A stretch of 64,000 bases of DNA from Candidatus Cloacimonadales bacterium (lineage in GTDB: Bacteria; Cloacimonadota; Cloacimonadia; Cloacimonadales; JAFGVF01). The position numbers and the translations under genes were made by a program. The notes under the pieces are model-generated. The model worked only from the letters and a program-made list of their open reading frames with translations, was not told the DNA's origin and ran no database searches. The stretch spans positions 1,856,001 to 1,920,000 of the forward strand of contig OY782781.1 in NCBI GenBank assembly GCA_963678315.1. The letters run 5' to 3'. Below are positions 1 through 64,000 of this stretch, in pieces (position 1 is the stretch's first letter; each line of letters starts with the position of its first letter).

Positions 1-1
1 G

Positions 2-523
2 TTAAAGAAATTAGTTAAGTATGTGAGAGATGAGTATATCGGATTAAGAATATATGATATCATTAATAAGCATCTTTCTACCGTTACTGAAGAAGATAGT
101 GAGAGTCCTAGTTTATTGACTCTATTCTTAACAGAAATGCATAAGGCACTTGTAGAGATAAGTGGTTATTATATTCATTTTGATGGAAATATGTCCTTTA
201 TTGAACAGCCTGAATTTGATAATAAAGAGAATATAATGAAGTTCTTTAATATAATTCAGAGACAAGATCTGCTAATAAATACTATGCAAGAGAATGATAA
301 TGGGCAAGCATTTAACGTGCTTATGGGTGATGAACTAAATGACGGCTTATGGCATGATTTTGTGTTGATTTATGCAAAATATGAATTATTTGATATACCT
401 GGTTACTTAGGGATTGTAAGTCCACTAAGAAACAATTATAAGAAGAACATTGCTATGATTCGAGATATAGCAAAAACGATAACTGAAACAACAAGAAAGG
501 GAAGAATAGTTCCTAAGTTTTAG
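2..523 (+). CDS. hrcA: Heat-inducible transcription repressor HrcA, C-terminal part (5' end outside window)
   Basis: Frame is open from base 2. C-terminal HrcA-like motifs (FDGNMSFIEQPEF, GYLGIVSPLRNNY). Lies directly upstream of grpE-dnaK-dnaJ. Confidence 0.85.
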   Translation, partial: LKKLVKYVRDEYIGLRIYDIINKHLSTVTEEDSESPSLLTLFLTEMHKALVEISGYYIHFDGNMSFIEQPEFDNKENIMKFFNIIQRQDLLINTMQENDNGQAFNVLMGDELNDGLWHDFVLIYAKYELFDIPGYLGIVSPLRNNYKKNIAMIRDIAKTITETTRKGRIVPKF

Positions 524-533
524 AGGGTGAATT

Positions 534-1163
534 ATGGCACGTAAGAAATTGAAAGATCAAGCAAAACATAAGGATAAAGCAAGGAAGATGAACGAATTTA
601 AAAAGAATATCGACATAGAAGATTTAGATTCAAAAGAAGAATCAGTTAAAGAAGAGACTAATACTGAAGCTGAAGAAAACACAGAGAAAGAAGAATCTTC
701 AGTTGATGAGCAAGTAGCTCTATGGAAAGATAAATATCTTAGAACAATGGCAGAATTTGAAAACTATCGCAGAAGATCTATCAAAGAGAAGAGTGATTGG
801 TTAAAGAATTCTAATGAACGAATTGTACTTTCAATATGTGATGTGATGGATAATTTCGAAAGAGCTATGGAGCAGATGCAAGAAGAGCATTCTGAAGATC
901 CATTTATCAAAGGAATTGTTCAGATTAAGAAGCAATTAGATAATATTTTAGAAAAAGAAAATGTAAAAAAGATAGAAACTGAAGATGCAGTCTTTGATCC
1001 AGCTATGCACGAAGCATTAGCTCATATTCCATCAGACAAAGATGAGAATGAGATTGTAGCAGTTATTCAAAATGGATACATGATGAACGAAAAAGTCATC
1101 AGAGCAGCAAGAGTTGCTGTCTCAAATGGTATTAAACCAGAAAATAAAGAAGAAAATAATTAA
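534..1163 (+). CDS. grpE: Nucleotide exchange factor GrpE
   Basis: Motifs YLRTMAEFENYRRR, FDPAMHEA, GYMMNEKVIRAARVAV; operon position. Confidence 0.97.
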   Translation: MARKKLKDQAKHKDKARKMNEFKKNIDIEDLDSKEESVKEETNTEAEENTEKEESSVDEQVALWKDKYLRTMAEFENYRRRSIKEKSDWLKNSNERIVLSICDVMDNFERAMEQMQEEHSEDPFIKGIVQIKKQLDNILEKENVKKIETEDAVFDPAMHEALAHIPSDKDENEIVAVIQNGYMMNEKVIRAARVAVSNGIKPENKEENN

Positions 1164-1178
1164 TAAATTGGAGGAATG

Positions 1179-3128
1179 ATGGGAAAAATCATTGGTATTG
1201 ATCTCGGAACTACAAATAGTTGTGTTGCTGTTGTTGAAGGTGGAAAACCTGTTGTTATTACAAATGCTGAAGGTACAAGAACTACTCCTTCAGTAGTAGG
1301 ATTTACAAAAGATGGAAATAGAGTTATTGGTAAATTAGCCAAAAACCAAGCTATTACTAATCCTAAGAATACTGTTTTCTCAATCAAAAGATTTATGGGA
1401 CGTGCACACGGTGAAGTTCAAAATGAAATTTCACAAGTTCCTTATAAAGTGATTTCAGGTGTAAGAAACCAAGCAGCTGTTCATATTGATGTAGAAAAGA
1501 AAGATTTTACTCCTCAAGAAATTTCAGCTCTCATTCTTACAAAAATGAAAGAAACTGCAGAAGAATATTTAGGCGAAAAAATCACTGAAGCTGTGGTTAC
1601 TGTTCCTGCATACTTTAATGATGCACAAAGACAAGCTACTAAAGATGCGGGTAAGATTGCAGGTCTTGATGTAAAAAGAATCATCAACGAACCTACTGCA
1701 GCTGCATTATCTTACGGTGTAGAAAATAAAAAAGAACAAAAGATTGTTGTTTATGACCTCGGTGGTGGAACATTTGACGTTTCTATTCTTGATATCTCTG
1801 ATGGTGTTGTAGAAGTTATGTCAACAAATGGTGATACACATCTTGGTGGTGATGATTTTGATAAAAGAGTTATTGATTGGATTTTACGAAAGTTCAAAGA
1901 GCGAGAAGGTATGGATTTAAGTAGCGATGCAATGGCTATGCAAAGACTTAAAGAAGCTGCTGAAAAAGCTAAAATTGAGCTTTCAGGAACTCAATCAACT
2001 AACATTAACCTTCCTTTCATCACAGCTGATGCATCTGGTCCTAAACATTTAAATATTGACTTATCAAGAAGTGAGTTTAACCGTTTAATCTCTGATTTGA
2101 TTGATAGATCTTTAGAACCATGTAAGAAGGCATTAAATGATGCAAATATATCACTTAGTGAAATCAATGAAGTTCTTTTAGTTGGTGGTTCAACAAGAAC
2201 TCCAGCTGTTCAAGAAGCTGTTGAAAACTTCTTCGGTAAAAAAGCTAATAAATCAGTTAACCCTGATGAAGTTGTTGCTATTGGTGCTGCTATTCAAGGT
2301 GGTATCCTTGGTGGCGATGAAAACATGAATGATGTCCTTCTTCTTGATGTTACTCCTCTTTCATTAGGTATTGAAACATTGGGTGGAATTTCAACAGTTC
2401 TTATTCCAAGAAATACAACAATTCCAACTAAAAAGAGCCAAGTATTCTCTACTGCTGTAGATAACCAACCTGCAGTTGATATCAAAGTTCTTCAAGGTGA
2501 AAGAAAAATGGCAAATGACAACAAGGTTCTAGGAAACTTCCAACTTGTTGGTATTGCTCCAGCACCAAGAGGTGTTCCTCAAATCGAAGTGACATTTGAT
2601 ATTGATGCTAATGGTATCATAAATGTTACTGCTTCTGATAAAGGTACTGGAAAGAAACATTCAATTAAAATTGACAGAGCTGGAACTCTTTCAGAAGATG
2701 ATATTGAAAAAATGGTTAGAGATGCAGAAATGCACTCAGAAGAAGATAAACAAAAAGCAGAAAAAATTACTGCTAGAAATGAACTTGATTCTGTGATTTT
2801 CTCAACAGAAAAAGCAATCAAAGATTATGGTGATAAAGTGTCTCCAGAAGATGTAAAAGCAGCTGAAGAAGCTGTTGCTGATGCTAAAAAAGTTCATGAA
2901 AATACAGAACTTCCTAAAGAAGATTATGAAAAAGCAAAAGAAACTTTAGCTCAAAAAGCACAAAAGATTGGTGAAGCTATGTATGCAGATATGCAACAAC
3001 AACAAGCTGGTGCTCAAGGTGCTAATCCACAAGATTTTGCTCAACAACAACAGCAACAAGAACAAGCTCAACAAGATAATGGTCCAATGGACGCAGAGTT
3101 TGAAGTTGTTGATGATGAAGAAAAATAA
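1179..3128 (+). CDS. dnaK: Chaperone DnaK (Hsp70)
   Basis: Motifs [34 protein letters not shown] upstream; start is 1176 or 1179. Confidence 0.99.
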
Positions 3129-3145
3129 TTGTAACTAATAAATAT

Positions 3146-3176
3146 ATGGTAGGGAGTCTTTTTAGCTCCCTGCCGT
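3146..3176 (+). terminator. Stem-loop between dnaK and dnaJ (weak terminator or mRNA stabiliser)
   Basis: ATGGTAGGGAG...CTCCCTGCCGT hairpin with a poor U-tract. Confidence 0.55.
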
Positions 3177-3287
3177 GTCTTATGTGAATATTGATAAAGT
3201 ATTTAGACTTGTGTTAAATACACAGAATCTTTCTACCAAATTAGTGATAAATCTTTTATCACTATTCATATTATAAAGTGAGGAATA

Positions 3288-4445
3288 ATGGCTAAAAGAG
3301 ATTATTATGAAGTCCTTGGGGTTGAAAAAAGTGCCTCTGACTCTGAAATAAAAAAAGCATATAGAAAATTAGCAATGAAATATCATCCCGATAAAGCAGG
3401 TGATGATAAAGAAGCTGAAGAAAAATTTAAGGAAGCATCAGAAGCTTATGAAGTTCTTAGTGATGCAGATAAAAAAGCACGTTATGACCAATATGGACAT
3501 GCTGGCTTAGAAGGTGCATTCGGTCAGGGTGGATTTAATTGGAGCGACTTTACTCATGCTGGTGACTTCTCTGATATCTTTGGAGAAGGTGGTTTCTCAA
3601 GTATCTTTGAGCAGTTCTTTGGTGGCTTTGGTGGAGGTGGTTCTCGCCGTTCTTCAAGAAGAAATAGGGGAGAAGACCTGCAAATAGAAATTTCTATTTC
3701 CATGAAAGAAGTGAATGATGGTGTTAGTAAAAAAATAAAAATTAAAGTAAAAGATACTTGTGACCATTGTCATGGAACTGGCTCTGAAGATGGTAAATCT
3801 GAAACTTGCCCACAATGTAATGGAACAGGACAGGTAAGACAAGTTAGACAATCATTATTTGGTCAAATCCAAACAGTTGGAGAATGTCCTACTTGTAGTG
3901 GTCGTGGAAAGATTATAAAAAACAAATGTCATGTCTGTCATGGAGTAGGAAGAGTTGAAAAATTCAAAGAAATTAAAGTAAAAATTCCTGCTGGTATTGA
4001 AGAAGGCCAATACTTTAGACTCAGAGGACAAGGCAATGTAGCACCTAACAATGGTGAACGTGGAGATATAATTGTTCTCGTACACGTTAAAGAGCATGAT
4101 ATGTTCGAACGTGATGGTGCTAACTTAGTCTTAGACTTCCCAATAAGTTTTTCACAAGCAGCATTGGGTGATGAAGTCACAGTTCCTACTATAAGTGGTA
4201 AAATTAAAATGAAGATTCCATCAGGAACTCAGTCTGGCAAAATATTTAGATTAAGAAACCAAGGTTTACCACATGTGAATTCTACCTATAGAGGAGATCT
4301 TTATGTTAGAGTATCTGTTATAACTCCAACAAAGTTATCTTCTAAAGAAAAACAACTGTTTGAAGAACTAAAAGGTTTCGATAGTGAAAAGAAACTTAAA
4401 CCTGGTAAAGGTTTTCTAGATAAAGTTAAAGATTTCTTATTTTAA
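3288..4445 (+). CDS. dnaJ: Chaperone DnaJ
   Basis: J-domain HPD, G/F-rich region, four CxxCxGxG repeats. Confidence 0.99.
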
Positions 4446-4453
4446 GACAAGAT

Positions 4454-4491
4454 AGAGTAGAGGCCTTTTTATATATGTCTCTACTCTTTTT
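4454..4491 (+). terminator. Intrinsic terminator after dnaJ
   Basis: AGAGTAGAG...CTCTACTCT followed by a T-run. Confidence 0.6.
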
Positions 4492-4514
4492 AAGTATATT
4501 ATTAGGAGTTTAAG

Positions 4515-5231
4515 TTGCCAAGTTTTTATTACCCCCAACTTGATGAAAAATCAAAGATAGTTTCTATTGAAGATACAGAGTTTAAACATATTGCTAAGGT
4601 ATTTAGACATAAAACTGGTGATGTTATTAACTTAAATTCTGGTAAGGGCTTCTATGCTTCTGCAGAAATAATTGAGCTTGATAAGAATAAGCTAGTTTGC
4701 CAGATAAAAGCCTTCGTTCCTAAAGAAAAGTATGAACCTGCTATTGCTGTAGCTTTCTCATTATTAAGAAATAAGAATGACTTTTTACTAGTTGAGAAGC
4801 TTACTGAACTGGGAGTGGCTGAGTTGTTTCCATTTGAATCTGACTATAGTGTAAGAAAAGCTAGCAAAAATACTAAAGAAAAATTTGTAACTACAGCAAT
4901 TGGAGCTATTAAACAATGTGATAATGCTTATTTGCCAATAGTTAATGATAGCATAAGACTTAGTCAAGTAATAGAAAATGTAATTACTAAAGGATATATT
5001 CCGGTTATTGCTTCAGAGCTTGAAAATGACAAAACAATAATTGATGTTGTTAATGAGGCAAAAGGAAAGGCTATTTGTATTTTTATTGGACCGGAAGGTG
5101 GTTTTTCTAAAGGTGAATTTGATTTATTTAAACAGAAAGAATTTATTCAATTTAAATTAGGAATAAATATACTACGTGCAGAAACCGCTGCAATATGTGC
5201 AGTTTCACAAGTTATTTCAAGTTATTTATAA
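4515..5231 (+). CDS. rsmE: 16S rRNA m3U1498 methyltransferase RsmE
   Basis: Motifs EKLTELGV, IFIGPEGGFS, LGINILRAETAA. TTG start with AGGAG RBS. Confidence 0.95.
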   Translation: MPSFYYPQLDEKSKIVSIEDTEFKHIAKVFRHKTGDVINLNSGKGFYASAEIIELDKNKLVCQIKAFVPKEKYEPAIAVAFSLLRNKNDFLLVEKLTELGVAELFPFESDYSVRKASKNTKEKFVTTAIGAIKQCDNAYLPIVNDSIRLSQVIENVITKGYIPVIASELENDKTIIDVVNEAKGKAICIFIGPEGGFSKGEFDLFKQKEFIQFKLGINILRAETAAICAVSQVISSYL

Positions 5232-5244
5232 TTTACATATTTGT

Positions 5245-5880
5245 TTAACGGGCAATATTAGTATTCTTTACTTTTCCCAGAAGAGCTGCTAGAGCTGGGT
5301 AAATATCCATGTTTTCTACCACAACATTATCAGGAACATTGAGCTTCCTTGGAGTGAAGTTCCATATACCTTGAATACCTGCCTCAACCATCTGGTCAGC
5401 TAACTTTTGTGAATATTTAGCAGGAGTTGCAATAATAGCTATTTTAATCTCAAGTATTTCTATAACATCTTTCAATTTCTCGATAGAATAAACTTTAACA
5501 TTATTGATTCTTTTATCAATCTTATCTTCATCATTATCAAATGCTGCAACTATTTGAAGACCTGCATGACTGAACCCTTCATAATTTATGAGAGCTTTCC
5601 CCATAGAACCAACACCCACTAAACATGCATCAGTTAGGCTATCCCAATCTAAAAACTCAATACAAGCTCGTAAAAGTGCATCTACTTGATGACCACGTTT
5701 AGGTATTCCTCTGACTCCTGTTAGAGCAAGATCTTTACGTATCTGGGTATGATGAATATCTAAGAACCTGGACAACTCGGAAGCTGAAGTGTATTCTTGT
5801 CCCTTCTTCTTTAATGTTCTTAAAACATATATGTACTTAGGAAATCTTCTTAATGTTAAATCTGAAATATCTTGAGACAT
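5245..5880 (-). CDS. rex: Redox-sensing transcriptional repressor Rex (divergent)
   Basis: Winged helix with QIRKDL, Rossmann motif VGVGSMG, GIQGIWNFTP. Confidence 0.92.
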   Translation of the reverse strand: MSQDISDLTLRRFPKYIYVLRTLKKKGQEYTSASELSRFLDIHHTQIRKDLALTGVRGIPKRGHQVDALLRACIEFLDWDSLTDACLVGVGSMGKALINYEGFSHAGLQIVAAFDNDEDKIDKRINNVKVYSIEKLKDVIEILEIKIAIIATPAKYSQKLADQMVEAGIQGIWNFTPRKLNVPDNVVVENMDIYPALAALLGKVKNTNIAR

Positions 5881-6065
5881 AAGTTAATATTCTCCTTTTA
5901 TTAAATAATAGTTTATCGATAAAATCTGTCAAGTTATTTTTAATCTAGAAAGTTTAAATTAATATTAACTGCTATAATCTAAAATTTCATAATTAACTAA
6001 ATTCTAAAATATATTGACAACCAAAAAAGCTGAATCTAACATGGTTGTAATCTTAAGGAGTTGTT

Positions 6066-9000
6066 ATGAAGAAGACTGTCATGTTATTGTTTTGTTTGTT
6101 TTTTATAGTTATGGTTTTTGCGAGTATCAGAGTTGATTTGAAATTACGTTCGGATGATTTCTATGCTGATACTGGAATGGAAATAGGGTATCCAGACCCT
6201 ACTTGGGAGTATAGAGGTGCACTTATGACGGACCGAGGGGACCGTCATTATAAGCATGATAGTAATAACAACTCATACGGTTCTGGTGCATGGTATAATC
6301 AGCCTCTGGAAGTCTTTTATGATTTAAGTGATTTCCTGGTAAACTCCGATAATGTTTATGAATTTGGGTATCTAGGAATAAATTTAATTGGTTGGGAAGA
6401 TGATAATGGTTCTGCTTATAATTATGATGATGGTGATGATAATTTTGAATATGGATGGGAATTTTACAATATTTTTGATTATGAGCAAGGAATATGGCAA
6501 GATATTAATGATGCAGGCTATGTGGATATTGGAAGCCATGCTGACAATAATAAATACAGGATGGAAGTAGATGTCTGGTGGCAGTATACCTTGCCAGGTT
6601 TAATTGAAGGGCAAACTTCTGTAGTAGATGCTAATTCTGTTTTATTAACTAAAACCAATAATAACGATTATCAAATAGATTCTTGGGACTATGAGGTTAG
6701 CTCTGACGATTTTACTAACATTATATATTCAGGCACAAGTAGTGAAGAAAGCCTTGTAATTGATGGAATTGATGCGACTTCAGCTTATTATTTCAGGATT
6801 AGAGGAACAAATAATACTGGAAGTGGAGAATTTAATCAAGTTCCTTGTTACTTACCTTTACCAGGTTTAATTGAAGGGCAAACTTCTATTATAGACATTA
6901 ATACTATTTTACTAACCAAAACTAATAATAACAACTATCAAATAGATTCTTGGGACTATGAGGTCAGCTCTACCGAAGACTTTTCTAATATGTTATATTC
7001 AGGTACAAGTAGTGAAGAAAGCCTTGTAATTGAGAACTGTAACGTATTTGATGACTGTTATTTCAGAATAAGAGGATTAAATTCTTCTGGTTATGGGGCA
7101 TTCAACAATGTTGAATATAATCATCTTGAATATCCTAGCTTTACAGTTGATAAATTAGATAGTAAATCAATAGAAGTAGTATATCAAACAGGATGTGAAC
7201 TTATATCCTCATGGGATTGTCAAGTCTCATCAGATTTAGGTTTTAACGATATTGTGTCTGATGTGAGTTATATTGACGAAAATCAACAAACGATCACTGA
7301 CTTAGATTTTGATTCAATATACTATATTAGAACTAGACCTAGGGATGATCAAGCGCTAGGACCTTGGAGTAGCATTGACTCCATTAAAGTGTTGTGGCAG
7401 GGACAAGGATCTGAAGAGTCTCCTTTCTTAGTTAAGAATATCTATGACTTACAGAATATTGCCTTTAATGTAGATTACTTAGAATCTTCTTATCTACAAA
7501 CTAACGACATTGATGCATCAATAACTAATTCATGGAATGATGGGGCAGGATTTATACCTATAGGAAACTTTTCTGATAAATTTGAAGGCTATTATGATGG
7601 ACAAGGGTTCTCAATTAATAGCTTATATATTAATAGGGATGGTGATGAGATTGGATTATTCGCCTGGGCATCAAACTGCACTCTTACTAACATAAATTTG
7701 CTAGATGTAAATATTACAGGTATAGATAAAGTGGCATCATTAGTAGCTTTTATTACTTATTCTGATGTCACAGACTGTAATGTTAATGGGAGTGTCAGCG
7801 GAAATTCTTTCACAGGAGCTTTAGCTGCCTATCTAGTCGATGTTTGCATGGTAGATTGCTCCTCAAGTGTTGATATAGAGGCAAGTGGGCAACATAGTGG
7901 TGGTCTGGGAAAAATATTATATTCAACAGTCTCGAATTGTAATTTCTCTGGTAATATTGTTGGGCAATCTTGTACTGGAGGCTTTGCTGGGACAGTAGCA
8001 AGTTGTAACATTGACTCTTGTTATACAGAATGTCTTGTTACTGGAACTTCACATGTAGGAGGCTTTGCTGGAATAATTGATCACCACAATTCAGATCTAC
8101 AATACACAGTAAGCAACTGCTACTCAAATTCAGTCACGACTGGCAATACAAGCATTGGGGGCTTTGTTGGTTATTGTGCTGGTGGGAATAGTATAGAAAA
8201 TTGTTATGCTACTGGAACTTTAAGTGCAGATGATTATTATGGAGGATTTGCTGGAAAAACTGCATCCTGTATAATATATAATAGCTACACTTCGGTTGAA
8301 ATGCAAAATAGTAATGGTGATGACCATGGCTTTATAGGATATATTCGATATGACTATGACCCTGTTTTAGAGAACAATTTTTATTCCATAGAAGAAACAG
8401 GACAGAATGAAGCTCTCGGAGCTAGTGGCTTAACATTAGTGCAGATGCATAATCCATTAACCTTTATTAATGCTGGTTGGGATTACCTTGATGAGAGTGA
8501 AAACGGAAGTAATAGTATATGGGCTTTTGAACCTTACCAAAATCCTAGACTTTCTTTCGAAGATGCAGCTTTCATAACAGATTATGATTTAATTCCAAAC
8601 CAAGTAGAATATGAAGTTAATAAGCTAGATAATACTTCTATATCAATAGAATTAAGTGACTCTCATGGCTATGAAGTGACTAACTGGGACTATCAAATTA
8701 GTAGCGACACACTGTTTAATAATATAATTGCTTTGGGTAACTCTAGTGAGGAATCAATACTTGTAGAAAACCTACCTGCTCTAAATGAAACAGAATATTA
8801 TTGTTACCGCTTTAATTCTAAGAATGACTATGGGGAAAGTGGTTTTTCTGATGTTGTCTTTGCAATTCCTAATAATGTTGAGGCTTCTTTATCAAGTCTT
8901 GAAAACGGAGATATAAGAATAGAAAGAATAGTAGCAGGCAATTATCGGATTGATGGATGGGAGTATGAAATAGCTAGAAACATAACCTTTGATGATATCA

Positions 9001-10889
9001 TTGTAGCCGGTTCATCTACAAGTGTTTATATAGACGTAGATAATTTACCGGAACTAAATGAAGATGAATATTATAGCTGTAGGATTAGATGTTTTAACGA
9101 AAGTGGTATGGGGGAATATTCTCAAGCTGTCTATTTTGTTCCTCAAGAGTTAGAAGTAAAGATGTATGAAGTAGAGTCAAGTTCTCTTAAAATTCTAGTA
9201 GAATCAACAAACAATTATAAAGTTGATCAAGTTGAATATCAATTGAGTCTCGATAGTTCTTTTAGCAATATTATCTATTCTACAACAAGTATATCTAATC
9301 AAATAATAGTTGAAGATATTGATGTAAATAATAGATATTACCTAAGATATAAGTCCAGCAATACTTATGGAGAAAGTGATTTCTATCAAAGTCACTACGC
9401 TTTACCAGCAGATATTGAATCCCATATTGCAATTGTAGATGATAACAATCTAAGAATAAACATTACTGATAAGAATGATTTTAGACTTACTTCTTGGGAT
9501 TATCAACTTAGCTTAGATGAAGCTTTTACTTCCATTGTTGCTCAACAAACAGCTATAAATGATAGCACGGTTCTTGTTGAAGGAATTGATGCTAGTCAGT
9601 ATTATTATTCTAGAATAATTACTCGAAATGAAGATGGTCAAAGTGACTACCAAAGTTCTAATTATTTAAGCCCATTTGGAGTAGTATTTGATGCGACTGT
9701 AATTGATAGTAATAGCCTTAAGATTGAAAAGATCAATAATAATGGATATTTAGTTACTAGCTGGAATGTGAAATTGTTTTTAAATGGAGAATATGACTCG
9801 GAATATGACGTCAATAATATTAGCGAAAACAGCATTATCATCGAGGATATTAATACTGATTCAGACTTGATAGTTTATACTCAATGCAAGAATGAAGACA
9901 ATGAATCCAATTGGGAATTAAGCAATCATCTGATACCTAATGTTTTCATTAACTATAAGATTAGAACAGATGATTTTTATGCAAATGTCTCTGTGGAAAT
10001 AGGTAACCCAGACCCAACTTGGACTTATGATTGTAGTTTTGGAGATGGTGTCTGGTTAGGTGAAAATGTATGCCATGATAATGGTAGTCATTTCTATGGT
10101 TCAGGTGCTTGGTATGAACAAGATCTTAATGAAGTATGGTCAGGAAGCCAACTTATTGATGATACCTCGCTATTCTTAAAGTTGAGTTGCTGGGAAGACG
10201 ATAGAGGCAGTGAAACTAGCTATGATGATGGTGATGATGACTATGTTGTGGGACTTGTTCAAATCGATGATATACTAAGTTATAATCCATTTGAATGGAA
10301 CAGAATTGCTGAAGATAATGAGACTTACTTAGATGTTGGTAGTGTACAAGCAAATAATTATTATAGAATAGAATTTGATTATTACTGGGAATATACTATC
10401 CCTTCTAACTATATTGCATCAATAAATGCAACAGATTCTGAAACAATTGTAATTAGTAAGAATGATAGTGGAGAATACAGAGTTTTGGGATGGGACTATC
10501 AACTGAGTACTGATGAGGAATTTTCTAACATTGTTGCAGAAGGAAGTGACTTATCTGGAGATACTTATACTATTTCTAATATAGATACTCAGCAATCTTA
10601 TTACCTCAGATTAAGAGAATATAATGAAACTGGTTATGGTCAATATTGCCTTGCTACATATAGTGGTGAATCAGATATTCCTCTAATGACTCCATCCAAC
10701 ATAGAAATTACTAATAATCAGGGTTCTTGGCATATTAGTTGGGAGCAAATCGATAATGCTAGTCAGTATCTTATTGAGAGTTCATCAGATTTAGTTGATT
10801 GGCAAGAAGAGGGAGTTACTCAAGAAACAAGCTTTACTATTCAAGATGTTAGAAATCAAGCTCGCTTTTTCAGAGTCATAGCTAGATAA
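6066..10889 (+). CDS. Large secreted modular surface protein: duplicated unknown acidic domain, nine FN3-like repeats, GLUG-type region, C-terminal sorting-like domain
   Basis: Signal peptide. Repeats W[DE]Y[EQ][VIL]S...YYFRIR..N..G. GLUG-like GGFAG/GGFVG repeats. Ends YLIESSSDLVDW...RFFRVIAR. Confidence 0.8.
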   Translation: MKKTVMLLFCLFFIVMVFASIRVDLKLRSDDFYADTGMEIGYPDPTWEYRGALMTDRGDRHYKHDSNNNSYGSGAWYNQPLEVFYDLSDFLVNSDNVYEFGYLGINLIGWEDDNGSAYNYDDGDDNFEYGWEFYNIFDYEQGIWQDINDAGYVDIGSHADNNKYRMEVDVWWQYTLPGLIEGQTSVVDANSVLLTKTNNNDYQIDSWDYEVSSDDFTNIIYSGTSSEESLVIDGIDATSAYYFRIRGTNNTGSGEFNQVPCYLPLPGLIEGQTSIIDINTILLTKTNNNNYQIDSWDYEVSSTEDFSNMLYSGTSSEESLVIENCNVFDDCYFRIRGLNSSGYGAFNNVEYNHLEYPSFTVDKLDSKSIEVVYQTGCELISSWDCQVSSDLGFNDIVSDVSYIDENQQTITDLDFDSIYYIRTRPRDDQALGPWSSIDSIKVLWQGQGSEESPFLVKNIYDLQNIAFNVDYLESSYLQTNDIDASITNSWNDGAGFIPIGNFSDKFEGYYDGQGFSINSLYINRDGDEIGLFAWASNCTLTNINLLDVNITGIDKVASLVAFITYSDVTDCNVNGSVSGNSFTGALAAYLVDVCMVDCSSSVDIEASGQHSGGLGKILYSTVSNCNFSGNIVGQSCTGGFAGTVASCNIDSCYTECLVTGTSHVGGFAGIIDHHNSDLQYTVSNCYSNSVTTGNTSIGGFVGYCAGGNSIENCYATGTLSADDYYGGFAGKTASCIIYNSYTSVEMQNSNGDDHGFIGYIRYDYDPVLENNFYSIEETGQNEALGASGLTLVQMHNPLTFINAGWDYLDESENGSNSIWAFEPYQNPRLSFEDAAFITDYDLIPNQVEYEVNKLDNTSISIELSDSHGYEVTNWDYQISSDTLFNNIIALGNSSEESILVENLPALNETEYYCYRFNSKNDYGESGFSDVVFAIPNNVEASLSSLENGDIRIERIVAGNYRIDGWEYEIARNITFDDIIVAGSSTSVYIDVDNLPELNEDEYYSCRIRCFNESGMGEYSQAVYFVPQELEVKMYEVESSSLKILVESTNNYKVDQVEYQLSLDSSFSNIIYSTTSISNQIIVEDIDVNNRYYLRYKSSNTYGESDFYQSHYALPADIESHIAIVDDNNLRINITDKNDFRLTSWDYQLSLDEAFTSIVAQQTAINDSTVLVEGIDASQYYYSRIITRNEDGQSDYQSSNYLSPFGVVFDATVIDSNSLKIEKINNNGYLVTSWNVKLFLNGEYDSEYDVNNISENSIIIEDINTDSDLIVYTQCKNEDNESNWELSNHLIPNVFINYKIRTDDFYANVSVEIGNPDPTWTYDCSFGDGVWLGENVCHDNGSHFYGSGAWYEQDLNEVWSGSQLIDDTSLFLKLSCWEDDRGSETSYDDGDDDYVVGLVQIDDILSYNPFEWNRIAEDNETYLDVGSVQANNYYRIEFDYYWEYTIPSNYIASINATDSETIVISKNDSGEYRVLGWDYQLSTDEEFSNIVAEGSDLSGDTYTISNIDTQQSYYLRLREYNETGYGQYCLATYSGESDIPLMTPSNIEITNNQGSWHISWEQIDNASQYLIESSSDLVDWQEEGVTQETSFTIQDVRNQARFFRVIAR
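6591..7113 (+). repeat. Intragenic tandem duplication, period 267 nt (89 aa)
   Basis: CCAGGTTTAATTGAAGGGCAAACTTCT occurs at 6594 and 6861, with high identity continuing through the units. Confidence 0.9.
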
Positions 10890-10899
10890 TAAATATTAT

Positions 10900-10936
10900 A
10901 GTATGCAGAAATTACTTAAGCTTCTTTCTGCATACT
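10900..10936. terminator. Hairpin between convergent genes (probable bidirectional terminator)
   Basis: AGTATGCAGAAA...TTTCTGCATACT. Confidence 0.7.
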
Positions 10937-10946
10937 TGTTATGGAT

Positions 10947-11669
10947 TTAAACGTAGTTATTAATTAGTGGGGCAATATCTTCCCTAGATAGTACATCATC
11001 TGTGTACTTACCAGTATATATACATTTACCTTCATTAAGGACCACAAGGTGTTCACAGTACTTCTTAAATGACATGAAATCATGTGTAATAACGATTGTT
11101 GTCTCTATTTCTTTCTTGTGAAGTGAGAATATTAGCTCAGCAATATTCTTGGTCGTCCTGGGATCTAAACCAGTTGTTGGTTCATCATAAATTAGTACTT
11201 CTGGTTCTAAGGCAATAGCTCTTGCAAAAGCTACTCTTCTTTTCATTCCTCCAGACAACTCTGAAGTTTGCTTTTCTCCTATACCAGGTAAAGACACTTT
11301 TTCTAGCAACTGATTTACTTTAGTCTCTATTTCTTGCTCTTTCATCTTAGTATGCTCGAAAAAGGGGAAAGCTATATTTTGATAAACATCCATTGAATCG
11401 AATAAAGCTCCACTTTGGAATAACATACCAATTCTTTTGCGTAGCTGGAAAACTTCTTTGTTGGAACTATAGTCAATTTTGCAACCATTGTATTCAATAT
11501 CTCCGTCAAAGTTTCTTAATAAGCCTATTATTGACTTAGATAAAACGCTTTTTCCAGAGCCAGAATGTCCTAGGATGACAGTGAATTTTGCTTTGGGTAT
11601 TTGAATATTAATGTCTTGTAGAACAGGACTGTCGTTAAACTTGATATTATAGTTCTTAATTTCTAGCAT
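10947..11669 (-). CDS. ABC transporter ATP-binding protein, MlaF/Mkl-like
   Basis: Walker A GHSGSGKS, LFQSGALFDSM, LSGGMKRRVAFARA, YDEPTTGLDP. Confidence 0.85.
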   Translation of the reverse strand: MLEIKNYNIKFNDSPVLQDINIQIPKAKFTVILGHSGSGKSVLSKSIIGLLRNFDGDIEYNGCKIDYSSNKEVFQLRKRIGMLFQSGALFDSMDVYQNIAFPFFEHTKMKEQEIETKVNQLLEKVSLPGIGEKQTSELSGGMKRRVAFARAIALEPEVLIYDEPTTGLDPRTTKNIAELIFSLHKKEIETTIVITHDFMSFKKYCEHLVVLNEGKCIYTGKYTDDVLSREDIAPLINNYV

Positions 11670-12955
11670 ATCTCGACTTTAACTCCATCTCTAAACTTAC
11701 TGATTGCTTTTACTCTGATCTTGCTCTTCTTGAGGAGATTGTCTCCTTGATAATACACTTTCACGAAGTGGTCAGACACTGAAACCCAGTAATCTTCTTC
11801 TTGCTCTTCAACAATACAAGTTAACTCTATGTTATTAGCAAGTAGTTTATCAATATATCTGTCTGTTAACTGGTGCGATAAGTCAATTAGCCTATTAGTT
11901 CTTTCTTTCTGAATCTTACCATTAACTTGATCTTTCATGTCGTAGGCAGGAGTCCCTTTCCTTCTGGAATATGTAAATACGTGCAATGATGTTATAGGTA
12001 ATGATTTTAGGAAATCATATGTCTCTTGAAAAAGTTGTTCACTTTCTCCAGGGAATCCTACAATAACATCGATGCTAAAGGCTGGTGAATCTACTACAGA
12101 AGAGAGATTCTCTATAGTTTGTTTAAAGTCTTTACTTGTATATCGCCTTTTCATTGCTTTCAGAATTGTATCAGAACCACTCTGAATAGGGATATGGAAA
12201 TGAGGAACAATTTTCCTGCTTGTTTTTATAAAGTTAAGCACTTCAGGAGTAAAGAGCTGCGGCTCTACAGAGCTCAAACGAATATTATCTAAACCTTCTA
12301 TTTTCTCTATATCATGAAGTAAATGACTAAAGAAGTAGTCTTCATACAAGTCTTGACCATAAAGTCCCATATTTATTCCACCCAGCACAACTTCATGATA
12401 TCCATTTGCTACAAGAACCTCTATTTGCTTAATGACATCTTCTCTTTTCCTACTACGTGATCTTCCTCTCGCATAAGGAATTGCACAGTAAGTACAGTAG
12501 AAATTACAACCATCTTGAATCTTTACAAATGCCCTAGATCTGTCGTAAAGTTCAGTAGCCATCATTTCACTGAAATCTTTAAATTTCATTATGTCATCAA
12601 AGCTACTTTGCTTTGAAGAGTATAGTTCGTAGATAATGTTCTTATGCTGGTTATCTACAACAATGTCGATATCTCCAAGCTTATCAATCTCTTCTTTATT
12701 TCTCTGAACATAACAGCCAGTAATAATCAAGACAATATTGGAATTAAGTTCTTTTTTCTTGAGAACTTTTCTAATAGCATTCCGACTTTTAAAATCGGTT
12801 CTATTAGTTACAGTACATGAATTTACAATATAAACATCTGCATCAGAATTAAAATCAGTTTGCTCGAATCCATGATCAATAAATTGCTTTATAATCCCAG
12901 CTGATTCATATTGATTTATTTTGCATCCAAATGTCTCAATCGCAACTTTAAGCAT
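11663..12955 (-). CDS. mtaB: tRNA t6A37 methylthiotransferase MtaB
   Basis: FGCKINQYES, NSCTVT, radical SAM QDGCNFYCTYC, YSRRKGTPA. Confidence 0.93.
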   Translation of the reverse strand: MLKVAIETFGCKINQYESAGIIKQFIDHGFEQTDFNSDADVYIVNSCTVTNRTDFKSRNAIRKVLKKKELNSNIVLIITGCYVQRNKEEIDKLGDIDIVVDNQHKNIIYELYSSKQSSFDDIMKFKDFSEMMATELYDRSRAFVKIQDGCNFYCTYCAIPYARGRSRSRKREDVIKQIEVLVANGYHEVVLGGINMGLYGQDLYEDYFFSHLLHDIEKIEGLDNIRLSSVEPQLFTPEVLNFIKTSRKIVPHFHIPIQSGSDTILKAMKRRYTSKDFKQTIENLSSVVDSPAFSIDVIVGFPGESEQLFQETYDFLKSLPITSLHVFTYSRRKGTPAYDMKDQVNGKIQKERTNRLIDLSHQLTDRYIDKLLANNIELTCIVEEQEEDYWVSVSDHFVKVYYQGDNLLKKSKIRVKAISKFRDGVKVEIC

Positions 12956-13541
12956 AGAATTCCTTTAAATATGAGTAGATTACTTTTCCGTAATATTTGT
13001 GTTCAAGTTTTAAAACTCTTTGTGCAATTATCTCTGAAGACTTTGCTTTAGCAACTTTAACTTTCTTTTGGAAGATTATTTTACCTTCATCATAGTAAGA
13101 GTTTACTCTATGAATGGTTATTCCTGAGAAAGACTCTTTTGCTTTAAATACGGCTTCATGAACATTCATTCCATACATTCCTTTCCCTCCAAATTTAGGA
13201 AGTAGGGCAGGGTGGATATTAAGAATAGGTATTCTTACTTTAGTTACGAATATTTCAGGTAATAATTTCATGAATCCTGCAAGAACAACCATATCAATCA
13301 TTTCTTTAGCTAAGAAAATCTTAACTTCATGCTGATAGTTTAGCATATCTTTAGTTGATAAATATTTGACACTAATTCCAAAATCATGGCATTTGTCGAT
13401 AATTGGTGCTTTCTTACTATTAACATAAACTGCTGCAATATCTATTGGTAAATTATTTTGTTTAATGGTGTTATAAATTGCTTCAAAGTTAGACCCTCTA
13501 CTTTTCCCAGAAGTTAAAATAACAATTTTGAACCTTCTCAT
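12948..13541 (-). CDS. purN: Phosphoribosylglycinamide formyltransferase
   Basis: RGSNFEAI, VLAGFMKLL, LNIHPALLPKFGG. Confidence 0.93.
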   Translation of the reverse strand: MRRFKIVILTSGKSRGSNFEAIYNTIKQNNLPIDIAAVYVNSKKAPIIDKCHDFGISVKYLSTKDMLNYQHEVKIFLAKEMIDMVVLAGFMKLLPEIFVTKVRIPILNIHPALLPKFGGKGMYGMNVHEAVFKAKESFSGITIHRVNSYYDEGKIIFQKKVKVAKAKSSEIIAQRVLKLEHKYYGKVIYSYLKEFYA

Positions 13542-13617
13542 TATTCCTCCTTAAAATTCAAAAATAGATATTGAGATTGCCTTAAAACAATCTCAATACC
13601 ATAATATAAATTACAAT

Positions 13618-15402
13618 CTATTTTTCTTTAATATCAATTTTTATACTTAATTCTTCCAACTGCTTCATATCAACTGTTGAAGGGGCTTGACTCATTAAGT
13701 CAACAGCTTTTAGTGTTTTTGGGAATGCAATTACGTCTCTAATTGAATCTGCACCTGTCATAATCATAACAAGTCTATCAATACCTGGAGCTATACCACC
13801 ATGAGGAGGAGTTCCGTATTTTAGTGCTTTTACGAAGAATCCGAATCTCTTTTCTACTTCTTCATCGTCAAAACCAGCAATATTAAATATCTTTTGTTGA
13901 ATATCAGCTAAGTGACAACGAATTGAACCAGATGAAAGCTCCATACCATTACAAACTAGGTCATAAAGTTGACCTTGGATATCCCCAATTTTCTCTGGAT
14001 TATCAAAGTAAGCAATATGTTCTTCTTTAGGCATAGTAAACATGTGATGCATTGATTCCCATCTTTCAGCATCTTCATTATATTCAAACATAGGGAAATC
14101 AGTAATCCAACAGAAGTTAAATTCTTTTGGGTCATAAAGTTCTAGTTCTTTCCCAAAGTAATTTCTTAATCCAGCAAGAACCTTATAAACAACACTATTC
14201 TTATCTGAACCAAAGAGAATTAAATCGCCATCTTTAGCTTGTGTTTTAGCTAAGATTTGTAGTTTTTCCTCATCTGTTAAGAACTTAGAAATACCTGCGT
14301 CCAAATCATTCTCTTTAACCTTACAGAAAGCAAGACCTTTAGCTCCAAGATGTTTAGCTTTATCTGTAAGATTATCAATCATTTTTCTTGAATATGTTGC
14401 ACATCCAGGAGCAACAATACATCTAACAGATCCTTTGTTCTCTAAAGCATCTTTAAACACCTTAAACTCTGAATTAGCTAATATGTCAGATAAATCATTA
14501 ATCTCCATAGCAAATCTTAAGTCTGGTTTATCACAACCATATTTATCCATTGATTCTTGGTAAGGGATTCTCTTAAATGGAATCTCAATATCAACATTTA
14601 TAGCTTCTTTAAAGATATATTTCATTAACTCTTCATTAATTTCAAATATTTCATCTTGTGTTACAAAACTCATTTCCATATCAAGTTGAGTAAACTCAGG
14701 TTGTCTATCAGCTCTAAGATCTTCATCTCTAAAGCATCTAGCAATTTGGAAGTATTTATCAAAACCAGAAATCATCAACAATTGCTTGTAGATCTGTGGA
14801 GATTGAGGTAGTGCAAAGAAGTTGCCAGGATGCACTCTACTTGGAACAAGATAATCTCTAGCTCCCTCAGGGGTTGATTTCATAAGTATTGGAGTTTCTA
14901 TCTCAAAGAAACCACGAGTTGATAAGAATTCTCTGATCTTCCAGATAATCTTGTGTCTTAAAATGATATTCTTGTTTAAAACTCTTCTTCTTAAATCAAG
15001 GAAACGATATTCAAGTCTTAAATCTTCATCAGCAATTTGATTATCATTAACTTGTACAGGAAGTGGCTCAGATACATTGAGAAGATCTAATTCTTCTGCT
15101 AATATTTCGATAGCACCAGTTTTTAGATTCTTGTTTTCTACATCTTTCTTAGCTACTTTTCCTTGAACAGAAATTACATACTCATTTCTTAATTTATGAG
15201 CTTTAGTAATCACTTTTTCATTCTCAGGATTAAATGTAATTTGTATTAAACCTGAATGGTCTCTTAAATCAACAAATATCAATCCACCAAGATCTCTTCT
15301 TCTGTGAACCCATCCCATTAAAGTGACAGTCTCACCAACATTATCTATATTTAAATCAGTAGCAAAATGGCTTCTTCTTTTGCCTGCAAGTAAATCAAGC
15401 AT
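13618..15402 (-). CDS. aspS: Aspartate--tRNA ligase
   Basis: OB-fold [10 protein letters not shown], motif 2 [19 protein letters not shown] insert, [12 protein letters not shown]. Confidence 0.98.
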
Positions 15403-15478
15403 AGATTTTTAACTCCTATTCTATTGTATTTGTACCAAATTAATGTACTATAATATATCTTCAAGTTTTTTTTATTTA

Positions 15479-16354
15479 TTATTTACCTATCACTTTATTT
15501 AGTAGTTTGTGACCTAGCAAAAACTTATCGATTCTTAGGTCACTGTGCTCATTTGAGACTCTTCTAAAATAATTGAACTTAGGAATTTCTTTTAAGCCAT
15601 ATCCACCAAATGTATAATCAATAGACTTGGATAAATCAGCAAGAATGCCCCTCTTTAAACCACTATCTTTATATGGGATTGAAGTGATAGCATAATCTAA
15701 AGCATATTTCTTCTTCACATCCAAAGCACTCTCTTGAAGCTGAAATAACTGCTCTTTATATGTCATGCTTTTTAATGAAAGATGACGATAGGTGTGTCCA
15801 CCAAAATAATAACCATCTGCAATCATTGTCTCTATCTGTTCAGAGCTTAGATAAGCATTCTCTTTTACTAGATAGTCTTGAAAATCAATATTCATAATCT
15901 GTGCTAGACTATTAAGCTTATCAGTCTCTTCAGTTCTCCAAGATTTTAAAGTCTTTGCCAAGTTTGCACTAGAACATCCTAACTCTTGCGAAGCTCGTGT
16001 TTTTTCTGAATTAGACAGAGATTGAACTTGCTCTATTAGTAATGATATCTTACACCTAAAGAACATGTCTTGATTGTCGATAAAATCATTATTCAAGAAG
16101 AAGAATGCTGGTATTGAATATTTCTTTAGAATTGGATATATGACATTATAGCATTGAGAATAACCATCATCAAAGGAGAGAATTACCCCTTTTCTATTGT
16201 TTTTGATATCATCTAAATCAAGAAATTTATAGTTTTTATCTAAGAAGAGTATATCTCTTTCGAAGCTACTAACATTCTTGTATTTATACAAGTTATCAAT
16301 ATGCTTGTTTGCTTTATCATCCACAATATGATAGTAGATAGGTATATTTTTCAT
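15479..16354 (-). CDS. Polysaccharide deacetylase (NodB/CE4) family protein
   Basis: LSFDDGY, GGHTYRH, IPY motifs. Confidence 0.85.
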   Translation of the reverse strand: MKNIPIYYHIVDDKANKHIDNLYKYKNVSSFERDILFLDKNYKFLDLDDIKNNRKGVILSFDDGYSQCYNVIYPILKKYSIPAFFFLNNDFIDNQDMFFRCKISLLIEQVQSLSNSEKTRASQELGCSSANLAKTLKSWRTEETDKLNSLAQIMNIDFQDYLVKENAYLSSEQIETMIADGYYFGGHTYRHLSLKSMTYKEQLFQLQESALDVKKKYALDYAITSIPYKDSGLKRGILADLSKSIDYTFGGYGLKEIPKFNYFRRVSNEHSDLRIDKFLLGHKLLNKVIGK

Positions 16355-16442
16355 TTATCCTCGATACAGTGTTTTATAATCATCATCTATAAATAATATG
16401 GGCACACTAATTGAAAATAAGGCACAGTTAATCAAAGTTTTT

Positions 16443-17738
16443 TTATTTTTCTAAGAATTTCTTTAAGTCTTCAATTGATCTATCTGCATAGAACTGCTTT
16501 TTAGCTTTTTTATCTCTCATTTCAACAGGAGGAACTAATCCGAAGTTAGCATTCATAGGTAAGAAATTCTTTTGCGGTGTATTTAAATATCTCCATAGTT
16601 GACCAGCAATAGTTGTTTCTGGAAGTGTTTCAAGTCCATTGTTGATTATGTGATAAATTAGCAAGCCACTAAATATAGATTCTACATAACCTTCAACCCC
16701 AGAAAGTTGACCAGCAATATAAACATTTGCTTTCTTTTTTAATGACAGATTATTGTTTAGAACTTCTGGAGCATTGATATAAGTATTTCTATGAATAGAA
16801 CCATAGCGCAAGAACTTGGCATTCTCTAAGCCTGGAATTAAGCTAAAGACACGTTTTTGCTCTCCATACTTTAGCATAGTTTGGCAACCTACAAGATTGT
16901 AAGCTGACTTAGAGAAATTCTCAATCCTCAACTGGAGAACTGCAAAGGGACGCCTATCTGTTTTAGGGTCTTCCAATCCAACAGGCTTTAATACTCCAAA
17001 ACGTAGTGTATCTTTTCCTCTTCTTGCTAGCTCTTCAATTGGTGTGCAATTCTCATAAAACTTAAACTTTAGATCTTGAAAGAATTTGTTCTCAAACTCT
17101 TTAGCCTCATGTTTTTCTGCTTGGTTTAGTGCTTCAACAAAGTTATAATACTCTTCTTTAGAGAAAGGACAATTTATATAGTCTGGATCACCCTTGTCGT
17201 ATCTAGTCTTATAATATGCCTTAGAGAAGTCTAAACTATCTTTTTCTATTATAGGAGCAATTGCATCAAAGAAGTAAAGATTCTCATCATCTAAGTAAGG
17301 AATTATTGCTTCTAATAGGCTTGAAGACGTTAATGGACCAGTAGCTAAAACTGTTAATTCATCATCAATCTGAGTAAACTCTTTCTGAATAATCTCAATA
17401 TTTGTATTGTCCTTTATTAGCTGAGTAACCTCTTCAGAAAACTTGTCTCTATCGACAGCTAAAGCATTACCAGCAGGAACTCTATTCTTGATAGCTATTG
17501 GAATCAACTTTGAGCCTAGAAGCTCCATTTCTTTTTTTAATAAACCTGAACCAGTTGTAGGTAAAATAGACTTTAAGGAATTGGAACAAACCAATTCAGC
17601 AAAAGAGTCTAAAGTATGAGCCTCGCTGTACATTAGGGGCTTCATTTCAAACAACTTAACTTTCCAACCTGATTCAGCAAAATTTAAAGCTAGTTCACAT
17701 CCAGCTAATCCAGCTCCAACAATATTTATTTTCTTCAC
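16443..17738 (-). CDS. trmFO: Folate/FAD-dependent tRNA m5U54 methyltransferase TrmFO
   Basis: GAGLAGCE, ELVCSNSL, FFDAIAPI, AGQLSGVEGYVES, MNANFG. Confidence 0.96.
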   Translation of the reverse strand: MKKINIVGAGLAGCELALNFAESGWKVKLFEMKPLMYSEAHTLDSFAELVCSNSLKSILPTTGSGLLKKEMELLGSKLIPIAIKNRVPAGNALAVDRDKFSEEVTQLIKDNTNIEIIQKEFTQIDDELTVLATGPLTSSSLLEAIIPYLDDENLYFFDAIAPIIEKDSLDFSKAYYKTRYDKGDPDYINCPFSKEEYYNFVEALNQAEKHEAKEFENKFFQDLKFKFYENCTPIEELARRGKDTLRFGVLKPVGLEDPKTDRRPFAVLQLRIENFSKSAYNLVGCQTMLKYGEQKRVFSLIPGLENAKFLRYGSIHRNTYINAPEVLNNNLSLKKKANVYIAGQLSGVEGYVESIFSGLLIYHIINNGLETLPETTIAGQLWRYLNTPQKNFLPMNANFGLVPPVEMRDKKAKKQFYADRSIEDLKKFLEK

Positions 17739-17824
17739 ATTTACTCCTAAAATTAAAAAACAATCTTATAAGCTAGCAATCTAAAGTCAATAATTATCTT
17801 GTAGCCTGCTAATCTTCTGGGATT

Positions 17825-18193
17825 GTAGCCATCAGTCTAGCCTGACACGGTCCTTGGCTACGAAAAGTTTTGCGTAAGCATGAACAAAGTTCAACCCTAA
17901 CGGGTGGATGCTTACACTCCAGGTTTTCCCAAACGTCTCTACATCCTTACTGGCCTCATTGAAAAATCAGCCTTTTTTCAAAGAGGAAAGTAATGGAGGA
18001 GTTAGGCGTTAGGAGTGAGGGATACTGGAATCGCCAGTCTCCGAGCTAGCTTCACTTATAATCTAATGATGAGTGAATATGTAGAGAAGAATGGTTTTTC
18101 GTTTAACCCTGAAGGGGTGACATATATTAGCATGGGGTCTTGTACCCCATGTTAATAAGGATTATTAAAATCTAGCCCTGAAAGGGCGACATA
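17825..18193. repeat. Palindromic mosaic locus A (modules M6, M1, M2, M3, M4)
   Basis: GTAGCC..GGCTAC at 17825-17861; M1 at 17872-17921; M2 at 17945-17996; M3 at 18024-18058; M4 at 18105-18193. M1-M4 have close matches at the 27 kb and/or 58 kb loci; M6 shares only the GTAG..CTAC pattern. Confidence 0.9.
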
Positions 18194-18297
18194 AAAAGTA
18201 AATTAACTTTTACTTATATAACATATTTTCCTGGATTTAGCTATCAAGGATGAAGCCGTTCCGATTTTGCAGAATAAATCCCTTCAGAATTTAAAAC

Positions 18298-18329
18298 AAA
18301 AAAAAGAGCTACCTTCCGATAGCTCTTTT
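18298..18329 (-). terminator. Intrinsic terminator of satP
   Basis: A8-GAGCTA-loop-TAGCTC-TTTT. Confidence 0.8.
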
Positions 18330-18353
18330 AACTATTCTTCTAATATAATATAC

Positions 18354-18911
18354 TTATAATAAAGGCATTAGCTTCTTACCGTATGTTTCATTAATTACTT
18401 GTCCGATAGCTTCATACATAGCTAAAGCACCACATAGTATACCTTCATAACCAGCGAATACTTTAATTGCATGTATTCCGGTGAAGTCAGATATAGCAAG
18501 TAAGGCAAAAAGTAGGGTTAATGTACCAAAGACAAGCTTAGATATTGCGTTAGATCTTAATGTACAGATGAACATACCTAATGTGAAAATACCCCATAAA
18601 GAAAGGTAAAATCCCATTGATGTAGCATTAGGTTTAGCTACTGATTCCATGCCTGGTAATAGCCAGATTAATACCAATGAAAGCCAGAAAAAGCCATAAG
18701 ATGTAAAGGCAACAGTTCCAAAAGTCTTGTTGTTTTGATATTCAAGAATACCAGCAATAATTTGAGCTAATCCTCCAATGGTCAGTCCCATTGCCATTAT
18801 TGCAGCGTCTAATGGGAAGAATCCCGCATTGTGAATATTCAACAAAATAGTAGTCATACCAAATCCAATCAAACCAATCGGTGCAGGATTTGCTTTAGTC
18901 AGGTTACTCAA
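18354..18911 (-). CDS. satP: Acetate/succinate transporter SatP (GPR1/FUN34/YaaH family)
   Basis: ANPAPIGLIGFGMTTILLN, AFTSYGFFW; six hydrophobic segments. Confidence 0.93.
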   Translation of the reverse strand: MSNLTKANPAPIGLIGFGMTTILLNIHNAGFFPLDAAIMAMGLTIGGLAQIIAGILEYQNNKTFGTVAFTSYGFFWLSLVLIWLLPGMESVAKPNATSMGFYLSLWGIFTLGMFICTLRSNAISKLVFGTLTLLFALLAISDFTGIHAIKVFAGYEGILCGALAMYEAIGQVINETYGKKLMPLL

Positions 18912-19132
18912 TTCTAACTCCTAAAATTATAATAGATACGCAAGAAATCTTTTATGCTTGTTATGTGTCAAACTTTTTTTTATTTGTTTTTGTAGATTAC
19001 ATAGGCCCGTAAAAAGAGGACTTTAGACTGTGATAAATTCTATTAAACCCTAAGTATATAAAAAATTATTGACAAGTTAGCAAACGTGATTAATTTGTAT
19101 TTAAATGTAATAAATATTCTAAGGAGTTAAAA

Positions 19133-21175
19133 ATGGAAGAATTAAAAAATAATCCACTAGTTAGTGGCGAGCGATATGAAAAATTTGAAGCTATACCTTT
19201 CAATCTTTTTAAAACTGAACACTTTATGCCTGCAATAGACTGGGCTTTAGACAAGGCGAGAAAAGAGTTCTATGAATTTATAGAAAGCAAAGAAACACCA
19301 AACTTCGAGAACACAATTGAAAAAGAATCAGGTGTTGAATTAGATTATGTCACTGGAATTTATTTTAATCTTCTTAGCTGTAACGCTGATCCTGAATTTG
19401 CTAAATTAGCTGGTGAAATATCACAAAAATTAGCTGAGTTTGGTAATGAAACAATGATGAATCCAACAATGTTTGAAAAACTCAAATATGTATATGATCA
19501 TCAAGCAGAAGAGAACTTAAATGCAGAACAAACAAGATTATTAGACAAAATATATAAATCATTCATCAGAAATGGTGCACTGCTAGAAGGTGAAAACAGA
19601 GAAAAACTAATGAAGCTAAACATGGAAATGGCTAAATTAGGACCTGAATACTCACAAAATATCTTGAATTCTACAAATCAATTTGAATACATCGTAGAAG
19701 ATGAAGCGGAACTAGAAGGTTTACCTGCTAACGCTAAAGCTGCTGCAGCATATACAGCTAAGCAAAAAGGTCATGAAGGCAAATGGATGTTCTTACTTCA
19801 ACCTTCAATGTTTATGCCTATCTTACAATACTGTAAGAATAGAGAACTTAGAAAGAAATTTAATCTAGCATGGGGCTCTAGAGCTTTTGGTGGCGAATTT
19901 GATAACCAAGAAATCGTTAAAAAGATTGCTAAGCTTAGATATGACAGAGCTCAATTATTAGGTTATGATACACATGCTGACTTCACTTTAGAAGAAAGAA
20001 TGGCTGAAAAACCTCAAACTGTTCATGACTTCTTAAATAGAATCCTTGATGTTGCACTTCCAGCAGCTAAAGAAGAAGTAAAAGAAATCCAAGCTATCGC
20101 TAAAGAAGATGGTATTGATGAATTAATGCCTTGGGATGTTTCATATTACTCAGAAATTTTAAAGAAAAAGAAATTTAATTACGACTCAGAAGAGTTAAGA
20201 CCTTACTTCAAAGCTGATAATGTAGTTGCTGGTATCTTCACAGTTGCTAACAAAATGTATGGCTTAAAATTTGAAGAACATAAAGATTTACCTAAATACC
20301 ACGAAGATGTACGTGTCTTTGAAGTTACTCAAGAAGAAGATGGTAGATATATGGGGCTTCTCTATGTAGATTTATTCCCTAGAGCAACAAAGAGAGCTGG
20401 TGCTTGGATGACTACTTACCGTTCACAAGGTTTCCAAGAAGGCGAAGTTAAGAGACCATTCGTATCAATCGTTGGTTCTTTAACTCCTGCATCAGAAGAT
20501 AAACCTGCTTTACTTTCTTTGGGCGAAGTAACTACTGTATTCCATGAATTCGGTCATGCTCTTCATGCACTTCTTTCAGATTCTCATTACAAATCACTTG
20601 CAAGTCCTAATGTGTATTGGGATTTCGTGGAACTTCCATCTCAAATCATGGAAAACTGGGTTCTTGAAAAAGAAACTCTTGAACTATTTGCTCATCACTA
20701 CGAAACAGACGAAATTATTCCTGAAGAATTAGTTAATAAAGTTAAAGCTGCTGAAACATTCAATAAAGGTATCTTCAATGTAAGACAAGTTCAATTAGGA
20801 CTTATCGATATGTCATGGCACTCTATTAACCCTTCAGATATCGATGATGTAGTAAAACACGAACATGAAACTACTGAAAGAACAAGATTATACCCACGTG
20901 TTGAAGGTGTTAATACAGCATGTTCATTTGCTCATATCTTCCACGGTGGCTACTCTTCAGGTTACTATTCATACAAATGGGCTGAAGTTCTTGAAGCTGA
21001 TGCTTTCGCTAAATTCAAAGAAGACGGTATCTTTAATAAAGAAACAGCAAAATCATTTAGAGATAATGTATTGTCTAAAGGTAATACAGAACACCCAATG
21101 GACTTATTTGTTAAGTTCAGAGGTAGAAAACCTGATGCTGACGCTATGCTCAAAAGAGATGGCTTGATTAAATAG
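19133..21175 (+). CDS. M3A metallopeptidase (peptidyl-dipeptidase Dcp / oligopeptidase A family)
   Basis: FHEFGHALH zinc motif, DFVELPSQIMENW, GYYSYKWAEVL. Confidence 0.93.
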   Translation: MEELKNNPLVSGERYEKFEAIPFNLFKTEHFMPAIDWALDKARKEFYEFIESKETPNFENTIEKESGVELDYVTGIYFNLLSCNADPEFAKLAGEISQKLAEFGNETMMNPTMFEKLKYVYDHQAEENLNAEQTRLLDKIYKSFIRNGALLEGENREKLMKLNMEMAKLGPEYSQNILNSTNQFEYIVEDEAELEGLPANAKAAAAYTAKQKGHEGKWMFLLQPSMFMPILQYCKNRELRKKFNLAWGSRAFGGEFDNQEIVKKIAKLRYDRAQLLGYDTHADFTLEERMAEKPQTVHDFLNRILDVALPAAKEEVKEIQAIAKEDGIDELMPWDVSYYSEILKKKKFNYDSEELRPYFKADNVVAGIFTVANKMYGLKFEEHKDLPKYHEDVRVFEVTQEEDGRYMGLLYVDLFPRATKRAGAWMTTYRSQGFQEGEVKRPFVSIVGSLTPASEDKPALLSLGEVTTVFHEFGHALHALLSDSHYKSLASPNVYWDFVELPSQIMENWVLEKETLELFAHHYETDEIIPEELVNKVKAAETFNKGIFNVRQVQLGLIDMSWHSINPSDIDDVVKHEHETTERTRLYPRVEGVNTACSFAHIFHGGYSSGYYSYKWAEVLEADAFAKFKEDGIFNKETAKSFRDNVLSKGNTEHPMDLFVKFRGRKPDADAMLKRDGLIK

Positions 21176-21202
21176 AACTATAAATCTAAACAATAAAATA
21201 AT

Positions 21203-21230
21203 AAGAGACTGCTGAAATATGCAGTCTCTT
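21203..21230. terminator. Bidirectional terminator
   Basis: AAGAGACTGC...GCAGTCTCTT between convergent genes. Confidence 0.8.
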
Positions 21231-21252
21231 TGTTTATGCTAAAATAAATAGG

Positions 21253-22209
21253 TTAGTTATAACCCAACTTATACTTAATATATGATGCAAGTTCTGAATT
21301 AAATAGTATTGAATTATTTTTATCAATTGTAATACGTTCATTAAAATATGAAATAGGCAATTTTTTTTCTTCATTAGAAATAATGTCGTGAACAACAACT
21401 ACTTCATTATTTTTACTCAATATTAGAAAAGCAGTTTCTTGATTGAAATCAACTATCAATGTACCTATACCTTCAGAAGAAGTCTGTAGCTCAGTGTAAT
21501 CATTAATTGTTGAGTTGAAAACAAACATAATCTTGCCAACTTTAAGTACATTATTTTTGTTTAAATTGATTGTAAAACGTTGCTCTTCACTTTTGCATAA
21601 AATATTATAAACTTCATCACTGTTATCAGTACATGAAATTATGTTACCATTTACATTATCTTTAAAGTCGACTAGGTAATTACAACTTGCTGAAGTCTCC
21701 ATTGTGATGCTCTCGGGTTTTCTGTATCTACTGTCATGATGTCTCTTTGAAGGGATATCTTTTGTGGAAATTAAATCATCTTCAACAGTTTCTTCTATAA
21801 TAGGGCAAGGCTCATCTGATTTAATTTGATGTCTTGGTTTAAGTGAAACTGATATAAATCCTGGTTCTAATGATAGTCCCGAACCTGAAATTGCATCGAT
21901 AAGAATTCCTCCAATACCACCCCAGATTATGTTTCCTAAAATAATTGCATCGGCTTGTGGCTTAATCTCTAAGTAAGTATTGCGATAACCTTCTTTTGAT
22001 ATAATAACATCATAAGACTTCTTTCTAAGCAAATTGAATGTGCTAGGTGTTTTTGCTTCATAATAATCATTATTTGATTTAACTACTACTTTAGCGTCTT
22101 CAGGTGTTGATCTAATCGTAACGTTTTGACGATTTCCACGAGTAATTGTAGCACAAGCAACAGTTGATAAAATAAATATAATGAAAACTAATAATTTGAA
22201 TAGTCTCAT
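21253..22209 (-). CDS. Lipoprotein with N-terminal PEGA-like domain and unknown C-terminal region
   Basis: Lipobox TVAC. CATI..G..Q.V.I.STP..A.V, KTP, ISKEGY, GN...GG..G..ID..SG pattern. Confidence 0.65.
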   Translation of the reverse strand: MRLFKLLVFIIFILSTVACATITRGNRQNVTIRSTPEDAKVVVKSNNDYYEAKTPSTFNLLRKKSYDVIISKEGYRNTYLEIKPQADAIILGNIIWGGIGGILIDAISGSGLSLEPGFISVSLKPRHQIKSDEPCPIIEETVEDDLISTKDIPSKRHHDSRYRKPESITMETSASCNYLVDFKDNVNGNIISCTDNSDEVYNILCKSEEQRFTINLNKNNVLKVGKIMFVFNSTINDYTELQTSSEGIGTLIVDFNQETAFLILSKNNEVVVVHDIISNEEKKLPISYFNERITIDKNNSILFNSELASYIKYKLGYN

Positions 22210-22475
22210 AAATCCTCCCTTTGATGATACTAGTTAAAGAATAAGATTTTGTTTCGTCAAGTTAAAAAAGTAAATGTGGCAGAAAATAATATTATAATAA
22301 AAGTTATAAACTTAAAACAAATCAAGTAATATTTATAAAACTATGTTGAATAATTATATATCTAATAAAGTTAATGTAAAATATACTTTGATGTTAATAA
22401 ATAGTTAAGAAAACTCTTGTAAATATATGCAAATAGATTAATTTGTAGGAAAATATTATTAAGATAGGAGAATTA

Positions 22476-23774
22476 ATGTTTGAAACTATTTTACAAGAGA
22501 TTTATAGTGTTTATTTAAGTTTAGCACCTTATCTCTTTATAGGATTAACCTTTGCTGGAGCACTGCATATTTTTGTAGGAACAAAACTAATTACACGCTA
22601 TATGGGAAAGAAAGGCTTTTGGTCATCAGTCAAGGCTTCATTATTAGGAGTACCAATGCCTTTATGTTCGTGTGGCGTTATACCAACTGCTTTTCAACTA
22701 AGAAAGAGTGGGGCTTCAAAAGGAGCAACAGTTTCTTTCTTGATTTCAACACCTCAAACGGGTATTGATTCTATTATTCCAACTTATGCTATGCTAGGAC
22801 CAATCTTCGCTGCATTTAGGCCAATATATGCTTTGATTTCTGGTGTATTAGGTGGAACGATAACCGATAACTTTGTTAAGAATGTAAAGGATGAACATTT
22901 AGTTGTTGAAGATTCTTGTTCAAGTGGGTGCTGTTCAAGTGGACATGACCATGGACATTCGCATGGGGAAAAGAAAGGCAATAAGTTTGTTGAGTTTATA
23001 AGATACGCTTATGGCGAGTTTTTAGATGACTTAACTCCGCAACTAATTGTTGGTATTATTCTTGCTGGACTAATCTCAATAATTCCAGATTCAATCTTTT
23101 CCATCGTGGAAGGTAGTTACCTTCTTCAATTATTACTAGTTTTAGCAATAGGTATACCTTTATATGTATGTGCAACAAGTTCAATCCCAATAGCCTTAGC
23201 ATTGATGGCAAAAGGATTAACACCAGGAGCTGCATTTGTCTTCTTGGTAGTAGGACCAGCAACAAATGTAGCAACTATAACCTTAATAACAAATGCACTT
23301 GGTAAGAAGATTGTTTCTTTATACGTCGGAATAATTGCTGTTACTGGTATTATTGGAGGTCTTATCTTAGACTATATCCATAATGTAGTAGGATTTGATT
23401 TACATGCTAGCATGGATCATCATGGAGGACATGGGGAAGACTCTACTTTCTTAACTATCTTAACAGTTTTATTCTCAGTCTTCTTTGCTATTTCAATCTT
23501 CAAGTATATTAGAGGTAAAATTAGAAAGTTTAATAGTCCAAAAGGAACAAAAACAGAGAGTGTTAACATGAATAAAAGAAAAGAAAAGGTATTTAAAGTT
23601 ACATCAATGACCTGTAATCACTGCAAGGCAAATATTACTAAAGCACTTGAGAAGGTTAATGCTATTGAAAGTTTCAATATTGATTTAGAAAGAAAACTAA
23701 TTACTGTTCAATCTAATCTTACACAAGATGAAATAAAAGCTCTTATAGAAGGTGCTGGATATCCTGTAGATTAG
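22476..23774 (+). CDS. DUF318/SO_0444-type metal permease fused to a C-terminal HMA domain
   Basis: PLCSCGVIP, STPQTGIDS, PLYVCATSSIP, GPATN; His/Cys-rich loop; MTCNHC at the C-terminus. Confidence 0.88.
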   Translation: MFETILQEIYSVYLSLAPYLFIGLTFAGALHIFVGTKLITRYMGKKGFWSSVKASLLGVPMPLCSCGVIPTAFQLRKSGASKGATVSFLISTPQTGIDSIIPTYAMLGPIFAAFRPIYALISGVLGGTITDNFVKNVKDEHLVVEDSCSSGCCSSGHDHGHSHGEKKGNKFVEFIRYAYGEFLDDLTPQLIVGIILAGLISIIPDSIFSIVEGSYLLQLLLVLAIGIPLYVCATSSIPIALALMAKGLTPGAAFVFLVVGPATNVATITLITNALGKKIVSLYVGIIAVTGIIGGLILDYIHNVVGFDLHASMDHHGGHGEDSTFLTILTVLFSVFFAISIFKYIRGKIRKFNSPKGTKTESVNMNKRKEKVFKVTSMTCNHCKANITKALEKVNAIESFNIDLERKLITVQSNLTQDEIKALIEGAGYPVD

Positions 23775-23802
23775 TATAGTTTAGGTTAAACCCAAATTAA
23801 CA

Positions 23803-23834
23803 AAAGGGAGAAGTTATTTTCGACTTCTCCCTTT
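23803..23834. terminator. Bidirectional terminator
   Basis: AAAGGGAGAAGT...ACTTCTCCCTTT between convergent genes. Confidence 0.8.
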
Positions 23835-23855
23835 ATCTATATCAAATATTTTAAA

Positions 23856-25673
23856 CTAATTTCCTTCAGGTTTCTTTTCTGAACGCTTTCTATCTAAGTG
23901 ATTAAGAATTTTCTTTCTCATACGAATAGCGTCAGGTGTTACTTCAAGTAATTCATCATCACCAATGTATTCTAAGGCTTGTTCTAAACTAAATTTCCTT
24001 GGTGGAGCAAGTTTAATAGCATCGTCAGAACCTGATGCACGAACATTAGTAAGCTTCTTACCTTTGATTACATTAATCATAAGGTCAGAATCTTTGCTGT
24101 GTTGTCCAACAACCATGCCAGCGTAAACTTTTGTATTTGGTTCAATGAAGAGTGTTCCTCTTGGCTGGAAGTTGTTTAGGGAATATCCTAAGGCTACACC
24201 ATTCTCCATAGCAATAAGAGAACCATGTTTAGAACCCATGATTTCACCTTTATGTGGTTCGAATTCGTAGAAAGAATGGTTGAGAATACCAGTACCTCTA
24301 GTTTCAGTCATGAACTCATTTCTAAAACCGATAAGTCCACGTGCTGGAACAGTGAATTCTGCTCTAGAATATCCGTCAACTGCAGAAGTCATGTTAACTA
24401 ATTCACCTTTACGTTTACCCATCATCTCAATAACAGTACCCACATGTTCTTCGGCAACATCAACAATAGCCATTTCGATAGGTTCATGAAGTCTGCCATC
24501 AATTTCTTTATATATAACTTTTGGTTTAGATACTTGGAGTTCAAATCCTTCTCTTCTCATATTCTCGATAAGAATTGAAAGTTGTAGTTCACCTCTACCT
24601 TTTACAATATAGGTATCAGCTGAAGAAGTTCTTTCTACTACTAGAGAAATATTTGTTTGAAGCTCTTTTTGTAGTCTTTCCCAAATCTTTTTAGTTGTAA
24701 CCCATTTACCAGACTGTCCTACAAATGGAGAATCATTAACCATGAATTCCATTGCTAAGGTAGGCTCATCTATATCGATTACTGGTAATGATATTGGTTC
24801 ATCTTTGCAGGCAATAGTTTCTCCTACATCGACTTTTTCTAATCCTGCGATAGTCGCAATATCTCCTGCAAAAGCTTTATCTACAGATGTCTTCTTTAAT
24901 CCTTCATAAGTAAAGATTTTGGTAACTTTATAGTTTATAACTTGTCCATCACGCTTCATAAGTTTAACTTCATCAGATACTGCAACAGAACCATTGTGTA
25001 TTTTACCAGTACCCATTTTGCCCAGGTAGTTGTCGTATTCAATAGCAGAAACTTGCATTTGAAGAGGTTTGTTAATATCTCCTTCTGTATCAGGAACTTC
25101 TTTGAGAATAACATCTAATAAAGGAAAGATATTATCAGATTCATCTTCTAGCTCTTTCATAGCATAACCTTCTTTAGCAGAAGCATATACAACAGGAAAG
25201 TCAAGCTGATCTTCGTTAGCATTAAGTTCAACGAATAAATCAAAAATCATATCAAGAACATCATGTGGTCTTGCTTTAGGTCTGTCTATCTTATTGATTA
25301 CCACAATTGGGTTTAATCCTAATTCTAAAGTTTTTTTAAGAACATACTTTGTTTGTGGCATAGGACCTTCGTACGCATCAACTAAAAGTAGAACTGAATC
25401 AACCATTTTCATGATACGTTGAACCTCACCACCAAAGTCAGCATGACCAGGAGTATCTACAATATTGATTTTATAGTCTTTATAGAATAGAGACGCATTT
25501 TTTGAGAAAATAGTAATTCCTCTCTCTTTTTCTAAATCATTAGAGTCCATAACTCTTTCTTCAACTTTCTCATTTTCTCTAAAAACTCCAGCTTGCTTTA
25601 AAGCTGCATCAACTAGCGTAGTTTTACCATGGTCAACATGAGCAATGATTGCTATGTTCTTAATCTTCTGCAT
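23856..25673 (-). CDS. typA: Translational GTPase TypA/BipA
   Basis: [42 protein letters not shown]. Confidence 0.98.
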
Positions 25674-25906
25674 TATTTTTCCTTCTTCAATAATTCTTTT
25701 GGGTTACTCCTATTTATAAGTGCTATTTTAGTCAAGTTAAAGCAGATAAATTTTTATTTACACTATTAAGCTCTTATACATAGATATTTGAAAACCTATA
25801 ATTAAGATAGTAAGATTAGCTTTTAGCTTTTGAGATATAAAATATTTCTTGTCAATTTGTGATTTTGCATATAGTTTTGTAACATAATAATATTAATGGG
25901 GGAATT

Positions 25907-27013
25907 ATGTTCAAAAAGTTGATTATTAGTTTGGTTATGTTGGCAGCATTAATTTCTATTTCTGCAACAAATTACTTTTTCTTAGATGATGAAGTTTTCG
26001 ATGCAAGGTCAGCAAGTATGGGAAATACAAGTCTTCTTTCAACTAGGGGGAGTAATGCCCTTTTTACAAATCCGGGACTCTTAATTGATTATGACAATCT
26101 AGATTTAAAAGTCACGGGCCGTGGACGCTATCATAATACTGAAGATAAGGGATATTACAATGATAAAGAGATTGTTGAAACAGATATGTGCTTCGGATCT
26201 CTTGCGCTAAGTAAATCTATTACAACAGATTTCAGCAAGATTGCTTTTGGCCTTGGAGTAAATAGGCTCAAAAACTTTAAATATGAAACAGTCGATGGTT
26301 ATAAGGAAAAGGGTGCATTAAACATGCTTGCCTTGGGCATTGGTATTGATTATAAAGGTGTGCTAGACATTGGTCTTGCTTATAATAAAAGCTTTGCCAG
26401 TGATACAGAAATGTTTGCTTCAAGTGATATGGCTGATATAGAAGCTGAATATTTACTATTCTCTTTAAACGTAAATATTGAAAATATTACATTAGCTTTA
26501 AGTTATAAAGATAAGTATGAACTTAAACCAGAAGAGAACTTAGAAGAATGGGGAGGTGTTGAATTTCCTGCTGAATTGAAGCTAGGACTTTCTGTAGATG
26601 TAGATTCTAGATTGTCCTTATATGGTGAAGTTATGCAAAAGAAGATGTCTGATTATAAATGGCTTGAAGGTGGATTTAAACCTTTTAAGGCTTATGATGA
26701 TATTTATGATTTTGGATTTGGTATGGAATACTCCACTTATTATGATTTAAGACTAGGGATATTTAGAAAAGCTGTAGATCGTTTTAGCGATGTTGATGAA
26801 GAATTTCTATACCAATATGGTTATACTTTAGGATATGGAGCTGAACTGATTGATAACTTTACATTGGATTTATACTTTCAAAATTCATTCTTAAATGATG
26901 ACTCTGTTCGTGATGCTTGGGATGGTACTGGAGAGAATTTTGAAGAAAAGACTGAATTAGATAATTTATATATTAATTTTGGCCTTACTTTAGGTTATCA
27001 ATTTGATATGTAA
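25907..27013 (+). CDS. Outer-membrane beta-barrel, FadL/PorV-like
   Basis: Signal peptide, ARSASMG...ALFTNPGLL motif, alternating beta-strands, C-terminal LGYQF. Confidence 0.7.
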   Translation: MFKKLIISLVMLAALISISATNYFFLDDEVFDARSASMGNTSLLSTRGSNALFTNPGLLIDYDNLDLKVTGRGRYHNTEDKGYYNDKEIVETDMCFGSLALSKSITTDFSKIAFGLGVNRLKNFKYETVDGYKEKGALNMLALGIGIDYKGVLDIGLAYNKSFASDTEMFASSDMADIEAEYLLFSLNVNIENITLALSYKDKYELKPEENLEEWGGVEFPAELKLGLSVDVDSRLSLYGEVMQKKMSDYKWLEGGFKPFKAYDDIYDFGFGMEYSTYYDLRLGIFRKAVDRFSDVDEEFLYQYGYTLGYGAELIDNFTLDLYFQNSFLNDDSVRDAWDGTGENFEEKTELDNLYINFGLTLGYQFDM

Positions 27014-27046
27014 TTAATTATAATATAATAAATATTTAATTTTTAT

Positions 27047-27084
27047 GAACCTTCAAGGACTAAGTCCTTTGAAGGTTCTTTTTT
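27047..27084 (+). terminator. Intrinsic terminator
   Basis: GAACCTTCAAGGAC-TAA-GTCCTTTGAAGGTTC followed by T6. Confidence 0.85.
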
Positions 27085-27100
27085 ATTGCCAATAGCAAGA

Positions 27101-27860
27101 GATACTTGACCCTTACTTGCCTCTTTGAAAAAAAGCCGATTTTTCAATGAGACCCTTAAGGAAGGAGTTAGCAGTGAGGAACGGCTGTTCCTCTAAATTA
27201 AAAAAGAAGGAAGAGAATTGAACTCCATTTTATCGCCCATGGTTAAAACCATGGGCTCTTTACTGATTTACCCTTACAGGGCATAAATACCTTTATGTCC
27301 CTTGGGGACATATCACCACAAAGCCCATGATTTCAATCGTGGGTGATGTGATAATTGATAAGAATGTTCAAGAGTTTAGAAGTTTGTTTGTTTAGATGTT
27401 CTGGAGTTGGATATGTGAATATTGGTGATATTCGTGGCTAAATAGTTATAGATTGATAATGAAAAGTGGATGAATTTTAGTCCCAAAGGGACGACATATA
27501 TTAGCATGGGGTCTTGCACCCCATGTACAATGACAAAAATGATTTTAGTCCCAAAGGGACGACATAGATTTTAGTCCGGTGCAGATAGATTCTGAATTGA
27601 TGATTGATGATTTGATGATGGAGTGTAAGCATCCACCGATAGGCTGAACATACTTCATGTTCACGCAAAGTAAAGTGTTTTATCGTAGTTGTTTAATGTA
27701 TTGTATTGTAGGGGTGTGATGCTCACACACTGGGCGTATGCCATACTCATACTCCTACGAGGTTAATGTATTGCTGATGTTTTACAGCTAGAAGCTTGAG
27801 TACCAAACAATGATGGAGTGAAAGCATCAGGCGTTAAATTGAAGGAACTTCATGCTCACA
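27101..27860 (+). repeat. Palindromic mosaic locus B (M2, linker, M5, M4, M1, GTAG-REP doublet, degenerate M1)
   Basis: M2 at 27111-27161; M5 at 27235-27343; M4 at 27479-27566; M1 at 27619-27666 and 27814-27860; GTAG..CTAC at 27708-27758. Segment 27101-27666 is an inverted homologue of 58185-58797. Confidence 0.92.
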
Positions 27861-28111
27861 GCATTCGAACCGAACACAATCCATACTTGATCTTTCTTAA
27901 AAGGAATCAATTTAACAAATCAATAAAACATTATTGATAGTGTAGAAAAGATATAATGAAATTTGAAAATATAAACATTAATCATATCGATAAATAAAAT
28001 ACAGAAAGAAAATTAAGCACAATTATAGAAATACTACTTAATAACTAGAAAATTATAAAAGCCTATGATTAAAGGTGTAAAAAATTAAAAACAAAAAATG
28101 CAATAAAAATA

Positions 28112-28167
28112 TTGACAGTAAAAGCAATTAATATATAGGTGACTTATCGATATAATTATAACGATAA
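28112..28167 (+). promoter_or_regulatory. Sigma70-type promoter plus 24-bp palindromic operator candidate for the hydrogenase operon
   Basis: TTGACA at 28112. TTATCGATATAATTATAACGATAA at 28144-28167 is palindromic except for one pair. Confidence 0.6.
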
Positions 28168-28188
28168 TAATTTAGAAGAGGAAGTATT

Positions 28189-28473
28189 ATGACAATAACA
28201 GTATGTGCTGGTAGTTCATGTAGTCATAGAGGCTCACAAAGAGTTGTAGAATATTTAGTAGATTACATTAGTATCAATTCTTTGCAAGACAGATGGAAGT
28301 TGAAAGCTTCTTTCTGCATGAAAGCTTGTGGAGAACATTACTGTGTAACAATTGATGACTTCCTAATCAAACTTCTGCCAAGTGCAGATTACAAAAGATT
28401 TTTTAGAGAATTGCATAAGACTAATAACCTTCCTAATATTGCAGGAATTACATGGAGTAAGATCAATGAATAA
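28189..28473 (+). CDS. Small thioredoxin-like [2Fe-2S] ferredoxin (HfsA-like)
   Basis: VCAGSSCSHRGS...ASFCMKACG (Cx4C...Cx3C). Confidence 0.8.
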   Translation: MTITVCAGSSCSHRGSQRVVEYLVDYISINSLQDRWKLKASFCMKACGEHYCVTIDDFLIKLLPSADYKRFFRELHKTNNLPNIAGITWSKINE

Positions 28474-28966
28474 ATATGGCAGCTTAGCAGAAAAAATAAT
28501 TGAAAGAGATCCTAATGGATTAGTTGTCTTGGATGATAAATTAAACATTGTTCAATTTAACAAAGCTTTCTTAAAAATATTCAATATACTTCCAACTCAT
28601 AAGATTATTGGAGAAAACGTTAATGATGTTTTAACTCAAGAGATATTTGCAAGTGAAGATATTGTAAAAGAAAATGGGACAGTTAAGCATCACCATAGAT
28701 CTGGAAAGTTTGTTAAGGCTGTTACTTTCAAATTAGAAGAAGAGAATTTAAATGCCTGTTTCTTTGTTAACATCACTGATTCATTCCATAGTAAAAGAAA
28801 ACTTCAGTTAATGAAAACTGAAACTATCAAGAAAGCTCAATTCGTAATTGATAATCAAATGAGAGTTGCTCAAGAGATTGCAAGTCTACTTGGAGAAACT
28901 ACAGCAGAGTCAAAAGTTACATTATTACAATTGATAGACATCTTGAAAGAGGAAGGAGAAATCTAG
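28466..28966 (+). CDS. PAS-domain protein with HydS/HfsB-type C-terminal helix, lacking a hydrogenase domain
   Basis: ATG at 28466 with GGAG RBS, overlapping the upstream stop. PAS pattern IIERDPNGLVVLD...FNKAF. Tail QMRVAQEIASLLGETTAESKVTL. Confidence 0.8.
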   Translation: MNKYGSLAEKIIERDPNGLVVLDDKLNIVQFNKAFLKIFNILPTHKIIGENVNDVLTQEIFASEDIVKENGTVKHHHRSGKFVKAVTFKLEEENLNACFFVNITDSFHSKRKLQLMKTETIKKAQFVIDNQMRVAQEIASLLGETTAESKVTLLQLIDILKEEGEI

Positions 28967-30153
28967 TGCTTTCTGCAAGAAAAGAGACAAAAATGTGGGA
29001 TTTGCACTTAGAAATAGCTAAATCCCAATTAAATAAACATAATGAAATACTATGCGGTGATTCAATTATAATTGATAAAGATTATAATAGAGAAACAGCT
29101 TCAGTAATTCTTTCAGATGGGCTTGGTTCTGGTGTTAAGGCTAACATCTTATCAACTCTAACAACCAAGATTATTTCTGTAATGTTACAGAATGGTCGTT
29201 CAATTGATGAGATTGTTAACACACTAACTGACACTTTACCAACATGTAATGTTCGTAAGTTGGCATATTCTACTTTCTCAGTAGCTCAATTTGGACCAGA
29301 TGGACTACTTCATTTAGTAGAATATGATAATCCACCAGCTTTTTTAATCAGAGATGGTAAAACACTTAAATTAGATTACAGTCAACGTGAAATTAATGGT
29401 AAGAAAATTAACGAAGCAACTGTAGCGGTTAAAGAAGGTGATTTGCTAGTATTCGTTTCAGATGGTGAAACACATGCTGGTATTGGTGGAATCTGGAATC
29501 TTGGTTGGGGGTGGTCACACATAGCTGAATTTATCGAAAGAATTAGTAAGAAGAAAATGTCTTCTAAGGATGTAGCTTTTGAAATAACCAATGTGGCTAA
29601 TGAGTTATATGCTAATGAACCTGGTGATGATACTTCAGCAGTAGTATGTAGAATTAGAAGAAAAAACTTTGCAACAATGTTAGTTGGTGCACCTCAGAAC
29701 AATGATAATGATAAAGAAATAGTTAATAAACTAATCAATGGTGAGGGTAGAATCATCGTTTGTGGTGGAACAACTTCTAATATTGTTTCTAGAGAGTTAG
29801 GTCGTAAGCTGGAAGTTGATTTATCAACTATTAAAGCAGGAATTCCACCTATCGGTAATTTAGAAGGTGTAGATCTTTGCACTGAAGGAATTATAACTAT
29901 TAGCAGAGCTTTAGAAATGCTCAAAAACAAGCCAAATTACAAAAGATTAGAATTAAGTACTGATGCTGTAAGTAGATTGGTGAAAGAACTATTACTTGTA
30001 GATGAAATTATTATTATGATAGGACAATCCTTAAACAGTGCTCATCAAGCTTCTAACATGCCTAAAGAGTTTGGTATGAAGAGAAAGATTATGGAATCGA
30101 TAGCTGATGAATTAACTGAGTTAGGAAAAGTAGTTCATCTAGAATATTATTAA
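28966..30153 (+). CDS. SpoIIE/PP2C-family Ser/Thr phosphatase (HfsC-like, hydrogenase-associated)
   Basis: LCGDS, LSDGLGSGVKANILS, FVSDG, PGDDTS; C-terminal VCGGTTS...LCTEG domain. Confidence 0.88.
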   Translation: MLSARKETKMWDLHLEIAKSQLNKHNEILCGDSIIIDKDYNRETASVILSDGLGSGVKANILSTLTTKIISVMLQNGRSIDEIVNTLTDTLPTCNVRKLAYSTFSVAQFGPDGLLHLVEYDNPPAFLIRDGKTLKLDYSQREINGKKINEATVAVKEGDLLVFVSDGETHAGIGGIWNLGWGWSHIAEFIERISKKKMSSKDVAFEITNVANELYANEPGDDTSAVVCRIRRKNFATMLVGAPQNNDNDKEIVNKLINGEGRIIVCGGTTSNIVSRELGRKLEVDLSTIKAGIPPIGNLEGVDLCTEGIITISRALEMLKNKPNYKRLELSTDAVSRLVKELLLVDEIIIMIGQSLNSAHQASNMPKEFGMKRKIMESIADELTELGKVVHLEYY

Positions 30154-30197
30154 CAAATAAAAAAAACAAAAAATACAAAAAGAATATGGAGGAGTCG

Positions 30198-30701
30198 ATG
30201 CACAAGACTGAGACTGTTCAAGAACCATTAAGAAACTTTACAAAAGTAAAGGAAATCGTGGAAAGATGTGGTACTGAAAGAAGCGCTTTAATACCAGTAT
30301 TACAAGCAATTCAAGGTGAATTTAGATATTTACCACAAGAGATGTTATCATTCGTAGCTACAGCAATGAAAATCCCTCAAGCAGAGGTATTCGGGGTAGC
30401 AACTTTCTATGCTCAATTCTCAATTGAACCTAAAGGAAAACACATTGTGCAAGTATGTGATGGTACAGCTTGTCACGTTAGAGGATCACAAGCAGTTATT
30501 AATAAATTTGCTAGAGATCTAGGTATTCCTGAAGGTAAAACAACTACTGAAGATTTATATGTTACATTGGAAACTGTATCATGTCTGGGAGCATGTGCTT
30601 TAGCACCTGCAGTTGTAGTTGATGGTAAAGTATATGGCAATGTTAACTTAGATGATATTGCTAGAATTATCGTAGAAATGAAGGAGACAGACGATGAGTA
30701 A
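30198..30701 (+). CDS. hydC: Electron-bifurcating [FeFe]-hydrogenase subunit HydC (NuoE-like)
   Basis: VCDGTACHVRG, VSCLGACALAP. GGAGGAG RBS before the ATG at 30198. Confidence 0.92.
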   Translation: MHKTETVQEPLRNFTKVKEIVERCGTERSALIPVLQAIQGEFRYLPQEMLSFVATAMKIPQAEVFGVATFYAQFSIEPKGKHIVQVCDGTACHVRGSQAVINKFARDLGIPEGKTTTEDLYVTLETVSCLGACALAPAVVVDGKVYGNVNLDDIARIIVEMKETDDE

Positions 30702-32619
30702 AATATTTGAACAATTAACAGCAGAAGCAGTTTCTACACCTTCTATTCCATGTAGAGAATATATTAATTACAAGTTAGGATTAACTGAACTTGATGATGC
30801 GAAAGTTGAGTTAGCAGATAAGTTTGCACAAGTTTACAGAAGAGAATCTGGTGTGTTTGATTGCCAAATCTCTTTATGTAAAGGTACTGGTTGTCATGCT
30901 TCAGGTGAAACTACATTATTTCAAAAATTTGATGAATTATTAAGAGAAAAAGGTTTAAGAGATAGAGTAAACTTAGTTGAAACTGGCTGTCGTGGTTTCT
31001 GTGAGATGGGTCCACTCGTAGAGGTATACCCACAACACATCTTCTACTGTAAAGTTAAACCTGAAAATGTATTAGATATTATAGAAAAAACAGTAATAAA
31101 TAAAGAAGTTATTCAAGAGCTTGTTTTTGATGGTATTCCAATCGCTGAAGAAATTCCATTCTACAAAAAACAAGTTAGAAGAGTTTTAAGAGAATCTGGT
31201 CATGTTAACCCTGAAAATATTAATGATTCTGTAACACATGATGCTTATCAAGGTTTCATGAAAGCTGTTAAAATGGATCCAGAAACTGTAATTGGCATGG
31301 TTAAAGATTCAGGTCTAAGAGGCCGTGGTGGTGGTGGATTCCCTACAGGTCTTAAATGGCAGTTCACAAGAGCTACTGAAGCTGATAAGAAATATGTAAT
31401 CTGTAATGCTGATGAAGGTGATCCAGGTGCATTCATGGATAGATCTATCATTGAAGGTGACCCACATAAATTAATCGAAGGTATGATGATTGCTGCTTAT
31501 GCGATTGGTGCTGATGAAGGTTATGTTTATGTTCGTGCTGAATACCCATTAGCTATTCAAAGATTAAAAATTGCTATGGCTCAATGTAAAGAATTTGGTA
31601 TCTTAGGTGAAAACATCTTAGGTACAGGATTTAACTTTACACTTAAAATTAAAGAAGGTGCTGGTGCTTTCGTATGTGGTGAAGAGACTGCTCTTATTGC
31701 TTCAATCGAAGGTAAACGTGGTATGCCAACTGTTAAACCACCATTCCCATCAACTTCAGGTTTATTCGGAAAACCTACTAATATTAACAATGTTGAAACA
31801 TTTGCTAATGTTCCATTAATTCTTAACAACGGTGTTGAATGGTATAAAGAAGCTGGAACAGAAAAATCACCTGGTACTAAAATCTTTGCTATGACAGGTA
31901 AAATCAGAAATACAGGTCTAGTTGAAGTTCCTATGGGTATCACTCTTAGAGAGCTAATCTTTGATATCGGTGGTGGACTTAAAGGTGGTGCAGAATTCAA
32001 AGCTGCTCAAATCGGTGGACCATCAGGTGGTTGTTTAACTGAAGAACACTTAGATATGCAAATGGACTTTGACTCTCTTCAAGCTGCTGGAGCTATGGTT
32101 GGTTCTGGTGGACTTGTGATTCTTGATACAAAAACATGTATGATTGAGACTGCTAGATTCTTCATGAGTTTTACTCAAAATGAATCATGCGGTAAATGTA
32201 TTCCTTGTAGAGAGGGAACAGGTAGAATGCTTGAAATTCTTACTAGAATCACTAAAGGTAAAGGTCAAGAAGGTGATATCGAGCTTCTTAAAGAACTAGG
32301 TCACACAGTTAAAGAAGCATCTTTATGCGGATTAGGTAAAACTGCAGCTAACCCTGTTCTATCAACTCTTCACTATTTTGAAGATGAATATAAAGAACAC
32401 ATCTTTAACATGAGATGCCCAGCTGGTGAATGCAGTGACTTAAAAGTATATGAAATTGTTCCAGAATTATGTAAAGGTTGTTCAAAATGTGCTAGAGTAT
32501 GTCCTAACGATGCTATCTCAGGCAAAATCAAAGAACCGTTCGTAATAGACCAAGAAAAATGTATTAAATGTGGTGCTTGTGAATCAGCATGTCCATTTAA
32601 CGCTATTAAAGTAGGATAG
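30694..32619 (+). CDS. hydB: [FeFe]-hydrogenase diaphorase subunit HydB (NuoF-like)
   Basis: N-terminal [2Fe-2S] domain, GRGGGGFPTG, CNADEGDPGAFMDR, ESCGKCIPCREG, two C-terminal [4Fe-4S] motifs. Confidence 0.94.
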   Translation: MSKIFEQLTAEAVSTPSIPCREYINYKLGLTELDDAKVELADKFAQVYRRESGVFDCQISLCKGTGCHASGETTLFQKFDELLREKGLRDRVNLVETGCRGFCEMGPLVEVYPQHIFYCKVKPENVLDIIEKTVINKEVIQELVFDGIPIAEEIPFYKKQVRRVLRESGHVNPENINDSVTHDAYQGFMKAVKMDPETVIGMVKDSGLRGRGGGGFPTGLKWQFTRATEADKKYVICNADEGDPGAFMDRSIIEGDPHKLIEGMMIAAYAIGADEGYVYVRAEYPLAIQRLKIAMAQCKEFGILGENILGTGFNFTLKIKEGAGAFVCGEETALIASIEGKRGMPTVKPPFPSTSGLFGKPTNINNVETFANVPLILNNGVEWYKEAGTEKSPGTKIFAMTGKIRNTGLVEVPMGITLRELIFDIGGGLKGGAEFKAAQIGGPSGGCLTEEHLDMQMDFDSLQAAGAMVGSGGLVILDTKTCMIETARFFMSFTQNESCGKCIPCREGTGRMLEILTRITKGKGQEGDIELLKELGHTVKEASLCGLGKTAANPVLSTLHYFEDEYKEHIFNMRCPAGECSDLKVYEIVPELCKGCSKCARVCPNDAISGKIKEPFVIDQEKCIKCGACESACPFNAIKVG

Positions 32620-32630
32620 GAGAATAAACG

Positions 32631-34640
32631 ATGAAACAATATATGGAAGTTAACGGTAGACAAGTAGAAATTACTGGTAATGAAAAAAATATACTAGAAT
32701 TAGTTCGCAAGTTGGGAATAGAAATTCCTACATTCTGCTATCACTCAGAACTATCAGTTTATGGTGCTTGCCGTATGTGTATGGTTGAAGATGAAAATGG
32801 TAACTTAATGACTTCATGTTCAACAAAACCAACTGAAGGAATGAAGATTAAGACACATACTAAGAAGATAATGAACACTAGAAGAATGATTCTTGAACTT
32901 CTTTTAGCAAATCATCACCAAGATTGTACTACTTGTGAAAAAAGTGGTAACTGTAAATTGCAAGAATTAGCAGTTAACATGGGTGTTAAAAAAGTTAGAT
33001 TCAAACCAAGAACAGAATGGCAAGATCTTGATATGTCTTCAAAGAGTATAGTTAGAGATCCTAACAAATGTATTCTTTGTGGTGACTGTGTAAGAATGTG
33101 TTCAGAAGTTCAAGGTGTTGGTGTTTTAGGTTTTGTTAATAGAGGACCTGAAATCGGTGTTGTTCCTGCTTTCAATAAACCTATCTCTGATGTAGATTGT
33201 GTTAATTGTGGTCAATGTGTAAGCGTATGTCCTACTGGTGCTTTAACTGTAAAAGATGATACAATGAAAGCTTGGGAAGCATTAATTGATCCTAAGAAAA
33301 AAGTTGTAGTTCAAATTGCTCCAGCCGTAAGAGTTGCTTTAGGTGAAGAATTCAATTTACCTGAAGGTCAAAACAGTCTTTACAGATCTGTGGCTGCTCT
33401 TAAATTAATGGGTGCTGACTATGTATTTGATACATCATTTAGTGCAGATTTAACAGTTGTAGAAGAAGCAAGTGAATTTGTAAATAGAGTACTTAAAAAT
33501 GAAAAGCTACCACAGTTCACATCATGTTGTCCTGGTTGGGTAACTTATGCAGAAAGAAATTGTCCAGATATGTTAAGCAATCTTTCTACATGTAAATCAC
33601 CTCAACAGATGTTTGGTGCTGTATTTAAGAAGTTCTTCGCTAAGCAAATGAATGTTAAACCTGAAGATATGTTTGTATTATCAGTAATGCCTTGTACAGC
33701 TAAGAAATTTGAAGCAGATAGACCTGAATTCAACACTGATGGTGCACAAGATGTAGATTGCGTAATCACAACAGTTGAATTAGCTAGAATGATAAGAAAG
33801 ATGGGACTTCAGTTCAATGAAATCGAACCTGCATCATTAGATATGCCGTTTGGATTCTCATCAGGTGCTGGTGTAATCTTCGGTACTTCTGGTGGTGTTG
33901 CTGAAGCAGCTCTTAGATATGCAGTTGAAAACATTACTGGTGAAACTTTAACAGATGTTAACTTCAAAGAAGTTAGAGGACTTAAAGGTATCAAAGAAGC
34001 AGATTTCAGAATTGCAGATAAAGAAATAAAATTAGCAGTTGTTTCAGGATTAGCTAATGCTAAATCAATAGTTGAAAAAATTAGAGCTAAAGAAGTTAAC
34101 TATGACTTTGTAGAAGTTATGGCTTGTCCTGGTGGATGTATCAATGGTGGCGGACAACCTGTTTCACATGATACAGATACTACACAAAAACGTTCTGAAG
34201 GCTTATACGATATAGATGCTAAATCTACTGTTAAAAAAGCTCAAAACAACCCAACAATAGAAAAATTATATGCAGAATGGTTAAAATCTCCAAATAGTGA
34301 TGAAGCTCATTATGCTCTTCACACTCATTATAACCATAAGAAAAGAATAGATGGCTTCGAAATCAAAGATGAACAAGAAGTCGAAAAGAAAGTTACTGTT
34401 TCAGTTTGTGTGGGAACAAACTGCTACCTAAAAGGTTCTTATGATGTATTACAAGGACTTATCAACTTATCTAAGAAACACAACATCGAAGATAAAGTTG
34501 AATTTAAAGGTACTTTCTGCTTAGAAAACTGTAGCTGTGGTCCATCAATCAAAGTATCAGATGATGTTCACAAATACGGAGTAAACAAAGAAGAAACTGA
34601 AAAGTTCTTCAATAATGTAGTACTTCCACGTATTAAATAA
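32631..34640 (+). CDS. hydA: [FeFe]-hydrogenase catalytic subunit HydA with C-terminal thioredoxin-like [2Fe-2S] domain
   Basis: H-cluster motifs TSCCPGW, MPCTAKKFEA, EVMACPGGCINGGGQP. N-terminal F-clusters. C-terminal CVGTNC...FCLENC. Confidence 0.96.
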   Translation: MKQYMEVNGRQVEITGNEKNILELVRKLGIEIPTFCYHSELSVYGACRMCMVEDENGNLMTSCSTKPTEGMKIKTHTKKIMNTRRMILELLLANHHQDCTTCEKSGNCKLQELAVNMGVKKVRFKPRTEWQDLDMSSKSIVRDPNKCILCGDCVRMCSEVQGVGVLGFVNRGPEIGVVPAFNKPISDVDCVNCGQCVSVCPTGALTVKDDTMKAWEALIDPKKKVVVQIAPAVRVALGEEFNLPEGQNSLYRSVAALKLMGADYVFDTSFSADLTVVEEASEFVNRVLKNEKLPQFTSCCPGWVTYAERNCPDMLSNLSTCKSPQQMFGAVFKKFFAKQMNVKPEDMFVLSVMPCTAKKFEADRPEFNTDGAQDVDCVITTVELARMIRKMGLQFNEIEPASLDMPFGFSSGAGVIFGTSGGVAEAALRYAVENITGETLTDVNFKEVRGLKGIKEADFRIADKEIKLAVVSGLANAKSIVEKIRAKEVNYDFVEVMACPGGCINGGGQPVSHDTDTTQKRSEGLYDIDAKSTVKKAQNNPTIEKLYAEWLKSPNSDEAHYALHTHYNHKKRIDGFEIKDEQEVEKKVTVSVCVGTNCYLKGSYDVLQGLINLSKKHNIEDKVEFKGTFCLENCSCGPSIKVSDDVHKYGVNKEETEKFFNNVVLPRIK

Positions 34641-34675
34641 AGAATTGTCTCCCAATTCTATTTGTATGTAAAATA

Positions 34676-34707
34676 AAAACCCCCGCTGTCCTCGGGGGTT
34701 TCTTTTT
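34676..34707 (+). terminator. Terminator of the hydrogenase operon
   Basis: AAAACCCCCG...CGGGGGTTT followed by a T-run. Confidence 0.85.
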
Positions 34708-34769
34708 GTATTAATATAGTATGAAGATATATATTCTTTATACATTTACACTTAAATATTCAAGGAAAT

Positions 34770-34853
34770 CAAGCATCTTGCTTGGCATAATTCTGGGAAG
34801 GCAAGCAAGCATCTTGCTGGACACAATACTGGGAAGGCAAGCATCTTGCTTGC
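34770..34853 (+). repeat. Three tandem copies of palindrome GCAAGCATCTTGCTTGC (module M7)
   Basis: Copies at 34770, 34805 and 34837; the last two are preceded by CTGGGAAG. Confidence 0.85.
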
Positions 34854-34967
34854 TATAAGCTTTGTTAATATTTCTTTAATAGGCAATGTTTTTTCTTGAC
34901 ACTTAAGAATTAGGCAATATTCTTTTAATGAGAAAGAATTTTAATAAATAAAATATAGGGAGTTAGT

Positions 34968-36458
34968 ATGAAAAAGTTTCTACTAATGTTTTTAGTATTA
35001 TTGCCTGTTTTACTTGTATCTCAGGAAGATACGAATGATGGTTTTCAGATGGGTGGTTCCGCAGGTGCTATGACTATTAATGGTGAGACATACACCAGAA
35101 TTAGATTAAATCCTGAATTTGTTTTTTGGAAATTTGGTGTTGGCTTAGATTTTGACCTTCTTATTACAGGAGAAGGAGATTTAAGAGAAGAGGATTGGGA
35201 TGATCCAGAAGATTACATAAACAAGATTTTATATATTCGTTATGGTCATAGAGGTGATCCATTTTATGCTAAAGTTGGTAGCATGAAATCTTACACTCTT
35301 GCTAATGGTCTTATAATGAGTGGTTATTCAAATATGCTACAATATCCAGATGTTAGAAAGATAGGCGGTTATTTTGGTATTAATACTGAAATAAGCGGAT
35401 TGGGTTTAGAAGTCTTTGATGCTGATTTTGCAGAAAATGATATTTTTGCAGGAAGAGTTTTCTTGGACCCATTCCAAGTAACACAAGCACCATTATTTAA
35501 AAACTTACAATTAGGTGCATCATTTGCTATAGATACTGACCAATATAATAGATTTAATGATGAAGATGGAGATAATGTACCTGACATCTTTGATGCTTTT
35601 GAAGATGATTCTAATTATTCAGTAGATACTGATGGTGATGGAATTCCTGATGAAGAAGATATTGATGCTGATGGTGATAATTTAATTGATAATCCTGATG
35701 ATGGTACTGAATGGTGGGGGCAATTACCTGAATCTTATCAAGATAATGATGGCGTAAATCTTGATAAAGCTAGTAAGTATGATGCTGAAGATGAAGTTGT
35801 TATCTTTGGTCTAGATTATACATTACCTATTATTGATGAAGAGTATTTAAAGCTATATCATTATTCTGAATATGCAAAAATTCTTGATTATGGTCAAGGT
35901 GTAATATTCCCTGGTTTTGGTGCTAAAATTGCTATTTTTGATTTCAAACTTGAAGGTAGAAGATTTGAAGATGAATTTATACCTGGATATTTCGATTATC
36001 AATATGATACTCAAAGATCTTATGTGTCTGGCGATACAATCATAACAAAGGAATCTATACTTGAAGAAGTAAAGGCTTCAACAGGTTGGTATGGTTCTGT
36101 AACAGCTAATATAGCAAATGTTATATATTTTGATTTAGCTTATCAAGATATGTATGGTGATGATGTTACAACAGGTAAATCTTTATGGGCTGGCTTACGT
36201 GCAGATACAAGTATGATACCTAAAATTAAAGAAGCATCAATTGAATATTCTCAAACAAACAAAAGATATATAAACTTTTCAGAATTTAGAAATCCTAATG
36301 CTGTAGTTAATGGCAAGATTTCTTATGAGTTAAGTCCATCTTCTTTCTTAGTTGGTAATTATAAAGAACGCTATACAGATATAAATAATGATGGTAAAAT
36401 CAAAGGTACAGATGAAATTGAAAAAACCTTTGGTTTTGGAGTAGAATTTAACTTCTAA
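34968..36458 (+). CDS. Outer-membrane beta-barrel-like protein with inserted Ca-binding DxDxDG repeats
   Basis: Signal peptide, C-terminal FGVEFNF, acidic DEDGDNVPD/DTDGDGIPD/DADGDNLID repeats. Confidence 0.7.
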   Translation: MKKFLLMFLVLLPVLLVSQEDTNDGFQMGGSAGAMTINGETYTRIRLNPEFVFWKFGVGLDFDLLITGEGDLREEDWDDPEDYINKILYIRYGHRGDPFYAKVGSMKSYTLANGLIMSGYSNMLQYPDVRKIGGYFGINTEISGLGLEVFDADFAENDIFAGRVFLDPFQVTQAPLFKNLQLGASFAIDTDQYNRFNDEDGDNVPDIFDAFEDDSNYSVDTDGDGIPDEEDIDADGDNLIDNPDDGTEWWGQLPESYQDNDGVNLDKASKYDAEDEVVIFGLDYTLPIIDEEYLKLYHYSEYAKILDYGQGVIFPGFGAKIAIFDFKLEGRRFEDEFIPGYFDYQYDTQRSYVSGDTIITKESILEEVKASTGWYGSVTANIANVIYFDLAYQDMYGDDVTTGKSLWAGLRADTSMIPKIKEASIEYSQTNKRYINFSEFRNPNAVVNGKISYELSPSSFLVGNYKERYTDINNDGKIKGTDEIEKTFGFGVEFNF

Positions 36459-36468
36459 ACATATATGT

Positions 36469-36501
36469 AAGAATGTAGGTAAAAGCCTACATTCTTCTTT
36501 T
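36469..36501 (+). terminator. Intrinsic terminator
   Basis: AAGAATGTAGG...CCTACATTCTT followed by a T-rich tail. Confidence 0.75.
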
Positions 36502-36561
36502 CTCTAGTTTCTTGAGGCTGAATAAACAACAATAACAATTACAACCCCATAAGAAGTAAAA

Positions 36562-38229
36562 ATGGAAATATATCTCTTAAGTATTAATATATTGATTTTA
36601 TTAATAGTCTGCTTATTAGCTTATCTAATATACAAGAAGATTACCGGAAAAAGTAATATAATTCAATCTGAAGTAAAAACTATAAATCCTGATTTAGTAA
36701 ATGTTAAAGAAAATGAATTAATGCATATTCTACCATATCCTGCTATAATGATTGATATAAACGGAAACATAGTAGATTATAATTTTATGTCAAAGGAACT
36801 TCTACCTAATATTGAGATTGGCAAACGTTCAGAAGCAGATTTAATTTTATCGACAACAGAAGCAGAATTACCATTCAAGGAAGCCTTTATTAATCGTAAA
36901 ACAATAACAAAAAAGTTTTTATATAAACAATCTGTTTATTCAATGCTAGTGATACCATATTATGAGAATAGTAACATAGTTGGTTTTTACGAATTATTCT
37001 TAGATATATCTGAAGTTGAGCAATTAAAAAAGGATAGAGGTCAGAAATCAAAACTAGAGACAGTTGGGCATTTATCAATGGGAATGGCGCATGATTTCAA
37101 TAATATATTGCAGGTAATCATGGGACATGCTGAGCTATGTTTAGATGAGGATGACATTGATGATGCAACTAAAGATAATTTGGAAATTATTTTACAGGCG
37201 GGAGATAAAGCTTGTTCTCTAACTAGACAACTTCTCATCTTCTCAAGGAAACAAGAGGGAGATTATAAGCTCCTTGAGCTTAATGCAATAATCAAGAGTA
37301 TGCAAAAAATGCTTGATAGATTATTAGGTGAAAACATCAAAATAGAGCTTAATCTATGGAAAAGTGGTTTAGAATTAAAAGCAGATGAAATACATTTGGA
37401 GCAGGTTATTCTAAACTTATGTGTTAATGCTCGAGATGCAATGCCTTCTGGTGGGACAATCAAAGTTTCAACTGAACTGATAGATGTAATGGCCGGAGAT
37501 TTTGATTCTAACCCTGAACGCTTACCAGGTCAGTATATAAAACTATCTGTTGCTGATACTGGTACAGGTATATCTCAAGAACATATTGATAAGATCTTTG
37601 AACCATTCTTTACAACCAAAGGCAAGGGCAAGGGTACTGGTTTGGGGCTTGCTAACGTGCTAGGTATTATAAAACAGTATAATGGTTTTATTGATATAGA
37701 AAGCAATATTGGATTTGGAACAGTTTTTAAAATATTTATTCCTCATAAAACATTTTCAGTAGATACACAGATTATTGATACTGAAGTAAAACAAGAAGCA
37801 AAGTTAGAACTAAATAATCAACATGTGCTTCTAATAGAAGATGATGATCTTATATGTCAGGTTGTAACTAAAATGCTAAAAAAGAATAAACTTAAGGTTT
37901 CTATTTGTAAAGACATTACATCCGCAACAAAATTACTAAATGAAGATTTATCAAAGTTTGATTTAATAATATCTGATTTAATACTTCCTGATGGTAATGG
38001 ATATGATTTATATAAATCTTTACAACAGATAAATAATAAAATTCCATTTATAATTACAAGTGGTTATTCTGAAGAACGAGAGGAATTAAAAAATCTTATC
38101 TCTGAAGGCGTATGCTTCTTAAAAAAACCATTCTCTGTAAAAGATTTAATGGGTAAAGTTAAAGAGATTTATAGAGCTTCTAAGAATAGGGATATAGATA
38201 AAGAAACTATGTCTAATAGTAAAAACTGA
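36562..38229 (+). CDS. Membrane-anchored PAS hybrid histidine kinase with C-terminal receiver domain
   Basis: N-terminal TM segment, H-box AHDFNNIL, NARDAM, DTGTG, FFTTK, GTGLGL; receiver IEDD/SDLILPDG/KP. Confidence 0.92.
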   Translation: MEIYLLSINILILLIVCLLAYLIYKKITGKSNIIQSEVKTINPDLVNVKENELMHILPYPAIMIDINGNIVDYNFMSKELLPNIEIGKRSEADLILSTTEAELPFKEAFINRKTITKKFLYKQSVYSMLVIPYYENSNIVGFYELFLDISEVEQLKKDRGQKSKLETVGHLSMGMAHDFNNILQVIMGHAELCLDEDDIDDATKDNLEIILQAGDKACSLTRQLLIFSRKQEGDYKLLELNAIIKSMQKMLDRLLGENIKIELNLWKSGLELKADEIHLEQVILNLCVNARDAMPSGGTIKVSTELIDVMAGDFDSNPERLPGQYIKLSVADTGTGISQEHIDKIFEPFFTTKGKGKGTGLGLANVLGIIKQYNGFIDIESNIGFGTVFKIFIPHKTFSVDTQIIDTEVKQEAKLELNNQHVLLIEDDDLICQVVTKMLKKNKLKVSICKDITSATKLLNEDLSKFDLIISDLILPDGNGYDLYKSLQQINNKIPFIITSGYSEEREELKNLISEGVCFLKKPFSVKDLMGKVKEIYRASKNRDIDKETMSNSKN

Positions 38230-38326
38230 TAAGATATGATTAAATTTAATCTTCCTTTTTATTGACAGACTATTAGCATAGAATAAATTGCCGATTATAT
38301 AAATAATTATTTTTTTAGGAGAAAAA

Positions 38327-39577
38327 ATGAGTTCACTCGCGATATTAGGTTGCATGTTCGGAGACGAGGCTAAAGCGAAAATCGTTGATGTCATGGGAGC
38401 TGATGCAGACTTAGTTGTTCGTTTTCAAGGTGGTAATAATGCTGGTCATACTATATGTATTGGGGATGAAAAGTATGTATTCCATTTAGTTCCAGCTGGT
38501 ATATTATATCCAAAGATGACTTGTGCAATAGGAGCTGGTACAGCAATTGATCCTTGGGCACTAAAAGAAGAAATGGAAAACTTGAAAAATCAAGGTATTG
38601 AATTTGATGGTAGATTCTATCTAGATCCAAGAGCAAACGTTACCCTACAACTTCATAGAGAATTAGATTCAAAAAGTGAAAATACTAATAGTAAAATTGG
38701 TACCACTAAAAGAGGAATTGGACCAACTTATTCTGATGCAATTGCAAGAAAAGGGTTGAAGTTTATTGACCTTTTTGATGGTAGTGACCTTTCTTCAAAA
38801 ATACAAAATCTTTATCATTATCACAATATCAATTTGGCTGACGAGCTCTTAGATTCTATTATTGGAGAGTTAGAAGAGATCAAAAACTTCTATGCACCAT
38901 TTATTAGACAGGTCAATTATTTAATAAATGAATACTATAGTGCAGGAAAGAATGTTATCTTTGAAGGTGCACAAGGTACCTTGCTCGATATTACATATGG
39001 TACTTATCCATTTGTAACTTCATCTAATACTATGTCTGGTGGGATTTCTACCGGATGTGGGTTTCCACTAAGAAAAGTTGATAAAATACTTGGTGTATAT
39101 AAAGCATATTATACCAGAGTAGGGGATGGACCATTCCCAACAGAACTTTTTGATGAAACTGGCGAGCAAATCAGAAAACAGGGAAATGAGTTTGGTTCTA
39201 CTACTGGAAGACCAAGACGTTGTGGTTGGTTTGATTTATTTGCTTCAAAATACACTGCAGATATCAATGATGTTGATGAGATAGCTCTTACTCTAGTTGA
39301 TGTTTTAATGAATATAGATAGCATAAAAGTTTGTACAGGATACAATTATCAAGGTAAAAAACTCACTGAGTTCCCTGCTAGTTCTCAACAATTAGCAGAA
39401 TGTGAGCCTATATATACTTCTCTTGCTGGATGGACTGAAGATATCTCTTCAATTAGATCTTTTGATGAACTACCAGAAAATGCTAAAAACTATGTTCTTT
39501 TTGTGGAAAAAGAGATGGGCAAGAAAGTTTCAATAGTATCAGTAGGACCAGGAAGGGAGCAAACAATATTTAGATAA
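38327..39577 (+). CDS. purA: Adenylosuccinate synthetase
   Basis: RFQGGNNAGHT, GTTKRGIGP, EGAQG, TRVGDGPFPTE, TTGRPRRCGWFD. P-loop variant GDEAKAK. Confidence 0.96.
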   Translation: MSSLAILGCMFGDEAKAKIVDVMGADADLVVRFQGGNNAGHTICIGDEKYVFHLVPAGILYPKMTCAIGAGTAIDPWALKEEMENLKNQGIEFDGRFYLDPRANVTLQLHRELDSKSENTNSKIGTTKRGIGPTYSDAIARKGLKFIDLFDGSDLSSKIQNLYHYHNINLADELLDSIIGELEEIKNFYAPFIRQVNYLINEYYSAGKNVIFEGAQGTLLDITYGTYPFVTSSNTMSGGISTGCGFPLRKVDKILGVYKAYYTRVGDGPFPTELFDETGEQIRKQGNEFGSTTGRPRRCGWFDLFASKYTADINDVDEIALTLVDVLMNIDSIKVCTGYNYQGKKLTEFPASSQQLAECEPIYTSLAGWTEDISSIRSFDELPENAKNYVLFVEKEMGKKVSIVSVGPGREQTIFR

Positions 39578-39589
39578 AGGAGATAGGGG

Positions 39590-40774
39590 ATGAAAAAATT
39601 ATTATTAATTAGTGTGCTATTTGCAATTTGTGCAGTTCCTTTAACAGCTAACTACCAATATAGTGCACCAGAGTTTATGCAAGCTTACTATGACTTATTC
39701 TCTCAGAACTACCTGAATGCACTTGCTGCAGGTCGAGGTAATACAGGTGTCGCAAAAGTTGAGAACATAGAAAATGCAGTGATAAATCCAGCAGGATTTT
39801 CAACCGAGCATTCTGAACTTTATACAGAGATTGTGTTCAAACCTTCTCAAGATGAGTTTGGTCATACTGGCAATAATAATTATCTTAGTGAAAATCCCCT
39901 TTCAATGATTGGTCTAGGATTTACTTTAGTAGATGATTTAAGTACAGGAATATACTATTCTCATCCTAAGAATATTAAGTATGATAACTATGCGATATCG
40001 TTACCTACAGGTGCCTATGTTAATATAAAAAGTGAATACACACATCATAGAATCGGTTTTGTGAATTCTTATAACTTTGGTATAGTATCTATGGGTGCAG
40101 ATGTAAACTATAACATTCATAATTACGATAACTTTGTTGTAATGGGATCTACTGAAAAGATTGATATGAAAGAAGCTGGTATTTCTTTTGCAACAGGAGC
40201 TGTAATTTCTACTTCGGATAATTTTAATATAGGATTAGCTTATAATCATTCAGAAGACTATGAATTTACCAATAGACATACTAGTTGGGATGTCACAATT
40301 CCAGCAAAGATTACAGCCGGGCTATCATATAGATATAACAGAAATAGTGTTGTAAATATGGATGTAGAACATAGATTGAACAGTCAAATGAGTGACGATT
40401 ATGAAGATATAGATATTTTAAAACTAGGATTTGAACAACAAATTAGAAATAGTATTATCCGTATTGGTGGTATCTATATTCCATCAACTTTTAATGGTGT
40501 GGTAGATCTTCCAACAGTAGGCATTGAAGATATGAACACATTCTATGAACCAGATAATTACAATGGTGGTATAGAAGTAATTGGAGAAACTGATCAAACA
40601 TTTCTAACTGTGGGATATACTCTAAATCTTGAAGATTTTACTTTCAATTTGGCAGCAATGCAAGCTTTGAATTCTGAAGTTAATACTACTCAATTCTATA
40701 TCTCTCTTGGTGTTAACCTAACTGATTTCGATATTAACAACTATACTCCAGGAAGCTATGAAGATGATGAATAG
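39590..40774 (+). CDS. Outer-membrane beta-barrel, FadL/PorV-like
   Basis: Signal peptide, ALAAGRGNTGVA...NAVINPAGF motif, beta-strand periodicity. Confidence 0.68.
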   Translation: MKKLLLISVLFAICAVPLTANYQYSAPEFMQAYYDLFSQNYLNALAAGRGNTGVAKVENIENAVINPAGFSTEHSELYTEIVFKPSQDEFGHTGNNNYLSENPLSMIGLGFTLVDDLSTGIYYSHPKNIKYDNYAISLPTGAYVNIKSEYTHHRIGFVNSYNFGIVSMGADVNYNIHNYDNFVVMGSTEKIDMKEAGISFATGAVISTSDNFNIGLAYNHSEDYEFTNRHTSWDVTIPAKITAGLSYRYNRNSVVNMDVEHRLNSQMSDDYEDIDILKLGFEQQIRNSIIRIGGIYIPSTFNGVVDLPTVGIEDMNTFYEPDNYNGGIEVIGETDQTFLTVGYTLNLEDFTFNLAAMQALNSEVNTTQFYISLGVNLTDFDINNYTPGSYEDDE

Positions 40775-41897
40775 TAAAGTTTTTGTCAAAAGAATGGAAT
40801 CTTATGATTTAGATAAGATAGTTTCATTTCTTAGAAGACATTACTTTAAGTCTGAAGAGCAGATTAGTAAAATAAAGAGGAAGAAAATACTAATCAAACC
40901 TAATCTTCTAGGTGCATATTCCCCTGAAAAAGCTGTTACTACTCACCCAATCATCGTTGAAGCAGTTGTAATATTACTTCAAGAACTTGGATGTTCTATT
41001 GTATTGGGCGATTCTCCAGGTGGAAGTGTTAGTTATGAACAAGTATGCCAGAAGACTGAATTAAAAAGAGTCGCTGATGAATACAAGGTTGATTTAGTTA
41101 ACTTCAACAAGCTTCCAGTAAAAATAAACAAAGTTGATGGTTATGATATCTCATATTCCCAAATCTTTGATGATGTTGATTATATTATTAACCTTGCAAA
41201 ATATAAAACACACGGATTGATGCAATTTACTGGTGCAGTAAAAAACTTGTACGGTTTGATTCCAGGATTAAAAAAAGCTGACTACCATAGACAGTTTCCT
41301 AACAGTCGAGATTTCTCTAAATTTATATCTACTTTCTATAAAATGATTAAGCCAAAAATCTTATTAAGTGTGATAGATGGCATAGTTGGAATGGAAGGAA
41401 AGGGGCCTAGTGGCGGTAAAGCACGTGATTTTGGCATTATATTTAGTTCTGAGACTTCTTCTGCTCTTGATTATGTTGCAGCTTATATGATGGGATTTCA
41501 ACCAATGAAAATTGACCTTATAAAGTTGTCTATGCATGATGATGGAGTTTTATCTTCTAGGATATCTAGTAACTTTCTCTGGAAAGATAACATATTCGAT
41601 AATGTAGATATTGGAATTGTTAAAACTAGCAATAGAATACTTAATAATTTTCCAAAGTTAGGTAAAACAATTTTCGATAGGTTGTTCTGGTACAAACCTG
41701 TGATTACTGATAAGTGTAAAAAATGTAATGTTTGCTATGATAGCTGTCCTGTTGATGCAATCATAAAAGATAGTGAAGGAAACTTAAAGATAGATGATAA
41801 GAAATGCATAAAATGTTTATGTTGTCATGAATTCTGTGTTTATAATGCAATTAGAATTGATAAATCAGCTATTGCAAGGAAGTTGATTCCTACATAG
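40764..41897 (+). CDS. DUF362 domain protein with C-terminal 2x[4Fe-4S] ferredoxin
   Basis: LIKPNLL, TTHP, GDSPG, KTH, TGAVKNLYG, GMEGKGP; CxxCxxCxxxCP and CxxCxxCxxxC. Confidence 0.88.
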   Translation: MMNSKVFVKRMESYDLDKIVSFLRRHYFKSEEQISKIKRKKILIKPNLLGAYSPEKAVTTHPIIVEAVVILLQELGCSIVLGDSPGGSVSYEQVCQKTELKRVADEYKVDLVNFNKLPVKINKVDGYDISYSQIFDDVDYIINLAKYKTHGLMQFTGAVKNLYGLIPGLKKADYHRQFPNSRDFSKFISTFYKMIKPKILLSVIDGIVGMEGKGPSGGKARDFGIIFSSETSSALDYVAAYMMGFQPMKIDLIKLSMHDDGVLSSRISSNFLWKDNIFDNVDIGIVKTSNRILNNFPKLGKTIFDRLFWYKPVITDKCKKCNVCYDSCPVDAIIKDSEGNLKIDDKKCIKCLCCHEFCVYNAIRIDKSAIARKLIPT

Positions 41898-41999
41898 AAG
41901 TAACATTCTAGACTTGTCGATTGGTTAGGATATAGTTAATATTCAAAAAAATCTTGACGGTCTATTCATAATTATAGTAAATGAATAAAATGAGGAGAT

Positions 42000-42320
42000 G
42001 TGATGCCGAAAGTACATAAAAATCCAACTGCTTCTAGAATAAGGAAGATAGTTTTACTAGTTGTAACGACTGTAGTATTAGTTTATGTTACTTTTGTTGG
42101 TGAGAATAGTATTATTTCCTTACTAAAGTATAAAAAAGAAGTTACTGCTAACAAGGCTGCATTAGAGAAGACTGAAGCAATCTTAGATAGCTTGAATCAA
42201 GAAAACGATAAGCTAGAAAATGATGATAGAACTATTGAAAAGATAGCTAGAGAAGAATACGATATGCAGAGACCTGATGAGAAAGTAACAATAATAAAGA
42301 AAACAGACGAAGATAAATAA
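42000..42320 (+). CDS. ftsB: Septum formation initiator FtsB/DivIC family
   Basis: Single TM segment, coiled coil, IEKIAREEYDM.RPDE motif. Confidence 0.8.
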   Translation: MMPKVHKNPTASRIRKIVLLVVTTVVLVYVTFVGENSIISLLKYKKEVTANKAALEKTEAILDSLNQENDKLENDDRTIEKIAREEYDMQRPDEKVTIIKKTDEDK

Positions 42321-42346
42321 ATTAAGTTATTATAGAGGTTGGTAAT

Positions 42347-43450
42347 ATGGCTCAAGTTATTGTTAATAATGTTAATAAGATATATGAGAATAGTTTTCAC
42401 GCAGTTAAAAGTGCAAACTTTGTAGCTGAAGATAAAGAATTTGTTGTTCTTGTAGGACCTTCTGGTTGTGGTAAAACAACAACTTTAAGATTAATTGCTG
42501 GTCTGGAAGATATCACTGATGGTGAAATCAAAATTGGCGAAAAAGTAGTTAACAATATTCCTCCAAAAGATAGAGATATTGCTATGGTTTTCCAAAACTA
42601 TGCTCTTTATCCTCATATGACTATTTATGATAACATGGCCTTTGCTCTTAAGCTTAGAAAAGAATCAAAAGAGTCTATTGATAAGAAAGTTAAAGATGCT
42701 GCAGGATTATTGGGTATTGATAGTCTACTAGACCGTAAGCCAAAGCAATTATCAGGTGGTCAACGTCAAAGAGTTGCACTTGGTCGAGCTATTGTGAGAA
42801 ATCCCTCTGTATTCTTATTTGATGAACCCCTTTCAAACTTAGATGCTAAATTAAGAGTTCAAATGAGAGCTGAAATTGTTAAACTTCACAAAACTCTTGA
42901 AACAACTATGATTTATGTTACTCATGATCAAGTTGAAGCTATGACAATGGCAGATAAAATCGTGGTAATGAAAGATGGTATTATCCAACAGATTGATTCT
43001 CCATTAAACCTATATAATAACCCTGTAAACTTGTTTGTTGCTGGATTTATTGGTTCACCTGCTATAAACCAAATTTCTGGAACAATAGCTAAGAAAGGTG
43101 ATAGTTATGTTTTTGAAGATGGTGAAATATCTTTAGAACTTATAAAAGAACATCATGAAAAAGTTAAGAACTATGTTGGTAAAGCTGTTGTCCTAGGAAT
43201 TAGACCTGAAGATTTATATGACAGTAACTACTCAATTCTAGCTGAAGCTCCAGTAAAAATCAACGCAATGTGTGATCTTGTTGAGCCAATGGGTAATGAG
43301 TTTGTTGTTTTCTTGAATACAAAAAATGCAAACTTAACAGCACGATTTGACCCAAAGAAAATGCCTCAAATTGATAAAGAAATGTCAATAACTCTTGATA
43401 TGAAGAAAGTACACATATTTGATAAAGAGAGTGAACTTGCTCTATTTTAA
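42347..43450 (+). CDS. Carbohydrate ABC transporter ATPase (MalK/MsmX/UgpC family), orphan
   Basis: [45 protein letters not shown]-like tail. Confidence 0.93.
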
Positions 43451-43463
43451 TTAATCCTTTTTG

Positions 43464-43496
43464 ATGACTCCAGTTTAACTGGAGTCGTTGTTTTTT
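43464..43496 (+). terminator. Intrinsic terminator
   Basis: GACTCCAG-TTTAA-CTGGAGTC followed by a T-rich tail. Confidence 0.8.
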
Positions 43497-43526
43497 GTTG
43501 TGAGATTGCATGTGAGGTTTGTGGTT

Positions 43527-44300
43527 ATGTATGGTTGGTTTATTGTATTTTTGTTATTTACTACATCTTTATTTCCAAATATTCTTGAAAATAGTTCAGC
43601 TGAAAGAGCAAGTCTAGGTTATTTAGACATTATTTCAAATACTCCTGAAAGTTTCTATTACAACCCTGCTAAATATACAAATGGTATTGCTTTAGGATAT
43701 ACAAAACCATTTAGTATAAACACGGTGTCATTAGGTAATGTTTCTATCTGTAATTCATATAAGTATTTGCATTTAGGTGTCTCTGAAAACTATCTTGAAT
43801 CAGAATATTATTCAAGATACATTTCTACAATTTCAATAGGGTGTTCAGTCACTGAATATTTATGTGTTGGGTCAAACATAAAGTATGTTGATGTAATAGA
43901 GAATCTCAGGAGTAACAGTCTTTCAAGTGATATAGGTGTTATGGTTAAACATAATAGTACTAGACTTAGTGTAGTTATAAATAACGTTTTAGCAAAGAAG
44001 AGAAAGGAATTTGATCTTACAAAGAATTTAGTAGCTGAACTATCTATTAATGTCGGAAAGATATCTTCTGTAGCTGTTGGTATTGAGAAAGAAGAAGACC
44101 AAGATATGATGGTAAAGTGTGGAACACTATTCAAGATATATAGGTCTTTATCATTAAAGTTAGGTTATACTGTAAAAGCAGATTTTGTATCAGCAGGATT
44201 TACTTATAACCTTAGGAACTTTAGTCTTGATTATGGGGTTAGTGTTCATGATGAATTAGAAGCAACACATTATATTTCAATTAAGTATGCAATTGATTAG
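43527..44300 (+). CDS. Small PorV-like outer-membrane beta-barrel
   Basis: ATG at 43527 after GAGG; the longer track start overlaps the terminator. SAERASLG...FYYNPA, C-terminal THYISIKY. Confidence 0.6.
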   Translation: MYGWFIVFLLFTTSLFPNILENSSAERASLGYLDIISNTPESFYYNPAKYTNGIALGYTKPFSINTVSLGNVSICNSYKYLHLGVSENYLESEYYSRYISTISIGCSVTEYLCVGSNIKYVDVIENLRSNSLSSDIGVMVKHNSTRLSVVINNVLAKKRKEFDLTKNLVAELSINVGKISSVAVGIEKEEDQDMMVKCGTLFKIYRSLSLKLGYTVKADFVSAGFTYNLRNFSLDYGVSVHDELEATHYISIKYAID

Positions 44301-45705
44301 AATCTGTTATACTTGTATCATTTATCTTATTATATCCACTTCTTTTGCTCAAGAAGAATATGAATTCACCAATAATTCAGAGTATGTCCAAAATTACAAT
44401 GAAATGTTGATTGCTAGCAACATTGACAGCTTGATAGAGGATTATGACTATACTTGTACTCTATATTCATTGGAAAACAACTTATCTAGTTTAAATTTGG
44501 ACTATAAATATGCTAATCAAGATTTAACTGCTTTCCTTAATTATACCGAAAGTAAAAGGATTGCAGTTTTTGTAGAAACATCACATAAGAATAATAAATT
44601 CGGTTTTGGTAGATATAAGATTAATTCTGAAAGTTTTGAAATTGTTCCTTCTAGCAGAAGTAATAAATTAAGTATAATGAATGGTTTTTTTACTAAATTA
44701 TCTTTTGATAAAGTACAAGTTCTAGCTACATATTCTAGAAGAAAACTACATTATAAAACTGTAGAAGAAGATGTCCAAGAACTTTCTTATAGCTCAAATA
44801 GTGAAGACTATTATGAAGAGCTTAACTTAGGCTTTAGGTATAAATATGCTAATTTAACTTGTGCATATATTGTTAATCCTAATAGATTCAGATATGCATT
44901 AACTCAATTTACAGGACAAAGTGAAGTTATTGTTAATAAGTTTCTAGTAGGATATCAAACAGAAACACTCGATATAGGTTTCAGCTCAAGTTATATTAAT
45001 CAGAAAGCAAGTATAGATATCAATTTAGGTATGCAATCTGATATGTGCAGGCATAATATCACTTATAACTATGTAGCAAGTAACTCACTTGCATGGAAAG
45101 AAATGGGACTGTATAACAAGTTTAACAAAGACTCTAGTCAAATTAAGTTCGATTCAGAAGTTAAAGTATCTGATAAAACAAAACTGAGTATCAACTGTAA
45201 AGTTCTAGAAAATCATTCAACAGATTTATGGTATAGAAAATTTCAAGCTAAGATAAAATTAAATAAAATTGGAACATATTCTTTAGCTAGAAGTAGTTAC
45301 TTAAATAGTTCAATGGAAAAGAAAGTAGTGCTAAATCATCTTTTAAGTGCAAATATAATATCTATAAGCCCCAATAATATAATTAGCATGACTTATAGAT
45401 TAAGTAGTAAACTTACCGACAATAGCAACTATCAAAAACTAGTTATATCCTACAATAATATTTGTGAGTGGGGAAGAACTAGCTTCGGTATTTGTGCAAA
45501 ACAAAATATTAAAAGCAATGATATTGCGATTGATTCTGATGGCTTCCTTTATGAAAGCAGTGAGAAAATAGATGATGATTTAACCTTATTATGTAGTCTC
45601 ACTACAAAAGCTAAATTTAACATTAAAGCTAAAGCAACCACAGAATATTCTCTCTATAGTGATAAGCTTATAAATCTGAAAATATATTTAAGTTATCTTC
45701 TATGA
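44287..45705 (+). CDS. Hypothetical secreted beta-rich protein (possible barrel)
   Basis: 472-aa ORF with signal-like N-terminus and beta-strand periodicity; overlaps the upstream gene. Confidence 0.5.
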   Translation: MQLIRICYTCIIYLIISTSFAQEEYEFTNNSEYVQNYNEMLIASNIDSLIEDYDYTCTLYSLENNLSSLNLDYKYANQDLTAFLNYTESKRIAVFVETSHKNNKFGFGRYKINSESFEIVPSSRSNKLSIMNGFFTKLSFDKVQVLATYSRRKLHYKTVEEDVQELSYSSNSEDYYEELNLGFRYKYANLTCAYIVNPNRFRYALTQFTGQSEVIVNKFLVGYQTETLDIGFSSSYINQKASIDINLGMQSDMCRHNITYNYVASNSLAWKEMGLYNKFNKDSSQIKFDSEVKVSDKTKLSINCKVLENHSTDLWYRKFQAKIKLNKIGTYSLARSSYLNSSMEKKVVLNHLLSANIISISPNNIISMTYRLSSKLTDNSNYQKLVISYNNICEWGRTSFGICAKQNIKSNDIAIDSDGFLYESSEKIDDDLTLLCSLTTKAKFNIKAKATTEYSLYSDKLINLKIYLSYLL

Positions 45706-46360
45706 CATAAGGCTTGATTAAGTCAGATGAATTGTTTCTTACATTATTTACTTTCTTACTTACAGAGTAATGTTTTAACTGACCTGAAATAGGCCTGATA
45801 ATATTATTTAGAAGCTTGTTATAATCTGTGCTGTTAATGTAATCACTAAGCATATCAGCCTGGATAATCACAGGCATTCTATGGTGAATATTTTCCATGT
45901 CAGCATTAGCATCTGTGGTTAAAATAGAACATGAGGTTATATAACTTCCATCTGAGCCATGCCATGTATCGTAGATTGCTGCAAAGAAAAGATATTCATC
46001 ATTTTCTGGGATAAAGTAGTTAGGTTCTTTTGTTATTTTATCCCATTCATAGAAACCACTTGCAGGTATTAGACATCTTTTATGTTGAAAAAGGCCTCGC
46101 CAGAAAGGCTTTTGCTTGATTGATTCAACCCTTGTATTAATAATGTTATATTGTGAATTAAGGCTTTTGGACCATGATGGAATTAATTGCCATTGTAGAA
46201 AATCAATACTAAGTTTATTTTCTTGAAGAAGTATAGCCCCTACATTATTAGTAGGAGCTACATTAAAGTTTATTGGAATAGTTTGCTCAGTATTTTCTAG
46301 TTCATCAAGGTACTTCTTTAAGTTTTTGTACTTAACAACTTGAGCAAATCTTCCACACAT
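45668..46360 (-). CDS. SOS-response-associated peptidase (SRAP/YedK/HMCES) abasic-site protein
   Basis: True start MCGRF at 46360; NVAPT, RCLIPASGFYEW, IHHRMPVI. Confidence 0.93.
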   Translation of the reverse strand: MCGRFAQVVKYKNLKKYLDELENTEQTIPINFNVAPTNNVGAILLQENKLSIDFLQWQLIPSWSKSLNSQYNIINTRVESIKQKPFWRGLFQHKRCLIPASGFYEWDKITKEPNYFIPENDEYLFFAAIYDTWHGSDGSYITSCSILTTDANADMENIHHRMPVIIQADMLSDYINSTDYNKLLNNIIRPISGQLKHYSVSKKVNNVRNNSSDLIKPYVIEDNLNIFSDL

Positions 46361-46361
46361 A

Positions 46362-47606
46362 TTAACTCCAGCTTTCTGCAAGTCTTACAATGACTTGAAC
46401 AGCTTTTACCATGGATGAAACAGGTATCCACTCTTTCTTTGAATGGAATAAGAAGCCACCTGTGAAGATATTTGGAGTAGGAAGGCCCATGAAGCTTAAT
46501 CTTGCACCATCTGTCCCGCCTCTTATAGGTGTTCTGAGTACTTTGATGTCAAAGTCTTTCATTGCATTGCTTGCCTTTTCTACGACTTGTGGAACCTCTT
46601 TGAGAACCTCATTCATGTTTCTATAAGATTCTTTCACAGTTACATCAATTATTAATCCAGGGTATTTAATTAAGAAGGTTTCTTGTAAACTATTGATAAA
46701 ATCAATTCTAGATTTGTTTTTTGCTGCATCAAAGTCTCTAATTATTAAGCTTGCCTTTGCTTGGCTTTCATTACCTGAGATACTGCTTAAATGATAGAAT
46801 CCTTCACGCTTTTCAGTATGCTCAGGAGATTCATTAGCAGGAAGTGATGTTACAAATTCAGAAGCAATTTTACAAGCGTTAATAAGAAGGTTCTTAGCAC
46901 TTCCTGGGTGAACATTTTTACCAGTAAATACTAATTCAATTCCATGGGCATTGAAGCATTCATCTTCAAGTTCACCAATTTGACCACCATCAATAGTGTA
47001 AGCATATTTACCAAGCTTATTGACATCAATGGAATCAGCACCACGTCCAACCTCTTCATCTGGAGTAAAACAAATTCGAAGCTCTGGATGTTGAATATCA
47101 TCACTATTTATTAAGATTTCTAGGGCTGTCATTATTTCTGCAATACCTGCTTTATCATCAGCTCCAAGAAGAGATATACCAGAGGCTGTAATAATATCAT
47201 CTCCAATATAGTCCAGTAAGTATGGGCATTCTTTGGGACTCAGGATAAGCGTCTTATCATCAGGATAAGTTAAATCATCACCCTTATAATTTTTATGGAT
47301 TATTGGTTTTACATTTTCTCCAGTTACTGCAGGGCTTGTATCCATATGTGAAATAAAGCTTATTGGGGTTCCATTAACATCCTTAGATGCTGGTAGGGTA
47401 GCGTAAACATAGCAACAATCATCAACCTCAACATTGATCATTCCTAATGCAATTAATTCTTCTTTTAATAGTTCAGCTAAATCATACTGGTTATTTGATG
47501 TAGGATTTTTAATACCATTCTCATCAGATGTAGTGTATACCTTCGCATATCTTATAAAACGTTCAACAACAGATTCTTTAATTTGGTTTTCGCATGTAAT
47601 ATTCAT
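46362..47606 (-). CDS. pepT: Peptidase T (M20B)
   Basis: SHMDTS, LGADDKAG, FTPDEEVG, IRGGTDG, FHSKKEW. Confidence 0.96.
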   Translation of the reverse strand: MNITCENQIKESVVERFIRYAKVYTTSDENGIKNPTSNNQYDLAELLKEELIALGMINVEVDDCCYVYATLPASKDVNGTPISFISHMDTSPAVTGENVKPIIHKNYKGDDLTYPDDKTLILSPKECPYLLDYIGDDIITASGISLLGADDKAGIAEIMTALEILINSDDIQHPELRICFTPDEEVGRGADSIDVNKLGKYAYTIDGGQIGELEDECFNAHGIELVFTGKNVHPGSAKNLLINACKIASEFVTSLPANESPEHTEKREGFYHLSSISGNESQAKASLIIRDFDAAKNKSRIDFINSLQETFLIKYPGLIIDVTVKESYRNMNEVLKEVPQVVEKASNAMKDFDIKVLRTPIRGGTDGARLSFMGLPTPNIFTGGFLFHSKKEWIPVSSMVKAVQVIVRLAESWS

Positions 47607-47617
47607 AATTTCCTCAT

Positions 47618-47644
47618 AAAAAAAAGCGGTCCTAGACCGCTTTA
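47618..47644 (-). terminator. Intrinsic terminator
   Basis: A8-GCGGTC-CTA-GACCGC-TTTT. Confidence 0.75.
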
Positions 47645-47659
47645 ATCAACTAATATTTA

Positions 47660-48223
47660 TTAATTATCCATTTTTTTAAATTCTGTTTCCATTTCTTGGA
47701 ATGTTTGAGAAGCTTTAAATTGGTTATACAGTGCTTCTTCGTTCTTTATTGCATTGAAAGTTTCACGGTCTACTTCAGATTTAGGTAGTTTAAGTCTTAC
47801 AAATGCTTTAAATTTTGACCCTTCTCTAATCATTTTATGCTCGTCGATTAATAAACCTCTAATTTTTGATTCAGAAAGAACCTTAACAACACCTTTAGTT
47901 AAACCTAATACTTCAGTATTGTTAACACCTGATTCTTGTTCAAATGTTTTAATCATACCTTGAACATAAGTATCCAAGTACATTGATGCATTGAAAATAG
48001 CATTAGATCTAGCTGCTTTTCTAGCAAGAGATGTAGTTGATTGTACACCTTCACCGAAGAAGTAAACATATTCTGCGTTGTCTTGTTTGTCATACCAGTC
48101 AGGGTAATATACTTCTAAATCACTATCAATCTTAGATTCTTTTGAATCATTAGATGAGCATCCAACAATAAGAAAAGCTAAAGATATTAGCATAAGTAAA
48201 ATAATTACTTTTCTTAATTTCAT
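47660..48223 (-). CDS. LPP20-like lipoprotein
   Basis: Lipobox IVGC, PDWY, G.G....LARKAA...A pattern. Start at 48223 after GGAGGAG. Confidence 0.7.
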   Translation of the reverse strand: MKLRKVIILLMLISLAFLIVGCSSNDSKESKIDSDLEVYYPDWYDKQDNAEYVYFFGEGVQSTTSLARKAARSNAIFNASMYLDTYVQGMIKTFEQESGVNNTEVLGLTKGVVKVLSESKIRGLLIDEHKMIREGSKFKAFVRLKLPKSEVDRETFNAIKNEEALYNQFKASQTFQEMETEFKKMDN

Positions 48224-48429
48224 AATCTCCTCCATTATTTTTTTCATTCACATCAATTATGATGTCTTCATTTTAAAGTGTCAAGAAAAATAATCATCAT
48301 TTAGATTTATCTTTAAACTAGTCAGTGTTTTAAATAAATTAATTGACAAGTTAAAAAAACTATGCATTCTTAACATTAAACATACATAAGACATGGAATT
48401 CCATGTTATTAATACAAAAAGGAGATATT

Positions 48430-49626
48430 ATGAACAGAAGAAAAGTTGCGTTGTTAATTGTTGGTTTATTAATCGTTTCTACAAGTGTTTTTGCTAGCTA
48501 TAGTAGGATTATAGGTTTAGGCTCTCCACATGGTCTCATTGAAGATGATACCGATATTTATCTTTATCCATCGACGATGAATCAATATGAAGGTGTTGTT
48601 GTTGGTGAACTTTTTAATACTCCAAATGATTTTGATTGGACTATTGGGGCTAATGTTCCAATAGAAAATGTCAAAATAGGTTTATATCTTAATCAACCAA
48701 CTGGCATTAACTTTGATGATAACGAACACTTATTTGGTTTAGATATTTCAAGAAGCACTAATCTAATGATTGGCTTTATGGAAAAGATTGCTTTAGGTTT
48801 TGGTACTGCAATTGATTATAAAGATGAAGTTAAATGGACCAATGGTGATGAAACCAAAAAACTTGACCCTAAAGCTAACTTCTATAAAATATTTGGTGGC
48901 TATTCAACTGGTAAAGTTGATTTTGGTGTTAATATAGACATTGCTGATGCTGAAAATGTTGATGATGGAACAAAGGCAGAGTATTCTAAAATGATTATGG
49001 ATATCAATGCAAGAACAACTATCATAAATAACAGTAAAATGACCTTAATTGCTAAGGCTGGATTCTCAAACATTTCTGAAGAGTATGATTATTCAGATTT
49101 TTGGACAGGAGATCAAGGTATGTCTACAGACCTTTCAGAAATAAATGTAGATATTTCTGCTGGACTTCAAGTTAAGGCTGGTGAAAAGAATAAAATCTTT
49201 ATCGGTTTAACTCCATTCAGATACAGTAGTGCTACTTTAGAAGAAAAAACTCCTATGGAAATAGATCCATCTAAAGATAGTTATGTAGCTAAAGATGAAT
49301 ATAAATTAGATGCAATGGTTTTTCCAGCATATTATTTAGCTGTTGAATCTCAAATTTGTTCATGGTTAACAGGTAGATTTGGAGCTAATCAAGATTATGT
49401 TCATGTAACCCAAGAAGCTGATTATGATGAAGAATCTAATCAAGAAGATGAAGATACTGAATTTTATGAAAAAGAGTATAATATGAACTTAGGTCTTACT
49501 TTTAAATTTGGAAACTTCTGTATTGACTCTGTTATTGAAAAGGAATTATTATTTGATGGACCAAACTTTATCGGTGGTAGAGATTCTGGTTTAGCATCAA
49601 ATGTTTCAGTGAAATATAAGTTCTAA
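48430..49626 (+). CDS. Outer-membrane beta-barrel protein
   Basis: Signal peptide (start 48430 after AGGAG), alternating strands, C-terminal VSVKYKF. Confidence 0.7.
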   Translation: MNRRKVALLIVGLLIVSTSVFASYSRIIGLGSPHGLIEDDTDIYLYPSTMNQYEGVVVGELFNTPNDFDWTIGANVPIENVKIGLYLNQPTGINFDDNEHLFGLDISRSTNLMIGFMEKIALGFGTAIDYKDEVKWTNGDETKKLDPKANFYKIFGGYSTGKVDFGVNIDIADAENVDDGTKAEYSKMIMDINARTTIINNSKMTLIAKAGFSNISEEYDYSDFWTGDQGMSTDLSEINVDISAGLQVKAGEKNKIFIGLTPFRYSSATLEEKTPMEIDPSKDSYVAKDEYKLDAMVFPAYYLAVESQICSWLTGRFGANQDYVHVTQEADYDEESNQEDEDTEFYEKEYNMNLGLTFKFGNFCIDSVIEKELLFDGPNFIGGRDSGLASNVSVKYKF

Positions 49627-49643
49627 AGATATAGTATAAATTA

Positions 49644-49905
49644 GAAAGGGATTGATTATTTTCAATCCCTTTCTGACTTTTGAAAAGGATTAATGTTGAA
49701 AAGTGTTGTTGGTAAATATAAATGTTTAGTATTTTGAGATTCGACATACCTTAGCTAAATCTTTAGTTATCGAAGTATAACAATACATCTTCGACTAAAG
49801 TTTTAACTAATCTATTGCCGATTTATTTTTGTAAAAATAAAACAAAAACAAAGAGCCTTAACTTTGTGAAGGCTCTCAAAGGGACTGATTATTTTCAATC
49901 CCTTT
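49644..49905. terminator. Cluster of terminator hairpins between convergent genes, including a duplicated one
   Basis: AAAGGGA(T/C)TGATTATTTTCAATCCCTTT at about 49645 and 49878; GAGCCTT..AAGGCTC at 49853-49875. Confidence 0.75.
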
Positions 49906-49927
49906 AATTTGGTTTAGTAAAGTATAT

Positions 49928-50599
49928 CTATAAACCAAAAGTTCCTAAGTTTTCACTAACTTCTAATTTAGCTTCTGTTTTTTCTAATACTTCTTCAAGA
50001 GTGTATCCTTCAGCAATTTCTTCAAGAACAGCACCATTTTCACTAATTCTGATTAATGCTATATCAGTAACAATTAAGGTTACTTTATTTTTAGCTGTTA
50101 ATGGAAGAGTACATTCTTCAAGAATTTTTGTATTACCTTTTTTGTCACAATGCTCCATTGCTACTACAACATTCTTTGCACCTGTAACTAAATCCATAGC
50201 TCCACCCATACCAGGAACCATTTTTCCAGGAATCATCCAGTTAGCTAGATTACCATATCCATCAACTTGTAAAGCACCTAGAACTGTCATGTTTAAGTGT
50301 CCTCCACGGATAATTGCAAAGCTAGTTGCAGAATCAAAGTATGAAGCGCCTGAACCCTCTGTTATAAATCCACCTCCAGCATTAATTAAGTCAGCATCTT
50401 CGTGACCTTCCTGCGGAGCTGGACCTACACCCATTATACCATTTTCGGATTGGAAATGAACTGTCATCCCTTCTGGAATGTAGTTAGCTACTAGAGTTGG
50501 TAAGCCAATACCTAAATTAACAAAATCACCATCATGAAGTTCTTGAGCAATTCTTTTTGCAATTACTGCTCTTTTATATTGTTTGTCATTTCTATCCAT
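49928..50599 (-). CDS. atoA: 3-oxoacid/acetoacetate CoA-transferase beta subunit
   Basis: VNLGIGLPTLV, catalytic QSENG, GMGGAMDL. Confidence 0.88.
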   Translation of the reverse strand: MDRNDKQYKRAVIAKRIAQELHDGDFVNLGIGLPTLVANYIPEGMTVHFQSENGIMGVGPAPQEGHEDADLINAGGGFITEGSGASYFDSATSFAIIRGGHLNMTVLGALQVDGYGNLANWMIPGKMVPGMGGAMDLVTGAKNVVVAMEHCDKKGNTKILEECTLPLTAKNKVTLIVTDIALIRISENGAVLEEIAEGYTLEEVLEKTEAKLEVSENLGTFGL

Positions 50600-50601
50600 T
50601 T

Positions 50602-51255
50602 CTACTTCTCCTTTAAAACAAGATAATCTACGAAAACGCCTGGTGTAACTATTTCTTCAGGTGAAAGCTCTCCAGCTTCAACTATTTCATCAACTTCTAC
50701 GATAGTAATTTTACCAGCCATTGCCATGATAGGATTACTGTTTCTAGCAGTTTTGTTGAATATTAAGTTGCCAAGTTTATCTGCCTTATGTGCTCTAATT
50801 AAAGCATAATCAGCATGGATAGGTGTCTCTAGAATATATCTTTCACCATTAGACTCAATAATTTGCTTTCCTTCTTCAGCTAATGTTCCAAGACCAGTTT
50901 GTGTTAAAATACCACCAAGACCTGCTCCCGCGGCACGAACTCTTTCCATCAAGGTACCCTGAGGAACTAACTCAATATCTATTTCTTTTTCATTCATTTG
51001 TCTTTGTATTTCTCTATTAGTCCCTAAATGTGACACTTGAGCTGATTTAGCTTGTTTAGCTGTGATCAATTTACCCATTCCTCTGTTATCATAATCAGAG
51101 GCAATAACGATTAAATGTAGATTGTCTACTTTTGCTTCTACAAGAGAATCAATAATTGTCTCAGGTGCACCAACAGCAAGAAAACCACCTATCATTAATC
51201 TAGAGTGTGGTTTTATCATTTCAACAGCTTGTTTAGAAGTGATAACCTTTGCCAT
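50602..51255 (-). CDS. atoD: 3-oxoacid/acetoacetate CoA-transferase alpha subunit
   Basis: MIGGFL..G.PE, PQGTLMERVRAAGAGLGG, ARNSNP. Confidence 0.88.
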   Translation of the reverse strand: MAKVITSKQAVEMIKPHSRLMIGGFLAVGAPETIIDSLVEAKVDNLHLIVIASDYDNRGMGKLITAKQAKSAQVSHLGTNREIQRQMNEKEIDIELVPQGTLMERVRAAGAGLGGILTQTGLGTLAEEGKQIIESNGERYILETPIHADYALIRAHKADKLGNLIFNKTARNSNPIMAMAGKITIVEVDEIVEAGELSPEEIVTPGVFVDYLVLKEK

Positions 51256-51416
51256 AAAAACTCCTTAATTCATATTCTGATAATTTTTACAATTATAATG
51301 TTTATATGTAATCAGTCAATAAAATTAATTCTAAATCAAAGTTGATAGTAATTTACATATCTACTATAAGCAGGGAACTAATTTCAAGAAAAGTAAAAAA
51401 GATGTTGACTAAAGCG

Positions 51417-51457
51417 ATTGAATTTAATTCAATTGGTTAAAATGAATAGTATTCATT
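51417..51457. promoter_or_regulatory. Two tandem 17-bp palindromes (WWTGAAT-N3-ATTCAWW), candidate operator
   Basis: ATTGAATTTAATTCAAT at 51417-51433 and AATGAATAGTATTCATT at 51441-51457, just downstream of TTGACT at 51405. Confidence 0.6.
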
Positions 51458-51517
51458 AATAAAGATATCTTAATATACAATATTCTAAGATGTTAAATAA
51501 TGATTAGGAGTCAATTT

Positions 51518-52801
51518 ATGAAAAAGTATTTATTAATTACTTTATGTTTTTTATCAGTGTTGAGTCTTGTTGCAAATGGTGTAAGTTTGAATAGTATTGG
51601 TCCTAAAGCTGCTGCTATGGGTGGAGCTTTTGTAGGTCAAGCAGATGACGCTACAGCTGTTTATTGGAATCCTGCTGGCTTGGTTGGTCAGGATGCAACA
51701 ATCAATCTATCTTTGGTTGATGTATATGAATATCCAACTTATAAAAATGAGACTTATGGCATAGATGCAGAAGGTGCTGATGAACACTACTTATCACCAC
51801 ATTTATTTATGAATTATGCTAAAGATAAGTTTGCTTGGGGATTTGGTATTTATGTACCTCATGGTTTAGGTGCTGATTGGGATGGTGATAATTTCACTTC
51901 ATTAGCTGGACCAGAAATGCTAGAAGGTGTTATCGCAAATCCATTTGCAGGTAAAGAGTTTGAATGGAAATCAAAGATTGCTATGATTTCTGTTAGTTCT
52001 TCTGCAGCTTATCAAGTATCAGATAGATTCTCTGTAGGTATTGCTGTAAATATTAACCATGGTTCTATGGAAATTAAACGTGGCGAAGATAGACTTGATA
52101 TTGTATCATCTCCTGGAGATATTCTACTTGGTTCAGATGGAAAGATTGATACACAATATCATGAAGAAGTTGAAGGTTCAGGAACTAGTTTTAATTTAGG
52201 TGTTAAATATAAAATCATGGAAAACTTAGATTTAGGTCTTGCTTATCATTCTCCTTCAGTTGTTGCCCTAAAAGGTGATGCTACTTTAGCATTTGCTACA
52301 GGTGATGAAGAGTTATATGTTAGAAGAGATTTAGAATTACCTATGTGGGTTGGTATGGGATTATCCTATAAACCTAATGATAGATGGACTCTTAACTTAG
52401 ATGCTCAATTCACAAATTGGTCTACTTTTGATAAGATGGTTACTCAAGTTCTTATGGAAGACAGTACCGAAAATATAGTAACACATATGGATTGGGAAGA
52501 TTGTATTCAATATAGATTTGGTATGGAATATAAGGCTACAAAATGTCTTGCTTTAAGAGCAGGTTACTTCTATGACCCAGCTCCAGCACCGGATGAAACT
52601 TTGAATTTCTTATTCCCATCATCTGAAAATCATAATGTTGCTGGTGGTATTGGATATACATGGAATAAAATTACTCTTGATCTAAGTGCTGAGTATTATC
52701 TTGGACAAGAAAGAGAAGTTGAACTGGCAGAACATAATATGCCCGGAACACATCAAATGGATATTTTTGCTTACTTAGTTGGTCTTAAATATACTTTCTA
52801 A
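51518..52801 (+). CDS. FadL/OmpP1-family outer-membrane transporter
   Basis: Mature N-terminus NG..LNSIGPKAAAMGGAF..QADDATAVYWNPAGL; C-terminal LKYTF. Confidence 0.88.
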   Translation: MKKYLLITLCFLSVLSLVANGVSLNSIGPKAAAMGGAFVGQADDATAVYWNPAGLVGQDATINLSLVDVYEYPTYKNETYGIDAEGADEHYLSPHLFMNYAKDKFAWGFGIYVPHGLGADWDGDNFTSLAGPEMLEGVIANPFAGKEFEWKSKIAMISVSSSAAYQVSDRFSVGIAVNINHGSMEIKRGEDRLDIVSSPGDILLGSDGKIDTQYHEEVEGSGTSFNLGVKYKIMENLDLGLAYHSPSVVALKGDATLAFATGDEELYVRRDLELPMWVGMGLSYKPNDRWTLNLDAQFTNWSTFDKMVTQVLMEDSTENIVTHMDWEDCIQYRFGMEYKATKCLALRAGYFYDPAPAPDETLNFLFPSSENHNVAGGIGYTWNKITLDLSAEYYLGQEREVELAEHNMPGTHQMDIFAYLVGLKYTF

Positions 52802-52820
52802 GTTGTATGGCATGAGAAGT

Positions 52821-52852
52821 AAAAGGCAGTCGAAAGACTGCCTCTTTTTTTT
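52821..52852. terminator. Bidirectional terminator
   Basis: AGGCAGTC-GAAA-GACTGCCT followed by a T-run. Confidence 0.88.
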
Positions 52853-52979
52853 GTAAAAATAAAGCAAAAACACATAGAATTCAGTCAAATGTAAATAGAC
52901 TAATAATTTCAATTAGAGTTGATTTCATTAGATGAAAGAGATAAAAACTAACAGGATATCAATATAAGTAGTATTTTTG

Positions 52980-53888
52980 TTATTTTTTCCTGTTAATCAT
53001 TAAAATTGCAAAAACCATGACAGAAGCAGAAATCAGTTGTATTTTTGATAAGCTGTGTCCATTTATATAGTAATCAAAAACAACTGATGAAATTGGAAAG
53101 AATAGTTCTGCAAAGGCAGAAGCTGTTGCCTTCACTCTTTTTAAACCATAATAATATAAAAGAATTGCTCCTGAGCCAGTTGTTAAAGATATTAATAGAA
53201 TATATAACCATTGAGTCATATCAACAGCTTTTACATGGGCAAAAACACTGTTAAAACCCATAAATATACCCATTATTATTGCAGTAAAACAATATCTAAA
53301 GTATGTAACTTCTTTAAAATTAAGAGAGGCTAGTGATTTCTTACTAAATACTGTTCCTGCTCCGAAAGAGAAGGCTGCTAATAATGCATATAATGATGCT
53401 GTTAGAAGGTTATTGTCAGCAGAGAAGTTAGGTATGTTGTTTTCAAATGTAAGGAAGTATCCCCCGACAAGAGCTAAAGCACCCCAAATCCAAAAGGTTC
53501 TTGAAGTTTTTTCACCTAAGAATATTCTTGCTAGGATAACTGCAAATATCGGCTGTAATTTTTGTAGAATTACAACTACTGAAAGGTGGTCAAAGTTTAC
53601 TAGGAATAGAGATTTAACTATTGCTATTGTTCCTAATGCACCTCCAAATATTGAAACGACAATTAAACTAAAAAGTGTTTTTACCTCAAGTTTTGGAATA
53701 ATCTTCCAGTATCTACCGAAAATGAAAGTCAATAATATTGCAGGGATGAAGTGCAACATAAATACAACGAATGGGACGTTTAATTTATACAAGTTTGGGG
53801 TTAGAGCTATACCGTCTAATCCCCAGAGGATTGCAGCCACAATAATGGCTATAATACCAAGTAATTCAGCTTTTAATATTTTATTCAT
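52980..53888 (-). CDS. EamA/DMT-family transporter
   Basis: About ten TM segments in two EamA-like halves (AAILWG, LQPIFAVILARIFLGE). Confidence 0.88.
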   Translation of the reverse strand: MNKILKAELLGIIAIIVAAILWGLDGIALTPNLYKLNVPFVVFMLHFIPAILLTFIFGRYWKIIPKLEVKTLFSLIVVSIFGGALGTIAIVKSLFLVNFDHLSVVVILQKLQPIFAVILARIFLGEKTSRTFWIWGALALVGGYFLTFENNIPNFSADNNLLTASLYALLAAFSFGAGTVFSKKSLASLNFKEVTYFRYCFTAIIMGIFMGFNSVFAHVKAVDMTQWLYILLISLTTGSGAILLYYYGLKRVKATASAFAELFFPISSVVFDYYINGHSLSKIQLISASVMVFAILMINRKK

Positions 53889-53927
53889 AATCACCACAAA
53901 TCTAAGCTAGTTCAAATAGTAAAGAAA

Positions 53928-55256
53928 TTATTTTCCTCCAAGCAGAGTTATTCCTTCTATTCTATTCAATAGTCTCTTCTTATCAGCTAAATCGGGCACA
54001 TTTAATCCAGGCTCTAAAGATGTTATAACTGTTTTACCAATTATAAATCTTCCTTCATCTCCCCAGAAACTCTTCGTTCTTAAACCCCAAATATTATGTA
54101 AAACTAAGGGCTCACTTCCTATATGACCAATGTAAAGCATTATGTGACCTGGAACACGAACAAGAGTCTTGAATGGGATAGCATTCTCAATAATGAAAGT
54201 TTTGTATTCTCTTTTTTCAATATCTTTCATTGAAACAAATCTACCTCCATGTTTCGCTTGTGCAGAACTATTGCGTGGAAGCAAAATCCCGAAAGGCATA
54301 AATAAATCTAGCATGGATTGAGAACAATCTCGATTGAAGTACATTCCACCCCAACCATAATTCTGATTCATCATCTTTTCTGACAGTTCTGCAATGTTAT
54401 TTTCGGTAAATTTCACTGGATAATCTTTTACTGAATTATTGCTTATACTTCCAAGGGTAGGACTAGCAAAACCATACTTGTTCTTTCTAAATAATAATAC
54501 TTCAGACTCAAGAGAGTCTGTCTTTGTAAGTGGTAGAATAGTGCCTATGTCAACTGTGCAAATATAAGATACATTGCTATCATAAATTGGTATATCATCT
54601 TGCCAGATAGCTATTTTATTTCTAGATTTTATCTGATTTATTAAATCATCTTCAATATAGGCAATATCTACTGTTTTAACCCAACCACTACAAATATGAC
54701 ACGTTATAAGAGACCAGCCATTTGCTTCATGGTAGATAAATATAGGAGTACCTACTGGAAGAGTACTTTTTTGCCAATAATCAAAAGGGTAACCTTCGCC
54801 TGCTTTTTCAAAATTCAGAAAATATGGCTTATCAGTTGGATTTGAACGAATATTACTTCTTTGAATTGATATTCCCTTAACCAATGTGTTAAATTTTCCA
54901 TTTAATTCCGATTGCTCGTTAAGTTCTTCATATAAGGACGTATCTCGAACTAAAGTATTTTCTGCATAGCCAGCCCATGTTTTGAGTGAAGTTACTTTTT
55001 TACTATAATACTCATAGAGCTTATTAATTTCCAAAGAATCTGTTTCCATGTTAGGATTCCAAGGTGCATAAAACTTCTCATGCGATTCTTTAACTAGTTT
55101 CTCTTGATTTGCAAGTGTATCATTCAAAGAAGAATCCTGCAGATAATAAGTAGTATTCTGTGGGTAAAGCTTTATGTCGTTAATATATCTAGGGTAGCTG
55201 CTACATGCAGATAAAACTACGATTATAACTAGTAATATAAATTTATAGAATTTCAT
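53928..55256 (-). CDS. NlpC/P60 cell-wall peptidase lipoprotein with SH3 domains
   Basis: Lipobox LSAC, GEGYPFD, YGWGG...RDCS, LPRNS..Q, GHIMLYIG. Confidence 0.9.
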   Translation of the reverse strand: MKFYKFILLVIIVVLSACSSYPRYINDIKLYPQNTTYYLQDSSLNDTLANQEKLVKESHEKFYAPWNPNMETDSLEINKLYEYYSKKVTSLKTWAGYAENTLVRDTSLYEELNEQSELNGKFNTLVKGISIQRSNIRSNPTDKPYFLNFEKAGEGYPFDYWQKSTLPVGTPIFIYHEANGWSLITCHICSGWVKTVDIAYIEDDLINQIKSRNKIAIWQDDIPIYDSNVSYICTVDIGTILPLTKTDSLESEVLLFRKNKYGFASPTLGSISNNSVKDYPVKFTENNIAELSEKMMNQNYGWGGMYFNRDCSQSMLDLFMPFGILLPRNSSAQAKHGGRFVSMKDIEKREYKTFIIENAIPFKTLVRVPGHIMLYIGHIGSEPLVLHNIWGLRTKSFWGDEGRFIIGKTVITSLEPGLNVPDLADKKRLLNRIEGITLLGGK

Positions 55257-55409
55257 GAAACCTCACATTGCTTTTAAAATTAATACTTTATCTAGAGAAT
55301 GTTTACTTCTATATTGTAAAATTGATAATTAGATTGCATGTGTCAATAAAAAGTTGTTTCTAATTCAAAACTACTTCTTACAAGCAGACAATTAAAGTGC
55401 TTATCTTTT

Positions 55410-55462
55410 CGTAAGCATGAAGTTTCTTAAACTTCAACCTATCGGTGGATGCTTACAGTCCA
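55410..55462. repeat. Solo copy of palindromic module M1
   Basis: CGTAAGCATGAAGTTTCTTAAACTTCAACCTATCGGTGGATGCTTACAGTCCA, nearly identical to 58392-58444. Confidence 0.9.
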
Positions 55463-55633
55463 TTTTAACCTGAGAAAGAATCCATCTTAGACTTGAGAGT
55501 GTTACTTCTCTGCACCCCAAAAATAGCATGAAATAGCTAGGTTAGGTTAACATAACAATAGAGTTAAAATATTAATTGACAACAATTAAAAATATCTATA
55601 ATCTTGATTTAAGCTTAGAACAAAGGAGATAAT

Positions 55634-58108
55634 ATGAAGTTAATTAAATTAACCTTATTGGCTATGTTTTTTTTATTGTTTTGTTTTGGACTTTATGCTG
55701 AAGGAACAGCACCACAAGGATTAGGAACTTCCGAAAATCCTTATCAAATTGCAAACTTAGAAAATTTACGCTGGCTTTCCACAACCCTTTCTGCTTGGGG
55801 AGCTGAAGATAATCTAGTTTATTATATCCAAACAGAAGATATCGATGCTACAGATACCAGAAATTGGAATGGTGGAGCTGGATTCTCGCCTATCGGGGAT
55901 TATTTAGATTATTCTCCAACAAGAAAATTTATCGGTTCCTATGATGGTCAAAATCACACTATCTCAAACCTCTATATTAATAGATCTAACCAACCTTATA
56001 TTGGCCTTTTTGGATTTATAAAAACAGGAACAATCTCTAATTTAGGCATTATAGACAATATGACAACTGGTAGCACTTATGTAGGGGGATTGGTGGGTCA
56101 TTGTTTTTGGGAATCTACAATCGAAAACTCTTATTCGACAGGACGTGTTTCGGGCTTTAGCAATGTAGGAGGCTTGGTCGGATACTGTGATAGCACTACC
56201 ATATCATATACTTGTGCTACAGGAAGTGTTTCTGGCAATAGCAATGTAGGCGGATTAGTGGGTTATGTTTTTGATTCCACCATATCAAATGCTTATGCTA
56301 CAGGAAGTGTTTTTGGTGAAGTTAATTTTGTAGGAGGCTTGGTTGGAGTCTGTGATAACTCAACGATATCATATACTTATGCCACCGGAAGTGTTTCTAG
56401 CACCGGAAATGGAGCTGTAGGCGGATTGGTGGGAGCAAAATCAATTGTTGCCTTTGTGAACAATTCTTTTTGGGATATTTACACAACTGGTCAAACAGTG
56501 TCAGATGGTGGAAGTGGCTTGCCAACCGAACAAATGACAGATGCAACAGCATATTTACTCGCTGGTTGGGACTTTGTAGGGCCAGCAGATGGACAGAATG
56601 AAGATATTTGGGGCATTCATTCAATAGCTAATGGTGGTTATCCATTCTTGATGTGGCAATTTCAATCTATTATGGATATAAGTGATAGAATTGTTATCGG
56701 TGAAAATGATGTTACGTCACATACTTTTGGTTATACCCAAGTCACAGTAGAAATGTTAGAAAATCATCCAGAAATTACTCTTGATGTTACTCTATACACT
56801 CAAGCACCAAATGTTGTAAATGATGTTTTACCTCCACATGTAACAACATTACTTCCCGTATTTTGGGATGTAGATAGTAACGGTGTAGAAGGCTATAGTT
56901 ACAATTTCACTTTTGATTTAACTGAATTTGAAGATTTAGCTGAAGGAAGTAATTTTGCAGTTCTTAAAAGAGATAGTGCAATGGATGAGTGGAAAGATGT
57001 TTTAGCTTTAGGAGCATCTTTTGAAATAGTTGGTAATCAAGCTATTGTTTCAGGACTTGATTCTTTCTGTCAATTTGCAGTAGGTAACGCAATTGAAGCT
57101 ACTCCGGTAGAAGAAAATCATAGTGACCCTCTTGAATTCCCTCAATCAGGTGTAGAAATAGAGTTTCCTAGTAATAACCCAGCACTTACTTTGGAAGTAA
57201 TTCTGATAGAAAGCACACCAACAATAGTTAATGGATCTTTACCTACTTCAGTTAATAAGCTTTGCTCTAATCACTGGCAAGTAAATTGTAATGGTGTAGC
57301 TGTTTATAACATTACTTTTGATATGACAGGTTTCCCTGAATTAGAAAGCTATAATAACTTTAGAATTCTCAAAAGAGAAGATAATAAAGAAGAATGGATT
57401 GATGTAATAACCCTTGGTGGAATTGTGACTCGCAATGGAAATAAAATTACAGTTTCTGGCTTAGATTCATTCTCTCAATTTGTTCCTGCTTATGATGAAA
57501 ATGATACCCTTCCTGTAACCCTTTCTTCTTTCAATGCTGTAGCCTACTCTGATGAATATGTATCAATCAACTGGGTAACAGAATCAGAATCAAATCTTTT
57601 AGGCTTCAATGTGCTTAGAGCTGAAACTGAGAATGTAGAAAACTCTGTAAGAGTTAACAGCTCAATGATTGCTCCAAATAATACAGGACAAACATCTAGT
57701 TATTCATTTGTAGATGATGAAGTATCAGCAGGAAGATACTACTACTGGTTAGAAACAAGAGAACTCTCTAATGAAGTTCAGCTTAGTCACGCCTTTATGG
57801 TTGAGGTAAAAGCTGGAGATGATAGTCCACAACTACCAACAGAAACTCTTTTAGGTAATCCTTACCCATCACCATTTGCTGGAAATACTCAAGCTGATTT
57901 AAGAGTTAAAGAAGGTGAAACAGCTAGTGTAACAGTATATAACCTATTAGGACAAGTAGTGAAGAGAGAAAGCTTCTCAGCTGGTAATCATACTTTCGAA
58001 TGGAATGGTAATGATTCAAAAGGAAACAGGACAGCTAATGGCATCTATTTCTTTAGAATGACTACTCCATCACAAACAAAATCTTATAAGGTTCTAAAAT
58101 TGAAATAA
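55634..58108 (+). CDS. Secreted GLUG-repeat protein with two internal repeats, LPVTL domain and FlgD-Ig/T9SS type-A-like C-terminal domain
   Basis: Signal peptide, VGGLVG repeats, TLPVTLSSF...WVTESESN, PYPSPF...YNLLGQ...WNGND...ANGIYF...KVLKLK. Confidence 0.85.
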   Translation: MKLIKLTLLAMFFLLFCFGLYAEGTAPQGLGTSENPYQIANLENLRWLSTTLSAWGAEDNLVYYIQTEDIDATDTRNWNGGAGFSPIGDYLDYSPTRKFIGSYDGQNHTISNLYINRSNQPYIGLFGFIKTGTISNLGIIDNMTTGSTYVGGLVGHCFWESTIENSYSTGRVSGFSNVGGLVGYCDSTTISYTCATGSVSGNSNVGGLVGYVFDSTISNAYATGSVFGEVNFVGGLVGVCDNSTISYTYATGSVSSTGNGAVGGLVGAKSIVAFVNNSFWDIYTTGQTVSDGGSGLPTEQMTDATAYLLAGWDFVGPADGQNEDIWGIHSIANGGYPFLMWQFQSIMDISDRIVIGENDVTSHTFGYTQVTVEMLENHPEITLDVTLYTQAPNVVNDVLPPHVTTLLPVFWDVDSNGVEGYSYNFTFDLTEFEDLAEGSNFAVLKRDSAMDEWKDVLALGASFEIVGNQAIVSGLDSFCQFAVGNAIEATPVEENHSDPLEFPQSGVEIEFPSNNPALTLEVILIESTPTIVNGSLPTSVNKLCSNHWQVNCNGVAVYNITFDMTGFPELESYNNFRILKREDNKEEWIDVITLGGIVTRNGNKITVSGLDSFSQFVPAYDENDTLPVTLSSFNAVAYSDEYVSINWVTESESNLLGFNVLRAETENVENSVRVNSSMIAPNNTGQTSSYSFVDDEVSAGRYYYWLETRELSNEVQLSHAFMVEVKAGDDSPQLPTETLLGNPYPSPFAGNTQADLRVKEGETASVTVYNLLGQVVKRESFSAGNHTFEWNGNDSKGNRTANGIYFFRMTTPSQTKSYKVLKLK

Positions 58109-58144
58109 ACTAGGATTGTAAGATACTAGCTTACCAATGAATAT

Positions 58145-58179
58145 AGGACATATCATATCGATATGTCCTTTTCTTTTTT
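58145..58179 (+). terminator. Intrinsic terminator
   Basis: AGGACATATC-ATATC-GATATGTCCT followed by a T-run. Confidence 0.85.
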
Positions 58180-58184
58180 GCTAA

Positions 58185-58797
58185 TGTAAGCATGACTTTT
58201 TCTTGCTCTTCAATCTAGCTATCTATGCTTACACTCCATTATTCTCAATTCTGAATCCGTCTGAACTGTGCTGCAAATCTATATCGTCCCTTCGGGACTC
58301 AAACCACTTATATCATTCTACATGGGGTGCAAGACCCCATGCTAATACATGACACCCCTTTGGGGTTAATACATGACTCCAGTATTGCCAGCGTAAGCAT
58401 AAAGTTTCTTAATCTTCAACCTATCAGTGGATGCTTACACTCCATTATCAATTCATCCTCGCATCCCCTACGATTGAAATCATGGGCTCAGAAAAGATAT
58501 GTCCCCAAGGGACATAAATGAATTTATACCCTGTAAGGGTTAATCAATAAAGAGCCCATGGTTTTAACCATGGGTGATAAAATGGAGATCAATTATCTTT
58601 ATTCTTTTTTTTATTTAGAAGTACAGCCGTTAGTGTTTACAAATTCACTTATAACTAACAAACGTTCTAAGTGAAGCCAGCGCGGAGGCTGGCGATCCCA
58701 GTTTGTCCAATGGCGTTCCCAGTCACTCCTAACTCCTTCCTTAAGGGTCTCATTGAAAAATCGGCTTTTTTTCAAGGAGGCAAGTAAGGGTCGGGTA
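58185..58797 (-). repeat. Palindromic mosaic locus C, inverted homologue of locus B
   Basis: M1 at 58185-58238 and 58391-58444; M4 at 58280-58367; M5 at 58466-58575; M3 at 58668-58702; M2 at 58739-58789. Confidence 0.92.
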
Positions 58798-59011
58798 TTT
58801 TTTGGAAGGAATAGTTTAAACTATGTTGCTTTTAGAAAGGTGAGCATATAGAACTTTTAAGGCTATATAAGATGTATTGGAAAGTAATAATAAAGGAGAA
58901 AGAAAAGTATTGATAAAACAGATTGACATTTAAATGTGAGGATAAGAATTAGTTTAATGAATAGTTTAATCGTAAACTTGATATTAATATAAATTATCTT
59001 ATGAGGAATAA

Positions 59012-60244
59012 ATGGAAAAATCAAGAAATTATACCATTACTAAAAGAATTCTAATTATTTCTGCTTTGTTTAATGGATTCTTTTTATCTTTTGGAAATAT
59101 TCAAGATATTATTGCTAGAAAAGCTTTTGGTGCTGTTGATTGGCAGTTAACACTTTTAGCCATGATGTGGCCTGTTACCAACTTTTTCTCCATTTGGTGG
59201 GGAAAGCTACTTGAACAGAGTGAAAGCAAAGCTAAGTTCTTCTTAATGGTAGGTATATGTGGTAGATTAGCACTTCTTTCTGCTTACTTTATAACTAACA
59301 TTAATATTTATATTTTGATTTATGGTTGGGTAAGTTTCTTTAATGGAATACTATCACCTGCTACAAATTCGATATATCAAGCCAATTTCCCCAAAGATAG
59401 GTCTAAGATATTTGGTTTAACAATTTCTCTTAGTTCCCTTGTAAGTGTTGTTTTTGCTTTTCTAGCAGGAAGAATGTTAGATACTAATGAGAATAATGTA
59501 AGACTTATTTTTATAACTGTAGCAATAGCAGGATTTATTGGGTCATCAGTATTAAGTCTGGTTAAGCTTGATTCTCATAATGTAAAGCTTCAAAAGAAAG
59601 AGAAAAATACAAACTTTCTAACTCCATTGAAAAGGGCATTAAGACTACTCAAAACTAACAAACCTTATGCTCATTTTCAGAGAGATTTCACTCTTTATGG
59701 TTTTGGATTTCTGTCTTTAGTTCCTGTAGTGCCAATCTTTTTAGTTGATTATTTAAAACTGAATTATACAGAATCATTTATTTCAAAAGGAATTTTAGCA
59801 CAAGTAGGATTATTAATCTTATCTCCTATTATAGGTAGATTTCATGATAGATTTCATCCATTTAAGTTTATTACTATAGCCTTTGCTGGCATAGCAATGT
59901 TTCCAATTTTATTGATAGTAACTGGATTAATGAATAACCATTTAACCACATTGATTGCTATATATGGAACATATATTGTGTATGGCTTGGCTATGGCTGC
60001 TGTTAATATTGCCTGGAACATGAGCTCAATTCATTTTGCAGGGGATGATGATGTCTCTATGTATCAGAGTTTACACATAACTATTACAGGGATAAGAGGT
60101 CTGTTTGCACCAATCTTAGGTATCTTAGCAAAGAATTTACTTGGAGTGTATGGAGCTTTTGCCATGTCTTGTTGCTTCTTTTTATCTGCTTCAATATTCT
60201 CATATCTCGATTATAAAAAATATTCTCAAGGAAAGTTAAATTAA
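59012..60244 (+). CDS. MFS transporter
   Basis: About 12 TM segments, WGKLLE and IGRFHDR loop motifs. Confidence 0.85.
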   Translation: MEKSRNYTITKRILIISALFNGFFLSFGNIQDIIARKAFGAVDWQLTLLAMMWPVTNFFSIWWGKLLEQSESKAKFFLMVGICGRLALLSAYFITNINIYILIYGWVSFFNGILSPATNSIYQANFPKDRSKIFGLTISLSSLVSVVFAFLAGRMLDTNENNVRLIFITVAIAGFIGSSVLSLVKLDSHNVKLQKKEKNTNFLTPLKRALRLLKTNKPYAHFQRDFTLYGFGFLSLVPVVPIFLVDYLKLNYTESFISKGILAQVGLLILSPIIGRFHDRFHPFKFITIAFAGIAMFPILLIVTGLMNNHLTTLIAIYGTYIVYGLAMAAVNIAWNMSSIHFAGDDDVSMYQSLHITITGIRGLFAPILGILAKNLLGVYGAFAMSCCFFLSASIFSYLDYKKYSQGKLN

Positions 60245-60383
60245 TTTATAGTTCACTAACTATATACTAATAAAATAAGTAGTTAGAAGCTATGTCCGTA
60301 TCCCACTACAAAAAAATAATAGTAAAATGTAATATGGAATGAATATTGTATTACATAATTTAAAAGAATTTAAGTAGGTGGAT

Positions 60384-63068
60384 ATGAAAAGAATTTTGTT
60401 TTGGATAATTGTTTCAATTTTCATAGTTTCTTGTTCTAATCAGTCAATTAAGAAAGAGAATGTAATAAGTCATGATAGTTATTCATCAACAACAAGTGCT
60501 AGCTATTTTGTTGAACTTGACCAGTCAACAATTGATAGAATACAAAGATATAACTCTAACAATGCTGAAGCTTTAATTGAGTATGTTAACAGATTAGCAA
60601 TGGTAAAAAAAGACTATGCTAAGTTTGTATTAGAAAACTCTTCTGATAATGATTTAGCTGTCTTAACACCTGAATACCTTGATGAGCATTTAACTTATGC
60701 TCTTAAAGCGAAAGAACTTCCTTATGTTAAATCAATTCCAGAACAAGAATTTAGACATTTTGTATTACCTTTAAGAGTATCTCAAGAACCTTTTGAAAAT
60801 TGGAGAAAGAAATTCTTTGATGATTTGTATCCAAAGGTATCACAAGCAAAAACTATCAATGAAGCAATTATGATTGCTGATTTATATTATCTAGAAGGTG
60901 TTTATTTTAAACAAACATCAGGTAGAGATCAAGGACCACTTCTTTGCATTAAAAGAGGTTATGGACGTTGTGAAGAGATGATGATTTTGCAGATGTGCGT
61001 TGCTAGAGCAATAGGCATTCCATGTCGTCCTGCTTCAGCTAGCTATTGGTCTTTTACAGATAGTAATCATGTTTGGACTGAAGTATGGACACCTCAAGGT
61101 TGGAAGATAGTTCCGGAAGCTTATCCTCAAGAATACAGAACTTCTTCATGGGAAATTGATAGAGCAATGAAAGCTCCAATGATAACATCAACTGTTTTTG
61201 GGAAATATCCATCTTATGATGTGATAGAAGATAATGAAATATACACAGAAATAAATACAACTGAAAATTATAATAAAACTGTTCCAATAAAAGTTAGAGT
61301 TATGGATGAAAACAAATTACCTGTTGTAGATGCTAAAGTTTATTTTTATGCAACTACATTTGGAGGCTTGTTTGTCTTGTATTCAACTGAAACTGATAGT
61401 AAGGGTCAAGTAAATCTCAAAGTAGGAGAAACTTCAATGTACGTTACTGCTGGTAAAGATGGAGAGATTGCTAGTGGCTTAATTAGTACAGTTAAAGGTT
61501 TAAATGAACTATCTCTTACCCTTAAAAAGAACAATGACTTTAATGAAGATATGGTTTATTATTTTCCTCTATCCTCATCAAGTAACAGAAACTTTCAACT
61601 TGCTCCAGAAGATAAATTATTCAGAGAGCAGATGCATGATTTGGCTAACAAAAGAAGGGATCAAAGACTGCTATCTCAAAGAAAAACAATTGACTTTCTA
61701 AATAACTATCCATTAGAAAATACTGATGAAGAATCTTATGTTTCAGAAAGAACATCTTATTTAGAGAAGACAGATCTTCTTGCTGGAAATTCAGAAAATT
61801 GGAAAGAAGTTGATGAATGGATTAATGAGCAAGAAAACAAAGAAGATTTGCGTCAAACTATGGTTGATATTGTAAATATTTGGAACATTAAAGATTTAAT
61901 TGAACTTCCTGATGTGGAATCTATTAAAAACTTGATAGAATTATATACAAGCAATCGTAACCGATATAAGAGCAAAGTATCTCATGAAATGTTTAAAGAA
62001 AATGTGATTAGTCCAATCTTTGGAGCTAATCCTTTCCCAGAAACTGGCTATCAACTTGATTTGTATAAGAATATTGTCCAATTACAAGAAGAAGATATAG
62101 ATGCAACAGTTACTAATCTATATCAATGGGTGAAAAATAACACAATCATAGATACTATGGGAACATGGTCTTACTTTTCTGGAAGCTTAACCCCAACACA
62201 ACTAGTTAATAAAAAGTATCTGAGTGAAAGTCAAACTATATATCTTCTTACTTCAATGCTACAAAATGCTGGTATTCCAGCAAGATGGCAGGGCTTCCTT
62301 GAGTATTATAATGGTGACGAATGGAAGGAACTAAAGCTTGATTTTATTCAAGATGAAGAATCAGAGGAAAAAAGCAGAAGCTTAGTTGAATTTGAGTTGA
62401 AAATGTTAGTTGATGGGGAAGAGGTTCAACCTTCTCCATGGAGTAACTTCTTGCTAGCTTCTCACAAAGGAGATGGACTTGTAACAAATTGCTGGTTTGA
62501 CTTCTATGAAAAGGAAGGAAAATACTTTGTTAAGTATTACCAAGAAGAAGATCAAGATAACTATTTTGAAAGCTATATTAGAAATCAAAATGGGGATGCC
62601 CATGTACAAGTCAGTAAGCTTGATGCTAATTCAAAAGAAATGACAATTTCACTGAATACTCCAAAAACATCTATTGAGAATAACATTCAATGGAAACGAA
62701 AAACTATCCATAACATAACTTCTTTCTTAGAGAATGAAAAACTAAATGAAGGACTTACTCTTCTATTTGTAAGAAATAAGAATGACAATGAACCTCAAGA
62801 GAGGATGTTAGAACAGCTTCAAGATAAGAGTAAAGAGTTTGCAGATAAAAATGTTAAGCTCATTGTTTACACTCAAGAAAGAAGTGATAGAGATATTAAC
62901 AAAAATAATGAAGGCATAAAGTATTTTACAGGTAAGCAAATAATTACAGAATCATTAGAACTTGAAGATTATCCCCTTATATTCATCTTTAAGAATGATG
63001 TGCTTATCTCATCTGCAAATGGGTATGATATGGGGTTGATAAACTATCTCCTAAGAACAGTTGATTAA
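60384..63068 (+). CDS. Transglutaminase-like domain lipoprotein
   Basis: Lipobox IVSC, FVLPLRVSQEP, GYGRCEE...RAIGIPCR, NHVWTEVW. A second degenerate AGIPARW domain follows. Confidence 0.8.
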   Translation: MKRILFWIIVSIFIVSCSNQSIKKENVISHDSYSSTTSASYFVELDQSTIDRIQRYNSNNAEALIEYVNRLAMVKKDYAKFVLENSSDNDLAVLTPEYLDEHLTYALKAKELPYVKSIPEQEFRHFVLPLRVSQEPFENWRKKFFDDLYPKVSQAKTINEAIMIADLYYLEGVYFKQTSGRDQGPLLCIKRGYGRCEEMMILQMCVARAIGIPCRPASASYWSFTDSNHVWTEVWTPQGWKIVPEAYPQEYRTSSWEIDRAMKAPMITSTVFGKYPSYDVIEDNEIYTEINTTENYNKTVPIKVRVMDENKLPVVDAKVYFYATTFGGLFVLYSTETDSKGQVNLKVGETSMYVTAGKDGEIASGLISTVKGLNELSLTLKKNNDFNEDMVYYFPLSSSSNRNFQLAPEDKLFREQMHDLANKRRDQRLLSQRKTIDFLNNYPLENTDEESYVSERTSYLEKTDLLAGNSENWKEVDEWINEQENKEDLRQTMVDIVNIWNIKDLIELPDVESIKNLIELYTSNRNRYKSKVSHEMFKENVISPIFGANPFPETGYQLDLYKNIVQLQEEDIDATVTNLYQWVKNNTIIDTMGTWSYFSGSLTPTQLVNKKYLSESQTIYLLTSMLQNAGIPARWQGFLEYYNGDEWKELKLDFIQDEESEEKSRSLVEFELKMLVDGEEVQPSPWSNFLLASHKGDGLVTNCWFDFYEKEGKYFVKYYQEEDQDNYFESYIRNQNGDAHVQVSKLDANSKEMTISLNTPKTSIENNIQWKRKTIHNITSFLENEKLNEGLTLLFVRNKNDNEPQERMLEQLQDKSKEFADKNVKLIVYTQERSDRDINKNNEGIKYFTGKQIITESLELEDYPLIFIFKNDVLISSANGYDMGLINYLLRTVD

Positions 63069-63094
63069 GATTAACTGTTTTCTCACTAAGTCAC

Positions 63095-63117
63095 GGGGCT
63101 GGAAACAGCCCTTTTTC
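63095..63117 (+). terminator. Terminator between convergent genes
   Basis: GGGCTG-GAAA-CAGCCC-TTTTT. Confidence 0.8.
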
Positions 63118-63129
63118 TATTACGAAAAA

Positions 63130-63999
63130 CTAAGATTTTAGAGCAATCAAGAATTGTTTAGGCTCAAGAGTAGCCTTATCGGTATCTGTCATAATTAATC
63201 TATCTGTGGACTCAATTAAGTTAGCAATTTTAACACTTTGATTGCTATTGTTAATGAGAACTAGGAGTGACTTCTTTGCATCGAGTGAACTGCAAGTATA
63301 GCTCAATATATAAGGAATATCGTAGAACTTTATAATACCTTGGAAGCAATCAAAGAACTTCTTTCTTATTGAAACTAAACTTTTGTAGAAGTCATGTAAT
63401 TCAAGTGACTTAGAATTATTGGAAAATTCCCAATCAAAAGGTCTTCTATTATCTGGGTCATTCTCACCATCTAAAAAGATTTCATCACCGTAATAAATAT
63501 GAGGAATTCCTTTAAAAGTAAACTGAAAAACTAGAGCAAGTTTGATTTTGGATAAATCACTATTGCAAATATGCCTCAATCTTTTTGTATCATGAGTACC
63601 TAAAATATTCATTTGAAGATTATTTACTCTTTCACAGTTTGATATTAATGAAGTTGAAATACTATTAAGGAATTCAGATCTAGTGATACTGTTATGAATG
63701 AAATAGTCGATAACAGGGTTTCTAAAGTAATGATAATTCATGACAGCATCTACATAATTATCTTTTAGCCAAATGCTAGACTTAGACCAAATCTCTCCTA
63801 CAATATATAAATCAGGATTAATTGCTTTAAGATGGTCATAGAATAACCTCCAGAACCAGAAAGGAACTTCTTCAGGAACATCTAGTCTAAAACCATCAAT
63901 ATTATACTTATTTACCCACATTTCCATTGATGTAAGCAGATAATCTGTTAGGGGATAGTTGACTTTAGCATCTGAAATATTCTCTATATAATTCTCATC
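63130..63999 (-). CDS. GH13 alpha-amylase family (neopullulanase/cyclomaltodextrinase-like), C-terminal part; 5' end outside window
   Basis: IDGFRLDVP, VGEIW, LGTHDT, IYYGDE, DPDNRR. Frame is open to the window end. Confidence 0.9.
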   Translation of the reverse strand, partial: DENYIENISDAKVNYPLTDYLLTSMEMWVNKYNIDGFRLDVPEEVPFWFWRLFYDHLKAINPDLYIVGEIWSKSSIWLKDNYVDAVMNYHYFRNPVIDYFIHNSITRSEFLNSISTSLISNCERVNNLQMNILGTHDTKRLRHICNSDLSKIKLALVFQFTFKGIPHIYYGDEIFLDGENDPDNRRPFDWEFSNNSKSLELHDFYKSLVSIRKKFFDCFQGIIKFYDIPYILSYTCSSLDAKKSLLVLINNSNQSVKIANLIESTDRLIMTDTDKATLEPKQFLIALKS

Positions 64000-64000
64000 A

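Follow-up and report, generated by a model that had tools for sequence, protein, structure and literature searches.

REP and REPIN repeats and their RAYT (TnpA-REP) proteins form the REPtrons of E. coli, Pseudomonas and Stenotrophomonas (PMC2817692, PMC3116915, PMC3333891, PMC3686654, PMC6006769). In the published pattern every REP family is paired with one tnpAREP gene, which lies between copies of that family (PMC6006769). The palindrome of a canonical REP has at its foot a conserved 5' tetranucleotide, GT[AG]G (PMC3686654, PMC6006769), and the survey of Pseudomonas and Stenotrophomonas gives a maximum of four RAYTs per genome (PMC3686654). Among the related enzymes, those of IS200/IS605 subclass 1.1 have the Y motif Y[IV]ENQ and occur as several near-identical whole-element copies per genome, and TnpA-Y1 subclass 1.2 (Quentin, Siguier, Chandler and Fichant 2018) is published as lacking REPs (PMC6006769). 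Intergenic palindromic units may also be joined by short non-palindromic linkers in recurring orders, as in the bacterial interspersed mosaic elements (BIMEs) of enterobacteria (PMC2817692, PMC3333891).

The window considered here is a 64-kb stretch of DNA from a genome of 2.99 Mb belonging to Cloacimonadota, whereas the known REPtron hosts are Proteobacteria. It contains two related arrays of hairpin modules, called B and C below, which an earlier note had taken for an undescribed system. Genomes with more than one REP family, REPtrons and mosaic BIMEs have all been published (PMC6006769, PMC3686654, PMC2817692), and the arrays are a rich example of this known kind of selfish DNA rather than a new system, because for most of the families the genome encodes a small transposase of single-strand DNA that belongs to that family. 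B and C are probably two copies of a REP/BIME-like mosaic array whose modules are mobilised in trans by cognate Y1 enzymes.

Array layout and module families

The features of the window are as follows, the modules of each array being given in the order in which its own strand reads.

Array B
27110..27168, plus strand: M2 (nhmmer profile, 61.2 bits)
27179..27234, plus strand: LK1 (nhmmer profile)
27236..27346, plus strand: M5 (nhmmer profile)
27360..27441, plus strand: UNQ (nhmmer profile)
27474..27571, plus strand: M4 unit, M4b/M4/M4b (nhmmer; Rfam match)
27573..27614, plus strand: LK2, between M4b and M1 (nhmmer)
27619..27667, plus strand: M1 (nhmmer profile)
27669-27800, plus strand: B2, continuing the array (nhmmer)
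27814-27859, plus strand: second M1 (repeat search and nhmmer)
Array C
58732..58790, minus strand: M2 (nhmmer profile, 62.2 bits)
58640..58708, minus strand: M3, with none in B (nhmmer profile and B/C alignment)
58576..58631, minus strand: LK1 (nhmmer profile)
58464..58574, minus strand: M5 (nhmmer profile, 94.9 bits)
58391..58444, minus strand: M1, with none at the corresponding position of B (repeat search, alignment and nhmmer)
58367-58319, minus strand: M4 (nhmmer; M4 and M4b span 58275..58367)
58303-58275, minus strand: M4b (nhmmer)
58186..58240, minus strand: degenerate terminal M1, aligning with the M1 of B (repeat search, 60% identity to the reference copy; no nhmmer profile match)
Other copies
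17843..18274: third mosaic array, F15, M1 (minus), M2 (plus), M3 (plus), M4 (plus), F25 (minus) (profile mapping)
55410..55462, minus strand: solitary M1 (repeat search and nhmmer)

B (27110-27859, plus strand) and C (58186-58790, minus strand) are colinear mosaics of common hairpin modules, with whole modules present in one and absent from the other. The inverted second copy described in the earlier note is therefore real, and nhmmer profile mapping, from which the order of modules was taken, reproduces the order given there; a third array lies at 17843-18274. Array B does not end at 27666 as had been stated, continuing instead with B2 and the second M1, and its supposedly unique segment belongs to the repeat family UNQ, which has 21 nhmmer hits and also accompanies M4 at the side of one of the Y1 genes (genome position 1107162-1107614). 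Three long inverted-repeat arms connect the two arrays (152 nt at 88%, 95 nt at 85% and 82 nt at 93% identity), and their colinear alignment runs to 693 columns with a mean column identity of 80%, the differences being cassette-sized gaps. Pairwise alignment also confirms that the pair of B and C linkers quoted earlier is homologous.

Each module is a family found throughout the genome, so the arrays are not a product of chance. By iterated BLAST and profile searches (an earlier count of 13-mers had been dominated by AT-rich low-complexity words) there are 126 loci of M1, 125 of M2, 136 of M3, 87 of M4 and 83 of M5. The linkers and minor segments are rarer. LK1 is non-palindromic and has 12 copies genome-wide, with M5 on one side in 11 and M3 on the other in 10; B2 has 7 nhmmer hits; LK2 has two, locus B and genome position 2075666, its counterpart in locus C being matched in pairwise alignment only and not by nhmmer.

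The mosaic is built from several unrelated hairpin families, as had been proposed. M1 is a hairpin module of 49 nt whose ends are sharply defined and whose flanks are not conserved. M2 is a long palindrome of 59 nt, with two 22-nt arms, a 7-nt loop and a heptamer-like tail. M3 combines the motif ACTGGGAnCGC with a CCAGC..GCTGG hairpin and a second hairpin, and the M4 unit consists of a small hairpin, a 12-nt linker and a large hairpin, followed by a second small hairpin (M4b). M5 is 111 nt long with four hairpins, and 25 of its 83 loci cover at least 80% of the model. All five fold as DNA better than shuffled sequences (z of -5.95 for M5, -4.54 for M4, -2.99 for M3, -2.65 for M2 and -2.48 for M1), whereas the linkers fold no better than theirs (z of -0.24 for LK1, and -0.47 and -0.75).

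In being intergenic, present in tens to hundreds of copies and divided among several families, these repeats resemble those of REPtrons. They differ from REPs in size, with modules of up to 111 nt and up to four hairpins. The resemblance to BIMEs lies in the combination of intergenic palindromic units, short non-palindromic linkers and recurring orders, but a BIME is described as one related REP family in alternating orientation at regular spacing (PMC2817692, PMC3333891), whereas here unrelated families stand in one orientation at irregular spacing.

Y1 transposase genes and their flanking repeats

The earlier note found no nuclease gene in the window, and a Pfam search for Y1_Tnp agrees. Nine Y1 (HUH) genes lie elsewhere in the genome, all single-copy and all matching Pfam Y1_Tnp above the cut-off. 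Every translation has the HxH and C-terminal Tyr motifs and every frame is open. The highest nucleotide identity between any two is 69%, and there are therefore no IS-like duplicates; gene duplicates have been defined as pairs of more than 95% identity (PMC5581495), and by that measure all nine are single-copy. Nine also exceeds the four RAYTs that are the maximum of the published survey (PMC3686654).

Three of the genes encode short proteins of 150-153 aa, in which alignment shows an invariant H-x-H, WQxGYGAF and a YIxNQxxHH ending. These are of the IS200 type, since two of the three were scanned against NCBIfam IS200 (NF033573) and scored 70.3 and 63 bits against a cut-off of 55, and one aligns with IS608 TnpA (E 1.2e-8). 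Unlike members of subclass 1.1, the three genes are only 60-69% identical to one another and carry the Y motif YIxNQxxHH. They resemble subclass 1.2, which is published with DH[IV]H, WQ and Y---Q--HH in a protein of about 148 aa, in their DHIH/NHIH, WQ and Y---Q--HH motifs, in length, and in being few and of low identity to one another, an assignment made by motif and not by the authors' profiles or tree. The six longer proteins (173-184 aa from the first ATG) have PNHVHVLI and a C-terminal YI(R/Q)(N/E)N and are RAYT-like. The best NCBIfam match of the two tested was REP_Tyr_transpos (NF047646) at 64.5 and 62.3 bits, which is below the cut-off of 80. Homologues of these proteins carry the JGI name 'REP element-mobilizing transposase RayT', and a phmmer search of solved structures gave a single weak match (2f4f, E 0.003).

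Four of the five main families, M1, M3, M4 and M5, have a Y1 gene of their own with family copies on both sides. Two and three copies of M1 surround the gene at 1121495-1122016, agreeing with the window copy at 43-44 of 49-50 aligned positions, and of these five, which lie at 1121332-1122137, three are letter-identical. The M3 core is found in seven and four copies, inverted, around the gene at 1115148-1115669 (best copies 28/30), and M4 in three and three, also inverted, around that at 1107162-1107614, where identities are 25-41 of 33-47 positions, or 38-41 of 46-47 for unbroken copies. Around the gene at 599366-599818 there are two and three tandem copies of M5, with 93-95 of 111-112 positions identical. 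Each of the other five genes likewise has a hairpin unit of its own on both sides. Asking whether every Y1 gene is flanked by a single module family, as the earlier note had suggested, thus gives a positive answer: all nine are flanked by their own hairpin repeat, and for seven this repeat is dispersed. The commonest flanking 16-mer has 27-70 genome copies for these seven, whereas 300 genes taken at random have a median of 3; since 23% of random genes also reach at least 20 copies, this criterion on its own is a weak one in this genome. For the remaining two genes (795932-796486 and 1125718-1126245) the flanking repeat has only 3-5 copies.

A single-copy Y1 HUH gene lying between copies of its own family, with no near-identical duplicate, is the arrangement of a REPtron, and the apparent puzzle of hairpin arrays without a nuclease is resolved by nucleases encoded one per family at 0.17 to 1.3 Mb from the window. 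The tie to HUH/Y1 nucleases acting in trans, suggested earlier, gains support from these flanks. The details differ from those of described REPs. The 5' GT[AG]G at the hairpin foot is absent from all the flanking units inspected. Instead the units read ACTGGGAACGC followed by the hairpin at three genes and GGAACGC followed by the hairpin at one; overall, the units of four of the six RAYT-like genes have (ACT)GGGAACGC beside the hairpin, those of one have only GGAACGC, and M1, whose flanking unit reads TTTGCGTAAGCAT..., has neither. M4 and M5 are two-hairpin units. M1 and M5 also flank their genes in direct orientation and not, as in REPtrons, inverted. Each of the three subclass-1.2-like genes stands beside a dispersed family with a core of large hairpin, linker and small hairpin (M4, M5 and a 252-nt relative), unlike the published members of that subclass.

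M2 is the exception, with no cognate gene found among the nine. It has two 22-nt inverted arms, separated by 7 nt in 110 of 118 arm pairs, it shows no replication-strand bias (65 vs 60 copies), and an element of IS21 type is found within the cluster of Y1 genes. Together these features could mean that M2, and possibly other modules, is a MITE of a cut-and-paste DDE insertion sequence and not a Y1 substrate, so that the arrays would mix two unrelated mobilisation systems. REPIN-type inverted doublets have the same appearance, however, and no M2 arm pairs lie 41-3000 nt apart and none encloses an open reading frame; there is therefore no autonomous parent in this genome, and for this genome the idea that M2 forms the termini of some larger element is rejected. 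We regard this origin as improbable, though the best of the alternatives, and prefer to see M2 as part of the same REP/BIME-like array.

Orientation and growth of the arrays

Module orientation was compared with the direction of replication, with strands set from GC skew (minimum near 0.75 Mb, maximum near 2.0 Mb). M1 and M3 are biased, with 94 of 126 and 99 of 136 copies on the favoured strand, or 52 of 81 (p 0.014) and 60 of 86 (p 0.0003) when independent clusters are counted. The bias is weak for M4 (37/59 clusters, p 0.067), and neither M5 nor M2 has one. Against co-directional flanking genes the orientations are close to even (27 vs 41 for M1, 34 vs 31 for M3, 24 vs 16 for M4, 21 vs 20 for M5 and 35 vs 34 for M2), and copies occupy convergent, divergent and co-directional gaps alike. 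That M1 and M3 follow the replication strand and not gene direction fits insertion as single-stranded DNA.

The modules cluster in 235 arrays, of which 110 have at least two core families and 24 at least four. Within one array there can be as many as five core families, most of the modules sharing an orientation and lying 2-116 nt apart. Their polarity is clearest at M2: on its tail side a core module lies within 120 nt in 62 of 125 copies, and 60 of the 62 agree in orientation, whereas on the head side only 16 of 125 have a core module as close. Such strict polarity offers a way to study how Y1 enzymes choose their targets. In addition, 19 of 46 M3 copies have a heptamer-like motif within 24 nt upstream, compared with 0.8% of random intergenic 26-mers. 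A similar arrangement was reportedly described by Elhai and co-workers in Genome Research in 2008 for filamentous cyanobacteria, whose small dispersed repeats sit inside tandem repeats of heptamers, and where several very small mobile families are said to be piled into shared intergenic sites with tandem heptamers. We know of no cognate enzyme assigned to those repeats, whereas four of the families here have an evident cognate Y1 gene.

We suggest that each hairpin module would be a small non-autonomous DNA element that folds when DNA is single-stranded, and that its cognate Y1 (HUH) tyrosine transposase, the gene for which lies elsewhere in the genome, would cut and join it in trans. M1 and M3 would be served by the RAYT-like (class 2) genes, and M4 and M5 by the IS200-like genes with the subclass-1.2 motif signature. 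We infer that these enzymes cleave and move the modules and that at the fork they act on DNA in single-stranded form, and the exact target site is likewise inferred. Arrays might then grow by two routes. Modules could insert in a fixed orientation beside existing ones, above all behind the heptamer tail of M2, and short multi-module blocks (LK1-M5, perhaps M3-LK1-M5) could be copied as units. Evidence for the second route comes from the M5 copies in LK1 blocks, which form a subfamily (permutation p 0.0055). M2 copies adjoining these blocks resemble one another no more closely than M2 copies drawn at random (p 0.54), and the whole M2-to-M5 composite moving as one unit is therefore rejected for M2. 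Of the earlier proposal that the scaffold spread as a unit, what stands is the LK1-M5 part, a block that seems, from its conserved adjacency and the shared subfamily, to spread as one.

It could also be argued that the modules are immobile relics with domesticated Y1 genes, and that B and C are alike only through segmental duplication or gene conversion. The low-copy linkers LK1 and LK2 are common to both arrays, and multi-module stretches must therefore have been copied, which single-module insertion would not do; in addition, copies have diverged (about 80% mean identity for M2, 67-78% for M5), and RAYTs are described as domesticated, single-copy and vertically inherited (PMC5581495). Recombination does not, however, produce the polarity behind M2 or the replication-strand bias, the Y1 frames remain open with their catalytic motifs retained, and the gene-flanking copies are near-identical tandems. 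Contigs of related strains also combine modules differently, for example M2 directly with M1 or M5 with M1, though these joints may come from other arrays. An entirely static origin therefore appears quite unlikely to us, and mobilisation in trans of REP/BIME-like modules remains the preferred account.

Acido-Lenti-1 and wider implications

M4 corresponds to Rfam RF01687, Acido-Lenti-1 (Weinberg et al. 2010), which is classed as a probable small-RNA gene (PMC2864571). The covariance match is end to end at two sites in the window, 27479-27525 (43.4 bits) and 18105-18151 (38.8 bits), both on the minus strand and above the gathering threshold of 37; the M4 of locus C, at 34.9 bits, stays below it. 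The earlier note had allowed that the units might match a known Rfam entry, and this proves true of one unit, M4. There are 30 RF01687 matches in this genome at a per-genome E-value limit of 0.001. The M4 copies flanking the Y1 gene give no match to the model at E of 0.01 or less; their linker is 1 nt longer, and they are linked to M4 by nhmmer profile alone. Elsewhere in the phylum, 30 genomes were examined around their best subclass-1.2-like Y1 gene, and in 10 of them that gene has Acido-Lenti-1 matches no more than 1.5 kb away; in relatives, a search for dnaA synteny at the Y1 genes that Acido-Lenti-1 flanks gave no match. Among the titles listed for literature mentioning Acido-Lenti-1, none links it to REPs or transposases. 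What Rfam and the original description (PMC2864571) treat as a probable small-RNA gene behaves here as a dispersed DNA repeat flanking a Y1 gene.

Stem pairing in these families appears to be maintained. Covariation was scored on the fold of the consensus, since RNAalifold with DNA parameters gave no structure, and compensatory changes were found in 5 of 14 stem pairs of M4 (54 distinct copies) and 4 of 17 of M1. The asymmetry of G:T against A:C mismatches, which would otherwise bear on the strand that folds, comes mainly from a single fixed T:G position in M1 and from an M4 subfamily that is misaligned.

The arrays might accordingly be read as structured non-coding RNAs, with M4 a true Acido-Lenti-1 small RNA, the other modules RNA hairpins (stabilisers, terminators or protein-binding sites) and the composite a modular RNA, as the earlier note had also considered; the Rfam entry, the compensatory changes, the folding well beyond shuffled sequences and the secondary roles in mRNA turnover and termination reported for REPs elsewhere (PMC3479197, PMC3733652) would suit it, but module orientation is independent of flanking-gene direction with every type of gap occupied, each family has 83-136 loci, stacked in tandem or nested, in a genome of 3 Mb, the same units stand on either side of Y1 genes here and in other genomes, and compensatory changes are equally expected of a hairpin read as single-stranded DNA, which together make an RNA function very unlikely.

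On the account of modules mobilised in trans, the results extend the REP/RAYT principle to an uncultured lineage outside Proteobacteria. They also give a testable function to two orphans, Acido-Lenti-1, unexplained since 2010, and Y1 subclass 1.2, published in 2018 without partner DNA. Combining the observations leads to a broader reading, which we offer tentatively and consider doubtful as a whole: at least seven working Y1/hairpin pairs of two enzyme classes would coexist in one small genome and share a polar insertion grammar, in which all modules enter in one orientation behind the heptamer tail of the orphan palindrome M2; blocks of the M3-LK1-M5 type, whose ends belong to different families, would move as larger units; and Acido-Lenti-1 would be the DNA recognition element of TnpA-Y1 subclass 1.2, not an RNA gene.

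The nearest genomes compared belong to another genus, with about 75% gene identity, and only the gene downstream of locus B can be aligned; the modules are nearly absent from them by blastn. In three sequencing runs of near-identical strains the contigs stop at the array borders (near 17846-17853 and 27131-27137), without any of them spanning an array. A practical consequence is that the arrays break short-read assemblies of this organism.

Architecture and census of the arrays

Both strands were read for window positions 27101-27666 and 58185-58797. A repeat search gave three long inverted-repeat arms between locus B and locus C (152 nt at 88%, 95 nt at 85% and 82 nt at 93%), and B (+) and C (-) stay colinear across an alignment of 693 columns with a mean identity of 80%, the differences being gaps of entire cassettes. 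Profile mapping of both loci reproduced the module order given in an earlier note; the part of array B delimited there stands, but the array runs on to 27859. In the features below M1-M5 are five core hairpin module families, LK1 and LK2 linkers, M4b the small hairpin of the M4 unit, 'UNQ' a segment first read as unique and B2 a further segment of array B.

27110-27859 (+): locus B; M2, LK1, M5, 'UNQ', M4 with two M4b, LK2, M1, B2, second M1 (profile mapping)
58186-58790 (-): locus C; M2, M3, LK1, M5, M1, M4, M4b (profile mapping), then a degenerate M1 (repeat search only)
17843-18274: third array
55410-55462: lone M1

The array element is real and non-random. DNA folding of the modules is better than that of shuffled controls (z -2.5 to -6.0), and the linkers fold no better than such controls. 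Arrays have a G+C content of 36-40% vs 32.8% for the genome, a single contig of 2,988,751 bp in which the window is G000:C1:1856001-1920000. A census of the whole genome was made with iterated nhmmer profiles, counting loci without overlap.

Table. Core module families in the genome (nhmmer): loci; loci at ≥80% of model
M1: 126; 123
M2: 125; 123
M3: 136; 87
M4: 87; 87
M5: 83; 25

LK1 has 12 copies and LK2 two nhmmer matches, locus B and genome position 2075666, while the supposedly unique segment of B has 21 nhmmer matches and so is repeated. A de novo sweep of the genome added approximately 20 families, and iterated BLAST marked 330-400 arrays, about 100-120 kb in all. At least two core families occur in 110 of the 235 core-family arrays and at least four in 24, which include all three window arrays; M2 and M3 share 59 arrays vs about 5 expected under independent placement, a rough estimate from approximately 2,100 intergenic gaps.

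Contigs of near-identical strains end at the arrays. Elsewhere in the window, contigs of three runs holding such strains skip 1042 bp (21240-22283), which correspond to a PEGA-domain gene at 21253-22209 (-), a gene-sized presence/absence difference among strains. At 27047-27087, directly after the stop of gene 25907-27013 and ahead of array B, a perfect hairpin poor in GC leads into a T run (GAACCTTCAAGGAC...GTCCTTTGAAGGTTC TTTTTT) and looks like the terminator of that gene. Another small hairpin family, outside M1-M5, lies at 34762-34865 as three tandem 32-36-nt units, each with a AAGCATCTTGCTT-type hairpin, before the gene at 34968. Directly upstream of locus C, the product of gene 55634-58108 combines GLUG motifs with a type IX secretion C-terminal domain, and the gene contains tandem repeats of 81-84 nt that stay in frame (56069-56433). 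A 1607-aa ORF at 6066-10889 contains long direct repeats internally, of 119 nt (at 6591, 6858 and 9402), along with 59-70-nt units.

Y1 transposase genes and their flanking repeats

Pfam Y1_Tnp has nine matches in the genome, all above cut-off and none in the window, which bears out the earlier note that the window holds no nuclease gene. Group A comprises three genes of 150-153 aa sharing D/NHIHIL, WQxGYGAF and YIxNQxxHH; both of the proteins tested (2 of 3) pass NCBIfam IS200, and one protein aligns to IS608 TnpA (E 1.2e-8). In the six group B genes (173-184 aa counted from the first ATG) the motifs are PNHVHVLI and, at the C-terminus, YI(R/Q)(N/E)N; among NCBIfam families REP_Tyr_transpos scores best, at 62-64 bits, below the cut-off of 80. 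Homologues of group B, some from Cloacimonadota MAGs, are called 'REP element-mobilizing transposase RayT' by JGI. All nine genes have a hairpin unit of their own on both sides.

Table. Y1 genes (genome positions) and flanking units
1121495-1122016: M1, 2 + 3 copies, same orientation
1115148-1115669: M3 core, 7 + 4 copies, inverted
1107162-1107614: M4, 3 + 3 copies, inverted
599366-599818: M5, 2 + 3 copies
1104220-1104672: 252-nt multi-hairpin M5 relative, 3 copies on one side, ~1.3 on the other
1110286-1110825: ACTGGGAACGCT plus hairpin, inverted
795932-796486: GGAACGC plus hairpin, 1 + 2 copies, inverted
1688155-1688670: 156-nt unit, 4 + 1 copies
1125718-1126245: 153-nt unit, 3 + 2 copies

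The commonest 16-mer flanking a Y1 gene has 27-70 copies in the case of seven genes and 3-5 in the other two; random genes (n = 300) have a median of 3, yet 23% reach at least 20. Any two Y1 genes have at most 69% nucleotide identity. M2 has no partner Y1 gene in the genome; its arms lie 6-7 nt apart in 110 of 118 arm pairs, and no M2 arm pairs 41-3000 nt apart were found genome-wide.

Judged from sequence, the element is best read as a REP/BIME-type mosaic that would be served by cognate Y1 transposases, and is ordinary in kind. The Y1 genes with their flanking repeats correspond, on gene and repeat placement, to the REPtron pattern, in which each REP family has one tnpAREP gene that it flanks, several families being possible per genome. 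PMC6006769 already describes this pattern, so the novel system proposed earlier is not one in kind. The differences from known REP/RAYT systems are that the modules lack a GT[AG]G foot and are multi-hairpin, the arrays obey a polar grammar, two enzyme classes are drawn on and the host is outside Proteobacteria. There are also nine Y1 genes here, whereas PMC3686654 found at most four RAYTs per genome in Pseudomonas and Stenotrophomonas.

Six of the nine genes lie within 22 kb (G000:C1:1104220-1126245; loci L038 and L039), one per intergenic gap, two of them bracketing dnaA (1105056-1106402). An IS21-type istA/istB pair lies in the same region (1112580-1114801). The cluster is approximately 350 kb from the GC-skew minimum and so is not obviously the origin.

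Orientation, polarity and block copying

GC skew forms a clean V, with its minimum at about 0.75 Mb and maximum at about 2.0 Mb. Orientation relative to the replication strand was counted by copies and by clusters separated by >1.5 kb.

Table. Orientation vs replication strand: copies; clusters
M1: 94/126; 52/81, p 0.014
M3: 99/136; 60/86, p 0.0003
M4: 58/87; 37/59, p 0.067

Neither M5 nor M2 has a replication-strand bias by either count, and relative to co-directional flanking genes all five families split nearly evenly. The bias fits a single-strand mechanism because IS200/IS605 Y1 enzymes use the lagging-strand template (PMC6006769). An RNA role for the modules tied to neighbouring transcripts does not fit, since a replication-strand bias with near-even orientation to gene direction disagrees with it.

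The arrays are polar. A core module lies within 120 nt on the tail side of 62 of 125 M2 copies, in the same direction in 60 of the 62 (M3 38/38, M1 11/11, M4 10/10), while the head side has a neighbour in only 16 of 125. To the right of M2 (window 27160-27178 and genome-wide) are GGAGTTA/GGAGTGA-like heptamer tracts of variable length that precede M3 and M1. The ends of M1 are sharp, its flanks are not conserved and its first bases (GGAGTGT) are in phase with the tracts. Of 46 M3 copies, 19 have a GGAGT[GT]A-like heptamer in the 24 nt upstream, vs 0.8% of random intergenic 26-mers. From such placement we infer that modules would insert in an oriented manner, on the 3' side of a short target supplied by the heptamer tract.

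M2, heptamers, M3 (or M1), LK1 and M5 are common to seven loci with unrelated outer flanks, and three tandem M3-LK1-M5 units lie directly before the window. Within LK1 blocks, M5 copies resemble one another more than random M5 sets do (0.782 vs 0.673, permutation p 0.0055) and M3 copies only slightly more (0.864 vs 0.841, p 0.14), while M2 beside LK1 blocks has no extra likeness (0.793 vs 0.800, p 0.54). The proposal that the scaffold spread as a unit therefore holds for LK1-M5, perhaps with M3, as a copied block, and fails for M2; the placing of LK1-M5 next to M2 probably comes from modules having landed repeatedly at sites of one kind.

Acido-Lenti-1 and Y1 subclass 1.2

M4 scores above gathering for Rfam RF01687, the Acido-Lenti-1 RNA motif, at two window sites. 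Weinberg et al. 2010 (PMC2864571) list the motif as a probable sRNA, and a 2026 preprint gives its function as still unknown. Among 21 related genomes RF01687 has matches in 14 and Y1 in 18. In six relatives chosen from these listings for a Y1 place near an RF01687 place, the motif lies within approximately 0.5 kb of a group-A-like gene in all six and on both sides in four; the G002 locus has two more copies about 1.6-1.9 kb from the gene. In the relatives examined, dnaA is not a neighbour of the Acido-Lenti-1-flanked Y1 genes.

The group-A-like family occurs in 91 of 151 sampled genomes (E ≤1e-20). In an unselected sample of 30 genomes belonging to the phylum, each represented by its best such locus, RF01687 (E ≤0.01) lies within ±1.5 kb in 10/30, and in 5/24 of the previously unexamined loci; by chance a 3.4-kb locus would hold it approximately 9% of the time at the highest density seen (56 matches/2.2 Mb), a rough upper bound. 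The model has no match at E ≤0.01 on this genome's own M4-flanked Y1 locus, where the linker of the flanking copies is longer by 1 nt and only an nhmmer profile ties them to M4.

By its motif signature group A fits the published TnpA-Y1 subclass 1.2. PMC6006769 gives REP 'no' for this subclass, whereas hairpin repeats flank all three group A genes here, the class being assigned by motif only. The M4 and Y1 findings support a re-reading of the Rfam orphan Acido-Lenti-1. Rfam and Wikipedia describe this motif as lying near group II introns. In G013, an Acido-Lenti-1-flanked Y1 gene directly adjoins an RF00029 match (L033:1254-1330, 63.6 bits), which is a group II intron domain.
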